64,000 bases of DNA. Source: an uncultured Gemmatimonadales bacterium (GTDB lineage Bacteria; Gemmatimonadota; Gemmatimonadetes; Gemmatimonadales; Gemmatimonadaceae). Below are positions 1-64,000 of the stretch, piece after piece (within the stretch, counting starts at the first letter, position 1; each line of letters starts with the position of its first letter). The translations under genes and the position numbers were made by a program. The notes under the pieces are model-generated. The model was not told the origin of the DNA and searched no databases. It was given only the letters and a program-made list of their open reading frames with translations. Location of the stretch: contig CAWKMU010000003.1 in the NCBI GenBank assembly GCA_963850905.1, positions 480,001 to 544,000 of the forward strand, in the 5' to 3' direction.

Positions 1-911
1 GCGCCAAACTCGTACTGAAGGACCGTCGGCTCCTTCTCGACGTGCAAGGCCGGCGCGGTGGTGCTCCCGTCCAGGAAGAGCTCGTAGGCAATGAGATCTT
101 CCCGTGCCGCTGCCACCGCATAGATCTGGAGCCGGCGCCCCCGACCGCGTACGGACGACCACCACGGGGTCGTCACGCCGTATCCCAAACGACCTTCGGC
201 ACCGAGTTGGGCCCCTGTCAGCACGTTCCCGACCGACGCGCCCGCCTGTGGCACCAGTGACAGGACCGGCACGCCGTCGATCGAGATGTGGGCAGCCTCG
301 AGCGATCGCTCGCCGGCAACCAGCACACCGGGTTGAAACGGAATCTGATGCGCCCATCCCAATGCGCGCGGATATCCAATCAGTTGATGCCATGCCGTCT
401 GGATCTGTCCGGCGAGTGACGGGCTGCCCGTTACGCCGGTTTCGACCGTCACCGCTTCCGACGAGGTCGGCGTCGCGGCTCGCAAGGTCCCCGACGCATA
501 CAGCCAGCCGGCGTAGGGACGGGCGCCGGGCTCCGGCCTGGCGACCTTGGTCGCGCCCGATGGCGTAAACATCTCCTGTCCGATCTGGTATTCCGTCGTC
601 GCGCACGTTTCGCCCACGCGCGCCCCGCCACACGCCGGTAGCCGCAGCCACCACCCCCAGAACGGCGTGCCCTCGGTCACAACGTCGACCGACGCGGTAT
701 TGGTCAACTCGGTGTCGGGCCGCCGTCGCGCGGGCAGCCAGAAATCGAGCTGAGCGTTGCCCTCCTCGATTCGCATGTCGTCCACGACCTGCGCGGACAC
801 CGGGAGTGCGGTCAGCGTCACGAGCGTCGCGATCCACGCAACGCCGATCGAGCGGCCTACGTTCACGCGCCGGAATCCCGACCCTGGATACTGACTTTGC
901 CCATGCCCCAT
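1..911 (-). CDS. Lipid A deacylase LpxR-family (DUF2219-like) outer membrane protein, partial (runs off the left edge)
   Basis: Manually translated minus-strand frame, absent from the ORF track: signal peptide, then GQEMFTP...RPYAGWLY...GVTGSPSLAGQIQTAWHQLIG..GWAHQIP, typical of LpxR-family proteins. Start uncertain (ATG 911 or GTG 866). Confidence 0.75.
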   Translation of the reverse strand, partial: MGHGQSQYPGSGFRRVNVGRSIGVAWIATLVTLTALPVSAQVVDDMRIEEGNAQLDFWLPARRRPDTELTNTASVDVVTEGTPFWGWWLRLPACGGARVGETCATTEYQIGQEMFTPSGATKVARPEPGARPYAGWLYASGTLRAATPTSSEAVTVETGVTGSPSLAGQIQTAWHQLIGYPRALGWAHQIPFQPGVLVAGERSLEAAHISIDGVPVLSLVPQAGASVGNVLTGAQLGAEGRLGYGVTTPWWSSVRGRGRRLQIYAVAAAREDLIAYELFLDGSTTAPALHVEKEPTVLQYEFG

Positions 912-1032
912 AATGACGACCAGTGCCGGTCCATCGCACGTGGTTCCCTAATCCCTCATCCCCGAGCCCGCCCGTCGCCAGCTCGCTCCGTTCTCCCTGC
1001 CCCGCCCCCTCTCTACGGCCGCGAAGCGGCCG

Positions 1033-3894
1033 TCACGTGCCCCCGGCGGGGGCCTTCATGAGTGTTGGGAACGTCCACGCGTAGTGATGGCCCGGATTCA
1101 TGATTGGACGGCGCGTCGCCGCGTACGCGTCCCACTGCGAGTTGCCGTATTCAGCCGACATCGCCTCGAACAAATCGTAGCCCCACGTCTCGCGCGGCCC
1201 GGGCACTTTCGGATTGGCGCCGTACGGCCACGCCGAGGGATTCTGTAGCGCGTTGAAGAGGTAGCTCAGCGCTTTCTGTACGCGCGCGCCGCGCGGCGTC
1301 GAAGGATCGAACAGGTTCGGACCACCCGTGTTGCGCACCACGTTGAGCGCCGCGGTCAGCGGATCCAGCGCGAAGTACGTGTACCAGATCCCTCCCGCTG
1401 CACGCGCGATCTCCTCGGGCATCTGCCCGTCCGGCGCGATCGATGAATCGATGTGCCGCTCGAGTCGCACGGTCTCATCGGACACACCAGCCGCGTCGCC
1501 GAGGTAGTCGTACGCCGTCACCGCACCAAAGCTGCCCCAGTCTCCCCAGTTGTTCTTTCGATCTTTGATGGGATTGACCGCTTGCGCGAGATAGACCGAT
1601 CTGACCCACTGCTTGAAAGCCTGCTGGTCTCCGGCGGCCCACCCGGGATAGTTCGAGAGCAACTCGGCGGCGATGATGAAGCCGACCCCAACTTCGGCCA
1701 TCGACAGCTGGCCATCGTAACCAGTGACACCGGTGTTGGTGTGCGCCCACGCGTTCAAGAGGCGCGCTGCGGCGTCGGCATCCTGCGGTCCGTCGCCCAG
1801 CCGATATGCGAGCGCCAGCACGTATGCGGCGTCCGCGTCCCCGGTGATGCCGCCGGTCGCGGCAAAGAATCCCTTCTGATCCTGGTAGTAGCCCGGCACG
1901 TTGTACACAGCCATAGGGTGCGGCTCACGACTGTGTACCCGGCCGACTGACGCTCGAAGCTGGTCATACGCGTCCGCCCATGGCTGGGCGTGTGCTTGGA
2001 TCTTTCCGGTCACGAACGCGATCTGCGCGGGCGTGTAGAACCCGCCGGGTCCCGCACTGTGCGTCCGAACCCGCGACCGGTAGGGGCGACGCATTGCGTC
2101 GCCCGTTGTTGTCGTTCCCTGATCCCTGACCCCTGACGGGTGATAGGAGGCAAACTGGATCATCCCCGACTCGTGCATTGGTCGGGGATCGTGGGATTCG
2201 GACGTTGTCGGCGCGCGGGCACCAAGTGCGGCGTGCACGCGATAGAGCGCGACCATGCGACGCTCCGTCACGAGCTCAGCGTGCGGAGCCACCGCTGCAC
2301 GAGCGGCGGTGTCCGAGCCCGCAACGATCACGTAGTCGTAGTCGGCATCGATCCGCTGCCAATCCAGCGAATCGAGCGGGAACGGGTCCTGCGCACCCCA
2401 TCGCTCATCGGGGTAGTACGACACGACGGGCTCCCGAAAATGCCCGAAAAACTTGTGCGTCAACGCGGGCGGATTCGTCGAGTACCGATCCTCCTCGGCC
2501 AGCAACCCCGGCACACGTCCCCCGGCATCGATCGTGTGCCAGAGCGCAAAGTGGCGAAGTGGGTCGAGCCGACCATAGCGCTCACGGTCCGCCACGATGG
2601 GCAAGAGCCGCGCAGTAGGTGGCACTGCATCGATGACCGCCCGGTATGCGCGCAGATCGGCATCGAGCTGCTGCGTTTCGTGCCGGACGACACCAAGGTG
2701 GAGCAGCGTCGCGATACACGGCACCGCGAGCCACGCGCGCTGCGAGCGCACCGGGCCGGTCGCCGTCGCGCAGAATGGCAGCACGAGCGCCGGCAGCAGC
2801 CACCGCATGTCGACAAATCCGGCGCCGTCCACCCGATAGGGGAACACGAGGAAGAGGAACACGAACACCGCCGCCGACGCCAACATCGCGTCGAGCCGCA
2901 GCGTGCGCCGATTGACGCCAATGAACGCCGCAACCGATGCGACATAGCCAGCACCCATGAGCGCCATCTGCGGATACGAGAACGAATAGAAGGGGCTCGC
3001 GAGGTTGGCGAGCTTGTTGGGGATCGACCGAAAATCCGGCGGCACGTGCGCCAGCGGTGGCTCCGGCCCGAGCGAGCGATACCAGACCAGATACATCACA
3101 CCGACCACCGCCGTCGACGCAACGAGCATCACCAATCGCGCGTCGAGCAACTCGCGGGCGCGTGCGAGCAGTGAAGTTGTTCCCTGACCCGCGACCCCTG
3201 ACCCCTGACCCCTGCTGTCGATGAGCCCCACCAAGTATGTCACCCCCAGCACGACCAACACGGTCATCGCGCCCGCCAGGTGCACGAGGAACACACCAGC
3301 AAGAGCCAGCAGCAACGGAAGACGCGCCCGCCACTGCGTCGCGTCGCGCCGCGGCCACCACGCGGCGAGCCAAAACAGCGCAACACCAATCCCTGCGACG
3401 AAATTGAAGAAGCCGATCAGCAGGTAGAAGCTCAGACTGCAGAGGACGCCGACGAGCGCCCAACCGCGTCGCTGTGGGCAGGTGGCACGCAGCAACATGT
3501 ACATGCCCGCCGGGACCACGACGACGAGCAGACAGGCCATCGCGCGCAATCCCATGGCTGGCCCCATCAGGTGGACCAACATCACACCCAACACATCGAG
3601 CGCGATGTAGGGCGTGGGAATGAACCGGACCTGCACGAAAGGCGCGGGCGTTCCAAACCAGGCACGGTCCATGAGGACATACCGGGCCAGGTTGTTGGTT
3701 GCGTCGTGGTAGGGGAAATAGGCCGCGCCACACACGACGACGAGGGTCGCCAGCAAGGCGAGGCCAACGAGCCATTCCTCCAGGAACCGGAGGCGCGACA
3801 CCCTGCGGGGAAACGCCTGGGTGCCGGGCGCCATATGGAGCGCCCTAACGGGGTCGGCCGTTGTCTGGACCATGAATTGCACCCGAGTTTGCAT
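1033..3894 (-). CDS. Multi-pass membrane protein (GT-C-like) fused to a C-terminal alginate-lyase-like domain
   Basis: 953 aa ORF. About 550 aa of hydrophobic helices (YHDATNNLARY, GFFNF), a low-complexity linker, then a soluble domain with AARLLNAWA...NNWGDWG...GQMPEEIAR...YTYFAL resembling the Alginate_lyase family. Confidence 0.65.
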   Translation of the reverse strand: MQTRVQFMVQTTADPVRALHMAPGTQAFPRRVSRLRFLEEWLVGLALLATLVVVCGAAYFPYHDATNNLARYVLMDRAWFGTPAPFVQVRFIPTPYIALDVLGVMLVHLMGPAMGLRAMACLLVVVVPAGMYMLLRATCPQRRGWALVGVLCSLSFYLLIGFFNFVAGIGVALFWLAAWWPRRDATQWRARLPLLLALAGVFLVHLAGAMTVLVVLGVTYLVGLIDSRGQGSGVAGQGTTSLLARARELLDARLVMLVASTAVVGVMYLVWYRSLGPEPPLAHVPPDFRSIPNKLANLASPFYSFSYPQMALMGAGYVASVAAFIGVNRRTLRLDAMLASAAVFVFLFLVFPYRVDGAGFVDMRWLLPALVLPFCATATGPVRSQRAWLAVPCIATLLHLGVVRHETQQLDADLRAYRAVIDAVPPTARLLPIVADRERYGRLDPLRHFALWHTIDAGGRVPGLLAEEDRYSTNPPALTHKFFGHFREPVVSYYPDERWGAQDPFPLDSLDWQRIDADYDYVIVAGSDTAARAAVAPHAELVTERRMVALYRVHAALGARAPTTSESHDPRPMHESGMIQFASYHPSGVRDQGTTTTGDAMRRPYRSRVRTHSAGPGGFYTPAQIAFVTGKIQAHAQPWADAYDQLRASVGRVHSREPHPMAVYNVPGYYQDQKGFFAATGGITGDADAAYVLALAYRLGDGPQDADAAARLLNAWAHTNTGVTGYDGQLSMAEVGVGFIIAAELLSNYPGWAAGDQQAFKQWVRSVYLAQAVNPIKDRKNNWGDWGSFGAVTAYDYLGDAAGVSDETVRLERHIDSSIAPDGQMPEEIARAAGGIWYTYFALDPLTAALNVVRNTGGPNLFDPSTPRGARVQKALSYLFNALQNPSAWPYGANPKVPGPRETWGYDLFEAMSAEYGNSQWDAYAATRRPIMNPGHHYAWTFPTLMKAPAGGT
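2080..2137 (+). repeat. GTAG-REP hairpin with GTT tract and CCCTGA heptamers (inside a CDS)
   Basis: GTAGGGGCGACGCATTGCGTCGCCC-GTTGTTGTCGTT-CCCTGATCCCTGACCCCTGAC. Confidence 0.9.
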
Positions 3895-4044
3895 CGCGAA
3901 ATGCGCGCCAGGAAATGCCGGATCGATCTGGTGGCACCGCTAATTGATATCGGTGTTCCAGGGTCGACTGCGTCCACTCCACAGGCCAGGAGGCTTTGAC
4001 TGAAGGCACGACGGGATGTCGAATCGGCAGGAACGGCGAGTCGG

Positions 4045-5695
4045 GTGGCACACCGAGGGGTGTTGGCGGCCGTCGCCGCTCTCACCATCGTCGGCGCCGG
4101 GCTGCGCCTCTACCGGCTCGGGCATCAGAGCCTCTGGAATGACGAGATCGTTACCTACATCAGCGCGTACGGCACGCCATGGCGTGTGGTCACCCAGCGT
4201 GTAGAGAACAGCAACATCCCGCCCCTGTACTACCTTGTGGCCAACGCGAGTCTCTCCCTGGGGACGCACGCCCCTCCGGACATTCGAGACTGCGCTGCGC
4301 GCGCCGTCAGTGCTCGTCGGCGTGCTCACGATCCCTCTGTTGTTTCTCGTGGTCCGCACCTGGTTGGGCACGCGTGTCGCGCTGGCAGCCGCTGCGTGCA
4401 TTGCCGTCTCACCCTTCCATGTCTGGTACAGCCAGGAAGCTCGGCCATATGCGCCCCTGCTCGCCCTCTCCTTGATTGCCGTGGCCTGCATACAGCGCGC
4501 GATTCGCCATCCCAGCTCGTACTGGTGGAAGGCAGCCACGGCGCTCGCGCTGGCCGCGACGCTTTACTGCCATACCGTGGGGCTGGCATTCGTGCTGTTC
4601 GCCGCCGCGTACGTGGCATCCGAGTTGTGGCGATGGGCCCCGGCGCGCTCCTCACTGCCCGACGAACCGCCGGTAGGGGCGACGCATTGCGTCGCCCTCT
4701 CGCACCGTCCGCAATACTCCATTGACGAAAGGGATCGAGCGCGACGCATCGCCTTCGACACCCAGCGTCGCGCCTGGATCGCGACGTTCCTCGGGGTCGC
4801 GGTGCTGTGCATCCCCGCGGTCTACCGGCTCCTGTCCTTCCCCCCCACGAATTCAGCGGACGCGGAACGGGCCCTGTCACCCCTGCAGCTCGGCTACACG
4901 CTGTGGAGTTTCGTCGTGGGCTACTCCTTCGGGCCAAGCCTCGGCGAGCTGCACGCCGCGGATCGGCACGCGGTGCTCGCGCAGTATGCGGTAGCCGTTG
5001 TGCCCGTCGCGCTGCTGCTCGGCGGCCTGATGATCTGGGGTGCGCTCACGCTCGCGCGCCGCAACGCGCGTGTGGCACGGCTGGTGACGCTCTGGTTTCT
5101 CTTCCCGCTGCTATTCGTGGTCGCTGGCGCACTGGTCACCGTACACCCGTTCAACGTTCGCTACGCCGTGCTCTCCTTCATCCCCGTGATCATCGTGCTC
5201 GCCATGGGTCTCGATGCGTTGCCTCGCGGCGGCGTGCGCCTCGCGGGGTGGGCCGGTCTGCTCGCATTGAGCGCCGTGTCGCTGCACGGGTACTACGTCG
5301 ATCCCAAATATGCGCGCGACGACAACCGCGGCGCGGGGCAGTTCTTCACGACACACGCCGGCAGCAGTGAGGTCGTCGTGGCCCATCGCGCCTTCACCGC
5401 AAAGGACTTTCGGTTCTATGCGCCTCCCGGGACGACCATCATTCCGTATCCCGCAGGCGACCGGTCCATTACCTCGGCGGATGTCGGGGGCGATCTCCAG
5501 AGACTCGTGCACGACGCGCCCCGCTTCTGGATGTTTCTCAGTCGATCGACACCCGATGAAATCACACCGCTCCTCGACTACTGCGACCACCACTATCACC
5601 GCGATGCCGCAGCGTCGTTTCGATCGACGGGAGTCGAGTTGATCGCGTGCGTGCGCGAGCCTGCACCGCTCACCACCACCATCGGCAACCCGTGA
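4045..5695 (+). pseudogene. GT39/PMT-like membrane glycosyltransferase with one frameshift near 4260-4285 (real or sequencing error)
   Basis: ORF 4045 gives LRLYRLGHQSLWNDE...PPLYY; ORF 4235..5695 continues LRAPSVLVGVLTIP...SPFHVWYSQEARPYA in another frame. Confidence 0.75.
4673..4697 (+). repeat. GTAG-REP hairpin (inside a CDS)
   Basis: Exact GTAGGGGCGACGCATTGCGTCGCCC. Confidence 0.9.
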
Positions 5696-6909
5696 CGGAC
5701 TCCAGCACCAGCCGACAGGTCGGGATCTTTCGGCTCCGGTACCCGGTCGTCTCGGAGACGTTCATCCGTGAGCAGGCGCGCTCCCTCGCGCGTTACCAGC
5801 CGACGATCATCACGCGATCAAGAATGATCGACAGCGGTGAGCCCACCGGCATGATGACCGTCGGCGGCCATCTCCCATCCGGTGCGATGCGCATGGCGCG
5901 GGCAATGTACGTCGCCACCGCGTCGCCCTGGCTGTTCGGTCCGCGACGCACCTGGCCGCCGATCACCCTCCTGCATGCTCACTTTGGTCCAGACGCCACG
6001 TACGCGCTCCCGCTGGCCGAGCGCCTCGGCGTTCCGCTCATCACGACATTTCACGGGTGGGATATCACCTTGCCGCGATCGTCGTATCTCACCCGCGCAA
6101 GCCTGACGACCTGGCGCTACGTCGCGCGGAGCGCCGCGCTCCGCCGCCACGGAACGACGTTCATCGCGGTGTCGGATTACATCCGGGACTGCCTCCTCGC
6201 ACAGGGATACCCAGCCGATCGTGTCGTCCGCCTCTACGTGGGAGTCGATATCGAACGGTTCCAGCCGCTGCCGAAGCGCGGGGCCGTGCGTTTCGTGCTG
6301 TCGGTCGCGCGGCACACGGAGCAAAAGGGGGTCGGCACGCTCATCCGTGGGTTTGCCCGTCTCGCCGGCACGTGTCCCGATGTGGACCTGATCCAGGTGG
6401 GCACGGGCCCCCTGACGGCGGACTTGAAGCGCATCGCCGCGGAGCACGGTGTCGGTCACCGCGTGCAATTCGTCGGAGCACTGTCACACGACGCCGTCCG
6501 CGCGCTCATGGTCCGTGCGACGGTCGTGGCCCTGACGAGTCAAACGCCCGCCAACGGCCAGCAGGAAGCCCTGGGACTCGTCCTCAACGAAGCCGGAGCG
6601 TGCGGCGTGCCGGTCGTCGCCACGCGACACGGTGGGATGCCGGAGGCGGTCATCCACGGCGAGACCGGCCTGTTGGTGCCGGAAGGCGATGAGATGGCCG
6701 TCGGCGAGGCGCTGCTGACCATCATGAGCGACTCCAGCCTCGCGGCCCGCATGGGTGCGCGAGGCCGCACCCTCGTCTCCGACGTCTTCAACGTGCGGAC
6801 ACAGACGGCAGCGCTGGAAGATCTCTACGATCGAGTGACAGGGTCGAGTCTCGCGCAAAACATTGTGCAACGTGATCCGCGAGACGGAGCGCAACAGCGA
6901 GTATCGTGA
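5692..6909 (+). CDS. Glycosyltransferase family 4
   Basis: SETFI, HAHFG, QEALGLVLNEAGACGVPVVATRHGGMPE motifs; GTG start overlaps the upstream TGA. Confidence 0.9.
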   Translation: MTDSSTSRQVGIFRLRYPVVSETFIREQARSLARYQPTIITRSRMIDSGEPTGMMTVGGHLPSGAMRMARAMYVATASPWLFGPRRTWPPITLLHAHFGPDATYALPLAERLGVPLITTFHGWDITLPRSSYLTRASLTTWRYVARSAALRRHGTTFIAVSDYIRDCLLAQGYPADRVVRLYVGVDIERFQPLPKRGAVRFVLSVARHTEQKGVGTLIRGFARLAGTCPDVDLIQVGTGPLTADLKRIAAEHGVGHRVQFVGALSHDAVRALMVRATVVALTSQTPANGQQEALGLVLNEAGACGVPVVATRHGGMPEAVIHGETGLLVPEGDEMAVGEALLTIMSDSSLAARMGARGRTLVSDVFNVRTQTAALEDLYDRVTGSSLAQNIVQRDPRDGAQQRVS

Positions 6910-8451
6910 TGGTCGGGTTCGCGTATCCACCAGTTGGAAAGACGGAACTGCCCGTCACGTAGAGATTGGGGACCGAGTGGACGCGGCCATTCGCATCGAC
7001 GACCCCCTGTCGCGGATCGCGGTGCATCCGCGTCGTGCCCATATGATGCCAACTCCCCGTGATGCGCGCAGCCCACGCGCCGACTGGGTCGTCGGGAAGA
7101 TGCACCGTGCCGATACCCGCCCGAGCCAGCACGGCGCCGATCGCCTCGAGATTGGCCGTCATGCTCTCGAGATCACGGGGATTGACGCGCCAGTCGAGCG
7201 CGACGCGTGGCATCCCGAGCTCGTCCTGTGTGCGCTCGATCATGACGCGGCTCTCGCGCCATGGCGTTTGCTCCCCGCGCCCCATGATCTCGTACACGTT
7301 TCGGCCGGGCCCGACGGGCAGGCCATACCAGGTCAGCAGGCCCGTTTCACGAATGTCGCGGACGGCCTTGTCGATCACCCGGAGCGCGAATCCGACACCC
7401 CCGGCCCGCGCAATGGACGCGGCGTGCAAGCCCCATGGGTGCCGCCGTTTCGCCTGACGCCGAAGCGTAGCGGCGACCGAGCGCCGGTTTGGCGGCAAGA
7501 GGGCGGCGCTGAAGCCGGCGAGTCCGCGCTCACGCCGAGCGTCCGGGCTGAGGGTGAATGCGCCCAACGGACGTCTGACACTGCGCCGACCCTCGATGTA
7601 GAACGAGAGGTTCGCATCGCAGTCCGTCGGCATGAAGCACCCGAGTCGCACGTGCAAGTGCTCCATGAAGTACCGCCCAACGAGATCGTGCTCATTGCCC
7701 AATCCCGCCGACCGCGTGGCGTGTGACGCCAGGAGAAGGCGGGCATTCTCAATGCCGCCGGCGGCGAGGATGAATCGTCGGGCTTCGACCCGGAAGCCAG
7801 TGCCCTTGAGTGTTCGCACTACGGCGGCGGTGACCGGCCCACCGTGCACGCCCCCCTCCAGGCGCACGACGTTCGCGGACAGCACCACGTGCGTATTCTC
7901 CGCCGCCGCCAGGTCCTGACGGTACGCCTGACCGAACCGAGTCGGTGGACTGAACTGATACACGATGGTGCGGAGCGCCGGATCGGAGACCGACACCCGT
8001 GGTCGACGCGGGAGCGGGGGGCCGCGATCGACCTCGTCCTCACTGACGGCGAGGTGGCAGAGCATCCGCGCTTCGCGATAGTAGGGCGTGAGATCACGCT
8101 GTGAATGGGCCACCCGCTGTCAGGCACCCACTCGCGTTGCCGGAAATCGTCATCGTCCAGGGAACGGCACCACCCGCCCCAGCGCTGCGTGCTCCCACCG
8201 AATGTTCGAACGCGACACCCGTCGAGCGGGAAGTATTCGCGTCCGACGTTGCGCCCTTGATAGAGGGCCTGTGTGGCCCGGTGCGGCTGGAACGATCCGC
8301 TCTCGAGCAACACGATCTGCAGGGGGCGTCCGCCAGGCCTCGTGTCCTGCAGGACGCGCGCGATCGAAATGCCAGCGGCACCGGCGCCGACGATGCAGAC
8401 GTCGGCCCGCACCGTATCGCCCTCCGGGAATGCCCACGCGTCGATCAGCAT
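6788..8451 (-). pseudogene. GMC-family FAD oxidoreductase with a frameshift near 8100
   Basis: N-terminal DVCIVGAGAAG and GGSTQRWGG in ORF 7819..8451; C-terminal LAAGGIENARLLL, GRYFMEH, HHMGTTRM, NPTITI in ORF 6788..8113. Confidence 0.8.
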
Positions 8452-8471
8452 CGTCGCCTGAAAGGCCCGTC

Positions 8472-9974
8472 TTATGACGGCGTGAGCGCGCCCGTACGCG
8501 AGTCGTCGGGCGCTGCCGTCCTGAGCGCGAGATGCGCGAGGAGGACCATGATGAGGAGCGTGCTGAAGTGGGCCTCCGGAATGGCCTCCGCCAGCAGGTT
8601 GGTCATGTACCAGATCATCATCGCCACGACAAACAGCGCCAGCGCCGTGCGCGCATGACGGTACCGTTTGATGGCGGTTATCAATCCACCGAACAACACG
8701 AGCACGAAGAGACTCGCGCCGACCCAGCCCACATTGAGCAGCGTCTCAATGTACCCGGAATGGGATTGCGTGATGACCCACCCGCGCCGCAGAGAGACCT
8801 CGGCAATGTGCTGGGGCGTCCAGAACGAGTCGAAGCCGTACCCGAGCCATGGGCGCGCCGAAGCGAAATACAACAGATCTTCCCACAGGAGCGTCCGCCC
8901 GCTGAGCGTTGCCGGATCATCGCTCTGGGCCGACCGGCCGAGCAGGGCAGCGCTGTGCGCATGGGTGACTGTATCCGGCAGGAACACGACGACGGCGAAG
9001 ATGAGTGCGATTACGCCGATACCCATGACCACCAACCGGTGTCGCTTCACGGTGAAGGTCCCGGCCACCGCGCCCACCAACATGACCGCCACGAGCGCGG
9101 TCCGCGATTTCGTGAGCAACAGCATGCCCAGCCCGAAGACGAGCAGTCCCGCGAGCAGCAAGCGGTGGCCACGGCCCATGCGCAGCGCGGTGGCCGTTGC
9201 GATCACGAGACATGCGGCTTCAATGCCGTGCAGGTTGGGGTTGGCGAAGCCGACAAAGCGATAGTCGGATGCGAACGGCTGCAGGTCCCCGCGGGCGAGT
9301 GCACCACCAATGCCGAGCACCAGCGACGTGGTGCTCGCGAAGATGGAGAAATAGAGCAGTTCACGCAGCGACCACGCTTGCGCGAGCGCGTACGCCGTGA
9401 ACGCGAGGACGAGAAACACCACCGCCCGCTTGGCAGCGAGGGCGGCGTCGTCTGCCCACATCACGCTCACGGTCGCGAGACCCGTGTACGCGATCAGCAC
9501 CAGGAGTAGTACGCGACTCCCGCGTGACGGTGGCACAGCGCCCGGCGTCGAGCGAAGCAGCCGAAGCACCGGAGTCGAGATCTGCCCCATCCAAGGAGGC
9601 GCGATGACGCCCGGCGCGATGTCGGACCGCGCCCAGGCAACCGTGGCCTGACGGCGTCGCCGGCGTGCCGCACTCAACGTCAGCGCGGCGAAGCCGGCGA
9701 GCAACACCACCGCCGCCTGTCGTGTGCGAGTCCCTTCCTGGACGCCAGAAGCGGCCGCCGCCGCGGACGCCCCGACGGCGGCATCATCGCCGGTCGCGGC
9801 CGCAGGATGCAGCGAGTACGGTCCCATGAACGCGAAGAGCAGCACCAGAATCGGATAGGCCAGCCACGCACGCGCCGCACGCGACGACCCGCGCGGCTGC
9901 GCGCCCGATGGTTCGAGCACGAGCGGCCGAGTCGCGCCGGCCGTGCGATCGACTGTCCACTTTGCGCCGGTCAT
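8472..9974 (-). CDS. O-antigen ligase / Wzy-like polysaccharide polymerase
   Basis: Multiple TM helices; TKSRTA, TLSGRTLLW, GYGFDSFW, HSGYIE motifs; ATGA overlap with the upstream gene. Confidence 0.85.
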   Translation of the reverse strand: MTGAKWTVDRTAGATRPLVLEPSGAQPRGSSRAARAWLAYPILVLLFAFMGPYSLHPAAATGDDAAVGASAAAAASGVQEGTRTRQAAVVLLAGFAALTLSAARRRRRQATVAWARSDIAPGVIAPPWMGQISTPVLRLLRSTPGAVPPSRGSRVLLLVLIAYTGLATVSVMWADDAALAAKRAVVFLVLAFTAYALAQAWSLRELLYFSIFASTTSLVLGIGGALARGDLQPFASDYRFVGFANPNLHGIEAACLVIATATALRMGRGHRLLLAGLLVFGLGMLLLTKSRTALVAVMLVGAVAGTFTVKRHRLVVMGIGVIALIFAVVVFLPDTVTHAHSAALLGRSAQSDDPATLSGRTLLWEDLLYFASARPWLGYGFDSFWTPQHIAEVSLRRGWVITQSHSGYIETLLNVGWVGASLFVLVLFGGLITAIKRYRHARTALALFVVAMMIWYMTNLLAEAIPEAHFSTLLIMVLLAHLALRTAAPDDSRTGALTPS

Positions 9975-10810
9975 CGGCGACCTCCCTGATGGCGCCCGAC
10001 GCGCTCGGCCACCACCATCCCCAACACATGCCACGGCTCAATGAGATAGCGGCGCCACAACCGCGTGGGCTCCGCGGCGAGGCGCCATGCCCACTCGAAC
10101 CCCACCGCAGCCGCCGCGCGCGGCGGCGTCGGCACGACACCCGCGACGTAATCCATCGCCGCGCCTGCCATGAGGACCGCGTTGGCTCGAAGCGCCGATC
10201 GATGATCGTGTACCCAATGCTCCTGCCGCGGCATCCCCATCCCCACCACCAGCACCTGCGGATCAAACTGCCCGATCTGGTCGAGCACCGCCGCGGAATC
10301 CGCGCTGCCCGGCGCATGATCGAAGTACCCATGCGCACCGGCAATCAGGAGTCCGGGATGACGTACCCGCAGCCGCGCGGCTGCCCGATCGAACACACCA
10401 GGCCGCCCTCCGACCGAAAAGACACGCCAGCCGTGCGTGGCAGCTTCCTGCATCAGTGGCCCGAACCAGTCCACATACGTGACTCGGTGCGTTCGAGTGA
10501 GCGGCACACCAAGCAATCGGGCCAGCGCAATGATGGACATCCCGTCGGCGTGCGTCACTTCGGCCCGTTCATGAAACGCGCGCAGCTTGGCGTCACGCCC
10601 GCACAGGTAGAGGCTGTGCAGATTGTGGTTCGCAACCACAATGTGCTCGTTGCTGGCAACCGCCTGCGCCACGCGTGCGGTGAGACTCGCCATATCGTAG
10701 GCGCCAATCCGCAGCCCGAGAAACTCGTGCACCGGCACAGCCGTTCCCCGACCCCTGTCGTCTGACCCCAGACCCCAAACCCCAGACCCCAAACCCCTGT
10801 TTTTCATCAT
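9971..10810 (-). CDS. WecB/TagA/CpsF-family glycosyltransferase (GT26)
   Basis: HADGM, HGYF, VGMGMPRQEHW, GFEWAWRLAAEPTRLWRRY; ATG at 10810 overlaps the upstream stop. Confidence 0.9.
   Translation of the reverse strand: MMKNRGLGSGVWGLGSDDRGRGTAVPVHEFLGLRIGAYDMASLTARVAQAVASNEHIVVANHNLHSLYLCGRDAKLRAFHERAEVTHADGMSIIALARLLGVPLTRTHRVTYVDWFGPLMQEAATHGWRVFSVGGRPGVFDRAAARLRVRHPGLLIAGAHGYFDHAPGSADSAAVLDQIGQFDPQVLVVGMGMPRQEHWVHDHRSALRANAVLMAGAAMDYVAGVVPTPPRAAAAVGFEWAWRLAAEPTRLWRRYLIEPWHVLGMVVAERVGRHQGGRR
10750..10799 (+). repeat. Heptamer tandem repeat (CCCCAGA/CCCCAAA)
   Basis: GACCCCAGACCCCAAACCCCAGACCCCAAACCCC. Confidence 0.8.
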
Positions 10811-12012
10811 GTCAGCTGCAGCGCCAACCGATCGGCGCACTCCACGATCAGACGGCATCGCGCCGTCCAGCTGTGGCTCTCTTCGACGAGCCGCCGCGCA
10901 CGGGCGCCCATCGCGGGCAGCGCATCGCGTGCAGCGACCGCACGGCTCAGAGCAGCACGGAGGCCACCGACATCGTCGGACTTGAACAGGAAGCCAGTCT
11001 CGTTCGGTACCACGAGCTGCCGCGCATCCGCGACGGCGGACGAGAGGACCGGCTTCCCGACCGCCATGTACTCGTAAAGCTTGAGCGGCGAGCGAAACAC
11101 GGCACGCCCCTGCGATTCCGTATGTCCCGAGTATCCGACATCGCCGCTCGCGATCACGTGCGGCACCGACTCGCGCGATATCGTGCCGAGGAACCGCACG
11201 TACGGTCCAAGTCCGTAGCCCTCTACGAGACGCTCACAGTCGCGTCGGACTGGCCCGTCGCCAGCAATCACCGCATGGATGGGCAGATTCTCCTCACGCC
11301 GCAGGTCGGCGATCGCATGCAATAGCAGGTCGATCCCCTGCCAGGGTTCGATGCCGCCAGCGTAGACGACGGTGAACCCCTCGAACCTGCGGGGTTCGTC
11401 GGGCCGCGGGCGAAAGAAGTCGGTGTCGACGCCGTTGGGGACCACCGCGATCTTCTCGGCCGGGATGCCGAGCCGTGTCGTCACGAGCTGTTTCAGGGGT
11501 TCGCTGACGCAGACCAGCATGCTGCAGTCCAGGTAGGCCTGCCGCTCGTGGCGACGCGCGAGCGACGTCAGCACCAGGCTGTTGCGGTCGACGCGGGCCT
11601 CCTCCGACTGCATCTCGTTGGTCTCGAGGATCCACGGCACGCCCGCCTCCGCGAACGCCCGGCCAAGAGATTGGAAAACGGAAAACCGCTCGTACACCCA
11701 GTCGACACGCCCCGCCAACTCTCGCCACGCAGTGCGCGCGTTGACGGGTGACATCCCGATCCGCGCCACGTCGGCCAGCAGCGCCCACTGCCCGCCCTTT
11801 CGCAGCAGCTTGCCCGCATCGCGCGTGACGACCCCCGGTGAGCGATCCCCGACGATGTACGGCTCGACAGACCAGCCGATCCGGCGAAACCCGGACATCA
11901 CGCCGAGGATGTGCGACCGGGGACCGCCGATCTCGGCGTCCGGCCGCGTCGTGACCCGCGGCGCTCCGGAGAGATAGCCCAGCCGCCGCGGCGCCGTGTC
12001 GCAGACCGTCAT
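10807..12012 (-). CDS. Glycosyltransferase family 4
   Basis: VVPNGVD, SPLKLYEYMAVGKPV motifs; ATGA coupling with the flippase. Confidence 0.9.
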   Translation of the reverse strand: MTVCDTAPRRLGYLSGAPRVTTRPDAEIGGPRSHILGVMSGFRRIGWSVEPYIVGDRSPGVVTRDAGKLLRKGGQWALLADVARIGMSPVNARTAWRELAGRVDWVYERFSVFQSLGRAFAEAGVPWILETNEMQSEEARVDRNSLVLTSLARRHERQAYLDCSMLVCVSEPLKQLVTTRLGIPAEKIAVVPNGVDTDFFRPRPDEPRRFEGFTVVYAGGIEPWQGIDLLLHAIADLRREENLPIHAVIAGDGPVRRDCERLVEGYGLGPYVRFLGTISRESVPHVIASGDVGYSGHTESQGRAVFRSPLKLYEYMAVGKPVLSSAVADARQLVVPNETGFLFKSDDVGGLRAALSRAVAARDALPAMGARARRLVEESHSWTARCRLIVECADRLALQLT

Positions 12013-13319
12013 GAGCTGGCGCCTCCCGCCACGGCGCGGAGCGTGCCGGTCGATGGGCCGGCCGCGGCGCGAGATCGATCCTCCTCGCGGCAGACGCTCC
12101 AGAGAATCGTCCACATCAAAATGGCCAACAATCCGTCCGACGCGATGCTCGACCACGCAGCCCCGCGCCACGATGCCATCGCTATCAGCGGAATGTTAAC
12201 GAGGATGTTGAAGACCGCGACCGTCACCTGCGCGATCGTCCGCCGACCCTGATACCCAGCTCCCGTCAGCGTGTCGGCAGCGAAATAGTGCACCGACTTC
12301 AGGAGTGGCAGGATCGCCAACCACCGGGTGGCCTCCACACTCGCCGCGAAGCTCGCACCCAGGATCCGGGGGAGGATCGGTGCCATCAGGAAGAGCAGCG
12401 CGCCGGCCACCGCCGCGTATGCCATGGCGAGCGGCAGCAGTCGGCGCGCCAGGCTGAGGCCCGCCCGCGCGCCGTGAGCCCCGTGCTGGAAGAAGCGCGG
12501 ATAGGCTGCGGCGAGCACAGACCGGATGGGCACGAACGACACGTCGATCAGCCGGTATGCGGCGCTGTAAATGCCGGTCGCCTCGAGCGTGGAGAGCCGA
12601 GCGAGCATCCACTTGTCGATATCGTTGTAGATGTTCTGGGCGGACAGGCTCGTGGCGAAGTACGCGCCCTCTCGGAGTTCGGAGGCTGGATACCCGAACA
12701 CGATGGCTGGTCGACCCAGCTCGCGATTGGTGATGACCAGCGAGACGACGGCGGCCACCCCCGTGCTCGCTGCGTACCAGACCGCCCACCGCTCCGGAGT
12801 CGGGTGGCCCAGCAGGGCGAACGCCAGGGCTGCCACGGTGCGAAGACCCGACAGAAGCAGGGGAAACTGCGCAGTGCGTGAGAGTCGTTCGTGCGCCTGG
12901 AACGCTTGCCCGCTGATGTCGATGATACGCGCAAACACCAGGTCCGAGACCGCAACGCTCAGGATGAGCGAGAGCGAGATCGTTCGGGGCAGCGCCAGAT
13001 GCGCGATCAGCAGGACACCAACGGCGAGTGCCCCAGCCGATGCCAGCGTCACCGAGAGGGCGCCCCCCCAGTACCGCGCGAACCGGTCCGGCGAGCGCGC
13101 CACGTGCTTCACGAGCAGATTGCCCGCCCCCAGACTCGCGAACGGAGCCACGATCGCGACGAGCGCCACGGCACCCGCGAACGCGCCAAGGCCATCGGCG
13201 CCGAGAGCGCGCGCGACGACGACGAAATACAGCGCCTGAAATCCGACGCGAGCCCCATAGCCCAGCGTCATCCACGCCGTGTTGTGCGCGAAACGGCGGC
13301 GACGAGAGAGTTCCGTCAT
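12009..13319 (-). CDS. Wzx-type polysaccharide flippase
   Basis: About 12 TM helices; ARALGADGLG, IDKWML, GIYSAAYRL motifs; EPS cluster context. Confidence 0.85.
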   Translation of the reverse strand: MTELSRRRRFAHNTAWMTLGYGARVGFQALYFVVVARALGADGLGAFAGAVALVAIVAPFASLGAGNLLVKHVARSPDRFARYWGGALSVTLASAGALAVGVLLIAHLALPRTISLSLILSVAVSDLVFARIIDISGQAFQAHERLSRTAQFPLLLSGLRTVAALAFALLGHPTPERWAVWYAASTGVAAVVSLVITNRELGRPAIVFGYPASELREGAYFATSLSAQNIYNDIDKWMLARLSTLEATGIYSAAYRLIDVSFVPIRSVLAAAYPRFFQHGAHGARAGLSLARRLLPLAMAYAAVAGALLFLMAPILPRILGASFAASVEATRWLAILPLLKSVHYFAADTLTGAGYQGRRTIAQVTVAVFNILVNIPLIAMASWRGAAWSSIASDGLLAILMWTILWSVCREEDRSRAAAGPSTGTLRAVAGGASS

Positions 13320-13409
13320 CGCCAGAGCCCGGCCGCCGTCAGCGATGGCCTATCGCTGCGCGACCGCACGACGGTTGCGCGCATCACGATCGATCGCGCC
13401 TGCCACCCG

Positions 13410-15011
13410 CTACGCCGCGCCCCGACCGCGAATGACGGCAGGCAACGTCATCGCGAGAATCCGCAAGTCCAGCCCGATCGACCACCCGTCAATGTACTCG
13501 AGGTCGAGCGCAACCCACCGATCGAATGCGAGCTCGCTCCGACCCATGACCTGCCAAAGCCCAGTGATCCCCGGCGGCACACTGAATCGCCGCATGAGCC
13601 ACGACTCCGAGAACCGGTGCACATCACGAACCGGCAAGGGCCGCGGACCAACGAGCGACATGTCGCCCCGCAACACGTTGAACAGTTGGGGCAACTCATC
13701 CAGCGAGGTCCGGCGGAGAAAGCGGCCCAGCGCCGTCACTCGCGGATCATCCCGAATCTTGAATACCGGGCCGGTTGCCTCGTTGCGCTCCTCGAGCTCC
13801 TCCTGGAGGTGCTCGGCCCCCGCGATCATCGTGCGGAACTTGTACATCGAGAAGCGTCGTTTGTTCAGGCCGAAGCGTTCCTGTTTGAAGATGATCGGTC
13901 CCGGGCTACTGAGCCTGATCGCCAGAGCGATGAGCACCATGAGGGGCGACGCACAGAGCAACCCCACTCCGCCGCCGACGAGGTCGATGGTTCGCTTGAT
14001 GAGCAGCCGTTGGTCATCGGTCACGACGTGCATGCGCACGACCTGGAACCGACCTGTGCTCTCGAATGTCGGCCGCGCCAGCGACGACTGAAACACGTCC
14101 GCGAGATACGCGGCGCGAATCCCGAGTCGCTCACACAGCCCGATCGTGTCCTGGATCTCGACGTATCGCGACTTGATCGGCAGCGTGATCAGCACGTCGT
14201 CGATGACGTGGCGCACCAGGATGTCCTCGAGCTCATCCAGGTCGCCAAGCATACGCCGCCTGATCTCTTCGGCGGGCTCGTCATCCGTCGTGTCGACGAA
14301 CCCATACACGTGCACCGCCCCACCCACGTGCTGGTGTAGCTCGCGATAGAGACGCAGCGCCCGCGGCCCGCTACCGACGATGAGCACATTCCGCACGGCG
14401 GCAGCCGGCGGTGGCGCGGCGGCCTGCCAGACGAGCCAGCGAAGCGCAGCGAGTCCGACCGCCGCCACGACAACAAACCCCGCAACGGTCGCCGGCTTCA
14501 CCGCGCCAGTGCTACTGGCCAGCGGGAACAGCACGAGCGGGATCCCGCCGACGAGACAGGCGCCCACGAGCCGCGCGGCGTACTGGACCGGCGTGCCGAG
14601 GCGACGCTCATCGTACAGGCCGAATCCGGTCAGACTGGCGTGCATCACCCACGCGAACAACCCGACCAGGATGAGGTTCTTGATCGTGACCCGCATGTCG
14701 AGGAATGCAAGGAGCCCGCGCTCGCCAGCGTGACTCGCATTCGTCAGCACGAAGACGCCAAAGACGCCCGCCAGGACGACGACGACGTCGAGGTACCGAC
14801 AGGCGTCGAGCATCCGCTGCGCAGCACGCGGCGCACGCGGCCGCCGCGCGACTCGAGGACCGTTCCGACGACCCGTCCCCTCCAGCCACCCATCACCGTT
14901 CGGGACCGCCCACCCGCTCGCTGCCGCAGCTCTGGTGCCGTTCGAAGTTGCCGGGACGCCCGTCTCCTGCGCGACGTCCGATGCCGGACCTGTTCTGAGT
15001 GGAGCGATCAC
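13410..15011 (-). CDS. Priming sugar transferase (WcaJ/WbaP-like phosphoglycosyltransferase)
   Basis: KFRTM, DDPRVT..GRFLRRTSLDELPQLFNVLRGDMSLVGPRP, PGITGLWQV. Confidence 0.95.
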   Translation of the reverse strand: MIAPLRTGPASDVAQETGVPATSNGTRAAAASGWAVPNGDGWLEGTGRRNGPRVARRPRAPRAAQRMLDACRYLDVVVVLAGVFGVFVLTNASHAGERGLLAFLDMRVTIKNLILVGLFAWVMHASLTGFGLYDERRLGTPVQYAARLVGACLVGGIPLVLFPLASSTGAVKPATVAGFVVVAAVGLAALRWLVWQAAAPPPAAAVRNVLIVGSGPRALRLYRELHQHVGGAVHVYGFVDTTDDEPAEEIRRRMLGDLDELEDILVRHVIDDVLITLPIKSRYVEIQDTIGLCERLGIRAAYLADVFQSSLARPTFESTGRFQVVRMHVVTDDQRLLIKRTIDLVGGGVGLLCASPLMVLIALAIRLSSPGPIIFKQERFGLNKRRFSMYKFRTMIAGAEHLQEELEERNEATGPVFKIRDDPRVTALGRFLRRTSLDELPQLFNVLRGDMSLVGPRPLPVRDVHRFSESWLMRRFSVPPGITGLWQVMGRSELAFDRWVALDLEYIDGWSIGLDLRILAMTLPAVIRGRGAA

Positions 15012-15016
15012 CTCAC

Positions 15017-17512
15017 CTACGCCTCCGCCATGTAGTAGCGGTCGCGGTGCCCGTAGAACCGATAGGCACCGTCGTACGCCGCCTCGCGATGGAAATCGAT
15101 ATCGTTGAGCACGGCTCCCAACACCGGTGCGCGTACATGCCGCAACTGCTCCATTGCGAATGTCAGCGCCTGAACTGCGGTCACACCCGATCGCACGACC
15201 ATGACGACGCCATCGGCATACTTTGCAAGTAGCGCCCCGTCGGTCACGACATTGATCGGGGGCGAGTCGATGATGATCGTGTCGTAGTGATCCCTGAGAC
15301 GGTTGAGCAGCGCCAGCATCGCCGCACTGCTCAGGACCGTCGCCGGGTTGTGCGGCAGTGTGCCGGTCGTGATGTAGTGCAGCGATCCCACGCGACCGAG
15401 GTCGGCCCGTCGCACAGCCGACTCGAGCGGCGCGGACCCGTCGAGAATGTTGGTCAACCCGGGCTCTCGCTGCGCCCCGAAAATCCGATTGATGATGCCG
15501 CGACGGAGGTCACCGTCAATGAGCACGACGCTGTGCCCCCGCTGCACGAGTGTCACGGCGAGATTCGTCGCGCTGGTCGTCTTGCCATCGCCCGACAGCG
15601 GGCTCGTGAGTACGAGCAGCTGCACCTTCGCGTCGGGATGCATGTACGCAAGGTTCGTTTGGAGCGTGCTGTACGCCTCGGCCACCGCATTCCGCGCCGC
15701 TGGATCCGTGACGACCACCGCGTCACCGCTCCCGTTTGCGCGTTCCGCGAGGACGCGCGCCTTGCCGCGAAGCGGCACTTTGAGTGTCGCGCCCGGTGGA
15801 CCCAATTCCTCGGCCAGGCGGAGCCGCGCGAGAAAGCGGTCGGCCGCGGTCATCCGCGGGATCAAGCCAAGAACCGGAGTCCCTGCCGCCGCCAGCACGT
15901 CCGCGCGCGTGTGAATCGCGTGATCGCGGCTCTCGCGCATGAAGGCAAGACCGAGCCCGAGCATCGTGCCGAGGATGATCCCCGCGAGCCCATAGAGAAG
16001 CGGCCTCGGCCGCACGGGCTTCCGCGCAAGCTCCGAGGGATCCATGACATGGACGCTGGGGTCTTTCACGGCTGCCGCGACCTGCGCCTCTTTGAGACGG
16101 GTCTGCAGCGTCGTGTAAATGTCCTGAAGCACGTCCGGCTGGCGCGACAACTCCGCCATTTGCACTTGCTTGGCAGGAATCGATCGCATCGACGCTTCCT
16201 GGGTGCGGAGCACGCTGTCGTCAGCGGTGATCTGGGCCGTGAGGCCTTCCAGGTACGTCGATGCGATCCCGTGCAGTTGCTGCTCAATGTCGTCCACGCG
16301 GTTGTCGAGAACCTTGATATCCGGATCGTTCGGCATGCGTCGCTGCAGGAGCGCGGTCCGTTCGTCCTCGACAGTTGCCAGTGAGCTGAGGAGCGTCGAC
16401 GCCGTGTTGTTCCGCAGCAGCGTCGGGAATGCAATGAGGCGCTGGTACGGCGACGGTTGATCTGGCCGCTGCTTCGCGGCCTCTGCGGTGACGCTTGCCA
16501 TCACGGTGCTCAGGGCCTCGCGCTCGGCCGCGACCGTGTTCCGATCGGCCTGCGTTTCCGCCAGATGCGTCACGTCCGAGGTCGCCTCGTCGGGCAGGCT
16601 CACGACGTTGTTCTTCTCGCGGAACGTTTGGAGCGCGGACTCCGACACACTGAGCTCGCGGCCGACGCTATCCAGTTGCTCGCGAAGCACCTTGGCTGTC
16701 CCGCGCGCTTCCGCCGTGCTCAATCCCTGCCGATCCACGATGAAGAGCCCAGCCAGTACATCCGGCACCGCCTTCACGATCTCCTTGTCCGGTCCTCGAT
16801 AGGCGATCTCGAGGACATTCGCGTCGCGATCGGGGCGGGTGATCTTGAGCGTCTTGCCAAATGCCTCGACCGCCGCCAGCTCGCCCATGATCGTCACGGT
16901 GAACTTCTCGAGAGCGAGCGTCGGCGCCAGCGTCGCACTGAACGACGGGAACGTGACGCTCCCCCCAGGTCGCACGACCCTTACATCCTTATCGCTGAGC
17001 TCGTCGTGGATCACGTAGGCGCCATCGGGCAACCGACGGCGGAAAGTGTAGTCGGCCGAGTCATTGGCAGACGCGACTTTGAATGCCGTGAAGAGCGAGG
17101 TTCGCGGCGTGTTGAGGGGCGTCGTGACCGCACGCAGGCCGAGGGAGTCGATGACCCCCTCCGCGAGCATCCGACTCTGCAACGCTTCCTGCTCCGTGCT
17201 CACGTCTCGATCCTGCCCAAGCCGCGTGAGCACACTGGGCAAGTCCACCTTGGTGTCTTCCAGGCGAATCGACGCCGTCGCCTCGTAGATGCGGGTTGAG
17301 AAAATCGTATACAGCCCGACCACTAGTGTCACCCCGATGACACTTGCGGCGACCAGCAATCGGTGGCGCCGCACGAGCGCCCAGAGACCGCTGATTGTCG
17401 CGGGGTCGACATGGGCGAAATGATCGTTTGGCAGCGAGATCGCGACCCGCTGCGCCTCGAAGCCCGCGGGCAGTTGCGGGGGGTGCGGGGAGTTGCCGTT
17501 AGTGGGAAGCAT
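15017..17512 (-). CDS. Wzc-like polysaccharide co-polymerase / BY-kinase
   Basis: N-terminal TM, coiled coils, second TM, Walker A SPLSGDGKT, DGDLRR, IIIDSPP, Tyr-rich C-terminal tail. Confidence 0.92.
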   Translation of the reverse strand: MLPTNGNSPHPPQLPAGFEAQRVAISLPNDHFAHVDPATISGLWALVRRHRLLVAASVIGVTLVVGLYTIFSTRIYEATASIRLEDTKVDLPSVLTRLGQDRDVSTEQEALQSRMLAEGVIDSLGLRAVTTPLNTPRTSLFTAFKVASANDSADYTFRRRLPDGAYVIHDELSDKDVRVVRPGGSVTFPSFSATLAPTLALEKFTVTIMGELAAVEAFGKTLKITRPDRDANVLEIAYRGPDKEIVKAVPDVLAGLFIVDRQGLSTAEARGTAKVLREQLDSVGRELSVSESALQTFREKNNVVSLPDEATSDVTHLAETQADRNTVAAEREALSTVMASVTAEAAKQRPDQPSPYQRLIAFPTLLRNNTASTLLSSLATVEDERTALLQRRMPNDPDIKVLDNRVDDIEQQLHGIASTYLEGLTAQITADDSVLRTQEASMRSIPAKQVQMAELSRQPDVLQDIYTTLQTRLKEAQVAAAVKDPSVHVMDPSELARKPVRPRPLLYGLAGIILGTMLGLGLAFMRESRDHAIHTRADVLAAAGTPVLGLIPRMTAADRFLARLRLAEELGPPGATLKVPLRGKARVLAERANGSGDAVVVTDPAARNAVAEAYSTLQTNLAYMHPDAKVQLLVLTSPLSGDGKTTSATNLAVTLVQRGHSVVLIDGDLRRGIINRIFGAQREPGLTNILDGSAPLESAVRRADLGRVGSLHYITTGTLPHNPATVLSSAAMLALLNRLRDHYDTIIIDSPPINVVTDGALLAKYADGVVMVVRSGVTAVQALTFAMEQLRHVRAPVLGAVLNDIDFHREAAYDGAYRFYGHRDRYYMAEA

Positions 17513-17631
17513 GGTCACATCGAGGAGAAGAGGGCATGTATGAGGCTCCAATCGCATCGGCCGTGCCTCGGAGCACCAAGCCCATCCATGTTCGATGTCG
17601 TGCGAGTGCGCGGAGCGAGCTCATCGCTTAG

Positions 17632-18399
17632 TCAGAATCCGTGATTGAGCGAAATGAGTGTTGTGCCCAAGATGGCGACAGCGCCGATCACGGCTCCGAC
17701 GATGTATCCATTTCGAGCGATCCAGCTCCGCTCCGGGATGAACAGTTCGTCGCCGGAACGAATCTCCGTCGTTCCGATTTGCTCCGACGTCGTGATCGCC
17801 ACGCTTTGTTTTTTGCCGTTACGGATGAGCTCGAGCTTTTTCTGATTCCCGTCCGGCGTCGCCCCGCCTGCCAGCGCAATAGCGTCGGCCACCGACATCG
17901 TCGGATCGACCGGATACAGCCCCGGGTTCTTGATGGCGCCAAGCACGGTAACGCGTCGGAGCGGCGTGATCTCGATCGCGGGGTCGCGGAGGTATTCAGA
18001 GTACGTCGCGATCAGCAGGCGCTGCAGCGAATCGACCGTCATGTCGGTGACATGGATGCTGCCGATCTTCGGAAAGACGGCCTCCCCGTGCACGTTGACG
18101 TCGTAGTCGCCAGAGAGATCCGGCTCGCGCCAGATCTTGAGTCGCACGATATCGCCAGGGTACAGCACGTCGCGCGGATCAGGTGGTCGCTGCGCGAGCT
18201 GTGCGGACTCCGTGGTCGAGCGCCCGCCCGCAGCGAGCGTCGCCGGTTGCTGGGCGCTTCCGGCAGCCGCGGGCATCGGCGCGGGCGACGCCACGCCGCC
18301 CCGCGAGGCCACGCTCGAGGGGGCACACGCCACCACAGCCAACACCCCTGCCACACAAAGCGCGACCGCAGTCGGCAGTCGCCGCGTCGACTCAGTCAC
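17632..18399 (-). CDS. Wza-like polysaccharide export lipoprotein (Poly_export + SLBB)
   Basis: Lipobox VVAC; PGDIVRLKIWREPDLSG, VLGAIKNPGLY, AIALAGG; GGAGAG RBS before GTG 18399. Confidence 0.85.
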   Translation of the reverse strand: MTESTRRLPTAVALCVAGVLAVVACAPSSVASRGGVASPAPMPAAAGSAQQPATLAAGGRSTTESAQLAQRPPDPRDVLYPGDIVRLKIWREPDLSGDYDVNVHGEAVFPKIGSIHVTDMTVDSLQRLLIATYSEYLRDPAIEITPLRRVTVLGAIKNPGLYPVDPTMSVADAIALAGGATPDGNQKKLELIRNGKKQSVAITTSEQIGTTEIRSGDELFIPERSWIARNGYIVGAVIGAVAILGTTLISLNHGF

Positions 18400-18967
18400 T
18401 TTGTCGCTCTCCGAGCGGCCGTGGGTCGAGTTCGCGTGATTTCTCACTCCGGATTCGAAAACGGATGCGTTCTGGCGTCGTCGACTAGAGTCGACGTCGC
18501 GCATGTTGGAAATGGATCCCTTGTTCGACATCGTTCGTCCTTGCTCCCTGGACCACGGACGCTGAATACGCAACGAGCCGCAAGTCCCGCACCCAACCGT
18601 GCTCATGACCGCTGGTGTACGACACTGCGTTGTTGCATCCAAGGTCTAATGTGATGCACCTCACTCTTGACCGAGGACCTCACGGACGAATCCGTTAGGC
18701 AAGACAGGGACCACGCAGCGTGTGATCCGCCCCGTCGCTCCAAAACCGGTGCACGATGGGTACGAAGGTCTGCATAGGGCGACTGCATACTCGGCCAATG
18801 CGCGGACGCCTGCGCTCGGGCGAGAGCGGGACGCAATGCGTGCAGCGAACGAGAGTGGATACGGTCTCGGGCCCGCCACGCGCTCGCGCGAGGACAGCAT
18901 TGAGATCACAAAGTGGACGCGACGAGCGCGCTCTGCCCACACTCCGGCGTCCGATCGCGAATCGCTG

Positions 18968-19897
18968 CTACGCCGGCTGGCTCGCGGCGCTCGCGGCCGC
19001 GGCGCCGCGGCGCGCCCGAAGCGCCGACCGCATCGCTTCGCCTTCCGGCGAAGCCTTCAGGGGATGGACCGCCAGCATCTGGCGCTCGAGCAGTGCAGAA
19101 GCAGTCTGGGGAATTGGAGGGCGGAACTGGATCCAGACGCGGGCCTTCGTGGGATCCTGCGTGATGTCGATGAGTTGATGCCCGACGGCCTTCGTCGCGA
19201 GGCCCAAGAGTACGTCTTCCTCAACGGTCAGTGCGCGATAGCGATCCGGGATCGCACCCAGGAAGCCTGAGTCGTGAATTGCCCGGAGCGTGTCGCCGTG
19301 CATCCCGCTCAGCGCACCCAGCACGTGCTCGCCCATCGCGTAGCCGTGGCGGCGGGCGAGCGGGAGGTAAGACGCCCAGAACGGGAGGCCGACCCGCACG
19401 GACCGTCGATCCTTGTGGACGCCGACCGGCAGCAAGTCGAGCAGCATGTTGCGGCGCAGCCGGCTAAAGGTGCGTGCTCCGCCGTTGGCCCCAATGCGGT
19501 ACGGCCCGACGACTCCGGGCCCGACGGCGGCGAACCGGCGTCGCATGAGATCGGCGACGCCCGGCGCGATGAGGTAGGTATCCGGATCTATCTTGATGAT
19601 GAGTTCCGGTACGCGCGGCTCGCAGGCGATCGTCTCGAGCAGCGAGAACACCGACGTCGCGATCCCACGGTACCCGCGCCGCTCGGGATTGCGCAGCACG
19701 AGCGCCCCCGGATGAGCCGCCGCCCACCCGGTCAGAATGTCGTGCGTGCCGTCCGTCGTGCAGTCATCGAGCACCCAGATGCCCGCCGCCGGCTCGCACG
19801 CCCGAATGCTGTCGAGCGTGTCGGCCGCAAGCTCGCCCTCGCCAGGGCCGACGACCATCATGAACAACGTCGCGCGAGACGTCGCTGCTGTGCCCAT
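18968..19897 (-). CDS. Glycosyltransferase family 2-like protein
   Basis: VLDDCTTDGT, LRNPERRGY, KIDPD (DxD), VEED motifs. Confidence 0.7.
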   Translation of the reverse strand: MGTAATSRATLFMMVVGPGEGELAADTLDSIRACEPAAGIWVLDDCTTDGTHDILTGWAAAHPGALVLRNPERRGYRGIATSVFSLLETIACEPRVPELIIKIDPDTYLIAPGVADLMRRRFAAVGPGVVGPYRIGANGGARTFSRLRRNMLLDLLPVGVHKDRRSVRVGLPFWASYLPLARRHGYAMGEHVLGALSGMHGDTLRAIHDSGFLGAIPDRYRALTVEEDVLLGLATKAVGHQLIDITQDPTKARVWIQFRPPIPQTASALLERQMLAVHPLKASPEGEAMRSALRARRGAAAASAASQPA

Positions 19898-19992
19898 CAG
19901 CCCCGTGAATGAGGCAAGATTCGCGCAACGGCCGCGCGGGCGCGGGGGTAGTGAAGGAATCTTAGCGCGATCCGCCCAGCCACAAGGAAATG

Positions 19993-20020
19993 GGGGCCGG
20001 TGGCATTGGCCACCGGCCCC
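19993..20020. terminator. GC-rich hairpin downstream of the truncated TonB receptor copy
   Basis: GGGGCCGGTGGC-ATTG-GCCACCGGCCCC flanked by short A/T runs. Confidence 0.6.
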
Positions 20021-20113
20021 ACTTTTTCCTGGCCCCGCCGTTCAGTTCCCTACTTGCTACTTTCTGTGCTTCTCCTCTCTCGGGCGCGCAGCGCCCGCGC
20101 CCTCACCCCGCTC

Positions 20114-21430
20114 TTAAAAGCCCTGCCGGTATCCGATCATGACGGTCGTGCCGTAATACTCACGCTGGTTGTTCCACGGGTGCAGCGTCGTGCCCGTGAA
20201 AAAGCCGAAGACCGCGTTATTCGATGTTGACCGCTTGGAGCGTCACTGCACTGCGACCGAAGATCGTCCATGCGAACGAGCCGTCGATCTGGAAGTGCGG
20301 ATAGTTGTACACGTCGCCGTTCGTCGGATCGCTCGTGCCGTTCGTGCCGTACTGGTAGATGCTCGACCCTTGATACTGCCCCGTAATCCGCGCCGAGATC
20401 GAGGCTGTAGTCGTACAGAAGCGACAGGTTGAACATGTTCGGGAACTGACGCGGGATCGCCGCGTGTCGGTACGGTGTGTGAGCAAATTGGTTGATCGAG
20501 TCGCCGTTCACTGGATCGTGTAGCCGACATTGAGCGCAAAGGTCGTGTCCTGCGGGACGATCGCGCGTGACTCGACGTGCGTGTAGTTGACGTCGAACCC
20601 GAGGCCACGCAGCGCACCAGGCAAGAAATGCGAAGTGCTGCATGTAGTCGAACTCCACACCCCACAGCGTTGCACTCGGTCCGTTCTGCGGCTGCTCGAC
20701 GTAGGTGTTGGCTTCGCCGTCCGAGAGCGGCCCATTGTAGGCAGCGATGCGATAGAAAATGAAATCATTAATGCTCTTGTAGAACGCCCCAGCAGAAATC
20801 ACGCCGACGCTCGAGAGGTAGTGTTCGCCCAAGAGATCGTAATTCCACGCGTGCTCTGGTTTGAGGTTGGGATTGCCTTCGGTGATAGGAGTCTGGATCC
20901 CGCCTCCTTGGGCACCATCCGCGATGATATCGGGTGCGAGCTGGACGTAGTCAGGCCGGGCAATGCCACGCGTCACCGCGAGCCGGAGATTCGTGTTTTC
21001 GTCGAGTGCGTATTTCAATTGCAGACTCGGGAACAGATCGGTGTACGCACTGGTGCCGTGGACCCGACCAGCGATGTAGGGCGTCGCCGTATCTGACGGG
21101 CCCTGGGTTGCCGCATATCCTACGTAGCCAATATTTGTGTTCTCGACGCGCAGGCCGACGTTGATGTGTAGGGCGTTCACGTCCAAGTTCTGCATGACAT
21201 ACGCGGCGGTCGTCTGCTCCGTCCCGGCAAAAGTCGCTGACGAGTCGGCAACGCCTTGCGGCTGGTACTGCCAGAGCCCCGGGTTGGCCAGCAAGTTCTT
21301 GTTCACAGCGGGAAGGCTCCCGAACGGCGCAAGCTGATAGCAACCGGAGCAGACAGCGCTATAGAAGCCTGGATCATTGTAGTTCGAGAGGAACTGTCCC
21401 AAATTCAAGTTGGAGGTCGGTACGTAAGCT
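20114..21430 (-). pseudogene. 5'-truncated, frameshifted paralog of the adjacent TonB-dependent receptor (C-terminal ~430 codons)
   Basis: Collinear with 21677-~22975 (QFLSNY.DPGFY..C.GCYQLAPFGSLPAVN ... YRQGF*); apparent +1 indels near 20627, 20405 and 20223. Confidence 0.85.
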
Positions 21431-21601
21431 ACCGGCACCTCCTCCGAGGCGTGGTCACGCCAGGGCAACGCCGTGCACCGACCTTGCCTTGCCTGGTCCA
21501 CGCTTCCGTCTAGGATGTGTCACGCCCTTCGGTGTGTCCCTCCGGCCTTCCAAGCTGAACGTGTTGACGGACCGGCCTTTGTGAACTGCGCGCGGTCCCG
21601 A

Positions 21602-21627
21602 GGGCCGGTGACAATCGCCACCGGCCC
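21602..21627 (-). terminator. Hairpin downstream of the intact TonB receptor
   Basis: GGGCCGGTG-ACAATCGC-CACCGGCCC, homologous to the hairpin at 19993. Confidence 0.5.
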
Positions 21628-21676
21628 CCGCGTACTGTCGTCCTACCAGACCCCAGACCCCAGACCCGCGCGCGCG

Positions 21677-24600
21677 TTAGAGTCCCTGCCGATAGCCGAG
21701 GAACAAGGTGGTCCCGTAGTACTCCCGTTGGTTGTTCCAGGGGTGCCGCGTGGTTCCGGTGAAGAACCCGAAGACTGCGTTGTTCATGTCCAGCACCTGC
21801 AGTGTGATCGCGCTGCGTGCGAAAACGTTCCACGTCGCCGCGGCATCGATCTGGAAGTGTGCATAGTTGTAGGTGTCGCTGTTCTGCGGGTTGCTCGTGC
21901 CGTTCGAGCCGTACTGGTAGATGCTCGCCGACGTGTACTGCCCGGTGAGCCGCGCGGAGATCGACGAGTAGTCGTACAGCACCGACACGTTGAACAGCGT
22001 GGGGAACTGACGGGGAAGTGGCACGTGTCGGAACGGCTGGCCGGCGAATTGGTTGACGAACTTGCCGGTGTTCGGATCTGTGTACCCGACATCTCCCGAA
22101 GCGGTATCCTGCGGCACGATCGCGCGCGACTCGACGTGCGTGTAGTTGACGTCGAAGCCAAGGCCCCGCAGCGCCCCGGGCAGGAACGTCAGGTGCTGCA
22201 TGTAGTCGAATTCCGCACCCCAGAGGGTCGCGCTCGGACCGTTCTGTGGCTGCGACGCGTAGTATCCGTCATACTGCGTGATCGAACCGTTGTAGAGTTC
22301 CGTCCGATTGAAGATGAAATCGTTGATCGACTTGTAGAAGAGACCACCGGACAGGACACCGACCGACGAGAGATAGTGCTCGGCCAAGAGGTCGTAGTTC
22401 CACGCGTGCTCCGGCTTTAGGCTCGGGTTCCCGAGCGAGATGCCCTGGTTGATGTTGTCCTTGACCGCATCGACTGCGTTGACATCCGGCGCCAGCGATG
22501 CGTAGTCGGGCCGCGCGATGCCGCGAGTGACGGCAAACCGGAGATTCGTATTCTCGTCGACTTCGTACTTGAGCTGCAAGCTCGGGAACAGATCCGTATA
22601 GTTGCTGCTGCCATGCACGCGGACCGGCGAGATCGACGGCGCACTGTCCGGACCGACAGTCGCGTACCCGACATAGCCGACGTTGGTGTTTTCGACACGC
22701 AGTCCCGCGTTCACGTGCAGCCTGCTGATATCTACGGTCTGCATGATATAGCCCGCATTCGTCTCCTCGGTCCCGGCAAACGTGGCAGCCGAGTCAGACA
22801 GACCACTGTTCTGGTACGTCCACGCGCTCGGGTTCCCCACCAGGTTCTGGTTGACAGCGGGGAGGCTCCCGAACGGCGCCAGCTGATAGCAACCCGCGCA
22901 GATGCTACCGTAGAATCCAGGGTCTCTGTAGTTGGACAGGAACTGCGACATCGTCAGGTTGTTGTTCGGCGTATAGCTCGGCTGATAGGACAGGTAGCCT
23001 TTGTGCTGATTTTCGATCTTCACGCCGAACTTGAATGACGCCGGTAACGTCCCGATTTCATAGGGGATGAGCGCGTCGGCTTTGGCGCCGACGATCGCGC
23101 CGGAGTTCTGCTCGTAGTCCGTGTTGAGCGAGCCGAGTTGCCAATTGGCCGGCAGGGCGGCGGCTTCTGACAACGCCGGGTTCAACGAGTAGCGTGGGAT
23201 GAGATTGTTGGCGGAGTACGTGTAGTTGAACGTGCCGCCGGCGCCCGGTCCGCTGCTCGGATTGAAACCGTAGTCGTCTTCGAAGTGCGCGTGCTGGTTG
23301 GCGGTCGACCCCGCATAGTTCGCCGCGTAGGTGAGCTGGACGTTGCCCAGACTCTGCTTGCCGCCGCCGGTGAAGCCCCACGTGTGCTCGATCGGCCCAC
23401 GGTTCGATACAGTGTTGCTGAGCGTCGCCTGTGTTGCCGTCGGCACGCCCGCGATCAGTTGATCTCCCCCAGCTGCGAGATTCGTCTCCCAGCGGTTTGC
23501 CTCATCGAAGAAGGCACTCCACAGACCTTTGAGATAGATCGAAGAGGTCGGCGAAAATCGGTAATCCAGGTCCTGCGCCAACCCGTAGCGTGTTCGGTAG
23601 TAGTTGTACTCACGCTGACTCCACTGACTGGCCTGCACGTGCGTATAGGTCGATCCCGGCACGCCCTCGTACATACCCGTGCCGTTGTCCAGGACTTCGC
23701 CCGTGTACGACGGCTCGACGTCGTTGATTACGCGGTCGGTCCGGTCGATCGAGCCGCTCACCAGAAAGCCAAACTTCTGGTCGGTGCCGAGCCGGCCACC
23801 ATAACTGACGTCTCCGTGACCGTTGTTGTTGCTCAATAGCGTTTGGTAGCCGTAGAGGCCCGAGATGTAGCCTCGTGGAGTGCCTTCGGGCACCTTCGTG
23901 ACCAGGTTCACCGAGCCGCCGATCGCATCGGCGTCAATGTCGGCCGACAAGGTCTTGTTGACCTCAATGGCACCCAGGACGTCCGCCGGTACGTCGTCGA
24001 GCTTCACCGCGCGCACGTCGGTCGCCAGCGTGCCCGGCACGTCTGCACCATCGATCGTGACGTGCTGGAAGTCGGGCGGCGTCCCCCGGATCTCGACGTA
24101 CTTGCCCTCCCCCTCGTCGCGCTCGGCCGTCACGCCAGGTAGCCGGGCGAGTGCCTCCGCGGCGTTGTAGTTCGGGAGTCCGCGGATCTGGTCGCCTGAC
24201 ATCACCGTCATGATGTTGTCGGCTTGCTTCTGCTCCTGCAGCGCACCGGCCACCGTCTCGTTGAGGCGCGGCGAGGTGATCACAACGGTATTGAGTGTTG
24301 TCGGCACGGCCTTGAGTGCAATGTCCGACGTCGTCGTCTGGCCACCCCGGACGCTGACGGCCACCGTGTCGGTCCGGAACCCAATGAAGTGCACCGACAG
24401 CCGATACGAGCCGACCGGCACGTCGGGGATGACGTACGAGCCGTCCGAGCCCGTGTAGCCGCCGTATCGCAGGTTGCCGACGATGCTCACCGACGCGCCT
24501 GCGAGAGGCCGGCCCGCCGAGTCCCGAACGTGCCCGGTGATCGTGCCGTTGTCGGCCGGCGCTGCCGCTTTCGGCTCGAGGCGGACGACACCCGCCCCTG

Positions 24601-24949
24601 TGGGCACGACCGCGATCGACAAGTGCGCCAGCAGCGCAGCGAGGGCGTCCCGCACGGTCATGTTCGTGGCATCCAGCGTGACCCGGCGATCCGCGGGGAT
24701 GACCGCCGCGCTGAACGCGAAGTTCGCCCCGGTCAGATCACCGATGATGTGGAGCGCATCACGCAATGTCAGGTTTTGGATGTGGGTCGAGAACGTCCGA
24801 TCCAGCACGTTGCCCGCCGGCGGTGCCGCCGTCAGCGCCGACGACGCGACCGCGAGCTCCATCTGCGCGCGGAGCGGTGTGACGGCACCTTCCGCGGCAC
24901 CCGCGACGAGCACAGTGAGCGCTGCAGCGGACCACTTACGCCAGGACAT
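21677..24949 (-). CDS. TonB-dependent receptor with N-terminal signalling (STN) and carboxypeptidase-regulatory-like domains
   Basis: Signal peptide, STN-like segment, GTITGHVRDSAGRPLAGASV, plug NAAEALARLPGV...DAIGGSVNLVTK, barrel GNPSLKPE. Confidence 0.93.
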   Translation of the reverse strand: MSWRKWSAAALTVLVAGAAEGAVTPLRAQMELAVASSALTAAPPAGNVLDRTFSTHIQNLTLRDALHIIGDLTGANFAFSAAVIPADRRVTLDATNMTVRDALAALLAHLSIAVVPTGAGVVRLEPKAAAPADNGTITGHVRDSAGRPLAGASVSIVGNLRYGGYTGSDGSYVIPDVPVGSYRLSVHFIGFRTDTVAVSVRGGQTTTSDIALKAVPTTLNTVVITSPRLNETVAGALQEQKQADNIMTVMSGDQIRGLPNYNAAEALARLPGVTAERDEGEGKYVEIRGTPPDFQHVTIDGADVPGTLATDVRAVKLDDVPADVLGAIEVNKTLSADIDADAIGGSVNLVTKVPEGTPRGYISGLYGYQTLLSNNNGHGDVSYGGRLGTDQKFGFLVSGSIDRTDRVINDVEPSYTGEVLDNGTGMYEGVPGSTYTHVQASQWSQREYNYYRTRYGLAQDLDYRFSPTSSIYLKGLWSAFFDEANRWETNLAAGGDQLIAGVPTATQATLSNTVSNRGPIEHTWGFTGGGKQSLGNVQLTYAANYAGSTANQHAHFEDDYGFNPSSGPGAGGTFNYTYSANNLIPRYSLNPALSEAAALPANWQLGSLNTDYEQNSGAIVGAKADALIPYEIGTLPASFKFGVKIENQHKGYLSYQPSYTPNNNLTMSQFLSNYRDPGFYGSICAGCYQLAPFGSLPAVNQNLVGNPSAWTYQNSGLSDSAATFAGTEETNAGYIMQTVDISRLHVNAGLRVENTNVGYVGYATVGPDSAPSISPVRVHGSSNYTDLFPSLQLKYEVDENTNLRFAVTRGIARPDYASLAPDVNAVDAVKDNINQGISLGNPSLKPEHAWNYDLLAEHYLSSVGVLSGGLFYKSINDFIFNRTELYNGSITQYDGYYASQPQNGPSATLWGAEFDYMQHLTFLPGALRGLGFDVNYTHVESRAIVPQDTASGDVGYTDPNTGKFVNQFAGQPFRHVPLPRQFPTLFNVSVLYDYSSISARLTGQYTSASIYQYGSNGTSNPQNSDTYNYAHFQIDAAATWNVFARSAITLQVLDMNNAVFGFFTGTTRHPWNNQREYYGTTLFLGYRQGL

Positions 24950-25030
24950 ACTAAACCTCGCGACTTCGGTGAGAGTGAGTCGAACGTGATCGGGTGGAGA
25001 GAGCGGTCGAGGGCGACCCCAAACGCACGG

Positions 25031-26176
25031 TCATGGCTGCCCCTCGCGCGGCAGCGTGTCAGCGCGCCGGCTGCGCCGACTGGGCCGACTGGGCCGGATC
25101 ACGACCACCCGCCCGGACCGCTCATAGCGGGCACCGACGATGGCCGTGATGTCGTCGAGCACGACGTCCGCCGGTTGGCCGCTGAAGGTGGCCGTGATGG
25201 GCAGCCGTGTGAGCGATGGATCGGCGATCCGGATCTCGAGGTCGAAGCTCCGACCCAGATCGCGCACGGCATCGGCGAGCGGAGTGTCCCGGAACACGAT
25301 GTCCCCCCGCGTCCACGCGATCAGCCCGTCGTCATCGCGCGCCGTCCGCAGTGCCACGTGCCCCTGGTTGTCGATCGTTGCAGCGCCGTCGGGTCGGAGG
25401 GTTGCCGTGGGCGCATCGGTGCCGGGGACGATGAGCGACACCGCGCCCTCGCGCACCGCGACTTGTGTGCGGCGATCGTCGGTGTATGCGCGCACGACGA
25501 AGCGGGTGCCGACGTCGCGCACCGTCGCCCACGGTGTCCGGACGCTGAACGGCCGACGCTCATCGTGTGTCACCGTGAACGACGCCTCGCCATCGAGCGT
25601 GACGACGCGCGCCGACCGCCCGTACTCGCCGTCCACGGTCACGACACTCGCTGGCGCGAGCATGAATCGCGTGCCATCCGACAGCGTGACCGTCTCGCGC
25701 TCGCCCGTCGCGGTGTCGAAGCGACGCGCTGGTGCGGCGTGTCGTGGCAGCTCGCGAATGAGCGCGACGCCAGTGACCAGCGCGACGCTCGCAGCCAGCG
25801 CCCCGGCGAACACCAGGCGCCCACCCACTCGGAACCGCCGCTGCGGCCGCCCCCACGGCGCCCGCGCCTTCGACAACCCGGACCCGCTACGGGCGTCGCG
25901 TGCCTCCGCTGCGCCGGACGTGGCAGGCCACTCGCCCCCGGCGCTTCCGGGCAATCCCAGCCGGCGCGACACGCGCAGCCAGGCGGCATCGGTCGCCACG
26001 GTCGACCGCGTGCTGATATGGGGGGTCTCGCGCGTGATCCTGCGGACCGCGGCCACCCACGCCTGTCGCTCGGGGCTGAGTGCAACCCAGCTCTCGAATC
26101 GCTCGCGCTCCGCCGAGCCCAGCTCGCCGGCGAGGTAACGATCGAGGAGACGCCAGAGGGACGAGTCGTCAGTCAC
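25031..26176 (-). CDS. FecR-family anti-sigma factor
   Basis: LLDRYLAGE, one TM, TATGERETVTLSDGT, LDGEASF, DVGTRF, AWTRGDIVFRDTPL. Confidence 0.92.
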   Translation of the reverse strand: MTDDSSLWRLLDRYLAGELGSAERERFESWVALSPERQAWVAAVRRITRETPHISTRSTVATDAAWLRVSRRLGLPGSAGGEWPATSGAAEARDARSGSGLSKARAPWGRPQRRFRVGGRLVFAGALAASVALVTGVALIRELPRHAAPARRFDTATGERETVTLSDGTRFMLAPASVVTVDGEYGRSARVVTLDGEASFTVTHDERRPFSVRTPWATVRDVGTRFVVRAYTDDRRTQVAVREGAVSLIVPGTDAPTATLRPDGAATIDNQGHVALRTARDDDGLIAWTRGDIVFRDTPLADAVRDLGRSFDLEIRIADPSLTRLPITATFSGQPADVVLDDITAIVGARYERSGRVVVIRPSRPSRRSRRADTLPREGQP

Positions 26177-26267
26177 GTGTCGATGGAAGGCATCTACTCA
26201 CTAGGCACGCGACACGGGCTGATCCCCTATTCGACCTCGCGGGTAACGGGGGGCTAGACGCTAGACG

Positions 26268-26939
26268 CTAGAAAAACTCCGCCAATCCCTGCCGCAGCAT
26301 CTTCAGCGCCCTGGCGATCTGGATTTCGACGGTCTTCACCGACGTCCCCATCTGCTGGGCGACTTCTCGATACGACAGCTGCTGCAGCCACCGCAGGCGA
26401 TACGCCTCTTGGCATCGCGCCGGCAGGCGCGCCACGGTGCTGCGCAGGGCACGCGTGAAATCATCTTCCACCACGCGCGCGTCGGCCGGTTCGGCGCAGA
26501 GCGTCTCGGGACGCGCGAGTCGGTCGGCGACGGTCATGCGTTCCCATCGCTCGGCGAGCCGCTCCCGCCGCACATGATTGAGCGCACGATTGCGCACCGC
26601 ACCGAATAGATACGTCTTGAGCGAGCTGTCGACGACCCAGGTCTCGCGGTGCTGCCACACCCAGCACAACACATCCTGCACGAGCTCATCGACCGTCGCC
26701 GCATCGTGCACGAACTCGCGCGCGAACGCGTGCAGCGGGGCGTAATAGGTGCGAAACATCGCCTCGAATGCCCCAGCGTCGCCCGCGCGAATGCCTGCGA
26801 CCCACGCGGCCTCGCCCTCGGCGACAACAGGCGCGAGCCGGTGCGTCGACGACCACGCGCCACGCGGCGCACTGCTACGTGCCGTCGCATCGGACGCGCG
26901 CCGGCTATTGGTGGGCACAGCGACTGGAAGAGCATTCAT
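26268..26939 (-). CDS. ECF sigma-70 factor (FecI-like)
   Basis: AFEAMFRTYY, ELVQDV, YLFGAVRNRALN, LPARCQ...LSYREVA...TVEIQIARAL; start uncertain. Confidence 0.92.
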   Translation of the reverse strand: MNALPVAVPTNSRRASDATARSSAPRGAWSSTHRLAPVVAEGEAAWVAGIRAGDAGAFEAMFRTYYAPLHAFAREFVHDAATVDELVQDVLCWVWQHRETWVVDSSLKTYLFGAVRNRALNHVRRERLAERWERMTVADRLARPETLCAEPADARVVEDDFTRALRSTVARLPARCQEAYRLRWLQQLSYREVAQQMGTSVKTVEIQIARALKMLRQGLAEFF

Positions 26940-27111
26940 GTCGACACGCCGGAGCGAAAAACGGTGGCCTCGGATGCGGCGCCATCGTGCTGCTCGCGCC
27001 GCGCTCCTATATTCGCCCGACGGTGCGCAGTTAGCCGTCACGCGCGGGTAACGAGATGCCCGCGGATGCAATGATCACGTCACGAAACGGCAACTACCGC
27101 CGCAAACGCAA

Positions 27112-27141
27112 ATCGCCCCGGTCACCGTGACCGGGGCGATT
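27112..27141. terminator. Inverted repeat, probable terminator
   Basis: AATCGCCCCGGTCAC-GTGACCGGGGCGATT downstream of the minus-strand gene ending at 27200. Confidence 0.6.
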
Positions 27142-27169
27142 GCTGCGTGACGTTTGTCGCCGTCGTTTC

Positions 27170-27193
27170 GTGGGGCGACGCCAAGCGTCGCCC
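27170..27193. repeat. Degenerate REP hairpin
   Basis: GTGGGGCGACGCCAAGCGTCGCCC; orientation ambiguous. Confidence 0.75.
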
Positions 27194-27199
27194 TATCGA

Positions 27200-28786
27200 T
27201 CAGCGGTGCCCGCCGCCATGACCGCCGCCCCCGTGGCCGCCACCCATGTGGCCACCACCATTCGACGCCATCCGCGCGTGACCACCGCCACCACCACCAC
27301 CACCACCACCGCCGCCGCTGCGGCCACCGCCTCCCCAGCCGCCGCCACCACCGCGCGGTGCTCGGCCGCCGCCGCCCTCACTACCACGCGGCGCTTCATT
27401 CCCACCGCCATGCGGCGCTTGGTAGCCTTCACCACCCGATCGCTCCTGTGGCTCCACCCGGTACGCACGTGCCGGCGCGCGCACCGCTTCGGCCGGTGAC
27501 GGCCCGCGCATCATCGGCTCCCCAGCCGCACCGCCGACGCGCGTCGCCACTGGGGCGCCACCCATCGGGCGACCCGCGCTCATGTGCTCGGCCGGTCCCA
27601 CCGGCGTCGCACGGTACGCGTGCGCGAGATCGCCGCTCGGCACGACCCGTCCCATGCCAGGCGTAAACGCCGGCCCCGTACTGCGCGTCTGGTGGAACAC
27701 GGTCGCCGCAGCCGGACTGCGGTACAACGTGCTGTGCCCGATCCCGCCAGGTGCCGTCGTCAAGTGTGCGTTCGCGAAGACCGCCGGCCGAGCGACGAAA
27801 CCAGTATGCGCGGCGTAGCCGACGCCACCGAACCGAGCCGGCACGAGCGTGTGCGCCGCGAAGATCGTCGCCCGCGGGCGATACCCGACCACGACCGGCG
27901 CCACAACCACCGGCCGGTGCAAGGGAACGAACCCTGGATAGTAGCCCGGGGCATAGCCGTAGAACGCCGGATAACAGCCGAAGCAGCCACCGAATCCAAA
28001 GCCGAAGCCGACGCCGAATCCGAATCCCGCCCCATAGTACCAGGGGCTGTAGAACGGGTTGTAGGCCCACCATGGCGCAAAGCCGTACGCCGGTCCGTAC
28101 CACGGGTTGTATGCGCCATCATACGGCCCGTACGGCCCCCAATCGGGCGGCATCGCATATCCGCCACCGTCGGGTTGCCCATTCGCGTACGTGTTGTCGT
28201 GGGCATGATGCGGCGTGACGTTGTACGTCACCAGGTCGTAGTCGAAGCGCCCGCCCGCCGCCGCCATCCGCTGCACGACATCCGTGAGCACCGCTTCGGC
28301 GTTGATGTTGCGAGCCGTATCGGGCAACGCGGCCAACGTCCACTGTGCCCCATTCCGGAATGTGTCGAAGTGGAACGGATCCTTGGACACCGCGGCGTAC
28401 ACGGTGCCCGTGCCTCGTGTGCTGCCAACGATGAAGCTCGCGTCCATTCCGGTCCCTTGCACCGCAACGTCCGCATTGGCGCGCACAAAGTCATCGTCGC
28501 CCGGGTTCGTCGGATAGAGTATCCGCACCGCGCCCGCCGGATCGGCGTACAACACGACCAGGTACGAGTCGTCACGCACGTGCACGCGCACGCGCGCGTG
28601 ATCGCCGACGTCGAACACGTTTTGGCTGTTCAGCGTGACTCGCACGGCGGGGTCGTCCGCTGGATCCACCGTGTGCGCCGCGCTCCCGCCCACGGCGCTC
28701 ACAACGCTCGCAACGGACCCGACGGCGGGCGCCGGAACAGCGCCAACCGCACTCGCCAGGACTGCCGCCAGCATTGCCGAAATCAT
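27200..28786 (-). CDS. Secreted DUF4384-like domain protein with Tyr/Gly/Pro-rich and poly-Gly C-terminal tail
   Basis: Signal peptide; GDHARVRV...SYLVVL..DPAGAVRILYP; low-complexity tail. Confidence 0.7.
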   Translation of the reverse strand: MISAMLAAVLASAVGAVPAPAVGSVASVVSAVGGSAAHTVDPADDPAVRVTLNSQNVFDVGDHARVRVHVRDDSYLVVLYADPAGAVRILYPTNPGDDDFVRANADVAVQGTGMDASFIVGSTRGTGTVYAAVSKDPFHFDTFRNGAQWTLAALPDTARNINAEAVLTDVVQRMAAAGGRFDYDLVTYNVTPHHAHDNTYANGQPDGGGYAMPPDWGPYGPYDGAYNPWYGPAYGFAPWWAYNPFYSPWYYGAGFGFGVGFGFGFGGCFGCYPAFYGYAPGYYPGFVPLHRPVVVAPVVVGYRPRATIFAAHTLVPARFGGVGYAAHTGFVARPAVFANAHLTTAPGGIGHSTLYRSPAAATVFHQTRSTGPAFTPGMGRVVPSGDLAHAYRATPVGPAEHMSAGRPMGGAPVATRVGGAAGEPMMRGPSPAEAVRAPARAYRVEPQERSGGEGYQAPHGGGNEAPRGSEGGGGRAPRGGGGGWGGGGRSGGGGGGGGGGGGHARMASNGGGHMGGGHGGGGHGGGHR

Positions 28787-29093
28787 AAAGACGCCTCCTT
28801 CACCTGCTCAAATGGCCCCTGCATACCACTACGCGGAAACCTCAACCTCTGCCGCACTCTTGCCTGCTCCCTCTCTACCACTACTACGAAGATCTCAACC
28901 GTAACGCTTGTGTGCTTGATGTCGTTCCTAACCCTGGACAGTTAACCCCTGATCTACCGGTCCTCGGTCAATCCTTTGACGTCTACTTTCTACTTTCTGT
29001 GGTTCTACTCTCACGGCCGCGGCTGCGGCCGTCCCCGCCCTATATATACCCCCAAACCACGTCGATCGTGCCCGTCAGTAGGACCGCGCCCGA

Positions 29094-31055
29094 CTACGCA
29101 TGTTTCTCCCCCTTCTCGCCCTCACCGCTCCCCTTCTTGGTACCGCTACCATTGCCCTTGCCGCCCTTCGATCCCTGCCCAGTGGTGCCGGCTTTCTTCG
29201 TGGCCACGGTACCTCCGGCCGGCGCGGTCCCGCCCGAGGCGTGCGTTGGCGCCGCGTTCACTGCAGCGCCCGTCGTCACGCGGTGAGGCGCCGCCGCGGT
29301 CGAGCTGGATGGCTGCGCAACCGACGGCGCGTGCGAGACCGCCATCGATTGCTCGCCAGTGGTTGTCGGCGGATGCGGCACCCGAGCCGCACCAACGGTC
29401 GTGTTTGGCCTGGCCACGAATCCTGATGTCCCGCCTGATGCCGGCGTCGCACTGGTGATACCGGCGCGCGCCGCGTGGAGTCCGCCACCTGCCGGCGCAA
29501 CCGTCGCCGGCCTCACCAACGCAGCGTTGGTCGCGAGGTGCGGCGAGCTGGCGCGGATCTGCGACTCTTGCGCCGGCGCGAGCGGAAGCCCGTGGTTCTC
29601 CTCGAGCGCCGCCTGCTTCGCCGCGAATGGGACCGGCGCGGGCGGCGGCGCGACCTTGGCCATCACCGGGCGATTCACGATCGACGCGGGTGGCGTCCTG
29701 ATTGACCCTCCCTCTCGGACCGGCGCCAAGCTTTCGCGCGTCGGCACAACCTGCGGCGCCGTACCCATCACCGGCGCGGTACGGATCTGGTCGGTCACCT
29801 GAATGGACGCCGACTGCACCGGACGCGCACTGGTGAACGCCGTGGTGGAAGTCGCCACCATGGCCCCTGGCACGTTCCGATTCACGTATCTCACGTTGGT
29901 CACGTTGGTCACATTCGTCACGTTGGTAATGTTTGTGACGTTGGTAACGCTCGTGACGTTAACCTGGCGCACGTAAGCCGGGCTCACAGCGTACGCTGGC
30001 CGATAGACTTCCTGCGGACCGAGCGCGAACCACGCGACCGCCGCCCCAGCGCCAAATGCAACCCCGACGCTCACGCCCGGGCGCGCCATCGGCGCCCCGA
30101 CAAAGGCGACAAGTGCGGGAGCGTACACGGGCCGCGCCACCATCTGGCCAGGCACCCACGCCCAGCCGCCGCCCACGTCGACCCAGCGACCGTAGTGGTA
30201 TGGCGCGTAGCCCCAGGGCGCGTCGTCGACCCACGTCCACCCCCACGGATCCACCCACACCCAGTGCCCCGTGTGGTACGGCGCCCACCCGGCCCCCATA
30301 CCGGCGGGAATCCAGACGTTGCCGTACTCCGGAACGACTTCCCAGCGGCCGTACGCGTCGAGGTCCTCGGAACCCGTCATCTCGGTCCCGACATAGCGCA
30401 CCGACTGCGAGTTGTCCTCGTGGTGATCGCGGTCCACGCACCACTCGTCCCACTGGTCATACGCCGGCGCGTCGACGAGATCGTACGTCGGCGCGTCCGT
30501 ACCACGGATCGAAGCCTGCTGATGTGCGTTGATGGCGAACGATGATCCCGCCGACGTCACTGCCGCACTGCCCGACCAGACATCAACGACCGACGTCGCC
30601 CCATCCGGCCCGACGTCGATCCGATACTCACCAGCACGACCGAGCGAGATCGCGCCGTTCGGCGTGTCGATCTCGTAGACCTGCCCATCGTCCAGATGGC
30701 GGACCCGAATCGTCACGGAACCCTGCGCCAGCCGCAGCTGCATCGTGTTGTCGTCGAGCGATGTGATGTCGAGCTCGGTCTGCGCGTTCACCCGGATCGC
30801 CGTCGACCCCGCGTGCAACTCGGCGCGCGAGTTCGTGTCGGCCCAGATCGCGTCGCCCGTCGTGAGCGGACGGTTCGGCACCGCCGCGCCCCACTGATCA
30901 CTGCCGGCCGGTCGAAGCGAAATCGCCCCGGTCAGATAGTTGAGCCGCGCCACGCGCGCCGGCGGATCTGCCAACACCCGATCGGGTGCGACGACAGACC
31001 ATGCGATGGCTGCGGTAAGCGTGATCAAGCAAGAGGTAACCCAGTTTCTCGTCAT
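29094..31055 (-). CDS. Secreted FecR-like/DUF6600 domain, proline-rich protein
   Basis: DPPARVARL, NRPLTTGDAIW, GWAPYHTGHWVWVDPWGWTWVDDAPWGYAPYHYGRW. Confidence 0.8.
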   Translation of the reverse strand: MTRNWVTSCLITLTAAIAWSVVAPDRVLADPPARVARLNYLTGAISLRPAGSDQWGAAVPNRPLTTGDAIWADTNSRAELHAGSTAIRVNAQTELDITSLDDNTMQLRLAQGSVTIRVRHLDDGQVYEIDTPNGAISLGRAGEYRIDVGPDGATSVVDVWSGSAAVTSAGSSFAINAHQQASIRGTDAPTYDLVDAPAYDQWDEWCVDRDHHEDNSQSVRYVGTEMTGSEDLDAYGRWEVVPEYGNVWIPAGMGAGWAPYHTGHWVWVDPWGWTWVDDAPWGYAPYHYGRWVDVGGGWAWVPGQMVARPVYAPALVAFVGAPMARPGVSVGVAFGAGAAVAWFALGPQEVYRPAYAVSPAYVRQVNVTSVTNVTNITNVTNVTNVTNVRYVNRNVPGAMVATSTTAFTSARPVQSASIQVTDQIRTAPVMGTAPQVVPTRESLAPVREGGSIRTPPASIVNRPVMAKVAPPPAPVPFAAKQAALEENHGLPLAPAQESQIRASSPHLATNAALVRPATVAPAGGGLHAARAGITSATPASGGTSGFVARPNTTVGAARVPHPPTTTGEQSMAVSHAPSVAQPSSSTAAAPHRVTTGAAVNAAPTHASGGTAPAGGTVATKKAGTTGQGSKGGKGNGSGTKKGSGEGEKGEKHA

Positions 31056-31295
31056 TGTTTTTTTCGCCTCCGGCTACGGGATGTCTAAGCAAGGCTCGGT
31101 CCGTCTCGGTGGATTCCCCATGCAGACGATCACGTTGCCGTGTAAGTCATTGTCGATTTTTCGGTTACAAACAAACATACGTGTACCGCACAGTTCGCTG
31201 AACCGTGCGAGTGGACCTCTCAATTGGACTTTGTTGACCTCTCGGGAGGACAGGGAAAGCTGCGGGCAAGAGCCGCGTGACCGGCAGCGGGCGCC

Positions 31296-31940
31296 TTAGC
31301 GCCCGTCCCCTATCGCCTCATCCACCATCCCGCACCACGCGTGCAAAATCATGAGGTGCACTTCCTGTATGTGCGCCGTAATGGCGCTTGGCACGCGGAC
31401 CAGGTGGTCGACCTCCGCGCCGACTAGTCCCGCCTGGCCGGTCAGGGCCACTGTCGTTGCACCACGCCGACGCGCTGCGACCAGTCCGCGGACGACGTTC
31501 TCGGACGTGCCGCTCGTGGTAAGCCCGACCACGAGATCGCCCGACCGCGCCAGCGCGTCCACCTGGCGCTCGAACACGGCCGCGTAGCCAAAGTCGTTGG
31601 CGATGCAGGTCACCGCGCCCGGGTCCGCGACGAGCGCGATGGCACGGAGCGGACGGCGCGTCCGCACATACCGGCCGATCAGCTCGCCCGCGAAGTGGCT
31701 CGCCTGGGTCGCGCTCCCGCCGTTGCCAAAGGCGAGCGCCGTCCCCCCACCCTCCAGCGCCCGCACGAGCACGTGACCCACCGCCTCGGCAATCGCCTCC
31801 ACCTCCGTTGCGCTCGCGCGCACCGCTTGCTGGTGCGCCGCAAAATGGTCAGCTACCCGTCCCACGCATCGCCTCGCTGTCCCCCTGATGGAAATCCGAT
31901 CGCGGAATTTGTCGGGTCGCCGCCTGTTTGGCGAGCGCAT
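31296..31940 (-). CDS. gmhA: Phosphoheptose isomerase (SIS domain)
   Basis: GNGGSA, IANDFGY, TTSGTSENV, IQEVH; the true start may be downstream. Confidence 0.85.
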   Translation of the reverse strand: MRSPNRRRPDKFRDRISIRGTARRCVGRVADHFAAHQQAVRASATEVEAIAEAVGHVLVRALEGGGTALAFGNGGSATQASHFAGELIGRYVRTRRPLRAIALVADPGAVTCIANDFGYAAVFERQVDALARSGDLVVGLTTSGTSENVVRGLVAARRRGATTVALTGQAGLVGAEVDHLVRVPSAITAHIQEVHLMILHAWCGMVDEAIGDGR

Positions 31941-32046
31941 GGTGGCACAGATTGTTCACAGAAACAGCGGGCCCGACCCCGATGCGCCGCAGCCTCCTTT
32001 CTCCTCTCCCCTTTCTCCTCTCTAGAGCGCGTTAGCGCTCTCGCGG

Positions 32047-32070
32047 GTAGGGGCGACGCATGCGTCGCCC
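32047..32070 (+). repeat. GTAG-REP hairpin
   Basis: GTAGGGGCGACGCATGCGTCGCCC. Confidence 0.9.
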
Positions 32071-32099
32071 GCCTTTCACCGATGATCACGAGGGTTCCA

Positions 32100-32807
32100 A
32101 TGGCTGGACGCAAGCGCCCGACAGCCACGCGCGGTGCCGACCGCCTCGAGGAGTACCACGAGAAACGGGACTTCGCCAGAACGGAGGAGCCCGCGGGCGG
32201 AGCGCCATCGCCCTCGCAACATGGCGCACTCGCGTTCGTCGTGCAGAAGCACGCGGCGAGCACGCTGCATTTCGATTTTCGCCTCGAGCTCGATGGCGTC
32301 ATGAAAAGCTGGGCCGTGCCCAAGGGCCCGAGTTTGGACCCGACCGTCAAGCGCCTCGCCATGCAGGTCGAAGATCACCCAATTGAATACAACACGTTCG
32401 AAGGCACGATTCCCCAGGGCGAGTATGGCGGAGGCACGGTCATGCTCTGGGACCGGGGCACGTACGGCCCGGATCGGGACGCGAGTGCACGGACCGCGGA
32501 CGATCGATCGGACGTCGAAGTCCTGCGCGACGGCTACGAGCGTGGCGACTTCAAGTTCGTGCTCTACGGTGAGCGGCTGCGCGGATCGTGGGTGCTGGTT
32601 CGGACGCGCTTGCGACGCGGGGCCTCGAGCGCCAAGCCGCAGTGGTTGCTCATCAAGCATCGCGACGCGTACGCCGTGCCGGGATCCGATATCGTCGCGA
32701 CGGACGAGACCTCGGTCACCACCGGGCGCACGATGGAAGCCATCGCGGGCCACCGGAAGTCCCCTGCGCGCACGCCGACCGCGCGCCCGCGGCGGCAGCG
32801 CAAGTGA
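32100..32807 (+). CDS. LigD 3'-phosphoesterase domain protein
   Basis: KRDFARTEEP, FVVQKHAA..LHFDFRLE, SWAVPKGPSLDP, EDHP, YGGGTVMLWDRG. Confidence 0.92.
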   Translation: MAGRKRPTATRGADRLEEYHEKRDFARTEEPAGGAPSPSQHGALAFVVQKHAASTLHFDFRLELDGVMKSWAVPKGPSLDPTVKRLAMQVEDHPIEYNTFEGTIPQGEYGGGTVMLWDRGTYGPDRDASARTADDRSDVEVLRDGYERGDFKFVLYGERLRGSWVLVRTRLRRGASSAKPQWLLIKHRDAYAVPGSDIVATDETSVTTGRTMEAIAGHRKSPARTPTARPRRQRK

Positions 32808-33751
32808 ACCGTCGCGAGGCGGCGAAACCGTCCACGCGGGCCGTCTCCCCGTCGCCGGCGTTGACGAATCTCGATAAGGTCTTCTTCCCCCGCGACGGCT
32901 ATACGAAGGGCGACCTGGTCGACTACTACACGCGCATGGCCGCCCAGATTCTGCCCGTCATTCGCGACCGGCCGCTTGCGCTCAAGCGATATCCAGACGG
33001 CGTCTCCGGCCCGTTCTTCTTTCAGCAGAATGCGCCCACCGCGGATCGCGTGCCGCGTGGGGTGCGCGTCGAATCCGTGCCTGTCGTGCTGGACGGCGCG
33101 TCGCACCCACGGCTCATCGGCGGCGACCTCGCGACATTGCTGTACACGGTGCAACTGGGATGCATTGGCGTCGATCCGTGGCACGCGCGCATTCGCACGC
33201 TCCAGTATCCAGACTATACGATCATTGACCTCGATCCCGGCGAGGCAGTGCCTTTTGCGCGCATCGTCGAGGTCGCGCTCGGGGTCAAAACCGCTCTCGA
33301 TGCGGCGGGGCTGCACGGCATCGCGAAGACGTCGGGCTCTCGCGGCATTCACATCTATATCCCGCTGCCGACCAGGACGTCCGAGCCTACCGCGCTCGCT
33401 GCCGCCCAGCACATCGCGACGCGCGTCGCCCAAGCGCACCCACGCGAAGCAACCATCCTCCGCGGATTACGGGATCGCGGAACTGACACGGTCTATCTCG
33501 ACTACTTGCAGAACGCACGGGGCAAGACCGTTGCAGCCGCGTACTGCGTGCGTGCAGTGGCGGACGCACGGGTCTCCACACCGCTCGAGTGGTCGGAGCT
33601 CACGCGCACACTCGACCCTCACGCCTTCACGCTGCGCACGGTCCCCGATCGTGTGGCTCGTCGGGGCGATCTGTGGGCTCAGGCCATGAAGAAACGCAAT
33701 TCCGCCGCAGCGCTCCGCGACCTGTTGCGGGAATCGCGCGGCACGAAATAG
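32804..33751 (+). CDS. LigD polymerase (primase-polymerase) domain protein
   Basis: LTNLDKVFFP..GYTKGDL, RYPDG, FFQ, DLDP, KTSGSRGIH, DYLQN, VSTPLEW; GTGA overlap. Confidence 0.92.
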   Translation: MNRREAAKPSTRAVSPSPALTNLDKVFFPRDGYTKGDLVDYYTRMAAQILPVIRDRPLALKRYPDGVSGPFFFQQNAPTADRVPRGVRVESVPVVLDGASHPRLIGGDLATLLYTVQLGCIGVDPWHARIRTLQYPDYTIIDLDPGEAVPFARIVEVALGVKTALDAAGLHGIAKTSGSRGIHIYIPLPTRTSEPTALAAAQHIATRVAQAHPREATILRGLRDRGTDTVYLDYLQNARGKTVAAAYCVRAVADARVSTPLEWSELTRTLDPHAFTLRTVPDRVARRGDLWAQAMKKRNSAAALRDLLRESRGTK

Positions 33752-33775
33752 AAATATCGACGTTCTACCGAGCGC

Positions 33776-36499
33776 CTACTCTCTCGGCCGACCAGCAGTC
33801 GCCGCCAGCACGGACGGCTCGATCCCGTCGACGATCCTCTGCTCCATGACCTCGGCCGATACGGGGCGAGCAAAGAAGTAGCCCTGACCGAGGTCGCAGC
33901 CGAGCGCGCGTAGGGCCTGCCACTGCTCGCGCACCTCGATACCCTCGGCGATGGTCGTGAGCCCGAGGTTTTCGGCGAGCGCGATGATCGCGCGTGCGAG
34001 CGCGGGCTGACCGCGCTCCCTGCCGATGTCGTCCACGAACGACTTCGCGATCTTGAGAATGTCGATGGGAAACCGTTGCAGGTAGCTGAGCGACGAGTAT
34101 CCCGTCCCAAAATCGTCGATCGCCAGCTGGACACCGACCGCCTTGAGCTGCGTCAGCCGCTCGAGCATGGTCTCGGTCCGCTGCATCAGCACGCTCTCGG
34201 TGATTTCGAGCACGAGGCATTCGGGCCGGAGTCCGGATTGCGCCAGCGCGCGACGGACCGCGTCCACGATGCTGGGGAGTTGCAGCTGCTGCCCAGAGAC
34301 ATTGACCGTGAGCAGGAGCGGTGTCGGCGTGCGCAGGCGCGCATCCCACTCCGTCGCCTGTCGACATCCTTCCGAGATGACCCATTCGCCAAGTGCGGCA
34401 ATGAGGCCCGTCTCCTCGGCGAGCGGGATGAACTGCGAGGGATACAGCAAGCCACGACGCGGATGATTCCAGCGAATGAGCGCTTCCATCCCGGCGATGC
34501 GCGCCTGATCGAGCGAGACGATCGGCTGATACAGGAGCATCAGCTCCCCTCGCTCCAGCGCTCGGCGCAGATCGGCCTCGAGCTCGAGACGGTCGAGCGC
34601 CTCGCGGTGCATGCGTGTCTCGAACTGTTCGGACCTCGCCTTGCCGCGGCTCTTGGCGGTGTACATGGCCATGTCGGCATTGCGGAGCAGTTCGGAGGCC
34701 GTCATCCCCGCGGTGGCCACGGCGATGCCGAGGCTCGCGGTGACGACCACCTCCTTGCCTTCGACCGCAAATGGCTCCCTGAGCGCTGCCGTGATTCGAT
34801 CCGCCGCCAACCCGGCCAGTGCGGCATTCGCATCCTCGATCAACACCGCGAACTCGTCGCCCCCGAGTCGCGCAACGGTGTCCGACGCGCGAACGCTGGC
34901 CGACAGGCGCACGGCTGCGGCGACGAGCAGGCGGTCGCCCGCGACGTGGCCCAGACTGTCGTTGATGGTCTTGAAGTTGTCGAGATCGAGAAACAGGACT
35001 GCCATGCCTTCCCCGTGCCGCAACCCGCGCTCGAGCGCGTGCGTGACGCGATCGAAGAAGAGCGCGCGGTTGGCCAGTCCGGTGAGTGGGTCATGGAAGG
35101 CCTGATGCGTCAGCTGCGCCTCGAGCGCCTTGCGTTCGCTGATGTCCCGGGCGTTGAGGACGATGCCGCGCACCGTCGGCTCGAAGAGCAGATTCGTGCC
35201 GACCGCCTCGACGGACAACCACCGCCCATCTCGGTGTTGGATGCGCCACTCTGTCGGTATGGTCGACGCGCCCGGAGGCGTCGTGGTGGACAGTGCCGCC
35301 GCTCCCCGCGCCACGTCGTCCGGGTGCAACAGGGACATCAGCTGCGCGCCCTCCAGTTCCCGAGGCTCGTAGCCGAACCAGCGGGTGACCGACGGACTGA
35401 TGAAAGAAATGACGCCGTCGCCGCCGGCGATCGCGATCACGTCGGAGGAATGCTGGACCAAGGCGCGGAACCGGGCTTCGTTCTCCACCGCCGCAGTTTC
35501 GGCGACGAGCCGCGCGTTCTCCCGCACAGCCGTCAGCTGACGCAGCACGATGAGGAGCGTGACGAGTAGCGTGCCCTCGGCCAGGGATGTCCAATTCTCG
35601 TTCGTATGGCGGAGCGCTTCGCGGATCAGCAGCGCGTAGCAGGCAACCAGGGCGATATACGGCAGCGGACTGAAGGGCTGCACGCGACCGCGACCGACGC
35701 TTGGCCCTTCCCGCACCGGCTCCGGCGGGTCGAAGGCGTATCGCTGACACGCCCATACGAGCAAGAGCGACGAAGTCACGAACGCCCACCAGATCAACCG
35801 GCTCCAGCCACTCGAGTGCACCAACTCACTCGACAGGTCTGCACCGGCGAAGACCGCGATGCTCAGCACGAGCGCGACAAACCGGGCGCGCCGGCGGCGC
35901 GGCCGGAGCCAGACCGTCGTTAGTCCGAGCGCGATCGCGATGTCACCGGCGGCGTAGCCAACGTGGAGAAACTGCCCCAGCGCCGGCCGGCCGCTGGCCA
36001 TCGTCGGCAGGACGACGAAATACCAGACGACCAGTCCGACCGCCAGCAGGATCGTCGTCGCGTCGTAGAGGAACTTGCGCCGCTCCGCTTCGATCCGTCT
36101 CGCGCGCGGCAGAGCCAGCAGCGCGGCCAACCAGCAGGGATACAGCAGAAGCATCGGCAGGTTGACCCAGGTGTTGCTCGGGTCTTTGTGCAAGCCATAC
36201 GCATAGGCGATCCGCAACAGCGTGCCGATGAGACCAGCGACAAACCCCAACCCGATCAGCTCGAGCGCGCGCCGCAGGCCCATGTGCCCATCGCGAGGCA
36301 TGCGCGACGCGGTGATCCACGTCATCGCGATGATCCCGAGGTTGATCGGCAGAAACCCCGACACGAGGACCAATCGGCCAGCAAGGGTGTCGAGAGGCAC
36401 GGCGCCGAGGTACAGGGCATACCATGCCGCATACGCCGTCACCCCGACTGCCAGCACATTGGCGGAGTCGCGTAGCCACCGGCGTATCATGAGGGCCAT
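33776..36499 (-). CDS. Membrane PAS-GGDEF-EAL diguanylate cyclase/phosphodiesterase
   Basis: TM region, PAS domain, HDPLTGLANR, RLGGDEF, EALIRW, DDFGTGYSSL. Confidence 0.95.
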   Translation of the reverse strand: MALMIRRWLRDSANVLAVGVTAYAAWYALYLGAVPLDTLAGRLVLVSGFLPINLGIIAMTWITASRMPRDGHMGLRRALELIGLGFVAGLIGTLLRIAYAYGLHKDPSNTWVNLPMLLLYPCWLAALLALPRARRIEAERRKFLYDATTILLAVGLVVWYFVVLPTMASGRPALGQFLHVGYAAGDIAIALGLTTVWLRPRRRRARFVALVLSIAVFAGADLSSELVHSSGWSRLIWWAFVTSSLLLVWACQRYAFDPPEPVREGPSVGRGRVQPFSPLPYIALVACYALLIREALRHTNENWTSLAEGTLLVTLLIVLRQLTAVRENARLVAETAAVENEARFRALVQHSSDVIAIAGGDGVISFISPSVTRWFGYEPRELEGAQLMSLLHPDDVARGAAALSTTTPPGASTIPTEWRIQHRDGRWLSVEAVGTNLLFEPTVRGIVLNARDISERKALEAQLTHQAFHDPLTGLANRALFFDRVTHALERGLRHGEGMAVLFLDLDNFKTINDSLGHVAGDRLLVAAAVRLSASVRASDTVARLGGDEFAVLIEDANAALAGLAADRITAALREPFAVEGKEVVVTASLGIAVATAGMTASELLRNADMAMYTAKSRGKARSEQFETRMHREALDRLELEADLRRALERGELMLLYQPIVSLDQARIAGMEALIRWNHPRRGLLYPSQFIPLAEETGLIAALGEWVISEGCRQATEWDARLRTPTPLLLTVNVSGQQLQLPSIVDAVRRALAQSGLRPECLVLEITESVLMQRTETMLERLTQLKAVGVQLAIDDFGTGYSSLSYLQRFPIDILKIAKSFVDDIGRERGQPALARAIIALAENLGLTTIAEGIEVREQWQALRALGCDLGQGYFFARPVSAEVMEQRIVDGIEPSVLAATAGRPRE

Positions 36500-36579
36500 A
36501 CGGGGGAGGACGCGCGCCTGCTACTCCGGGAAACGGTTTTGGTGAAACGAGTTAGGCGTGGAGACCTAACTGCGGGTCG

Positions 36580-36767
36580 AGGACCAGGGATCAGGGCCGG
36601 TAGGCGCGACGCCTTGCGTCGCTGGTCGTCGCCGTGGGGTCAGCGATCAGCGGACAAACCCATAAGCCGATCACGGCGCATGGTGACCGGCCATGGACCG
36701 GTAGGGGCGACGCATTGCGTCGCCCGTTGTTGTCGTTGCGGTTGTCGTTCCCAAACCCCAGACCCGC
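36580..36767 (+). repeat. Composite repeat with two REP hairpins (36600 degenerate, 36701 exact)
   Basis: CCAGGGATCAGGG-REP ... ACAAACC ... GACCGGCCATGGACCG-REP-GTTGTTGTCGTT-CCCAAACCCCAGACCC. Confidence 0.85.
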
Positions 36768-36775
36768 CTTAGCGG

Positions 36776-37306
36776 TCAGACATGACAGCTATCCAACCCC
36801 CGCTTCTCGAGGTACCGCTGGTGATACTCCTCTGCCTCGTAGAACGGTGGGGCGGGCTCGATGGCAGTCACGATGGGGCGATGAAAGCGGCCGCTCGCTT
36901 CGAGTGCCGCGAGCGAGGCCCGCGCGGCGCGCTCCTGCTCCGGCGAGGTGAAGAAGATCACTGACCGATACTGCGTGCCGACATCAGGTCCCTGTCGGTT
37001 CAGCGTGGTCGGATTGTGGTTCTCCCAAAACACGCGCAGTAGTTCATCGTAGGAAACCCGCGACGGATCGAAGCTCACCTCCACGACTTCGGCGTGCCCC
37101 GTGCGATCGGTACACACCTGCTCATAGGTGGGGTTGCGGACGGACCCGCCCGCATACCCAGAGCGTGCATTCAACACGCCTGGTATGGAGCGAAACAATG
37201 CTTCCACTCCCCAAAAACAACCCGCGCCGAAGAGGGCGATTTCGGTCTTTGCGCTACCGGCCACCGCCGTGTCGCTCGACCCCGATGCTTGCTTCGCTTC
37301 TGCCAT
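36776..37306 (-). CDS. msrA: Peptide methionine sulfoxide reductase A
   Basis: GAGCFWG, TGHAE, GTQYRS, AEEYHQ. Confidence 0.96.
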
Positions 37307-37413
37307 TATGCCGTTACACCTCGTGTAATGAGGAGAAGTTCCGTGCGTTCCCTCGCGTCAGACGTCCTGCAATCGAGCGCAACGCCGTCCGCACGATGCG
37401 ACGGCCGCGGCGG

Positions 37414-37437
37414 GTAGGGGCGACGCATGCGTCGCCC
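37414..37437 (+). repeat. GTAG-REP hairpin
   Basis: GTAGGGGCGACGCATGCGTCGCCC. Confidence 0.9.
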
Positions 37438-37469
37438 TGCGGGCTGACACCGTCCGCATGAGCCGAGAA

Positions 37470-38018
37470 TCACGCCGGCACGGGCGCGGGTCCGCGGCGC
37501 AACCGGATTCCGCACGCCGCGAGCATGCTGCCCGAGAAAGCGGCGTACACACCCAGCGCCCACGCGACGCTGTCGGGACCCGCGTCCTGATACTGCAAGA
37601 CCACGAGCCCGAGCGCGACGCCAACGGCCCCGCTGAGGGAGAGTAGCCACTCGCGGGTCGGATGATGGACATGCACGGCCGCCGTGATCCGAAACACGCC
37701 GGCCGTGATGCTCCAGGCGGCGACCAACGGGGCGAGGAGTTGGGGTGCATCGTGACGCGTGAAGAATGCAGTGAGCCCCGCGACCACCCCTAGCACGCCC
37801 TCGATCACGAACAGCGAGGACCGCATGTCGGTGCCGCTGGCCCGGGTGGCGGACGCGACGGTCACCGCGCCGTCAGTCAAGGCGTACACCCCGACTAGTG
37901 TGCCCAGAGCCGCGGCAGTCACCGCCGGCATCACAAACGCGAGAATCGCCAGCGCGATACCGACAGCCCCGCGCACGATGATTGTCCACGCGAACTGCAC
38001 TCGAGGGGAGGCGGACAT
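37470..38018 (-). CDS. HdeD/DUF308 membrane protein
   Basis: Six short TM helices with repeated RGAVGIALA / GVYALTDG patterns. Confidence 0.8.
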   Translation of the reverse strand: MSASPRVQFAWTIIVRGAVGIALAILAFVMPAVTAAALGTLVGVYALTDGAVTVASATRASGTDMRSSLFVIEGVLGVVAGLTAFFTRHDAPQLLAPLVAAWSITAGVFRITAAVHVHHPTREWLLSLSGAVGVALGLVVLQYQDAGPDSVAWALGVYAAFSGSMLAACGIRLRRGPAPVPA

Positions 38019-38251
38019 GGGTGGGTCCCTCCGGTAGCCGCGGCTCAGTCCTGGGCACGCTTGCCGCCACAAAAAGCAACGTAGTCACTGGCTACCCATC
38101 ACGTCCAGCCAGTTGCCGCGCCGCGGCGGGATGCGGTAGAGGATGCTAGCTTGTCTGGCGCGACGAGTGGCTGGCTGCTCGTGGCAACGCTCGAGCCGAG
38201 CCGCGATGTCTACCAGCCATCACTTTCAATCCTGACCCCGCAATCATCAGT

Positions 38252-39973
38252 ATGCTTCGCACATTTGCCGCGCGGTCTCCCAACCGGCCGAGGCGCGCGC
38301 TCCGCCTGTGGCAAACGTTCGGCGTCGCGTGCCTCGCGTGCCCCGCGGCCGTGGCCGCCCAGACCGGAGACCCCCTTCCACTCAAGCACCCGCCGCAGGC
38401 CACGCATCCCGCGATCACTGTGGCGGATCTCGAGACGAGGCTGTACGTCTACGCCAATGATTCGATGGAGGGCCGGCGCGCAGGCACGCTCGGCGACCTC
38501 AAGGCAACCGCATACATCGCCGCCGAATTCAAGCGTCTCAAGCTTGTGCCCGCCGGTGACAGCGGCAGCTATTTCCAGAATATCCCGCTCGTCACGTTTG
38601 CGTTCGACACGGCAGCACCGCTGGTGGTTGGCACCCAGCAGTTGACGTTCAAAAGCGACTTTCTGCCGGTGAGCCGGCGCGCCACCCAAGCAATCGACGG
38701 GTTGCAAGTCGTGTATGGCGGACAACTGTGCGACTCGGGTGCGACCCGGCTCACCGATGCCCAGACCGCGCACACGGTCGTCCTGTACAACTTGCCCGCG
38801 GACCCGATGGCGCGAGCAATGTGCTTGCAGCGGTCCGGCCGGGTGCCCCTCCCCAAGGCTTCCGGAATCGTGTTGCCGGGCCTGCAAGCGCTTCCGCCGC
38901 AGTTGGTCGACTATCTCGCGCGACCGCAGACGGTCCTTCGGCGCCCCGATGCGGACACGACGCACGGTCCGCTGCTGGTGTTGGTCACGCCGGAGGCCGC
39001 GCGCGCGTTCGTCTCGCGTCCACTCGACAGCCTGACCGTGGGCGATATCGGCGCGACGGTAGAGCGCGGGCCAGTGTCGAGCGAGACGCCCGCGGCCGCC
39101 CGCAACGTTGTTGCGATCCTGCCGGGCAGCGACCCGAAGCTCAAGAACGAGTACGTCGCCCTCGGCGCGCACAACGATCATCTCGGGGTCACGTCGCCGG
39201 TCGATCACGATTCCATTCGGGCGTACAACCAGGCGCTGCACAAGCTCGGCGCGGTCGATCCGTTCACCCAGATCGACCAGGCCAAGATCGCCACCATCCA
39301 CATCAATGTGGATTCGCTGCACCGGCTGCATCCGGCGCGCCGCGACTCGATTGACAACGGCGCAGACGACGACGGATCCGGCACAGTCGCCCTGCTCGAG
39401 ATCGCCGAGAATCTCGCGACGGACAAGCACCGACCGAAGCGCTCGATCCTCTTCGTGTCCCACACGGCCGAGGAGCTCGGCCTGTTTGGATCTGAATACT
39501 TCACCGACCATCCGACGGTCCCACGAGATTCGATCGTCGCGCAGCTCAACATGGACATGATCGGTCGCGGCGACTCTGCGGACATCGTCGGCGGCGGACC
39601 ACGGTACTTGCAGTTGGTCGGATCGCGACGCCTCTCGACGGAGCTCGGCGACCTGGTCGAGTCGGTGAACAAATCGGAGGCCGAACCGTTCGTCTTCGAT
39701 TACCAATTCGATGCGAACGGGCATCCGGAGAACATCTATTGCCGGAGCGACCACTACGAGTACGCCCGCTACGGCATTCCAATCGTGTTCTTCACGACCG
39801 GCCAACATTCCGACTACCATCAGGTGACCGATGAGCCGGAATACATCGACTACGTTCACCTGGCGCATGTGGCGTCATTCGTGCGCGATGTCGCGGTGCA
39901 GCTCGCAGATCTCGACCACCGCCCGCTCGTGGACAAGCCGAAGCCCGATCCGCATGGAGTGTGTCGCCAGTAG
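38252..39973 (+). CDS. M28-family peptidase
   Basis: NVVAILPG, GAHNDHLG, NGADDDGSG, AEELGLFGS, NMDMIG, RSDH, DYHQVTDE. Confidence 0.93.
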   Translation: MLRTFAARSPNRPRRALRLWQTFGVACLACPAAVAAQTGDPLPLKHPPQATHPAITVADLETRLYVYANDSMEGRRAGTLGDLKATAYIAAEFKRLKLVPAGDSGSYFQNIPLVTFAFDTAAPLVVGTQQLTFKSDFLPVSRRATQAIDGLQVVYGGQLCDSGATRLTDAQTAHTVVLYNLPADPMARAMCLQRSGRVPLPKASGIVLPGLQALPPQLVDYLARPQTVLRRPDADTTHGPLLVLVTPEAARAFVSRPLDSLTVGDIGATVERGPVSSETPAAARNVVAILPGSDPKLKNEYVALGAHNDHLGVTSPVDHDSIRAYNQALHKLGAVDPFTQIDQAKIATIHINVDSLHRLHPARRDSIDNGADDDGSGTVALLEIAENLATDKHRPKRSILFVSHTAEELGLFGSEYFTDHPTVPRDSIVAQLNMDMIGRGDSADIVGGGPRYLQLVGSRRLSTELGDLVESVNKSEAEPFVFDYQFDANGHPENIYCRSDHYEYARYGIPIVFFTTGQHSDYHQVTDEPEYIDYVHLAHVASFVRDVAVQLADLDHRPLVDKPKPDPHGVCRQ

Positions 39974-40463
39974 TCAGCAGCGAGCGCGATCCCGGCCCTG
40001 GAGCTTCGCGGCCGCGGTCGCGCTCTGTATCGCCGCCCCCCTCTCGGCTCAGCAGCAGCCACCACCGGTAGGGTTCGGGCGAGCGGTTGGCCAGACGGCG
40101 GTCGGGGTGCTTGGCATGGGCGCCGGATTCGTCGGCACTGGATTGGCCGCCCGGTGGGCCGCCACGCACTGGTTTCACGCGTCCGAGGACGGGGCCTCTT
40201 CGGTCGCCCTCGGCGCCGCTTACGTCGGCGGCGCCCTTGGGGCGGCCGCCGGTCCTACTATTGTAGGGGCGGGTTCAGGCCCGCGCGGCACGTATTGGGG
40301 CGCGCTCGCCGGATCGGCCGCAGGCGGCGTCGGCAGCTTCCTCATTGTCCGCCTGAACCGGGCCGTGGACCTCGGTACCATCCCCCGGATTATCTCCACC
40401 GCAGCGGTGCTGACACTGCCCGCGATCGGGGCAACCGTCGGTTATAACCTGAGTAGGCACTGA
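39954..40463 (+). CDS. Hypothetical small membrane/secreted protein
   Basis: Signal-like segment and Gly/Ala-rich hydrophobic helices; start uncertain. Confidence 0.55.
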   Translation: MECVASSQQRARSRPWSFAAAVALCIAAPLSAQQQPPPVGFGRAVGQTAVGVLGMGAGFVGTGLAARWAATHWFHASEDGASSVALGAAYVGGALGAAAGPTIVGAGSGPRGTYWGALAGSAAGGVGSFLIVRLNRAVDLGTIPRIISTAAVLTLPAIGATVGYNLSRH

Positions 40464-40469
40464 AAAAGG

Positions 40470-40678
40470 CGGGGTCAGGGGTCAGGGCCCGGGGGTCAGG
40501 AAACAAATCGAACGGCCGATCACAGTGCGTCGCGACCGGCCTTGGACCAGTAGGGGCGACGCACTGCGTCGCCCGCCGTTGCCGTTGTCGTTCGCGTTGT
40601 CGTTCCCTGATCCCTGGCCCCTGACCCCGCCGTTCTAATTGCCGTTGCCGTTCCCCTGACCCCTGACCCCTGACCCCG
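40470..40678 (+). repeat. Full composite element: heptamer arm - REP (40550) - inverted heptamer arm
   Basis: (GGGGTCA)n-AACAAATCG...GACCGGCCTTGGACCA-REP-GTT tract-(CCCCTGA)n. Confidence 0.88.
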
Positions 40679-40738
40679 CAGTTCAGTCCCCAACCCTGTG
40701 TTGCCCTGAGGCACAGAAGCGACTTAGCTTCCCCAACC

Positions 40739-41033
40739 TGCCCCTTGGTGTAACTGGCAACACGCCTGACTCTTGGAGGGTTTTCGGGACACCACGTCGG
40801 AAACGACGTGTGTGAATGCGCTCAAATTCGGCGAACGGTGTCACATCCCAACGCCGAGCCAAGCCGGGCCTGACCACCGGACCGGAAGGTGTAGAGACTC
40901 GACGGGCGCGACCTGACCACCGCGGGTGAAGGTCAAGACAGAGTCCGGGCCACGAACGCGCCGGCGGCGCGGCGGCGAAAGCCGAAGTGGTGGAGGGATC
41001 AGGAGAGTCCTGGTTCGAGCCCAGGAGGGGCAA
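40739..41033 (+). tRNA. tRNA-Gln(CUG) interrupted by a group I intron (exons 40739-40773 and 40996-41033)
   Basis: Joined exons fold as a cloverleaf: acceptor TGCCCCT/AGGGGCA, anticodon arm CCTGA-CTCTGGA-TCAGG, T arm CCTGG-TTCGAGC-CCAGG; U1-A72; CCA not encoded. Confidence 0.88.
40774..40995 (+). ncRNA. Group I self-splicing intron (about 222 nt, IC3-like, no homing endonuclease ORF)
   Basis: P2 hairpin with GAAA loop (40789-40813), P AAATTCGGCGAAC, Q AACGCCGAGC, R GTAGAGACTCGACGGG, S AAGACAGAGTCC, P3 GCGCTC/GGGCGC, P7 GACTC/GAGTC; exon ends in U and intron ends in G. Confidence 0.9.
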
Positions 41034-42454
41034 TGGCAGCGCGGTGGGTCGTCAGGCTTCGGCCATTCTATGAACGGAATCGACGGCCGGCCCCGGCACA
41101 TCGGGGCTGGTCGTTTTATTGGCCCCTGACGCCCCGTGCCATCGGCATCGTGCTCGGGCTAGGGCTCGGCGGAAGCGCGTGCAAGGACACGCCAGCCGCC
41201 TTTGGGTCGTCGCGCGCGGTGGCCCGGACGCATGCGGACGACCTGTTCACGAGTCTTCACCGCCGCTTCACCAACGTCGATCGCAGCCCGGAAGCAGCCG
41301 GCACTCTCGCCCGCATCGACCGGGCGGTGTTCACACCCTCGCAGGTGTTCGACGACTCGGTGCTCTGGAATGTCCTGCGGAGCGACAGCGTGCGCGTGAT
41401 GATGCTCACGGGACACGTCGCGCACGATCGGTATGTCGTCGCACAGGTGAACGAGACAGCAGCACCGCGCGAGCTCGCGGCTTCGCGCGATGAGATTCGC
41501 CTGGCACGCGTGGGACACGACCAGTATGAGTGGTCGACTTTTGTCGACCAGGTACTGGGTGCGGTGATGCCGGAGGATGTCGGCCGGATCGTGAGCTCCA
41601 TGCTCGCCGCTCCGGCCGCAACGGAGGAGACCGCGCTACACGCAGTGACGGCCGCGGCGTTCCCCAGGTCGAGCGAGGTGTTGGCGAAGGTGTTCTCCGT
41701 TGATAGCCTGCAGCGCACGCCGAGCGACGACGGCACGACCCTCGTCAACCTCGTAGTCGGCCTACATCCCGACGGGCTGCAGGCCGAATATCCCGCGTTT
41801 GCGACCTATTTGCGGACGTATCTCAATCCGGTGCGCTTGCGGTCTGTCGTTCGCGATGCGGCCGGCGGAGAGTGGTTCGATCTCGACCTCGGCGCGAATC
41901 GGCTCAGGATGCGCTTTCGCAGTGATCGTGATGGCCGCCTCGCGCCCATCGAGGGCCCACCACGGGCGATGCCCGACTCCCTCATGTTGGTCTCGGACTT
42001 TCACACCAAGGTCTGGCTCTTCTCGATCGGCATGACTGGACTCACGAGCAACGTCGCCCTTACGCATACCTCGCAGTCGCTGGGCGCCCAACTGACGTTC
42101 CGACAGGAGCCGCGTTGGCACTTGCCGCTCGCCGTCTCGCACTTCGTCAAAGGGTCCCTGCGCCGCCCCTTCGAGGGAAACGGCGCCCAGTATCGCGTGG
42201 CCGTGTCCAGCGCCGATGGGAACCACACCCTCCTCGAGCGAGAGGGCGACGTGACGGTTCAGGAAAGCATGATCATGCGGTGGTTCGGCGGCATCGGCGC
42301 ACACGCCTTTCGCGAGTTCTCCGGGCCAGCTGAAATCCAGGAGAGTGCGTATTTGGCGGCGGTGTTCAGCGCACTGCACGACGACGTCGACGCCGCGCTC
42401 ATGTCGCCCGCGACGGTCGCGGGTGACGTGGAAGCGGGAGCGAAAAAGCCCTAG
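41033..42454 (+). CDS. Hypothetical protein, possible lipoprotein
   Basis: Long ORF with normal composition; GSAC lipobox-like segment; true start probably downstream of 41033. Confidence 0.65.
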   Translation: MAARWVVRLRPFYERNRRPAPAHRGWSFYWPLTPRAIGIVLGLGLGGSACKDTPAAFGSSRAVARTHADDLFTSLHRRFTNVDRSPEAAGTLARIDRAVFTPSQVFDDSVLWNVLRSDSVRVMMLTGHVAHDRYVVAQVNETAAPRELAASRDEIRLARVGHDQYEWSTFVDQVLGAVMPEDVGRIVSSMLAAPAATEETALHAVTAAAFPRSSEVLAKVFSVDSLQRTPSDDGTTLVNLVVGLHPDGLQAEYPAFATYLRTYLNPVRLRSVVRDAAGGEWFDLDLGANRLRMRFRSDRDGRLAPIEGPPRAMPDSLMLVSDFHTKVWLFSIGMTGLTSNVALTHTSQSLGAQLTFRQEPRWHLPLAVSHFVKGSLRRPFEGNGAQYRVAVSSADGNHTLLEREGDVTVQESMIMRWFGGIGAHAFREFSGPAEIQESAYLAAVFSALHDDVDAALMSPATVAGDVEAGAKKP

Positions 42455-42698
42455 GGGCTGGGTGACGGGCGGCGGGCGCTAAAGCGCCAGGGAGAGTAGA
42501 TGCACCGAAAGTAGACACGGACCGCGCGGTCTACTTTCTACTCTCTGCGGGTCTACTTTCTGCGGGCGCCTTTGCGCCCGCCGGGGTATGCCACGCGCGC
42601 CGTCATTGGAACTCTCCGTCCTACCGAGCGGCGGCGGGCAAGATCCCCTTCGCGACATCTATGCCGCAACGCTGGCGAACCAGCGGGTGAGATCAGCA

Positions 42699-42771
42699 TG
42701 GAGCTGAGGGGAGTCGAACCCCTGACCTCTGCAGTGCGATTGCAGCGCTCTCCCAACTGAGCTACAGCCCC
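42699..42771 (-). tRNA. tRNA-Ala(CGC)
   Basis: GGGGCTGTAGCTCAGTTGGGAGAGCGCTGCAATCGCACTGCAGAGGTCAGGGGTTCGACTCCCCTCAGCTCCA; G3:U70 pair. Confidence 0.96.
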
Positions 42772-43076
42772 CAGCGCTGCAACGTAGAGACGGCTGTAGG
42801 GAAGTCAAGGTAACCACAGGACGCCAGACGTTGCACAGATTTGACGTTCAACGCCCCTCGTGCACCTCGCATCATGCCGCTGCGATGGCGCACGAAACCA
42901 ACTCCCCACGGCGCTCGCAGGGCGTAACGTCTGACATCTATGCCGCCGTGTGGCGGCATCGTGTGCGCTGATGCCGCCCGCCACCCGATTGACCGATCTG
43001 CTTGCGCTGCCATCACTCACCCCAAGATGGGGTGAGCAACGAGCGGCCAATCGGAGCGAGCGTCAGATCGGGGCGG

Positions 43077-43493
43077 CTAGCTCGCGGCCGCCCCTCCGCC
43101 GGCTTCGGCCTCGTCGCCCCGCGTCGAGCGGGAAACGCGGCTCCGATCTTCGACCACTGACTCGTTGCGCTGGGCAATGGCACGCCGTCGGGCGCTGGCG
43201 CTGCGCGCACCACCACCTTCACGGCCGATCGCCGCCATGTGCTCACGATCTCGGCTGACGGTCTCGCCACCTTTCCGTCCGGCGACGCGTGCTTCATCCG
43301 CCGTCCACTCGTGAGCCGTGCCTTTTTGATGCGCGGCACGACCGCCCTTGCTGGCGATTTCTCGTTGCCGCGCTCGATCCATTGACGCGAATCCACGATT
43401 ACTCGTGCCGCTTCGCGTCTGAGCGACCCGCCCCCGCCCCCCATCCATCTGCTCCACCCCGCGCTCAGTATCGGCGCTGATCCGATCCGCCAT
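43077..43493 (-). CDS. KGG-repeat general stress protein
   Basis: RGFASMD..RQREIASKGG, EARVAGRKGG, MAAIGREGG; GGAGGG RBS. Confidence 0.88.
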   Translation of the reverse strand: MADRISADTERGVEQMDGGRGRVAQTRSGTSNRGFASMDRARQREIASKGGRAAHQKGTAHEWTADEARVAGRKGGETVSRDREHMAAIGREGGGARSASARRRAIAQRNESVVEDRSRVSRSTRGDEAEAGGGAAAS

Positions 43494-43961
43494 TTCCCCT
43501 CCCTCTCTGCGACTTAATGCCTTTTCTGATCGTGAGACCACAATTAGCCCCGCAAAAGCGAGACCAAACCCGTGCTCGCCACTCTGACCGGCAGCGTCCC
43601 ACGCCGCCTCGCATCGTGGCGATCCCCGGCTTGTACGTCGATTCGACGCCACTGGGCTTCGGGAACACGTGGCGGCAAATGCTGCGCCAACGCCGCAGCG
43701 ATGAATAAATCCGCCACCAACCGGTGTCCTCTCGCACACCCCAGCGCGGGGAATCGACCCGGACGACCCGCATCGTACCCGCGGTTCGACCGCGCGGTCG
43801 TGCGAGATCGAGGCTCGCACCGCTCTCCTGCTGATATAATGAGCGTGCACGCACGACGCGAGTCGTCCTGACAGATCGGATGCCCGCGCGTCAATTGGAG
43901 GCCCATCGAGCGCCCCCAGACGCGGTCGGGCGCCGACCAGGCGCCGTTATATTCCTCGCCC

Positions 43962-44891
43962 ATGTCGCTCGCAGTGCGCTTTCTGGGTACGGCGGCGTCA
44001 CGGCCGACGGTCGAGCGCAACGTTTCGGCTATCGCTGTTGTACGTGACGGCGAGACGCTCATGTTCGACTGTGGCGAAGGGACGCAGCGCCAGATGATGC
44101 GCTACGGTATCTCGTTCGTGCTTGGCGACATTTTCTTCACGCACTTCCACACCGATCATGTACTCGGTGTGATCGGGCTCCTGCGCACGATGCAACTGCA
44201 GGGCCGCACCGAGGTCTTGCGGGTGTGGGGACCGCGGGGGGTGACCAAGGTCCTACATCGCGCCGAGGTCTTCAATAGCGATCGCCTCGGGTACCCGGTG
44301 TCCATTACCGAGCTCGAGCCCGGGACGCCAATTGCCCGCGCGGGCTACGCCATCCTCCCCTTCACCGTCTCGCACCAGGGCACCCCAGCCCTGGGCTATG
44401 CGCTGATCGAAGAGATCCGGCGCGGACGATTCCACCCCGATCGCGCCCGCGACTTGGGCATCCCGGAAGGACCCCTCTGGGGCCAACTCCACAAAGGGCA
44501 CCCCGTCACCCTCCCCGACGGGCGTGTGATCGAGGCGAGTGACCTCGTGGGCCCCTCACGGCCCGGTCGGCGGTTGGTCCTCACCGGGGACACGCGGCCC
44601 TGCGACACGACGGTCGAAATCGCGACCGGGGCCGATCTCCTGGTGCACGAAGCCACGTTCTCCGAGGAGGAGGCGGCGCGCGCCGTGGAGACCGGCCACT
44701 CGACCGCCCGCGAGGCCGCCGACGTCGCCGCACGAGCCGGCGTGCGCCAGCTCGTGCTCACCCACCTCTCCGCCCGCTACACCCGCGACACGTCAGACCT
44801 CGAGCGCGACGCCCGCGCCGTATTCCCAGGCACGATCGTCGCTCGTGACGGCATGGAGATCGATGTCCCGTTCCCCGACGAGGCGTGTTGA
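43962..44891 (+). CDS. rnz: Ribonuclease Z
   Basis: FLGTAAS.PT.ERN, FDCGEGTQ, THFHTDH, exosite GIPEGP, GDTRP, HEATF, HST, HLSARY. Confidence 0.95.
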   Translation: MSLAVRFLGTAASRPTVERNVSAIAVVRDGETLMFDCGEGTQRQMMRYGISFVLGDIFFTHFHTDHVLGVIGLLRTMQLQGRTEVLRVWGPRGVTKVLHRAEVFNSDRLGYPVSITELEPGTPIARAGYAILPFTVSHQGTPALGYALIEEIRRGRFHPDRARDLGIPEGPLWGQLHKGHPVTLPDGRVIEASDLVGPSRPGRRLVLTGDTRPCDTTVEIATGADLLVHEATFSEEEAARAVETGHSTAREAADVAARAGVRQLVLTHLSARYTRDTSDLERDARAVFPGTIVARDGMEIDVPFPDEAC

Positions 44892-44898
44892 TCGGCGG

Positions 44899-44923
44899 GT
44901 AGGGGCGACGCCATGCGTCGCCC
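44899..44923 (+). repeat. GTAG-REP hairpin between convergent genes
   Basis: GTAGGGGCGACGCCATGCGTCGCCC. Confidence 0.88.
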
Positions 44924-44979
44924 GTCGTCACCGCCCGAACGTTGTTCCCGTCACCGCCCGTCACCCAGCCTTTCGCCCT

Positions 44980-45384
44980 TCACGCCGCCACCCGCGGGCC
45001 TATCGGCTGTCGCCCCGCGTATCCGGCGTCGATCTCATGCCAGTACTCCACGGCAGGCTCTCCGAGCCGCCAGCAGAGATAGACGGTCCGCCCGTCTCGC
45101 TGCGCCGGAAAGTCGACGAGGCCCTGAACGTAGTCCTTGAACTCGACGCCCAGCGCCGCCAGCTCCTGCTGGAAGTGCTCCAGTTCCACTGCGAGTGCCG
45201 CCACTTCGCGCTCGAGCTCCGCGGCGCGCGGATCGGGCGAGCCCACAGTGTTCGACACGGACACCAGCTCGAACTCGCGGACCCGCGCCTGCCAGCGGCC
45301 GAATTGCACGACGATGTCTTCGACGATGCGCCGCACCAGCGGCAGGGTCCTGTTGGCCAGTTCCGGCGTGAAGAATTGCGGCAT
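44980..45384 (-). CDS. DUF2203 family protein
   Basis: FTPELAN..LP, GLVDFP, YLCWRLGEP, WH...AGYAGRQP. Confidence 0.88.
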   Translation of the reverse strand: MPQFFTPELANRTLPLVRRIVEDIVVQFGRWQARVREFELVSVSNTVGSPDPRAAELEREVAALAVELEHFQQELAALGVEFKDYVQGLVDFPAQRDGRTVYLCWRLGEPAVEYWHEIDAGYAGRQPIGPRVAA

Positions 45385-45386
45385 CG

Positions 45387-45881
45387 CTAGCGTCTCTCTT
45401 CGGCCGCGCGTTCCTCGAGCCGGCGACGCCGGCGCTCCTGCGCGGCAGCGTAGCGCCGCACCTCCTCCGGCGTCTCTGGCACGAGCGGCGGCACTTCGAT
45501 GGGTCGTCCGTTGCGGTCCACCGCCACGAAGGTCAGGTATGCCGAATTCGTGTGCCGGCGGCGGCCGGTGATCAAGTCCTCAGCCTCGACGCGGACGCCG
45601 ACCTCCATCGACGTGCGACCGGCGAAGTTCACACTGGCCTGCATCACGACGAGATCACCGACGTGGATCGGTTCGCGGAAATCGACTCGGTCGATCGAAG
45701 CAGTGACACACGCCGACCGCGCGTGCCGGAAGGCCGAAATCGCGGCCGTCTTGTCCATCATACCGAGAATCACACCGCCAAACACATGGCCCAGCAAATT
45801 GGCGTTCTGCGGCATCATGAGTTCGGATGTCTCCTGCTGGGACTCACGAACGGCGCGTGGCCGGAGGTGCGAATCTGACAT
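45387..45881 (-). CDS. Acyl-CoA thioesterase (hotdog fold)
   Basis: ANLLGHVFGG, VTASIDRVDF, GRTSMEVGV, AYLTFVAVD. Confidence 0.93.
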   Translation of the reverse strand: MSDSHLRPRAVRESQQETSELMMPQNANLLGHVFGGVILGMMDKTAAISAFRHARSACVTASIDRVDFREPIHVGDLVVMQASVNFAGRTSMEVGVRVEAEDLITGRRRHTNSAYLTFVAVDRNGRPIEVPPLVPETPEEVRRYAAAQERRRRRLEERAAEERR

Positions 45882-45901
45882 GGGTCGAATGCGTGCCTGG
45901 A

Positions 45902-47365
45902 TCAGGGGCGAGACGCCGCGGGACCGCGACGCCCGTGTCCGACGGGGCGGGGCGCGGCCCGGTCACCAGTCGGGGAGTCGTGTGTACCGCTCGCACCACG
46001 TGACCGAGGCGTTCGCGTCCTGAACGACACGAACGCGACGCCGTAGCTTCGGCCGCGATGAGACGGTGTCGGGAGCGCCACACTGCGCGCGTCGTCACCG
46101 TAGAGCGCGGACTCGTCGAATGCGCGAACGAGCGCGCGGCGAGTCACCGAATCCACAGGCGGGGTATCGAGCCAGTAAATCCGGCGCGTCGGCGCCGGAA
46201 AACGACCCACGCGCCACTCGCGATGCGCGCCGTCCCGTCCCCCGCTGGCCACGCCCGATCGACGCAACACGAGCACGACGCCCTGCCCCTGGTCAGGACC
46301 CCCGGCCGTGTCATACCTGGCGATGATTTCGACATCCGATCGAGGCGTCCAGTGATCGCTCGCCGAATCGGCTCCCCCGAATGGCAGGCTCGCTCGTTCC
46401 GCCAGCCACCAGGGTGAGGTACCCCCCTCGACCAACCGGATCGGGGGCACCGGCAAGGTCAGACCTTCGCCACTCCCTGTCCCCCGCGCGAAGAACTGCA
46501 CCCCTGGGTCACGGTCGACATCGAGGATCGAGAACGACAGCGGATCGAATAGGAACCCGCCCAGCGACGCGGCAGCACGTCCCGCCCGCTCGTCACCCGC
46601 GGCCTTCGCGGCCCGCACGGAGTCGACAGCCGCCGCGAACGCGCGGCGCCCTCGGGCAATGGCGGTTTCCGCGACGACGGGCCCGAACAGGCCCCGGAGC
46701 GTGGCTGCCTTCGCGAGTCTCAGATCCACGACCCCCCGCCGGACCGTCTCGCGCTCGGTCGCGCTGATCTCCCCGGTATCCGGCGACGTCCCATGGAATC
46801 GCTTCGTCGACGATGTGCCGTGGTACTCGTATGACACGTACGGACCATCGACATCGATGATGTCGACCTCGCCCGTCACCGACGTCGTCGGGTCTTCGGC
46901 AGCATCGGCGTCCGGCGCGAGCGGTGCGTCGTGGGGATGCGTCCGAGAGTAGCTGCGCGCCGCCATCGCGACGGTCGAATCTCTGAAGACCGGCTCGGAG
47001 TCGCCGGTCAGCAAGTCCCGCCGGTAGATGCGCTGCGTCGTGAACACGGCGTCGTAGAAGGAATGATCTTCGTCCGCGACGTACAGCTCGTAGAACCGTC
47101 CGCCGTAATAGGCCAGAAGAAGCGGCGAGCCCCGGACGCGCACACCCTGCGGGCCGGTCGTTACCCAGAAGGTCGAATCTCCGGCGGCGAGCAAGAACTC
47201 AGTCGTTGGCGCCGGCGCGGCGGCATGCTCGATGTGTTTCGCGCGGCACGCGGTTCCCGAGACGAGCATCAACGCGCCGACCACCGCTGCTGACGACCGA
47301 TGCAGGCCGAGTCCGGCACCTGACCCGCGACGTCGCACCGTCGCCCGGGACGCTTCGTGACGCAT
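45902..47365 (-). CDS. Hypothetical protein, possible lipoprotein
   Basis: Long ORF; hydrophobic segment ending GTAC; no family recognised. Confidence 0.6.
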   Translation of the reverse strand: MRHEASRATVRRRGSGAGLGLHRSSAAVVGALMLVSGTACRAKHIEHAAAPAPTTEFLLAAGDSTFWVTTGPQGVRVRGSPLLLAYYGGRFYELYVADEDHSFYDAVFTTQRIYRRDLLTGDSEPVFRDSTVAMAARSYSRTHPHDAPLAPDADAAEDPTTSVTGEVDIIDVDGPYVSYEYHGTSSTKRFHGTSPDTGEISATERETVRRGVVDLRLAKAATLRGLFGPVVAETAIARGRRAFAAAVDSVRAAKAAGDERAGRAAASLGGFLFDPLSFSILDVDRDPGVQFFARGTGSGEGLTLPVPPIRLVEGGTSPWWLAERASLPFGGADSASDHWTPRSDVEIIARYDTAGGPDQGQGVVLVLRRSGVASGGRDGAHREWRVGRFPAPTRRIYWLDTPPVDSVTRRALVRAFDESALYGDDARSVALPTPSHRGRSYGVAFVSFRTRTPRSRGASGTHDSPTGDRAAPRPVGHGRRGPAASRP

Positions 47366-47450
47366 CACGGGGGAATATAGTCTTCGTTGGTTAGATTTCG
47401 CCGTTTTCAAGACACACTCTGCATCAGCCGTCCCTCTGCTCACTGTCGTC

Positions 47451-48746
47451 GTGCCCGCCTTGCCGCTCGCTCCCCGATTGCGACGACCCGTCGCGCTGAC
47501 GGCGTTTTCTCTCTGGGCGTGCAGCGCCGCTCCGGGTAACTCCACAGCATCCAACCGCGCGCGTGCGAGCGCGACGCCCCCGCCTGCGGTCGTCGCATCG
47601 GCGCCGCACACGCCCCCCACGATCGCGCGTGCGACACCCGGCCGCCGTCTCCGACCACGGGCGACCACGGGCGACTCGGCGCCGGACGTGCTTCGCGGAC
47701 TGTACGTCAATCGCTTCGCGGCACAAAGTCCGCGAAAGATGCGTTCGCTGATCGAGTTGGCTGATTCGACCGAGATCAATGCGTTCGTCATCGACATCAA
47801 GGACGAATTCGGTATCAACTACGCGTCTACGGATACACTCATCCGACGAAATGCCGGGCGCGCGGGCACAATTCCGGACCTGCCCGGCCTGCTCGACACG
47901 CTGCACGCACACCATATCGCCGCCATCGCACGCATCGTGGTCTTCAAGGATTCCGTCGCCGCTCGCCTCAATCCAACGTGGACGATTCGGAAGACCGATG
48001 GGTCGCCATGGCGTGACAAGAAAGGCTTGATGTGGGTCAACCCGTACGACCGCGCGCTCTGGGAGTACGACCTGCATGCCGCGGAAGAAGTGGCGCGCCT
48101 CGGTTTCGATGAGGTCCAGTTCGACTACATCCGCTTCCCCGAGCCATACAAGAGCCTCCCGACCCAGGTATTCCCGGGCGCGCACGATGGTCCGAAGGCC
48201 GCGGTGCTGGCCGAGTTCCTCAGGATGGCCCACGAGCGGCTGCACAAGCTTGGCGTACGGACTACTGCCGACATTTTTGGCATGGTGACAAGCGTGTCAG
48301 GCACGCTCGAGGTGGGGCAGCAGTGGGAGACCCTCGCACCCACCGTCGATGTGCTGCTCCCCATGGTGTATCCGTCGCACTATCCGGCCGGATCGTTCAA
48401 CCTGCCCCACCCCAACGGCGACCCATACCAGGTGGTCTTTGCCGCCATCTCGGCCGCCCACCGTCGTGACGCCACGATCGGTCTGACCGGGCAGCAAGTC
48501 CGCCCCTGGCTGCAGGCCTTCACCCTCGGGGCGCCCCGCTACGGCGCCGCCGAGGTCCTCGCCCAAAAACGCGCCGTCTACGACGCCGGCTACCAGGGCT
48601 GGGTGCTGTGGAATCCTGGCTCGCAGTACAATCCGGTGCAGAGCGCGTTGGCGAAGAAGGGCGCTAACGGCGGGATCAGGGATCAGGGACCAGGGGCGAG
48701 GGAACCCACCGCGAAAGCGGTCACCAATCCGCAACCACCGGCCTAG
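47451..48746 (+). CDS. Putative glycoside hydrolase (DUF4015-like)
   Basis: NAFVIDIKD, IARIVVFKD, GFDEVQFDYIRFP, PMVYPSHY, RPWLQAF. Confidence 0.85.
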   Translation: MPALPLAPRLRRPVALTAFSLWACSAAPGNSTASNRARASATPPPAVVASAPHTPPTIARATPGRRLRPRATTGDSAPDVLRGLYVNRFAAQSPRKMRSLIELADSTEINAFVIDIKDEFGINYASTDTLIRRNAGRAGTIPDLPGLLDTLHAHHIAAIARIVVFKDSVAARLNPTWTIRKTDGSPWRDKKGLMWVNPYDRALWEYDLHAAEEVARLGFDEVQFDYIRFPEPYKSLPTQVFPGAHDGPKAAVLAEFLRMAHERLHKLGVRTTADIFGMVTSVSGTLEVGQQWETLAPTVDVLLPMVYPSHYPAGSFNLPHPNGDPYQVVFAAISAAHRRDATIGLTGQQVRPWLQAFTLGAPRYGAAEVLAQKRAVYDAGYQGWVLWNPGSQYNPVQSALAKKGANGGIRDQGPGAREPTAKAVTNPQPPA

Positions 48747-48880
48747 GCGTTAGCTCCCCGATAACCGAAACGCCGGTCGACATGCACCACGACTGGCCTA
48801 GGGCCGGTAGGGGCGACGCATTGCGTCGCCCGCTGTTGTCGTGGCAGTTGTTCCTGACCCCTGACCCCTGACCCCTGACC
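48672..48880 (+). repeat. Composite element with REP at 48807; left arm overlaps the 3' end of the DUF4015 gene
   Basis: GGGATCAGGGATCAGGGACCAGGGG ... REP ... (CCCCTGA)x3-4. Confidence 0.85.
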
Positions 48881-48901
48881 GCTGATCCCGCTGTTGGGCC
48901 G

Positions 48902-51130
48902 TCACATCTTCGCACTGACCGTCAGCGTGAGACGCATTGGCAGGCCAGGCGTCAGGAATGGAACGACCGGGGGATTCGCCGGTGGACTGTTCGCCCCATA
49001 CGGGCCCAGCGAATTCTCGGCTTCGATGCCGTACGTGTCATACCGGCGGTTCAAGAGATTCTCGACGGCGAGCTCCACGCCGAACCATCGATACGCCACC
49101 TGTCCGCCGAGTCCCGCCACCACGTAGCCCGGTACCTCGGGGCGCTGGTTGGACTCATCGCCCTGGAGATACTGCCCAGAGTATCCCCGCACATCCGCGA
49201 GCACATCGACGACGGTTCGGCCAAAGAGCCTGGTCCAGCCGATGCCCAGGCGGCCCCGGTGCAGCGGTGACGACGGAAAGATGTCACCCGGCCGCGTCGG
49301 CCGCGGCGCAGTGTCAGCGGTCTCGATCTGAATGGTGCTCTGGTAGGTCGCAGCCACATAGCTGTACGACGCGAAGAGCCTGAGCCGATCCGGGAGCCCA
49401 ACCTGGCCCGACGCCTCCACGCCCGCTCGCCGCGTGCGTGGCACGTTCACGAAGTAGACTTGCGTCAGGTTCGGTGATGCGAACTGGATGTCGTTCAAGA
49501 CGTTGGTCCAGAACAGATCCACGTCGAGGTGCGTGCGGTTGGTGAGGTCGACATCCAGTCCACCCTCGAAGTCTTGCGACGAAACGGGCTGCAGGTGCGG
49601 GTCGGAGCCGAGCGCCGACGGGAGCGAGCACGGCGCCGTCGGGCTTGCGCACGCGAGCTCCAGCGCCGCCGGTGCACGAAAGCCGCTCTTGAATGCCGCG
49701 TAGACCTTGAGATCCTCGGTGATGCGATACGTGGCTCCGATCTCGGGTGAGAGACGATCGTAGGAGCTCGTCCCGTCGTTGGCGGCATTCAGGTCGTCGA
49801 CGAAGGGGATGTGGACGTAGTCCGCTCGTGCACCCGCCGTCACGTCGACGGCGGGCGATACACTCACGATCGCCTGCACGTAGGCCCCGGCATTCTCTTG
49901 ATGCACGTCGGCGAGCGTGGCAATAGAGTCCGGCCGGCCGCCCCCGACGTTGACGAGACGGAAGTGCACATTGTCCCGCTCGTACTCCACGCCCCCGGTC
50001 AGCCCCACCGGCACGGCGCCGATCAGGAACGGACGCGTCCACTCCGCCGTCAGCCCGCCCGACGCGTTGGAGATGAATCCGTCCGTGTTCGGTGGCGGCT
50101 CATTGGCGTTGAATTGCTCGAAGTTGTTGCGGCGTACAAACACCGTGCCGCGCACGATCCCGCCGGCTACTGACTCCGTCGCTCGGAGATTGAGGGCGTA
50201 CGCCTCGGGCGCGAAGAAATCGCCGGGCGTGTAGTTGATGCGGGGATCGATCGCCAGATAGCTCTGCGGCAGCGATCCGGCCTCGTACAGTCGGTCATGG
50301 CCGTACATGATGCTGAGCGCGATGTCGCCGGTATCACGCGCGGCACCCCACTGGTGCCCAATGGTCGCAAACACGTTCCGCGTGTTGGACGATGTGGCGT
50401 CGCGCCACCCGGTGCCATTCATCCCCGTCGCGGCGATGAACCCGTCGAGCGATCCAGCCTTGCCACCCGCAGTGACCGTCGCGATCTGTTCGCCGAACGA
50501 CCCCGCGCCCAACTCCACCGACGCCTCCGGCGTGTCCCCGCCCCGTCGTGTCGCCAAGAGGATCGTGCCGCCCAGAGAGTTCCGTCCGAACAACACGTTG
50601 GATCCCCGCACCAGCGTTGCCCGGTCGACAGCCGCCATGGGCAGCAAGTCGAAGTTCACTTCCTGTGCATCGGGTTCGTTGACGCGCATGCCGTCGAGGA
50701 ACACGCTGACGCCCTGGGGTGACCCGACGACGGGCGACACCGTAAAGCCGCGGACCTCGAGCTCGGGCTGCAGTGGGCTGCCCTGGTCATCGTACATGTT
50801 GACGCCCGGGAGATCTTGCAGCCCCTGCGGAAGCGACGCCGGACCGGCCACCGTGTGCGCCAGATCTATCCGCTCGACCTGTGTAGGCGAGCGCTCATCG
50901 ACGTCCGACAACCGCGTGCCGGTCACGACGACCGCCGACAGGCGCCGGGTCGCCCGGCGCAGGGAGTCGACATGCGCACTGTCGCGCCGCGTCGAGTCGA
51001 CCGCGCTGCCCGCCTGCGGCTGCTGCGCCCACCCGGGGACCGTGACCACCATTAGTATGGCCGTCGCGACGGCGGCAGCGATCGCTGCCCGGCATGGCAG
51101 GGAGCTTATGCGATCTCGACTCCGGCCCAT
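48902..51130 (-). CDS. TonB-dependent receptor
   Basis: VVVTGTR, plug RGFTVSPVVGSPQG..FLDGMRVNE, FGRNSLGG, VENLLNRRY; start uncertain. Confidence 0.9.
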   Translation of the reverse strand: MGRSRDRISSLPCRAAIAAAVATAILMVVTVPGWAQQPQAGSAVDSTRRDSAHVDSLRRATRRLSAVVVTGTRLSDVDERSPTQVERIDLAHTVAGPASLPQGLQDLPGVNMYDDQGSPLQPELEVRGFTVSPVVGSPQGVSVFLDGMRVNEPDAQEVNFDLLPMAAVDRATLVRGSNVLFGRNSLGGTILLATRRGGDTPEASVELGAGSFGEQIATVTAGGKAGSLDGFIAATGMNGTGWRDATSSNTRNVFATIGHQWGAARDTGDIALSIMYGHDRLYEAGSLPQSYLAIDPRINYTPGDFFAPEAYALNLRATESVAGGIVRGTVFVRRNNFEQFNANEPPPNTDGFISNASGGLTAEWTRPFLIGAVPVGLTGGVEYERDNVHFRLVNVGGGRPDSIATLADVHQENAGAYVQAIVSVSPAVDVTAGARADYVHIPFVDDLNAANDGTSSYDRLSPEIGATYRITEDLKVYAAFKSGFRAPAALELACASPTAPCSLPSALGSDPHLQPVSSQDFEGGLDVDLTNRTHLDVDLFWTNVLNDIQFASPNLTQVYFVNVPRTRRAGVEASGQVGLPDRLRLFASYSYVAATYQSTIQIETADTAPRPTRPGDIFPSSPLHRGRLGIGWTRLFGRTVVDVLADVRGYSGQYLQGDESNQRPEVPGYVVAGLGGQVAYRWFGVELAVENLLNRRYDTYGIEAENSLGPYGANSPPANPPVVPFLTPGLPMRLTLTVSAKM

Positions 51131-52008
51131 CGCTCGATCAGCTGCACCGCCTCGACATGATCCGCCGCCTCGCCCAACTCCGCGTGTGACAGTCGCATCA
51201 TTTCGGCTGCCAGCTGCACGACCGGGGAGGGAACCTTCTGGTCCCGCAGAAACGCGGCGGCGATCGCCACATCTTTGTCGAGAAGGGCCAGTCGAAACGT
51301 GCGAGGAAAGGCCCGTGTGAGGACGCGCTGTGGGATCAGATTCATCGTTGCGTTCGACCGACCACTCGACGCGTTGATCACGTCGAGCGCAACCTGCGGC
51401 GCGACTCCAGCTTTGCGCAGCCCCGCGAGCCCCTCGGCGGCCGACCAGATCGCGACCGCCAGGAGTGCGTTGTTCACCGCCTTGACCGCGGCACCCGCCC
51501 CGACTGGCCCACAGTGAACGATCTTGCTGCCGAAGGTGGCCAGCACGGGTCGCACCCGTTCCAGCACCGCCGCGTCCCCGCCGCACATGATCGTGAGCGT
51601 CCCTTGCTCAGCACCGCTCGTGCCGCCGCTCACGGGCGCGTCGATGTAGGCGATGCCCCGCTGAGCCAGATCCGCCGCAATCCGGCGCGACGTCGGCGGA
51701 TCGCCTGACGTGCAATCGACCCATATCGCGTGCGGTGCCACATCGTACAACAGCGTGGGGTTGTCCGCGAGCAGGGCAACGACGTCGGCTGACGTCGACA
51801 GGCACGTAATGATCACGTCCGCGCGCTGAGCGGCTTCCCCAGCAGTCGCCGTGACGCGCGTCGGCACGCCCGGCGGGATTGTGGCCTCAAATCGTTCGGC
51901 GCGCGCCGGCGTGCGATTCCAGACCGAGAGCTCGAGTCCCGCCGCGGCGACGCGGTGCGCCATGCGCCCGCCGATGTCCCCCAAACCGAGAAAAGCGATG
52001 CGTGTCAT
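51106..52008 (-). CDS. 3-hydroxyisobutyrate dehydrogenase-family NAD(P)-dependent oxidoreductase
   Basis: FLGLGDIG, WNRT, DAPVSGG, KAVNN, KDV. Confidence 0.92.
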   Translation of the reverse strand: MTRIAFLGLGDIGGRMAHRVAAAGLELSVWNRTPARAERFEATIPPGVPTRVTATAGEAAQRADVIITCLSTSADVVALLADNPTLLYDVAPHAIWVDCTSGDPPTSRRIAADLAQRGIAYIDAPVSGGTSGAEQGTLTIMCGGDAAVLERVRPVLATFGSKIVHCGPVGAGAAVKAVNNALLAVAIWSAAEGLAGLRKAGVAPQVALDVINASSGRSNATMNLIPQRVLTRAFPRTFRLALLDKDVAIAAAFLRDQKVPSPVVQLAAEMMRLSHAELGEAADHVEAVQLIERWAGVEIA

Positions 52009-52077
52009 GCCGCAAAAATACGGCAACGGTCGACGAATATGCATTGGGGCTTGTGGATCGCCGCGTAAATTTCGGCG

Positions 52078-52857
52078 ATGCCCCGTCGGAACATTGTGTT
52101 TCTGCTCATTGCGACCGTTGCCGCGATCTGCTGCGCCCGCCTGGGCTTCTGGCAGCTGCACCGCCTGGCCACGCGACGTGCATACAATGCCGTCGTATCG
52201 TCCCGCCTCGACACACCCCCGATGGCGTTGGCAGCAGTGCCGCCCGACACCGGCGAGCGCCACTACCGGCGCGTACGACTCGCCGGCACGCTCGACTTCT
52301 CACACGAGGTGCTGTTGATCGACCGAGTCCGGGACGGCGCACCTGGCGTCAACTTCATCACGCCAATGCGCGCCGACTCGGGCATGCTCGGAGACACGAC
52401 GGTGCTCGTGGATCGCGGCTGGGCCTACGCCGCCGATGGAATGTCCGTCGACGCTGCACAGTGGCAGGAGCCCACCCACCTGACAGGGACTGGATACCTC
52501 GTCGCCCTCGCGCCGGGCCAGGGCCCCGCGACCTTGTCGGCGTCGGGCCATCCGGACGAGTACCGGTGGCTCGACCGCGCCGCCATCGAGCAGCGCGTGG
52601 GGCATCCGGTAGCCGACTACCTCGTGGTGTTGCAGAGCGGCGGGAACGCGACGGCCGACGCATTGCCGGATGCGAACGGAGGCCATGCCGCACGCGCCCC
52701 AACCCGCCTCCTGGCCCCACCGCTCGACGAAGGCCCGCATCTGAGCTACGCGATCCAGTGGTTTTCTTTCGCCATCACCATCATCGTCGGCACGTGGTAC
52801 GCACTGTTCATCGCGCCGCGGCGACGCGACATCGTCGTGCCGCCTAGAACAGCGTGA
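52078..52857 (+). CDS. SURF1-family protein
   Basis: LGFWQLHR, VLVDRGW, HLSYAIQWF. Confidence 0.92.
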   Translation: MPRRNIVFLLIATVAAICCARLGFWQLHRLATRRAYNAVVSSRLDTPPMALAAVPPDTGERHYRRVRLAGTLDFSHEVLLIDRVRDGAPGVNFITPMRADSGMLGDTTVLVDRGWAYAADGMSVDAAQWQEPTHLTGTGYLVALAPGQGPATLSASGHPDEYRWLDRAAIEQRVGHPVADYLVVLQSGGNATADALPDANGGHAARAPTRLLAPPLDEGPHLSYAIQWFSFAITIIVGTWYALFIAPRRRDIVVPPRTA

Positions 52858-53704
52858 GCTGATCTCCCATCCGCTCGGGGGGAACCGGCGACTGTCCCAG
52901 CAGGTCCTGGAGCATCCGCGCCGACGCCGGCGCATGACCGGCGAAGTAGTTGCTCATGTAGGCGTAGACCGTCTTCACGCGATCCTGCAGCCGGCGGATC
53001 GCGTCGGCCCACACGGCGAGGTCGCGCGATCGGTCGACCTGCAGACGGGTGTGGTCGACGAGGTCGCGGTCGGGGCCCAGCCATCGGACATAGGCGAAGT
53101 CCGCGGTCGGGCGTTCGACGAGCGACAAGGTGACGCGTCGCGGGATGAACCGGGTGTCCGTGAGCGCGAGCGCGACGTTGTGCTCCGCCAAGAGCGCGAG
53201 GACGCCGTCATGAATCCATCCACGGTGGCGAAACTCGACGGCGAACGCGAGATCGCGCGGCAAGCGCGGAAGGAACGCGGCCAACGCGGGTAGCTCCGTC
53301 GGCGCGAACTCGGGCGCGAATTGGAAGAGAATGGGCCCGAGCTTCGACCCGAGCATCCGCGCACGATCGAAGAAGAGCTCTGCCAACTCCTGTGCGTCGC
53401 GCAACCGATGCTCGTGCGTCACTTCCTGCGGCATCTTGAGCGCGAAGACAAAGCCGGCAGGCACGCTCCCCGCCCAGCTGCGGACGGTGCTCGGTGATGG
53501 CGTCGAGTAGAAAGTCGCGTCGATCTCCACCGTGTCGAATGCGCGCGCATAGACGGAGAGAAACGACGCCTGCCGTGTGTCGAGCGGATAGAATGGCCCC
53601 TGCCACGCGGCGTAGTTCCAGCCCTGCGTCCCGATCCGGACGAGCCCGGGCTCCGCACGAGTGGACGCACTCGCCGACCGCGACCGCGAGGACTGGGAGG
53701 CCAT
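52844..53704 (-). CDS. DUF72 family protein
   Basis: IGTQGWNY..W.G.FYP, VEIDATFY, KLGPILFQ, AVEFRH, YMSNYFAGHAP. Confidence 0.92.
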   Translation of the reverse strand: MASQSSRSRSASASTRAEPGLVRIGTQGWNYAAWQGPFYPLDTRQASFLSVYARAFDTVEIDATFYSTPSPSTVRSWAGSVPAGFVFALKMPQEVTHEHRLRDAQELAELFFDRARMLGSKLGPILFQFAPEFAPTELPALAAFLPRLPRDLAFAVEFRHRGWIHDGVLALLAEHNVALALTDTRFIPRRVTLSLVERPTADFAYVRWLGPDRDLVDHTRLQVDRSRDLAVWADAIRRLQDRVKTVYAYMSNYFAGHAPASARMLQDLLGQSPVPPERMGDQLTLF

Positions 53705-53777
53705 GGGCACAGTATAGGGGCCGGGAGCAGCGGAAGTGAGGGTTGGGGAAAGGCTGGACGTGACGTTGGATGTTGGA

Positions 53778-53897
53778 GAACAAACCGAGGGTCCGCTCGG
53801 CGCACAGTGACCGGCCCTGGACCGGTAGGGGCGACGCATTGCGTCGCCCGTTGGTGTCGTTGCGGTTGGTTCCCTGACCCCTGACCCCGACCCCTGA
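53778..53897 (+). repeat. Composite element with REP at 53825
   Basis: AACAAACCG...GACCGGCCCTGGACCG-REP-GTT tract-(CCCTGAC)n. Confidence 0.88.
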
Positions 53898-53910
53898 TAC
53901 CGCAGTCGCC

Positions 53911-55416
53911 TTACCTATACGTTTCGAAAAACCCCGTCCCTTCTCCCGACAACGGCACGCCCCCGATACGCCCCGAGATCCGGGCGCGCCCCTTCATCTG
54001 GACAAAATAGGGGTGCACGAGCCGGCGAGCGGCAGCCGTTGCCCCACGCTCGATGAGCGGCCGGCGGGTATCGGTCGCCACGGCGTCTTCGACTGTGAGG
54101 TCCACACGCAGCGTATCCGCCCCTCGGACATCGGCGAGTCGCGCCGCCGATGGCACGCGCACCCGTCGCCCGTCCACGACGATGGTGCGGTGGTCAGTGT
54201 AGGCAATCGCCGACGGGCGAAAGACTGAGCGAAACCCCAGCGAATCAACCAGGTACACGAAGAGCGGCGAGTTTCCACCGAGGGAATCTGGCGGCTGTAC
54301 GCGGCCAAAGAGCAGCGCGAAGCTGCCGGCGCGCGCGGCCCCCCATTCCCACGTGACACCACGCCAGACGCCCCAATTGTGGTCGTGGTACGCCTGTGCG
54401 GCATCATACCGGGTGCAGCGCGCGCCGGCGCAGATCCGCCCACTGCCATTGGCCTTGAGGGCGGGCACGGTATACCCCGAAGCAAAATCCCCAGTCGCGA
54501 TATCCACGCCAGGGAAGTAGGCCCGCGGCGCCGGCGTGATCGTCAGGTCGACATCGATGCTCGCCCCTCCGGCATCCCGAGCGTGCGCCCGCACGGCGTA
54601 CCGGCCGTCGCCCAGCAAACGCACCGACGAGGGACCGATCTGGAGATCCGGAGAGGTCGTCGAGAAATGAATGCCCGCGGGTGGTGCCGTCGCCACGTAC
54701 CGGTGCTCTCGCGCCGGCGCGTCGGCCGCGGGGGCGGTGTGCGTCGTTACGAGCACCTGCCCGCCCCATTCGCCTCGTCCGACCGCACCGCCAAGAATGA
54801 AAGAGATGAAGACCCACTGCCGGCGGTCAGCGGACACGATGTTGAAGTAGTGCCACTCGCCCCAGCTCTGCGGGTTGGCGATCCCCGGGGGCGGCACGTG
54901 GAAGTGGTCGATGTCCGCCTCCAGCTCGGCCGGCGTTGGATGGGCCCACCGGCGGTCGATGTCGTCATCTGTCCACTGGCCCGCTGCGAGTGCTGGCGCC
55001 GCACCCACGGCGGCGGTGGCCGACGGCAAGTCGCCCAGCGCTCGGACTGGGCGTTCCTCGCCGTCGGCGGTCGTGAGATACAACAGCTTCTCGTCGCTTT
55101 GCGGCGCCACCGCGCGCACGAACGGTGCGAGCCGCGGGGACGCGAGCAACTGGAGAGCAACGAACCGTGCGTTGGGAATCGAGAAGAACATGCCGCCGAG
55201 GCCACCCGTCTTCATCACTTCCACGTCGATCCCATCGGGCAGCACCGTGACGTCGCCGCCGCCAACCAACCGCTCATCCTGCGCCTGAGTCACCATTGCT
55301 CCGCCGATGGCGAGCAGTACGATCATGACGGCCACGCCCAATCCGAAGCCGATGAAGAGCAGCGCCGACCGCCAGGGCTTGTAGAGAAAGTTGCGAACGG
55401 CCAGAAGGGTCAACAT
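53911..55416 (-). CDS. N-terminal half of a MacB/LolE-type permease fused to a lipocalin-like (AttH/CrtC-like) domain
   Basis: LAVRNF..PWRSALLFIGFGLGVAV (typical permease start), partial periplasmic domain, then WGEWHYFN...YHDHNWG..WEWG; no C-terminal TM helices. Confidence 0.7.
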   Translation of the reverse strand: MLTLLAVRNFLYKPWRSALLFIGFGLGVAVMIVLLAIGGAMVTQAQDERLVGGGDVTVLPDGIDVEVMKTGGLGGMFFSIPNARFVALQLLASPRLAPFVRAVAPQSDEKLLYLTTADGEERPVRALGDLPSATAAVGAAPALAAGQWTDDDIDRRWAHPTPAELEADIDHFHVPPPGIANPQSWGEWHYFNIVSADRRQWVFISFILGGAVGRGEWGGQVLVTTHTAPAADAPAREHRYVATAPPAGIHFSTTSPDLQIGPSSVRLLGDGRYAVRAHARDAGGASIDVDLTITPAPRAYFPGVDIATGDFASGYTVPALKANGSGRICAGARCTRYDAAQAYHDHNWGVWRGVTWEWGAARAGSFALLFGRVQPPDSLGGNSPLFVYLVDSLGFRSVFRPSAIAYTDHRTIVVDGRRVRVPSAARLADVRGADTLRVDLTVEDAVATDTRRPLIERGATAAARRLVHPYFVQMKGRARISGRIGGVPLSGEGTGFFETYR

Positions 55417-56171
55417 GCGGAACGTCGCACGCCGGTGCCGGATTCGCCGACGATGTCTCCATCGCGCATGTGAACGACTCGTTGGGCCGCTGCGGCCAGC
55501 TCGTCGTCATGGGTCACGACGACGATCGTCGTCCCATTGGCGTGGAGCTGCCGAAAGAGCTCGATGATCTGCCTCCCGGTACCGGCGTCCAGCTCGCCGG
55601 TCGGCTCGTCGGCGAGGAGAATCGCGGGACGATTGGCCAACGCGCGCGCAATGGCGACGCGCTGCTGCTCGCCGCCGGAGAGTTGCGCGGGCCGATGCCG
55701 AGCGCGATCGGAGAGACCGACGTACGCCAGCAGCTCCTGCGCGCGTGCGCTGCGTTCTGCGGATTTGACCCCGGCCTCGGCTAGCGGCAACTCGATGTTC
55801 TCGCGAGCGGTCAACGTTGCGAGCAAGTAGAACCGCTGAAAGACGAAACCGATGTTGTGGAGGCGAAAAAGCGTCGCTTCGCGGTCCGGCAGCGCGCCGA
55901 CGTCGCGCCCGCGAAAGAGCACGTCGCCCGACGTTGGCCGGTCGATGACGCCCAGAAGATTGAGGAGCGTCGACTTCCCGCAGCCGGACGGCCCGACGAT
56001 CGCCACGTGCTCGTTCGCGGCGATCTCGAGCGACAGGCCGCGCACCGCGCGGACCACCTCGTCTCCCATCCGGTATTCGCGCCGCAGGTTGCGCACCTTG
56101 ACGATCGCACCGTCGGATCGATCGTCCATGCGCCACGCCGCGCGTGGGATCGAGCGCCCGAATACCGTCAT
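55410..56171 (-). CDS. ABC transporter ATP-binding protein (LolD/MacB-like)
   Basis: [37 protein letters not shown]. Confidence 0.95.
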
Positions 56172-57358
56172 ACGATCGCCTCGCGGCGGAGTGTGGCCGC
56201 GATCGGGAGGGCCGATGCACGCCACGCCGGATACGCCCCCGCGAGCACGCCAGCCGTCACGAGCAGCGCCAGCGTGCGCCAGGCATCCACTGGCTGGAAA
56301 AGAAAGAAGTGGAACGCCGCTGGCAGCCCCGGGAAATCGGAGAGGATGGCATTGAGGTACCTCGCGGTCACGAGACCCAGGCCGAGTCCGAGGGCTGTGC
56401 CGGACAGTGCCAGCACGAGCGCCTCGAGCACGATCTGGATCACGACGCGCACCCGGCGCACGCCGATCGCGCGCATGACGGCGATCTCCCCGAGTCGTTC
56501 GTTCACGGAGACCGTCACGAGGGTGGTGACCAGGAGGAAGCCGACCGTGAAGCTCACCGCCCCCAGGATGAGCGCGAGCTGCCCGAAGTATCCGAGTCGC
56601 TCGTCGACCTGTCGCAACGCCGCGGGCGTCGACAACGTGGACACGCTCGGGAAGCGGCGATCCACCCACGCGGCCACGGAATCCGCATTCACGGAGTCGC
56701 GCACCTTGGCGAGAAACAGCGAGGCGCGATCGGCCCGCTGTGCGCCACCCATGGCCTGCAGTGTCGCGATCGGAATGGCCATCGCCGGTTCGTCGGCCGC
56801 CGTGTAGAAGAATCGACCGACGCCGGCGATCACGACCCGTCGCCGTCCGGCATAGGTCCGCAACTGCGAGTCGAGACCCGTGGCGACGTCCAGCGTGTCG
56901 CCCAGTCGTGCGTGCGCGCGCGAGAGGAACGCCGTGTTGACCACCACGCGATCGGTCCCGGCGAGCGAGTTCCCCTGCTCCAGCTGATAATCCGCCTGCG
57001 TCGCGGGATCGAGTCCCACCGCAAAGGTCGTCAGGCCGGCTCGGCCGCCGAGCAGCAGATGGATCTGCGCACCGAGCACCGGCGTCGCACTGGTGATGTC
57101 GGGGTTCGCCCGCAACGCCGCGAGGATGTCACTCGCGTGCCCGATGGTGGCCTCGGTATCCATCGGCAGCGTCCCCTTGGGAGCGATCCGCAGATCGAAC
57201 CCCTGGACCAACAGGAACCGGCGGAACGACTCCCGCATCCCGGTCGACAGCATGACCATGTCGAGCAGCAGCGCCGCCGCCACTGCCACGCCGGCGACCG
57301 CCAGCGCCGTCCGAGCCGTGTGACGGCGCAGGGAGGCGATCGCCAGCGACGCAATCAT
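56168..57358 (-). CDS. MacB/LolE-type ABC permease (full length)
   Basis: TM1, periplasmic domain, FtsX domain SVNERLGEIAVMRAIG, YPAWRAS. Confidence 0.92.
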   Translation of the reverse strand: MIASLAIASLRRHTARTALAVAGVAVAAALLLDMVMLSTGMRESFRRFLLVQGFDLRIAPKGTLPMDTEATIGHASDILAALRANPDITSATPVLGAQIHLLLGGRAGLTTFAVGLDPATQADYQLEQGNSLAGTDRVVVNTAFLSRAHARLGDTLDVATGLDSQLRTYAGRRRVVIAGVGRFFYTAADEPAMAIPIATLQAMGGAQRADRASLFLAKVRDSVNADSVAAWVDRRFPSVSTLSTPAALRQVDERLGYFGQLALILGAVSFTVGFLLVTTLVTVSVNERLGEIAVMRAIGVRRVRVVIQIVLEALVLALSGTALGLGLGLVTARYLNAILSDFPGLPAAFHFFLFQPVDAWRTLALLVTAGVLAGAYPAWRASALPIAATLRREAIV

Positions 57359-58173
57359 CGGCCAAAGAGCGTGAGTGGCGGCATGCGGGCGAGCCGCGTG
57401 CTCGCGACGAGTCCGGCGACGAGCCCCAGGACCACAGCGAGTGAAACCGCCAGGCCGACGATGTCAGGCGTCACCAGCGCAAACGCCAGTTGCGTCCGAT
57501 ACACGCCACGGTAGTGCCAGTTGATGAAGAGCGATGTGGCCCACCCGACTACCACGCCGACGGCGCTCCCCACCAGCGCGATACACGCTGCCTCCATGAC
57601 CACGGAGGTCACGACAGACACGCGCGAAATCCCGATCAGACGAAGCGCCGCGACATCATGCCGACGCTCATCGACTCTCAGGATGAGCAGGCACACGAGA
57701 AAGATCGCGCTCGCCACGACCGTGATGACCGCGATCGCCTTGTGAAACCGGCTGACGACCTGGAACGTCTTCGACGTCCCCACCGCCACGTCGCGAGACC
57801 GGTAGGCGTGAAACCCAAAGGCCTCGCCATTGATTGCCGCCAGCGCCCGATCCGTTGCGGCGCCACCGACGGTTCGGATCGCGAAGCGGTCGACCTCGTC
57901 GGCAGCGTTCGTCAGTCGTTGGAGCTCCGTCAGATGGACTCGGACACGATAGTCGTCGCGCGCTACGTCGGACGGGTCGGTGCCCGGTTGCACGATCGCG
58001 CGGATGACGACCGTATCGCCTCGCCCCGCCGCCGCGTCGCCTGGCTGGCCTGCGATGACCACCCGATCACCCACTCGGAGGTGCGCATCCGCCGCCAGGC
58101 GCGAATCGATCGCAATCGTGCGCGGCGGTCCGCCTGCCTGCACGAGCCACACGAGTGCCAACGCCATCAACAT
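57355..58173 (-). CDS. C-terminal half of a MacB/LolE-type permease with a short signal-like N-terminus
   Basis: 272 aa; hydrophobic leader, LRVGDRV half-domain, FtsX VDERRHDVAALRLIG. Confidence 0.85.
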   Translation of the reverse strand: MLMALALVWLVQAGGPPRTIAIDSRLAADAHLRVGDRVVIAGQPGDAAAGRGDTVVIRAIVQPGTDPSDVARDDYRVRVHLTELQRLTNAADEVDRFAIRTVGGAATDRALAAINGEAFGFHAYRSRDVAVGTSKTFQVVSRFHKAIAVITVVASAIFLVCLLILRVDERRHDVAALRLIGISRVSVVTSVVMEAACIALVGSAVGVVVGWATSLFINWHYRGVYRTQLAFALVTPDIVGLAVSLAVVLGLVAGLVASTRLARMPPLTLFGR

Positions 58174-58233
58174 GGCTCGAAAGATAGAGCAGGCGAATCC
58201 CTGCTTTGCGTCTACTTTCTACTTTCTGTGCTT

Positions 58234-58630
58234 CTACTCTCTCGGGCGCTTTAGCGCCCGCGGGACTGCGCGCGACAATGCGGCGAAGGTGCGCGTGCCG
58301 CCGCGCACCACGAGATAGCCGACCAGCAGCTCGACGCCCCCCGTGATGAGGGCGGAAATCCACACCTTGCCGACCGCCAGCGTCAGCGCAGCCGCGATGC
58401 CGATGGTCAGCGCCGACAGTGCAACGGCACCCGCACCGAACGCCACACCCAACAACGCGGCACCTCGGCTGGTGACGTGCAGCTTGTCCGCCATTCTCGA
58501 GCTTGGCGAGCCGGATCTCGTTCCCGGCCAGCCGTTTCGAGTCATCGCTTAGCCGGCGCACCAGATCGACCAGGGTCGCCGGTGTGCCCGCCGCCTGCTG
58601 AATGCGTAGGTCGCTGCTTGCCACGATCAT
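58234..58630 (-). pseudogene. Phage-holin-superfamily-III/YqjE-like membrane protein, frameshift near 58495
   Basis: LVDLVRRLSDD...EIRLAKLE continues in another frame as MADKL...GAALLG plus two TM helices. Confidence 0.7.
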
Positions 58631-59106
58631 CCCGCGTCGACGCTGGATGGCTTTGGCTGGCAAACATCGTTCCCAGCGGAAGGGCGATTGGCACGCACCA
58701 GCAGGACGGGCACCAGCGACCGGTGACGCACTTCGTTCGCGACGCTTCCCCGCCAGAGATCTGCCAGGAACCGATGCCCGTGGGTCGACATCGCGATGAG
58801 TGAGCAATGCTCGCGCTCGGCGGCCGCAGCGATCTCAGCGGCCGGATCGCCCGTAGCCAAAACGGCCTCCGCCGAAAAGCCTTCACTGGCGAGCTGCGTC
58901 ACGAGCTGATCGAGATACGCGCGATCGTCGCGCATCTCCTGAGACTCGCGCAGCACCAGTTGCTCGATGTTCCGCGCCACCCATCCGTCCGCAACGTGGA
59001 TGAGTACGAGCGCCGAACTGCACAGGCGTGCCAGGCCACGCACGTGGTCGATGATCGACGCGTCCGCCGGCGAGTGCTCGAGTGCCACGAGGATGCGCTT
59101 GTACAT
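58627..59106 (-). CDS. Universal stress protein
   Basis: MYKRILVAL, LIHV, GDPAAEI, LIAMSTHGH, GSVA, PVLLV. Confidence 0.93.
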   Translation of the reverse strand: MYKRILVALEHSPADASIIDHVRGLARLCSSALVLIHVADGWVARNIEQLVLRESQEMRDDRAYLDQLVTQLASEGFSAEAVLATGDPAAEIAAAAEREHCSLIAMSTHGHRFLADLWRGSVANEVRHRSLVPVLLVRANRPSAGNDVCQPKPSSVDAG

Positions 59107-59123
59107 GAGGCAACCTGCGGGTT

Positions 59124-59330
59124 CAGGGACCAGGAGTCAGGGGTCAGGATTCAGGGATCAAGGATCAGGATCAGGGAACAAATCGTAACGCCGACCGCGC
59201 GCAGCGTGGCTGGCCTTGGACCGGTAGGGGCGACGCAGTGCGTCGCCCGTCGTTGTCGCGGCGGGTGGTTGCCGTTCCCGCACCCCTCGCCGACGCATTA
59301 CGTCGCCCGTTGTTGCCGCGGCGGTTGGCC
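59124..59330 (+). repeat. Composite element with REP at 59224 and a second degenerate hairpin
   Basis: (AGGGTC/AGGATC)n-GGAACAAATCG...GGCCTTGGACCG-REP; CGACGCATTACGTCGCCC at about 59291. Confidence 0.85.
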
Positions 59331-59402
59331 GTTTGTGTCTCCTTTCCGCTTTCCCCTTTCTCCCTTCTACGTGGCGCGCAGCGCCCGTCCCCCGATTCTT
59401 AG

Positions 59403-60020
59403 TTATACCCCGGGCAACACAGACAGCAACTGCCGAAGGATCCGCTCGGTCATGCCCCAGACGACGTAATCGCCGTGCAGGAAGCTCGTCACCCTGCGCT
59501 CGGCACCACCGACGTGGACCGTCGACTCCGTGATCGCCCCCGGGGCGGTCAATTCTCCCAGCGGCACCCAGAACGCCGCGGCGACCTCGTCGCTCAGCTC
59601 GAGCGGGGCGTCCTCGCGCAGCAGCGCGACGAATGGGCGCACGAGAATCTTCCTGGGCATCGATCGCGGCTCCAAATCTTCCAGGGCGCCGAGGATCTCC
59701 CCTCTCTGGACGAGATCGAGCCCCGTCTCCTCTCGCGTTTCGCGGATTGCCGTCTCTTCCAGCGTGCGGTCTGTCGGGTCCTCCCGCCCGCCGGGCAGAG
59801 CCACGTGCCCGCTCCATGGGTCTCCTTCCCGCTCGGCTCGCTTGATGAGAAGGATTTCGATCCCGGCGTGCCCCGGTCGAAGCACGAGTGCCACCGCCGC
59901 CCGCGGCACGCCCGCGGGCGATTCCCTGACCGGGGGACGTCGGTGGCGCAGTCCTTCGCGTAGTCCGATGAGAGTCGACTGGACGACCGCCGGCCACAGG
60001 TCACCCGTCGACGTCTCCAC
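59403..60020 (-). CDS. NUDIX CoA pyrophosphatase
   Basis: AAVALVL, DPWSGHVALPGG, TAIRETREETG, VWGMT; start uncertain. Confidence 0.9.
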   Translation of the reverse strand: METSTGDLWPAVVQSTLIGLREGLRHRRPPVRESPAGVPRAAVALVLRPGHAGIEILLIKRAEREGDPWSGHVALPGGREDPTDRTLEETAIRETREETGLDLVQRGEILGALEDLEPRSMPRKILVRPFVALLREDAPLELSDEVAAAFWVPLGELTAPGAITESTVHVGGAERRVTSFLHGDYVVWGMTERILRQLLSVLPGV

Positions 60021-60363
60021 CCCCTTCGACCCACGCGCGGAATCCGCCCGCGAGGTGCGAGACGTTGGTGTACCCCATCTCCTGCAGCGTCTGAGCCGCC
60101 AGCGCCGATCGGTTGCCGCTCGCGCAATAGACCACGACCGCCGCGTCCCGGGGCACGCGCTGTTCGACGGTCGTCTCCAAAGTGCCGCGCGGAATGAACG
60201 TCGCTTGCGGCAGATGGCCGAGGTTCCACTCGTTTTGCTCGCGGACGTCGAGATAAACGACCGGCGCGCCGTGCGCCTGCATGTCGCGCACCTGCGACAC
60301 TGATGTCTCGCGGATCCGCTGCTTGGCCTCATTGATGAGCTGCGCACCAGTCTTGACGGGCAT
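60001..60363 (-). CDS. Rhodanese-like protein
   Basis: LDVREQNEW..GHLP, YCASGNRS, LAGGFRAW. Confidence 0.93.
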   Translation of the reverse strand: MPVKTGAQLINEAKQRIRETSVSQVRDMQAHGAPVVYLDVREQNEWNLGHLPQATFIPRGTLETTVEQRVPRDAAVVVYCASGNRSALAAQTLQEMGYTNVSHLAGGFRAWVEGGGDVDG

Positions 60364-60516
60364 TGGCCTCTCTTGGGGCAATCTCGTGCGGGCGGGCGAG
60401 CGATGACGTCGAGCGCGAGAGCCAGCCAAGGCAAATTAATCTGAAGCCGCCACGGTCGCTCTTCGCACACCGCCCGCGATGACGCGTCGCCGACGCCACA
60501 CGGCGACTGTGTCGGC

Positions 60517-62940
60517 GTGCTCACACTCAAAGCGGCAGCGGACGTGCTGGCCGCAAAGGGATCCGACGCGCTGGTCGCGATCGCCGCGATGTGCGGCTAC
60601 GAGGGTCCGGCCCTGCCGATGGCGCCGCTCGATCGCGCGGCCCTCGGACTCGCGCCCCCTGACGATCCCTGCGCCATCGCAGTGCACGTCGCTCGCGGAC
60701 CGGACGCCCTGCGGGCATTGCTCATCGACGTCGCCCCGGACGGACCGCCGCGAGTGCTGCACGAGATGGTCTCCCGCGTCGCGGCGCGCCTGACGCGTCG
60801 TGCCCCACACCTCGCATGGCTGTGCATCGCGAGAGCGGGCGGGCGCGCGGAGGGCCTCGGCGTGCACCCTCACCCCGCCAAGTCGAACGGATCCCACGCC
60901 GCGCGACAACTCGTCCTCGCGACCTGGTCGAGCGAGCGCCAGCCGCCCCGCATTGCCGCACTGGTCGTCGATCCGGACGCGGTCGTCGACAGCGATGCCG
61001 AGACCCTCGCCGCGTTAGCGGCAGCGGTCAGTGCCGACACGGCTGGAACGCACGCGCGATGGCTCGATCTCCTGGGACGCGAGTCGCTCACGCGGCGGTT
61101 TTACTTCGCGCTGAACCGCGCGGTTGACGCGCTCGCATCTGCGTCGACCGTCCCGAGCGGCGTGCGGAGCCCTCCGCCGCATATACGGCGCGAGCTCGCA
61201 CTGCTCTGCACGTCTCGCTTGCTGTTCCTCGCCTTTCTCGAGGCCAAGGGGTGGCTCGATCGAGATCGCGCGTTTCTCGCGCGGATCTTCGCCGACTGCA
61301 TGGCGGGCGGCGGCGACTTTCATGCGCGCGTGCTCCGTCCGCTGTTCTTTGGCACGCTCAACACGCCGTTCTCCAAGCGCTCCCAGGCGGCCGTCCGGTT
61401 CGGGCACATTCCCTTTCTCAACGGGGGCCTGTTCTCGCCGACTGCCCTCGAGCGACGACTGCGCGGCGTCGCGTTCTCCGATGCGGCGCTGGGCGCGTTC
61501 GTGGGAGACGTGCTGGGCCACTATCGCTTCACGGCCCGAGAAGACCGCAGCACGTGGTCGGAAGCAGCCATCGACCCCGAGATGTTGGGACGCTCGTTCG
61601 AGGCGCTGATGGCGCCCTCCGTGCGTCACGCCACGGGTGCCTATTATACGCCACAGGCGCTCGTGTCCCGGGTCACCGAGCACGCACTCGTCCACGCGCT
61701 CGCGTCAGCGGCCGCACCGCCGACCGCGGTCGCCGCGCTGCTGCGCGGCGAATCCGCGGGCGAGGCCGCCCACGGGGCCGTTCACCAGCGACTCTCCGGC
61801 TTGCGCGTGCTCGATCCGGCATGTGGGTCCGGCGCCTTCCTCGTGCACATGCTCGACCTGCTCGCCACGCTCGCTGCCCGCGTCGGCACCGATCTGCCCG
61901 TCAGCCAGCGGCGCCGGCACGTGCTGACGCGCTCGATCTTTGGCGTGGACATCAATCCGACCGCGGTCTGGCTCTGTGAGCTGCGGCTCTGGCTCGCTGT
62001 CGTGATCGACAGTCCCGACGACGACCCTCGCGCAATGTTGCCGCTGCCCAACCTCGACCGCAATGTTCGCGTGGGCGACGCACTCGCGGGCGGCGCTTTC
62101 GGCGGCGGGCCGCATCACGGGCCCACCGGCACGGCGGACCAGCGGTCGGCAGTCGTGATCGGACGGCTCCGTGAGCGCTACGCGCGCTCGACGGGCGCGC
62201 GGAAACGATCCATGCTGCGCACGCTGGAACGCGTCGAGCGGAGTCGCGCGCTCGAAGGACTCCGCCGCGAGTTGGCCTCGGTCATGCGCGCGCGCATCGA
62301 CGCAGTGACGCTCGCTCGCGGTCGCGACCTGTTCGGCGCGGCGGCGCCCGGCGGCGCGGGTGAACGGGCCCGTCGCTCCGAACTGCGCAAGCGTGCACGC
62401 GCGTTGCGGTCACAGATCGAGGCGCTCCGCGGTGGCGCGGCGCTCCCATTCGCCTTTGCAACGCACTTCGGCGACGTCGACGACGCTGGCGGCTTCGATC
62501 TCGTGCTCGGGAATCCGCCGTGGGTGCGCCCACACGCTGTGCCCATCGTCGATCGCGAGCGCCTGCGACGGGACTTTGTGGTGTGTCGTCACGGTGCGTG
62601 GCTGCGCGGCGCGGCGGCCGGACGATCCGGACCAGGCTTCGGAACCCAGGTCGACATGGCAGCGATCTTCGTCGAGCGCGCGCTCACCGTCGCGAGGCCG
62701 CGTGGGATCGTCGCGCTCCTGCTGCCCGCGAAGCTGTGGAGATGTCTTGCGGGCGGCGGCGTGCGGTCGCTGATACTGGATCGTGCCTCGCTCCTCCGGA
62801 TCGAGGACTGGTCTGGCGCCCGTCGAGCGTTCGATGCGGCGGTGTACCCCTCGCTGCTCATCCTGCGCCGCGTTGCCCAGCCCGGCTCCAACACGACACC
62901 ACCCGGCCGCGAGGCCGTGGCATCGATCGACGCGCCGTGA
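60517..62940 (+). CDS. N6-adenine DNA methyltransferase (Eco57I/type IIG-like MTase core)
   Basis: IPFLNGGLF, GAYYTP, VLDPACGSGAFL, FDLVLGNPPW. Confidence 0.88.
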   Translation: MLTLKAAADVLAAKGSDALVAIAAMCGYEGPALPMAPLDRAALGLAPPDDPCAIAVHVARGPDALRALLIDVAPDGPPRVLHEMVSRVAARLTRRAPHLAWLCIARAGGRAEGLGVHPHPAKSNGSHAARQLVLATWSSERQPPRIAALVVDPDAVVDSDAETLAALAAAVSADTAGTHARWLDLLGRESLTRRFYFALNRAVDALASASTVPSGVRSPPPHIRRELALLCTSRLLFLAFLEAKGWLDRDRAFLARIFADCMAGGGDFHARVLRPLFFGTLNTPFSKRSQAAVRFGHIPFLNGGLFSPTALERRLRGVAFSDAALGAFVGDVLGHYRFTAREDRSTWSEAAIDPEMLGRSFEALMAPSVRHATGAYYTPQALVSRVTEHALVHALASAAAPPTAVAALLRGESAGEAAHGAVHQRLSGLRVLDPACGSGAFLVHMLDLLATLAARVGTDLPVSQRRRHVLTRSIFGVDINPTAVWLCELRLWLAVVIDSPDDDPRAMLPLPNLDRNVRVGDALAGGAFGGGPHHGPTGTADQRSAVVIGRLRERYARSTGARKRSMLRTLERVERSRALEGLRRELASVMRARIDAVTLARGRDLFGAAAPGGAGERARRSELRKRARALRSQIEALRGGAALPFAFATHFGDVDDAGGFDLVLGNPPWVRPHAVPIVDRERLRRDFVVCRHGAWLRGAAAGRSGPGFGTQVDMAAIFVERALTVARPRGIVALLLPAKLWRCLAGGGVRSLILDRASLLRIEDWSGARRAFDAAVYPSLLILRRVAQPGSNTTPPGREAVASIDAP

Positions 62941-64000
62941 GCGGCGCACCGCCTAGCAGTCCGGAAGACGTCGAGGTCGCCCTGCACACTCGCGTCGGAG
63001 TGCATCGCTGGGCGACGACGGTGAGGATGCTGTGTTTCGACGCCAGTCCGGGCAGTCCGTGGTTGCTCGTGCCACCTGCAGTCCGCGGCGCCTTCGATGC
63101 CCTCGCCCACGCGGGCATCCCGCTCGCGGACACGGCCTTTGGCTCGCCAATGCTGGGAGTCAAATGCGGCTGCAACGACGCCTTTGTCGTAAGTCTCGGC
63201 GCACGCGGCGACGATAGCCGCGATGACGATGACACGGTCGTCGCAATCCGCACGTCGCGTGGCCACGCCAGGCGTACGCCGCACTCCGGCCGCGTCGAGC
63301 GGTGTCTCCTCCGACCGGTGGTCCGTGGGGAAACTCTTGGTCGATGGATGCGGTGCGACCCGCCGGATGGCCGCGGCCGCCCGACGGGCGCACGAACAGC
63401 CATTGAACCGGCACGGGCCGACGCCGTCCGCACCACGGTCCTGGATGGGCGGGCAGGGGCGACGCAATGCGGCGCCCGTCAGCGACGAGCGTGTCGCGAG
63501 CCGGAATGGATCATCTGGACGCACGAGGCCAGCGGCGTCGAGCGCGCGCCGCCTCTCGCGGCCCTGCCGCCGCACGCAGCGAGCTGGCTGGGTCGCTGGC
63601 GGCACCAGCTTGCTGCCCGGAGCGACACGCGCGGCCAGCTTCCCTGGTGGGCCCTGTTCCGCACCGAGAGCGCATCGGCAACGCACCCGCGCGTCGTCTG
63701 GCCAGATCTCGGACGGACGCCACGAGCGACGCTCATCCCCGCCGGCGACGCGACCGTCGCACTCAATAGCTGCTACGTCGCGCGCGCTGCCGACCTCGCG
63801 GATGCGCACGCGCTGACCGCGCTCCTGAACAGTGCGGTCGTCGCGGCGTGGCTCAACATCCTCGCCGAACCGGCCCGTGGGGGATACCGGCGCTACATGG
63901 GGTGGACGGTGGGCCTCCTGCCGCTGCCGCAGCCGTGGGAGGAGACGCGATCCGTGATGGCGCCGCTCGCGGCGGCCGCGCTCGACGGGGCGCCGCCCTC
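62937..64000 (+). CDS. TaqI-like C-terminal target-recognition region of the methyltransferase, partial (separate gene or frameshifted continuation)
   Basis: Manually translated open frame from GTG 62937: GVKCGCNDAF, LLRPVVRG, WWALFR, RVVWPD, LNSCY, ALLNS, ARGGYRRY, LLPLP. Confidence 0.75.
   Translation, partial: MSGAPPSSPEDVEVALHTRVGVHRWATTVRMLCFDASPGSPWLLVPPAVRGAFDALAHAGIPLADTAFGSPMLGVKCGCNDAFVVSLGARGDDSRDDDDTVVAIRTSRGHARRTPHSGRVERCLLRPVVRGETLGRWMRCDPPDGRGRPTGARTAIEPARADAVRTTVLDGRAGATQCGARQRRACREPEWIIWTHEASGVERAPPLAALPPHAASWLGRWRHQLAARSDTRGQLPWWALFRTESASATHPRVVWPDLGRTPRATLIPAGDATVALNSCYVARAADLADAHALTALLNSAVVAAWLNILAEPARGGYRRYMGWTVGLLPLPQPWEETRSVMAPLAAAALDGAPP
63453..63477 (+). repeat. Degenerate REP hairpin inside a CDS
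   Basis: GCAGGGGCGACGCAATGCGGCGCCC preceded by GGTCCTGGA. Confidence 0.7.

Follow-up and report, generated by a model that had tools for sequence, protein, structure and literature searches.

The split tRNA gene and its surroundings

On the forward strand of the window (the whole 64,000-nucleotide stretch of DNA that was analysed, from a soil bacterium), a tRNA-Gln gene with the anticodon CUG is interrupted between U35 and G36 by an intron of exactly 222 nt (Table 1), in line with an insert of about that size in the initial annotation, which had also called it compact, ORF-less, and GC-rich. The 3′ exon opens with G36, has G as base 37, and ends in the acceptor strand and a discriminator A, with no encoded CCA. 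When the exons are joined, ARAGORN recognizes a tRNA-Gln(ctg) of 73 nt, the removal of the intron leaving a 7-base anticodon loop (CUCU/GGA) in a standard cloverleaf. A peptidase M28 gene lies upstream; on the downstream side are an ORF without a Pfam match, a tRNA-Ala(CGC) gene on the minus strand, and genes for a KGG-repeat protein and a metallo-beta-lactamase-fold protein; there were no phage-like genes among the neighbours of the split tRNA. A scan of the upstream sequence gave no sigma-70-like promoter on the + strand.

Table 1. Features of the split tRNA-Gln(CUG) gene, its intron, and its neighbours (positions in the window)
Feature	Position	Strand	Description
Peptidase M28 gene	38252–39973	+	upstream of the split tRNA
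5′ exon, tRNA-Gln(CUG)	40739–40773	+	acceptor strand, D arm, 5′ anticodon stem CCUGA, loop C32 U33 C34 U35
Group I intron	40774–40995	+	222 nt, no ORF, 65.8% G+C
P1 hairpin	40771–40789	+	40771–40777 with 40783–40789; exon U33-C34-U35 and intron UGGA pair with UUCG-GGA
P2	40790–40814	+	10 pairs, bulged U 40811, GAAA tetraloop 40800–40803
P3	40818–40823 with 40904–40909	+	100% paired
P4	40828–40833 with 40852–40857 (region 40828–40857)	+	100% paired on 20 sequences
P5	40837–40838 with 40847–40848	+	inside P4; minimal; GC to CG exchanges
P6	40859–40860 with 40888–40889 (region 40859–40889)	+	read from sequence and homologues
P6a	40864–40867 with 40882–40885	+	2 of 4 pairs compensatory
P7	40896–40900 with 40941–40945	+	100% paired; crosses P3, giving the pseudoknot
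P8	40910–40934	+	four outer pairs 100% paired, 2 compensatory
P9 three-way junction	40949–40991	+	P9 40949–40953 with 40987–40991
P9a	40957–40959 with 40969–40971	+	loop variable, stem kept
P9b	40973–40976 with 40981–40984	+	GAAA loop 40977–40980; stem and loop invariant in 20 of 20
Terminal (omega) G	40995	+	G in 33 of 33 homologues
3′ exon, tRNA-Gln(CUG)	40996–41033	+	G36 G37 A38, 3′ anticodon stem UCAGG, variable loop, T arm
Terminator-like hairpin and T run	41093–41120	+	hairpin 41093–41110; 60 bases past the tRNA; consensus scan only
tRNA-Ala(CGC)	42699–42771	−	downstream of the split tRNA

Intron boundaries from intronless relatives

The 295-base stretch was searched against 40 relatives and the window's own genome. 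In most of the relatives, bases 1–35 and 258–295 of the query match directly adjoining DNA; the intronless genes join exactly at 40773/40996 and lack the intron base for base. Among 14 loci extracted, 13 are genes of 73–74 nt that ARAGORN identifies as tRNA-Gln(ctg) and whose anticodon loop reads CTCTGGA; the remaining one (L010) is a displaced 3′ half only. The 5′ exon corresponds to the first 35 bases and the 3′ exon to bases 36–73 of the relatives' intronless tRNA-Gln(ctg), and in nine relatives (L011–L017, L019, L020) the adjoining halves are 100% identical to the two exons. Because the intronless genes equal exon 1 plus exon 2, the intron is placed at 40774–40995, and at the level of sequence the comparison confirms that the gene at 40739–41033 (+) is a tRNA-Gln(CUG) split between U35 and G36, the host and the 35/36 site that had been proposed at the outset.

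With introns allowed (-i), ARAGORN does find the split gene, as a tRNA-Lys(ctt) with i(38,222) and the intron at the canonical 37/38. Read in this way, the intron would lie one base further on (36/37) in a tRNA-Lys(CUU), and with U40774 before it and G40996 at its end it would still obey the U-1/terminal-G rule (loop CTCTT/GA). Such a reading is scarcely credible, as it is refuted by the intronless Gln(ctg) genes of the relatives, whose loop CTCTGGA reads CUG; further, the tRNA body, with U1-A72, is identical to that of tRNA-Gln genes, a separate tRNA-Lys(ctt) gene is already present in the assembly, and homologues in which the intron starts with A or G (G012, L060, and 14 others) permit only the division CTCT/GGA. 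The intron mode of ARAGORN gave Lys(ctt) for five of the seven Gln-hosted copies called and Asn(gtt) for three of five Lys-hosted genes. The host is thus treated below as tRNA-Gln(CUG).

Detection by tRNA and RNA-family models

Default ARAGORN does not call the split gene and reports only the tRNA-Ala(CGC) in the window, bearing out the prediction of the initial annotation that standard tRNA annotation would miss it, and an Rfam scan of the whole window at gathering level likewise returned nothing at the split gene and only the neighbouring tRNA-Ala. Under permissive thresholds, the Intron_gpI model (RF00028) matched 40758–40960 over its full length (model 1–253; 34.9 bits, E 2.5e-7, 471 bases searched), a score below the gathering score of 50. 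Seven classical-type tRNA introns of named bacteria, run as a control, scored 31.8–59.1 bits, and since three of these seven also fall below 50, a sub-threshold score appears typical of the lineage and is not counter-evidence. Two Gln-hosted homologues behave comparably, one (L060) scoring 34.1 bits and the other (L234) giving no RF00028 match at E 0.001. According to Williams 2020 (bioRxiv 10.1101/2020.01.27.920355), no Rfam seed sequence was bacterial. By minimum free energy, the fold of the entire precursor does not stand out (z −1.27), a measure that is uninformative for a pseudoknotted ribozyme.

Structure and covariation of the intron

The paired elements of the intron (Table 1) were evaluated on two alignments, one of 12 introns (seven in tRNA-Gln and five in tRNA-Lys; 701 pair cells) and one of 20 Gln-hosted introns (seven from genomes and 13 from metagenome contigs). 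On the 12-intron alignment, 95.9% of the cells were standard pairs, compared to 34–37% in controls in which the 3′ partners were slid by 1–3 columns, and 18 of 59 pairs changed on both sides; on the 20-intron alignment, the values were 97.6% compared to 33–37%, with 14 of 54 pairs changing on both sides. The structure outperformed all six slid controls on both alignments, none of 500 shuffles reached any of the five measures on the first alignment, and none of 500 did so on the second. Every helix was 90–100% paired among the 20 sequences, and changes on both sides occurred in P2, P3, P5, P6a, P7, P8, and P9, so that P3 and P7 both covary. Judged from these patterns in the sequences, the intron has a full group I core, including the P3/P7 pseudoknot, P4–P6, and P8.

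Among the individual helices, half of the ten P2 pairs change on both sides (98.3% of cells paired in the 12 sequences, 93.5% in the 20), and two of the six P3 pairs are compensatory (GC/UA/CG and CG/UA). P5 comprises just two to four pairs, the cells of P6 and P6a are 97.8–98.7% paired, and the P7 pair 40900/40941 is CG in four and GC in 16 of the 20 sequences. The 5′ strand of P8 carries CCUGACC (40912–40918), of which CCU (40912–40914) and ACC (40916–40918) are invariant in all 20 Gln-hosted homologues and G40915 is replaced by A in one (L262). The GAAA loops on P2 and P9b are both invariant; an 11-nt receptor motif was not visible in P5 or P8 of the intron. A pair 40827/40858, initially drawn next to P4, was dropped, as it is unpaired in eight of 12 sequences. 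A continuous P10 could not be drawn, the GGA of the 3′ exon pairing with UUC (40783–40785) only if G40786 is skipped.

Because MAFFT places P1 of the Lys introns one column out of register, so that this helix is undercounted on the 12-intron alignment, P1 was scored separately on 33 introns. In all 33, the P1 triplet abutting P2 complements the final three bases of the exon, with a G.U at the splice site, and the base at −1 is U. The triplet follows the host: GGA with UCU in 20 of 20 Gln hosts, and GAG with CUU in 13 of 13 Lys hosts (10 Lys(UUU) and three Lys(CUU)). In the window, the guide proper is GGA at 40787–40789 (U40773.G40787, the splice-site wobble; C40772-G40788; U40771-A40789), while G40786 is paired to U40774, the base that opens the intron, and the partner of this first base co-changes among the homologues (U.G, A-U, G-C, G.U). 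Each sequence element listed by the initial annotation was located where it had been placed, among them the GAAA-capped P2 (tetraloop 40800–40803) and the terminal G (G40995, kept in all 33 homologues). Its short guide able to pair with exon UCU was likewise recovered, with a correction of the register, which had been given as GGG at 40786–40788.

Distribution of the intron family

A core motif of 26 bases (GCCGAGCCAAG, 5–35 bases, GAAGGTGTAGAGACT) was used to scan a collection of species-representative genomes, and in named bacteria it was shared by at least 120 loci. The exact motif is shared with the classical Leu, Ile2, fMet, and Arg introns, indicating kinship. Settings were counted for 115 introns with the 15-base motif GAAGGTGTAGAGACT, taken from the matches listed and the relatives' genomes after the removal of eight duplicate loci. 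Among these listed and relatives' loci, the classical settings were Leu(UAA) 34/35 (n = 53), CAU 36/37 (n = 33), CAU 33/34 (n = 10), and Arg(CCU) 36/37 (n = 3), and the others were Gln(CUG) 35/36 (n = 6), Lys(UUU) 34/35 (n = 5), Arg(UCG) 34/35 (n = 2), and Tyr, Asn, and Leu 33/34 (n = 1 each).

Within the window's genus, the intron in tRNA-Gln is present in G000, G001, G002, and G004 (94–100% identical). Congener G003 has an intronless tRNA-Gln yet carries the Lys intron described below, and G005–G009 returned exon matches only. Intronless alleles occur in five of ten congeners. A member of another genus of the same family (G012) holds a 238-nt intron at the same site with 74% identity. An even sample of 401 genomes from the phylum, the window's own included, contained five with a match at E 1e-8, a lower bound as two candidates were scored per genome; these were three full introns (G000, G003, and G004) and two fragments. 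An intron fragment, L151, comes from G086. The intron carriers sit in the Gemmatimonadales (G004, which is L058, on the same contig and at the same place; L060; L031).

Metagenome contigs, searched with a stricter three-part pattern, yielded at least 121 loci, of which 115 were classed by ARAGORN. Thirteen were Gln(CUG) 35/36, five Lys(UUU), and three Lys(CUU) 36/37, and the remainder were mostly Leu(UAA) or Arg(CCU). With 13 loci among at least 121, the Gln setting recurs as a class in soil data, where it is not rare; the description of the host as atypical accordingly holds only against the four classical hosts. Among viral contigs, 37 loci carried the P9b motif, and none of the 23 classed by ARAGORN was Gln(CUG).

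A sister intron in tRNA-Lys(UUU) and a change of host

The genome of the window has three sub-threshold RF00028 matches, one of which is the Gln intron. A second is a 232-nt intron at C3 2004305–2004536 that interrupts a tRNA-Lys(UUU) gene (CUU/UUAA); it shares 79% identity with the Gln intron across ~200 bases, and its guide, GAG, matches the exon CUU. This gene is likewise missed by the default tRNA finder.

In a tree of 60 introns, from which the mosaic Lys copy of G002 (see below) was omitted, 20 Gln introns, four Lys(UUU) introns of the genus, three Lys(CUU) introns, and two viral rows, the latter long-branched, formed one clade (98/98), within which the Gln and Lys introns of the window's genus are sisters (99/99). 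A change of host tRNA within this Gln/Lys lineage is well supported. On its direction the trees disagree: the first tree pointed from Gln to Lys, larger and careful trees nested the window's Gln intron among Lys introns, and AU tests rejected neither a single clade of all Gln introns (p 0.062) nor a single clade of the four Lys introns (p 0.435).

The Lys intron of G002 combines features of both copies. Its P1 and P2 are Lys-like (15 of 18 and 25 of 28 positions identical to the Lys intron of G000), and its P8 and P9a match the Gln intron of its own genome (22 of 25 and 15 of 15, compared to 17 of 25 and 10 of 24). This pattern of identities points to a mosaic produced by recombination between the Gln and Lys copies.

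It is conceivable, though the doubts somewhat outweigh the grounds for it, that Gln(CUG) 35/36 is an undescribed setting, in which case the genus would have been caught with an ORF-less ribozyme in the course of changing its host tRNA. The Gln and Lys introns of the same genomes are each other's closest kin (99/99), their key difference is only the guide (GGA compared to GAG), and the pair in one congener appears to have since exchanged its P8–P9 part. Were this reading correct, these genomes would offer natural donor and recipient introns in which to study retargeting by reverse splicing, as well as recombination between copies, and their apparent lack of two tRNAs would be explained.

Probable need for the split genes and their possible transcription

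None of the 47 ARAGORN calls in the assembly was a further tRNA-Lys(UUU) or a true second copy of tRNA-Gln(CUG), and a BLAST of the joined exons against the assembly returned the split genes only, with no intronless Gln(CUG) or Lys(UUU) tRNA. A weak, G+C-rich 89-nt 'tRNA-Gln(ctg)' called by ARAGORN (C3 1716143–1716231), with a long extra arm, was judged false. A rough count over long open frames gave CAG as ~75% of Gln codons and AAA as ~24% of Lys codons. Given this heavy use of CAG and AAA and the lack of other copies, both split tRNA genes should be needed by the cell, with the reservation that the assembly, at 82% completeness, could lack another, intact copy. AAA cannot be decoded by tRNA-Lys(CUU) in place of tRNA-Lys(UUU) under the wobble rules.

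Identity of the split gene exceeded that of its flanks in three congeners (99% compared to 93% in G004, 97% to 83% in G001, and 94% to 72% in G002). Relative to the intronless congeners, the flanks had no nucleotide synteny within 1.5 kb.

Soil metatranscriptome contigs from four runs of four studies cover only the gene, from 40720 or 40755 to 41025–41049, with no cover beyond the gene ends in any of the four runs, which is a weak hint of transcription. The contigs matching the gene are 97–98% alike, with 3–9 differences, and all contain the intron; none of the contigs in the four runs was a spliced product assignable to the window's organism. One contig that joins 40773 to 40996 was rejected as a spliced product, since its 150-base upstream flank is unlike the window and it is therefore assigned to an intronless relative. 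The remaining joints (40864, 40905, or 40906 to 40971), with short sides (21), belong to other introns.

Proposed splicing and alternative readings

Overall, the evidence gives strong grounds for regarding the locus as a split tRNA-Gln(CUG) gene whose group I intron, 222 nt long and without an ORF, belongs to the bacterial tRNA-intron lineage (IC3 in the literature) and is predicted to splice. It is a genuine group I intron, very probably a functional one, and both its host and its site lie outside the classical set. From the anatomy of the intron and the established behaviour of group I introns, it is inferred that the precursor would be transcribed as a single RNA and that its intron would fold into P1–P9, with exon U33-C34-U35 held by the guide GGA (40787–40789) and the 5′ splice site set by the wobble U35.G. 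A free guanosine, bound at P7, would attack after U40773; the terminal G40995 would then occupy the guanosine site of P7, and the freed 3′ OH of U35 would attack after G40995. With U35 thus joined to G36, the anticodon would read CUG within a loop of the normal seven bases.

That the intron is real and splicing has been lost, leaving a tRNA pseudogene with CAG read by tRNA-Gln(UUG) or by a missing copy, is a very improbable reading. It could draw on the incompleteness of the assembly, on the presence in it of a tRNA-Gln(UUG) gene, whose product could read some CAG, on the RNA libraries, which yield only unspliced forms tied to this sequence, and on a very short P5. Decay of this kind is contradicted by an intron that remains 94–99% identical while its flanks drop to 72–93%, by changes that are compensatory and not disruptive, and by a guide, U-1, and omega G that are intact in 33 of 33 homologues; further, the sister intron lies in the sole tRNA-Lys(UUU) gene found, for which tRNA-Lys(CUU) is no substitute at AAA.

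A second alternative, unlikely but less so than the loss of splicing, is that splicing is non-autonomous, requiring a host protein or particular conditions that would tie the supply of tRNA-Gln(CUG) and tRNA-Lys(UUU) to the state of the cell. The splitting of two heavily decoding tRNAs in the same genomes would suit such a role indirectly, as would a short P5 that may lower stability and an unspliced precursor abundant enough to assemble from four RNA libraries. The locus itself contains no hint of a cofactor, with an intron devoid of an ORF and a peptidase M28 gene and unrelated genes as neighbours, and the intronless alleles in half of the ten congeners favour a passenger over a regulator. 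Likewise, the two GAAA loops and the nearly fully conserved P8 strand may act as clamps for unaided folding; in the Azoarcus intron, peripheral GAAA loops serve as tertiary clamps of the kind that allows a small tRNA intron to fold without help.

Significance

The novelty of the Gln(CUG) 35/36 case is modest: a known intron family with an ordinary mechanism in a non-classical host. For annotation, the Gemmatimonadales carriers would be scored as lacking their main glutamine-codon tRNA and their sole reader of AAA. For evolution, two different tRNAs of the same genome carry sister introns, each with a guide fitted to its own exon, which illustrates in compact form how an intron lacking a homing endonuclease reaches new sites, and one congener has a mosaic copy; it is the paired Gln and Lys copies that give the intron its moderate interest. 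In practical terms, a GC-rich and apparently complete predicted ribozyme of 222 nt, whose P5 is very short and for which 20 natural variants are available, is a convenient subject for studies of folding and splicing.

Comparison with known introns

The classical bacterial settings are tRNA-Leu(UAA), fMet, Ile(CAU), and Arg(CCU), all four classed as IC3 by a curated database according to Williams 2020 and in agreement with the hosts given by the initial annotation. The same work expanded the known tRNA settings from four to 21; its main text is without the words Gln, Lys, or CUG, and the 17 further settings are named only in an image (Table 1 of that work), and could include Gln(CUG) at position 4. 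No description of a group I intron in a bacterial tRNA-Gln was found in the literature covered, that table lying outside the coverage. The portion of the tRNAscan-SE 2.0 paper that was available mentions only fMet and Ile2 hosts. The available portion of Mohanta et al. 2017 (PMC5733544) reports 'group I introns' of 22–49 nt in cyanobacterial tRNA-Arg, Gly, and Lys, which were discounted as a precedent, being too short for group I ribozymes.

Among known systems, the tRNA-Leu(UAA) intron of cyanobacteria, plastids, and other bacteria ('Leu.3Ug') resembles the window's intron in its anticodon-loop site, U-1/terminal-G boundaries, lack of an ORF, size of ~200–300 nt, and core strings, including the 26-base motif, and in the trees it nests with Leu(UAA) introns in a starred clade, the Gln/Lys clade sitting among the Leu(UAA) introns of Eremiobacterota/Vulcanimicrobiota genomes. 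The window's intron differs in its host (Gln(CUG)), its site (35/36 compared to 34/35), its guide (GGA compared to one matching CUU), and a much shorter P5.

The Azoarcus-type tRNA-Ile(CAU) intron ('Ile2.5Ug') is comparable in its small size (202–224 nt for the 33 CAU 36/37 loci among the matches listed) and its three-base exon/guide helix. The Azoarcus intron itself has such a three-base helix and, as in the window, GAAA loops on P2 and P9. Its site (36/37), however, lies past the anticodon, and introns of this type form a separate well-supported clade (99 and 98, both starred, in two trees) and score higher in Rfam (50.5–59.1 bits compared to 34.9). With the settings of Williams 2020, the window's intron shares a sub-threshold Intron_gpI match inside a split tRNA call and the U-1/terminal-G boundaries, and it is the same kind of element.

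Related introns in other tRNA genes

Outside the window, the tRNA-Lys(UUU) gene of the same genome is interrupted, as CUU/UUAA, by a 232-nt sister of the Gln intron with the guide GAG. This split gene is the sole tRNA-Lys(UUU) found in the assembly, and the intron mode of ARAGORN miscalled it as Asn(gtt). Other non-classical hosts and sites for introns of this lineage, assigned only by ARAGORN and the rule of a U before the 5′ splice site and a terminal intron G, were Lys(CUU) at 36/37, Tyr(GUA) at 35/36, Asn(GUU) at 35/36, and Arg(UCG) at 34/35, on metagenome contigs (L194, L195, and L266) and genome contigs (L099, L103, L119, and L132). In the congener G002, which carries both Gln and Lys introns, the Lys intron is a mosaic, Lys-type in helices P1 and P2 and with P8 and P9a identical, or nearly so, to those of that genome's own Gln intron, a composition suggesting that the two copies have undergone gene conversion.

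Short repeats and truncated copies

Short intergenic tandem arrays of a heptamer (CCCTGAC/CCTGACC) occur in the window, where CCTGACC was counted 30 times against 10 expected, and arrays in inverted orientation border the spacer upstream of tRNA-Gln(CUG). The Lys locus is bordered by different short repeats, CTACTTT upstream and GGAGAAA downstream. Four truncated copies, one of them (L150) adjoined by a transposase-like ORF, look like displaced tRNA 3′ parts that integrating elements left behind. The sequence CCTGAC, contained in the P8 start point of L150 and L151, occurs in the anticodon stem as well, as its 5′ strand.

Introns, heptamer arrays, and truncated copies (G000, genome of the window; C3, contig label; L-numbers, fetched loci)
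Feature	Location	Strand	Description
Lys(UUU) gene	G000:C3:2004271-2004575 (L003 1477-1781)		split gene
Lys intron, G002	G002:C3:1050500-1051250 (L024)		mosaic
Heptamer array	window 40471-40500	-	
Heptamer array	window 40605-40677	+	
Heptamer arrays	window 3183-3210, 48853-48880, 53873-53886		
L031	318-560		entire intron and 3′ exon; 5′ exon reduced to 6 bases
L150	~1480-1600		from inside P8, exactly at CCTGACC, to tRNA 3′ end
L151 (G086, unpublished genome)	~1480-1600		as L150
L010			3′ half without intron
23S rRNA intron	G000:C3:~3193480-3194055 (L002 ~1170-1745)		group I

A group I intron in the 23S rRNA gene

A third group I intron of the genome, matching RF00028 at 33.6 bits, lies in the 23S rRNA gene directly upstream of the conserved AAGGTAGCGAAATTCC stretch. 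It contains a 182-aa ORF whose LAGFIEGEG motif leads us to read it as a putative LAGLIDADG-type ORF.

Follow-up and report, generated by a model that had tools for sequence, protein, structure and literature searches.

The window, a 64,000-nucleotide stretch of DNA from an uncultured Gemmatimonadales bacterium, contains four coupled genes for a predicted Type VII ABC system in which one permease is whole and the other is divided, inside the Sabre subdomain of its periplasmic head, into two separately encoded chains, the N-terminal one of which continues at the break point into a domain with the AttH/CrtC-type double β-barrel fold (Table 1). A protomer cut inside the periplasmic head, with a partner fused at the cut, lies outside the Type VII layouts that have been reviewed, namely homodimer, heterodimer and fused double permease (PMC5985334), and no description of the split or fused form was found in the literature searched, which contained few subscription papers. 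Our leading explanation, a tentative one, is that the two halves reassemble into the second protomer of a heterodimeric Type VII ABC machine that passes a membrane lipid to the tethered domain. The coupling of the four genes at 53911..58173 had been predicted, and all four minus-strand open reading frames were found there; codon-position GC is gene-like in each of them, and the stop and start codons of successive genes overlap as ATGA, ATGA and ATGTTGA. A promoter scan returned no sigma-70-like site.

Table 1. Features of the split-permease locus (positions counted from the first nucleotide of the window)
Feature	Position	Strand	Remarks
Permease C-half gene	57355-58173	minus	272 aa ORF; leader, second half of Sabre, second Porter motif, TM2-TM4 with coupling helix
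C-half leader	58138..58173	minus	aa 1-12, ends in Gln; short, hydrophobic
Full permease gene	56168-57358	minus	396 aa ORF
ATPase gene	55410-56171	minus	253 aa ORF; true start may be Met15
Fusion gene (permease N-half and AttH-fold domain)	53911-55416	minus	501 aa ORF
N-half of fusion	54955..55416	minus	about aa 1-154; runs from an amphipathic helix through TM1 and the first Porter motif into the first half of Sabre, as far as the G-x-W-x-D motif
AttH/CrtC-fold double β-barrel	53911..54954	minus	about aa 155-501, joined to the N-half at the break point; periplasmic according to topology
WGEWHYFN motif	54841..54864	minus	W185-N192; aligned to EWWY of canonical AttH
YHDHNWG motif	54370..54390	minus	Y343-G349; Asp345 is the predicted catalytic residue

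The full permease is a MacB/LolC-type protein with four helices and a whole periplasmic domain, in which Pfam recognizes MacB_PCD (residues 17-233) and FtsX (264-385) and whose family profile matches the solved MacB over residues 3-391 (E = 6e-17). The adjoining ABC ATPase, of the MacB/LolD type, has intact Walker A, signature, Walker B and His-switch motifs, as read directly from its sequence, and its best NCBIfam matches are MacB and LolD, both below the equivalog cut-offs. The coupling-helix segment E-R-R...A-x-L-R-x-x-G between TM2 and TM3, aligned to MacB, is conserved in both the C-half and the full permease. With an ATPase of this type, a four-helix full permease and a coupling helix in both protomers, the system has the features of a Type VII ABC system, the second protomer possessing the large periplasmic domain between TM1 and TM2 of a four-helix permease only when its two chains are combined.

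Profile-profile alignment, using 110 triple-bearing loci and 17 distant fusion proteins as input, placed residues 1-134 of the N-half on residues 1-121 of the full permease (probability 94%, E = 1e-7) and residues 18-265 of the C-half on residues 136-385 (hhalign, probability 99.6%, E = 1e-24). At a relaxed threshold, the N-half motif AAGQW aligned with EQGN of the full permease, adjoining the start of the C-half, an equivalence that had originally been proposed by eye. The proposed complementarity of the halves is likewise borne out: they tile the full permease, the N-half reaching to approximately residue 121-135 and the C-half starting from residue 136, with neither overlap nor a large gap. 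Plain BLASTP gave no match between the N-half and the full permease, and the fusion profile, run against the sequences of solved structures, gave nothing beyond weak TM1 matches to MacB and one chance match. The Pfam check suggested for the domain boundaries was successful in part, since FtsX was recognized on residues 146-266 of the C-half, while MacB_PCD on the single N-half remained below its curated cut-off (E = 1.8e-4, model positions 1-117 of 207) and the families expected on the fused domain, CrtC (PF07143) and Lipocalin_9 (PF17186), matched none of 22 family members at E 0.5. Among the distant members of the fusion family, 13 of 22 matched MacB_PCD (best E = 5.5e-8).

The C-half is devoid of TM1, and residues 15-272 of its model align to residues 390/394-642 of MacB from A. 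actinomycetemcomitans, 138-398 of LolC and 143-413 of LolE. The break is therefore inside Sabre, at MacB 390-394, which refines the earlier notion of a domain tethered to the periplasmic head to a loop within this subdomain. As Sabre spans MacB residues 347-465 and Porter is formed by two motifs flanking it (PMC5985334), neither chain has a whole Porter or a whole Sabre. The leader of the C-half varies in sequence and length among relatives, with an eight-residue hydrophobic stretch in 180 of 186, a Gln shortly behind it in 168, an x-x-[AGS]-Q site in 111 and a lipobox in one; the leader DNA is hydrophobic in 95% in frame, compared with 5-6% in the two other frames. It is very probably a Sec signal peptide and presumably cleaved, and would take over the export role of TM1.

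The order C-half, full permease, ATPase and fusion on one strand was found in 202 of 259 loci, and no other order was seen; the remaining 57 have at most 3.3 kb upstream, too short to show it. The reversed order of the halves with two genes between them, predicted from a single genome, thus extends across related genomes as conserved synteny, the loci not being independent (approximately 170 are distinct at 95% identity among 187 complete sets). In all complete loci the AttH domain is fused and the permease split. Both halves are present in 107 of the 109 genomes carrying either, the two exceptions lying at contig ends, so that the co-occurrence anticipated for them was also observed; 192 of 301 genomes have a strong match to neither. 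The occurrence of the system in roughly one-third of the sampled Gemmatimonadota genomes (108/301), as well as among Armatimonadota-labelled proteins, indicates that it is old and maintained. Roseisolibacter agri is among the carriers of a homologue (P0103). An assembly or annotation artefact, or a decaying pseudogene, has in its favour the odd layout and a few database proteins that join neighbouring genes by frameshift (P0225, P0260, P0287 and P0288), of which P0225 (720 aa), considered as a candidate longer form, is a frameshifted ATPase-fusion read-through. Against it, scoring of 7,993 candidates gave 3,234 full-length homologues, all four frames are likewise open in 202 loci, the halves are reversed and separated, and none of 187 C-halves has an N-half remnant upstream, the best match there (E 0.016) falling on the wrong region. 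The conservation refutes such an origin, whose probability is negligible, and upholds the original view that a frameshift cannot explain the halves. As weak evidence, no longer fused forms of the fusion family were present among 7,992 candidates of 945-2,695 aa, and a search for unsplit forms of the C-half gave 41 matches among 7,988 candidates, the two strong ones being frameshift read-throughs and the rest ordinary double permeases.

The identity of the fused domain was established by structure comparison. Its best Foldseek match is 2ICH, the AttH protein NE1406 (E = 1.2e-14), and VIA-align gave Z scores of 22-25 over 276-299 residues (r.m.s.d. 3.5-3.8) for the best six structures, CghA, 2ICH, Fsa2, the 7DMO pericyclase, 25-phosphosteroid lyase and kievitone hydratase, the next row having a Z score of 8.4. 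The nearest Atlas neighbours are CrtC, Svf1 and Diels-Alderase clusters (0.94-0.95). Of the lipocalin/AttH-like assignment proposed earlier, the AttH/CrtC part therefore stands, while a classical single eight-stranded lipocalin (PF00061-type) is rejected for a domain of about 340 aa with the double-barrel fold; no lipocalin Pfam match was obtained on the fused domain, and Tocopherol_cycl matched 7 of 22 fusion-family members (best E = 3.3e-5).

In 188 of 188 aligned sequences the fused domain retains W185, E187 and W188 of the first motif, each of Y343, H344, D345, H346, N347 and W348 of the second, and W356 and W358; the equally invariant polar residues are D170, H173, E187, H344, D345, H346, N347, Q473 and E498. 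In an alignment to canonical AttH (probability 53%, E = 1.4e-4), the domain matches EWWY, YYYS, GWDW and the conserved Asp, the last of these at D345. CrtC is reported to require Y266, D268, W110, W283 and W285 (PMC4717167, PMC12402844), and the invariant Y343-x-D345, W188, W356 and W358 of the fusion occur in a similar order, a mapping that rests on motif spacing and the canonical AttH alignment, not on an aligned CrtC sequence. The segment at the spacing of CrtC His239 and Trp241 reads S313-G-Y315, with no evident counterpart of either residue as judged by spacing only. CrtC carotenoid 1,2-hydratase, kievitone hydratase, 25-phosphosteroid lyase, archaeal hydroxy-GDGT synthase and the fungal Diels-Alderases have in common the double-barrel fold and a Y-x-D motif with flanking tryptophans, at 10-18% identity to the fused domain, and none is described as a transporter fusion in the literature covered; the hydroxy-GDGT synthase is an AttH-fold protein reported to act on membrane lipids (bioRxiv 10.1101/2025.10.20.683597). 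We consider it reasonably likely that the fused domain is catalytic, a predicted enzyme of the hydratase/lyase type, so that of the two roles first suggested, lipid binding or lipid modification, the conserved residues favour an enzyme over a passive binder.

Among known systems, the one most similar to this locus is the ordinary attEFGH-type operon, in which AttH has a gene of its own. The operons attEFGH of Agrobacterium, Rv0986-Rv0988 and NE1404-NE1406 likewise encode an ATPase, two permease units and an AttH-fold protein (PMC3982062, PMC2954199); in those operons, whose ATPase is of the MacB family and whose permease is double, AttH is however a free gene and the permease units are whole, whereas here AttH is fused, misses PF07143, and one unit is cut inside Sabre. 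In all nine PF07143 loci seen in the phylum an ATPase and a double permease adjoin AttH, and the genome under study has no PF07143 match. The ATPases of the split system and of canonical att operons form separate groups on a 37-row tree, although the AU test does not reject placing both in one clade (p = 0.317). YbbAP-TesA of E. coli (PDB 9GE6-9GE8) is likewise a Type VII system that has neither an adaptor nor an outer-membrane duct; its periplasmic head bears one enzyme, which is proposed to receive extracted hydrophobic compounds (PMC12646458), lipid extraction being described by its authors as still unconfirmed (PMC12646458); it differs from the present system, in which the domain has the AttH fold and is covalently joined and the membrane part consists of three chains. 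LolCDE likewise pairs two four-helix permeases as a heterodimer and has its ATPase as a distinct protein, but LolC and LolE are whole and hand lipoproteins to the soluble LolA, and the scores obtained here are far below the LolC and LolE cut-offs.

No MacA adaptor or outer-membrane duct was found among four scanned window neighbours or among 25 recurrent-neighbour representatives from 124 loci (10 of the 25 without a Pfam match), and a MacAB-TolC-type tripartite pump with adaptor and duct genes near the transporter was rejected, though unlinked partners may exist. No lipid-pathway gene is present among the recurrent neighbours that received a Pfam name, nor is there a carotenoid gene among the named neighbours, in which respect, as in the lack of evident His239 and Trp241 counterparts, the system differs from CrtC. 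Hopanoid or carotenoid genes were also rejected as substrate clues: phytoene/squalene synthase occurs in 64 of 109 carriers and 169 of 301 genomes overall (the PF00494 match being absent at E 1e-20 in 45 of the 109) and squalene-hopene cyclase in 6 of 109, so that the system tracks neither enzyme. The tocopherol cyclase family was found in none of 101 genomes.

The two halves probably fold together, because Porter takes one motif from either side of Sabre, and the partner of the reassembled protomer is likely to be the full permease, with two ATPases. Alternatively, the N-half could be a mere membrane anchor, with the C-half forming a three-helix protomer (its leader uncleaved) alongside the full permease, or with the full permease forming a homodimer. 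Folded alone, the C-half reaches a mean pLDDT of 70.6, while residues 38-148 of the fusion, the periplasmic part behind the single hydrophobic helix of the N-half (residues 19-37), have pLDDT below 50. Direct-coupling analysis of 188 paired sequences (effective number approximately 147) gave no direct indication that they touch: the full permease, analysed as a within-chain control, yielded plausible coupled pairs, onto which the split-pair couplings L112-V79 and D129-R78 map, but the split pair did not outperform its controls (overlap test, p ~0.2), D129-R78, the best-looking pair and a putative salt-bridge switch, did not reach significance once kinship was taken into account (median p 0.375), and the top split-pair coupling, A36-L163, joins residues on opposite sides of the membrane. 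On the other hand, the N-half (residues 1-154) contains 24 near-invariant positions, which lie mostly past TM1, and its end coincides with the beginning of the C-half. Its mean divergence is 0.44, compared with 0.50 for the equivalent part of the full permease, and it is thus no less conserved than that part, unlike a decayed anchor. The C-half leader is unconserved and resembles a signal peptide, and Porter, described by reviewers as present in every Type VII member they knew of (PMC5985334), requires a motif from each chain. Separate halves are thus improbable.

In the reading that we favour, the full permease, the ATPase and a second permease made of two complementary chains would combine as a heterodimeric machine of the Type VII ABC class, in which ATP would be spent on offering a membrane lipid or another hydrophobic compound to the AttH-fold domain at the break. 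By analogy with the proposal for YbbAP-TesA, it is somewhat probable that the substrate would be drawn from the membrane by mechanotransmission. The same complex might instead carry a non-catalytic AttH domain, acting as a tethered LolA-like receiver or Svf1-like lipid carrier for the extracted compound; the lipocalin-like fold, the Svf1-type clusters among the nearest Atlas neighbours, the proposal of a lipid-transport role for NE1406 from genome context (PMC2954199) and the lack of evident counterparts of CrtC His239 and Trp241 are all compatible with this, but the invariant polar set is better suited to an active site, five of the six best structural matches are enzymes and a tethered domain would be unable to shuttle across the periplasm, which makes a passive binder rather unlikely. 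About as improbable as separate halves is an FtsEX-like machine that transports nothing and in which ATP-driven motion of the head switches a tethered enzyme that finds its substrate itself. FtsEX is reported to control periplasmic amidases by mechanotransmission (PMC5985334, PMC12646458), and the tethered domain here is lodged within Sabre, the subdomain that moves; both protomers, however, the second if its two chains reassemble, retain a full Sabre and Porter, as do LolCDE and YbbP, whereas mycobacterial FtsX is described as being without most of Sabre (PMC5985334), and the known substrates of AttH-fold proteins are hydrophobic, which fits extraction.

A bolder reading, a three-chain Type VII core with an enzyme in the cut of the moving Sabre subdomain, in which cytoplasmic ATP hydrolysis directly feeds or gates carbocation-type chemistry, either hydration or elimination, on an extracytoplasmic membrane lipid, is speculative and on balance doubtful. 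If true, it would mean that two chains exported separately can fold into one Type VII protomer and, taking the fusion as a clue, that AttH proteins encoded free in the widespread attEFGH/Rv0986-0988 operons act as enzymes serving their transporters. Type VII transporters owe their function to the periplasmic partner, and the fusion would fix the stoichiometry at one AttH domain per complex, if the complex assembles, and provides a candidate docking site for AttH, so that in harmless soil bacteria the role of AttH proteins beside ABC transporters becomes testable.

The four open reading frames of the predicted operon were confirmed on the minus strand, where the stop of each gene overlaps the start of the next, and its synteny extends to relatives, which carry the database label Gemmatimonadota. 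Among 259 loci drawn from collections of genomes and metagenomes, with some genomes in more than one set, all four genes are present in 202, invariably in the same order and on the same strand; the remaining 57 have at most 3.3 kb upstream of the fusion. An extra 0.5-2 kb separates genes in some loci (e.g. L013, L124, L164 and L196).

Coordinates of the operon and associated features (window positions unless a locus is named)
Feature	Position	Strand	Length	Remarks
P0004, permease C-half	57355-58173	-	272 aa	first in transcription order; Pfam FtsX only
P0003, full permease	56168-57358	-	396 aa	second; Pfam MacB_PCD + FtsX
P0002, ABC ATPase	55410-56171	-		third
P0001, fusion of permease N-half and AttH-fold domain	53911-55416	-	501 aa	fourth; weak partial Pfam MacB_PCD match, residues 17-154 (model positions 1-117 of 207)
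C329 and C334 of P0001	54415-54432			
Holin-like membrane gene	58234-58545			between operon and Usp gene
Usp gene	58627-59106			upstream of operon
REP-like palindromic repeats	53800-53874; 59199-59328			either side of region
Large ORF	60517-64000			resembles Eco57I/MmeI-type methyltransferase; same place in relatives (L056:1-2523)
DtxR/MntR, Usp, NRAMP region	L072:2694-4061; L198:1522-2907; L064:2080-3300			upstream neighbours in relatives
Stand-alone AttH-domain relative	L130:1100-2140 (G055:C8)		346 aa	

Since BLASTP gave no match between P0001 and P0003, family profiles were built. Profiles from 63 loci matched the N-half to the full permease weakly (probability 4%), while those from 110 loci and 17 distant proteins aligned P0001 1-134 with P0003 1-121 (94%, E = 1e-7) and P0004 18-265 with P0003 136-385 (99.6%, E = 1e-24); the halves thus tile the full permease, as originally predicted. 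A relaxed alignment extends the N-half through its G-x-W motif onto the EQGN of P0003, bordering on where the C-half begins, and the N-terminus of P0269, the most distant member, resembles that of an ordinary permease. In structure comparisons (Z 6-10, rmsd 5-9, of which the aligned ranges alone were used) the alignment of the folded C-half begins at residue 390-394 of A. actinomycetemcomitans MacB, at 138-142 of LolC and at 143-145 of LolE. As the Sabre subdomain of MacB spans 347-465 and Porter consists of two motifs, one on either side of it (PMC5985334, excerpts), the cut lies inside Sabre, and P0001 and P0004 each carry half of both subdomains.

Upstream of the conserved C-half start, 180 of 186 relatives have a hydrophobic, unconserved stretch, usually followed by Gln (168/186), with an x-x-[AGS]-Q site in 111 and a lipobox in one; the same DNA read in the two other frames is hydrophobic in 5-6% of cases. 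By the usual signal-peptide rules, this leader is predicted to be a cleaved Sec signal peptide. None of 187 C-halves is preceded by an in-frame remnant of the N-half.

From about residue 160, AlphaFold2 confidently models P0001 as an all-beta domain, residues 38-148 being of low confidence. The AttH/CrtC-like identity proposed for this domain finds no CrtC match in Pfam and is borne out by structure: Foldseek ranked NE1406 AttH (2ICH) first (E = 1.2e-14), and a wide search returned CghA, 2ICH, Fsa2, a second pericyclase, 25-phosphosteroid lyase and kievitone hydratase at Z 22-25, the next match being at 8.4. In the Atlas, its neighbours belong to CrtC, Svf1 and Diels-Alderase clusters. A profile built from six canonical AttH proteins covers P0001 130-407 (probability 53%, E = 1.4e-4) and lines up at the EWWY, YYYS, Asp and GWDW motifs; because it extends weakly into 130-155, the permease/AttH junction can be placed only to within about 20 residues.

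All 188 aligned rows keep D170, H173, W185, E187, W188, Y315, Y343, H344, D345, H346, N347, W348, W356, W358, Q473 and E498. CrtC needs H239, W241, Y266 and D268 (PMC4717167, excerpts) and W110, W283 and W285 (PMC12402844, excerpts). Judged by spacing, Y343-x-D345 and the tryptophans of the fusion fit this pattern, and nothing evident corresponds to His239 or Trp241. C329 and C334, kept in 186 of 188 rows and missing from most distant members of the family, are likely to form a disulfide, in keeping with a periplasmic location. A stand-alone relative of the domain shares the YHDHNWG motif and has neither permease nor evident leader; about 1.2 kb away lies a gene assigned by Pfam to NUDIX only, which resembles an isopentenyl-diphosphate isomerase and may hint at isoprenoids for this subfamily. 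In P0188, a fragment of the fusion family's AttH domain is followed by a stretch that resembles a class A beta-lactamase; this protein may be an artefact of read-through.

Strong fusion matches (E < 1e-90) occur in 108 of 301 phylum genomes and C-half matches also in 108. The expected co-occurrence of the halves holds in 107, including the unpublished G157, and both exceptions (G170 and G146) are cut by contig ends; as kin are not independent, this is co-occurrence and not a test of co-evolution. Eleven further genomes have weak or partial fusion matches only: G146, G055 (the stand-alone relative), G239 (a broken fragment) and eight TM1-region matches. Two fusion proteins outside the phylum are labelled Armatimonadota, and the same four-gene order recurs in L131 and L132, the metagenome loci nearest to one of the two (54-59% identity). 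The N-half has diverged less (0.44) than the corresponding stretch of the full permease (0.50), and less than the AttH domain (0.52).

Recurrent neighbours (DtxR/MntR regulator, NRAMP, Usp, NUDIX and others) vary by lineage; just upstream, DtxR/MntR is found in 72 of 124 loci, Usp in 66 and NRAMP in 60, a set not seen at the distant locus L131. The named recurrent neighbours include no lipid pathway, and the split system does not track squalene-hopene cyclase or phytoene/squalene synthase. The REP-like repeats, whose 28-base core has 192 genome matches (up to 3 mismatches, both strands counted), are unrelated to the permease split. Type VII permeases are greatly expanded in the genome itself: it has 63 FtsX-domain matches, mostly in genes of 800-1,000 aa that encode double permeases.

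AttH genes adjoining ABC transporters are already known (PMC2954199; PMC3982062; excerpts). In the canonical operon (L308-L316; 9 of 201 phylum genomes), AttH is a separate gene beside an ATPase and a double permease, whereas in the split system the AttH-fold domain is fused within P0001. None of the nine genomes carries the split system, which 70 of the 201 have overall (Fisher p 0.03, with relatives that are not independent); the ATPases of the two systems form separate groups, common descent not being rejected. MacB-family layouts have been reviewed as homodimer, heterodimer and fused (PMC5985334, excerpts), and a search of the literature, in which subscription papers were mostly outside reach, returned no permease that is both cut inside its periplasmic domain and fused to AttH.

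The simplest interpretation is a heterodimer in which P0001 and P0004 would rebuild one protomer, pairing with P0003 and driven by two copies of P0002; the coupling helix is kept in both protomers. Covariation between the two halves, on 188 paired rows, did not rise above its controls. The chain of reasoning as a whole falls a little short of an even chance. The neighbouring genes scanned include neither an adaptor nor a duct gene, so the likeness is greater to LolCDE or YbbAP than to MacAB-TolC. For YbbAP-TesA, extraction of hydrophobic compounds to supply the bound hydrolase has been proposed, and its authors describe this step as unconfirmed; the accessible text mentions no fusion, split, AttH or lipocalin (PMC12646458). 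Membrane lipids of archaea are hydrated by an AttH protein (bioRxiv 10.1101/2025.10.20.683597, excerpts). That the fused domain is a tethered carrier is unlikely. Slightly less probable still, and equally so, are FtsEX-like switching and a failure of the two chains to reassemble.

The layout is consistent with an origin in which AttH was inserted into a loop of Sabre and the permease was then split, its second part acquiring a new signal peptide; no intermediate was found for this origin, which needs a further rearrangement given the reversed gene order. The split-permease/fused-AttH architecture is real and conserved, and it is its function that we infer.
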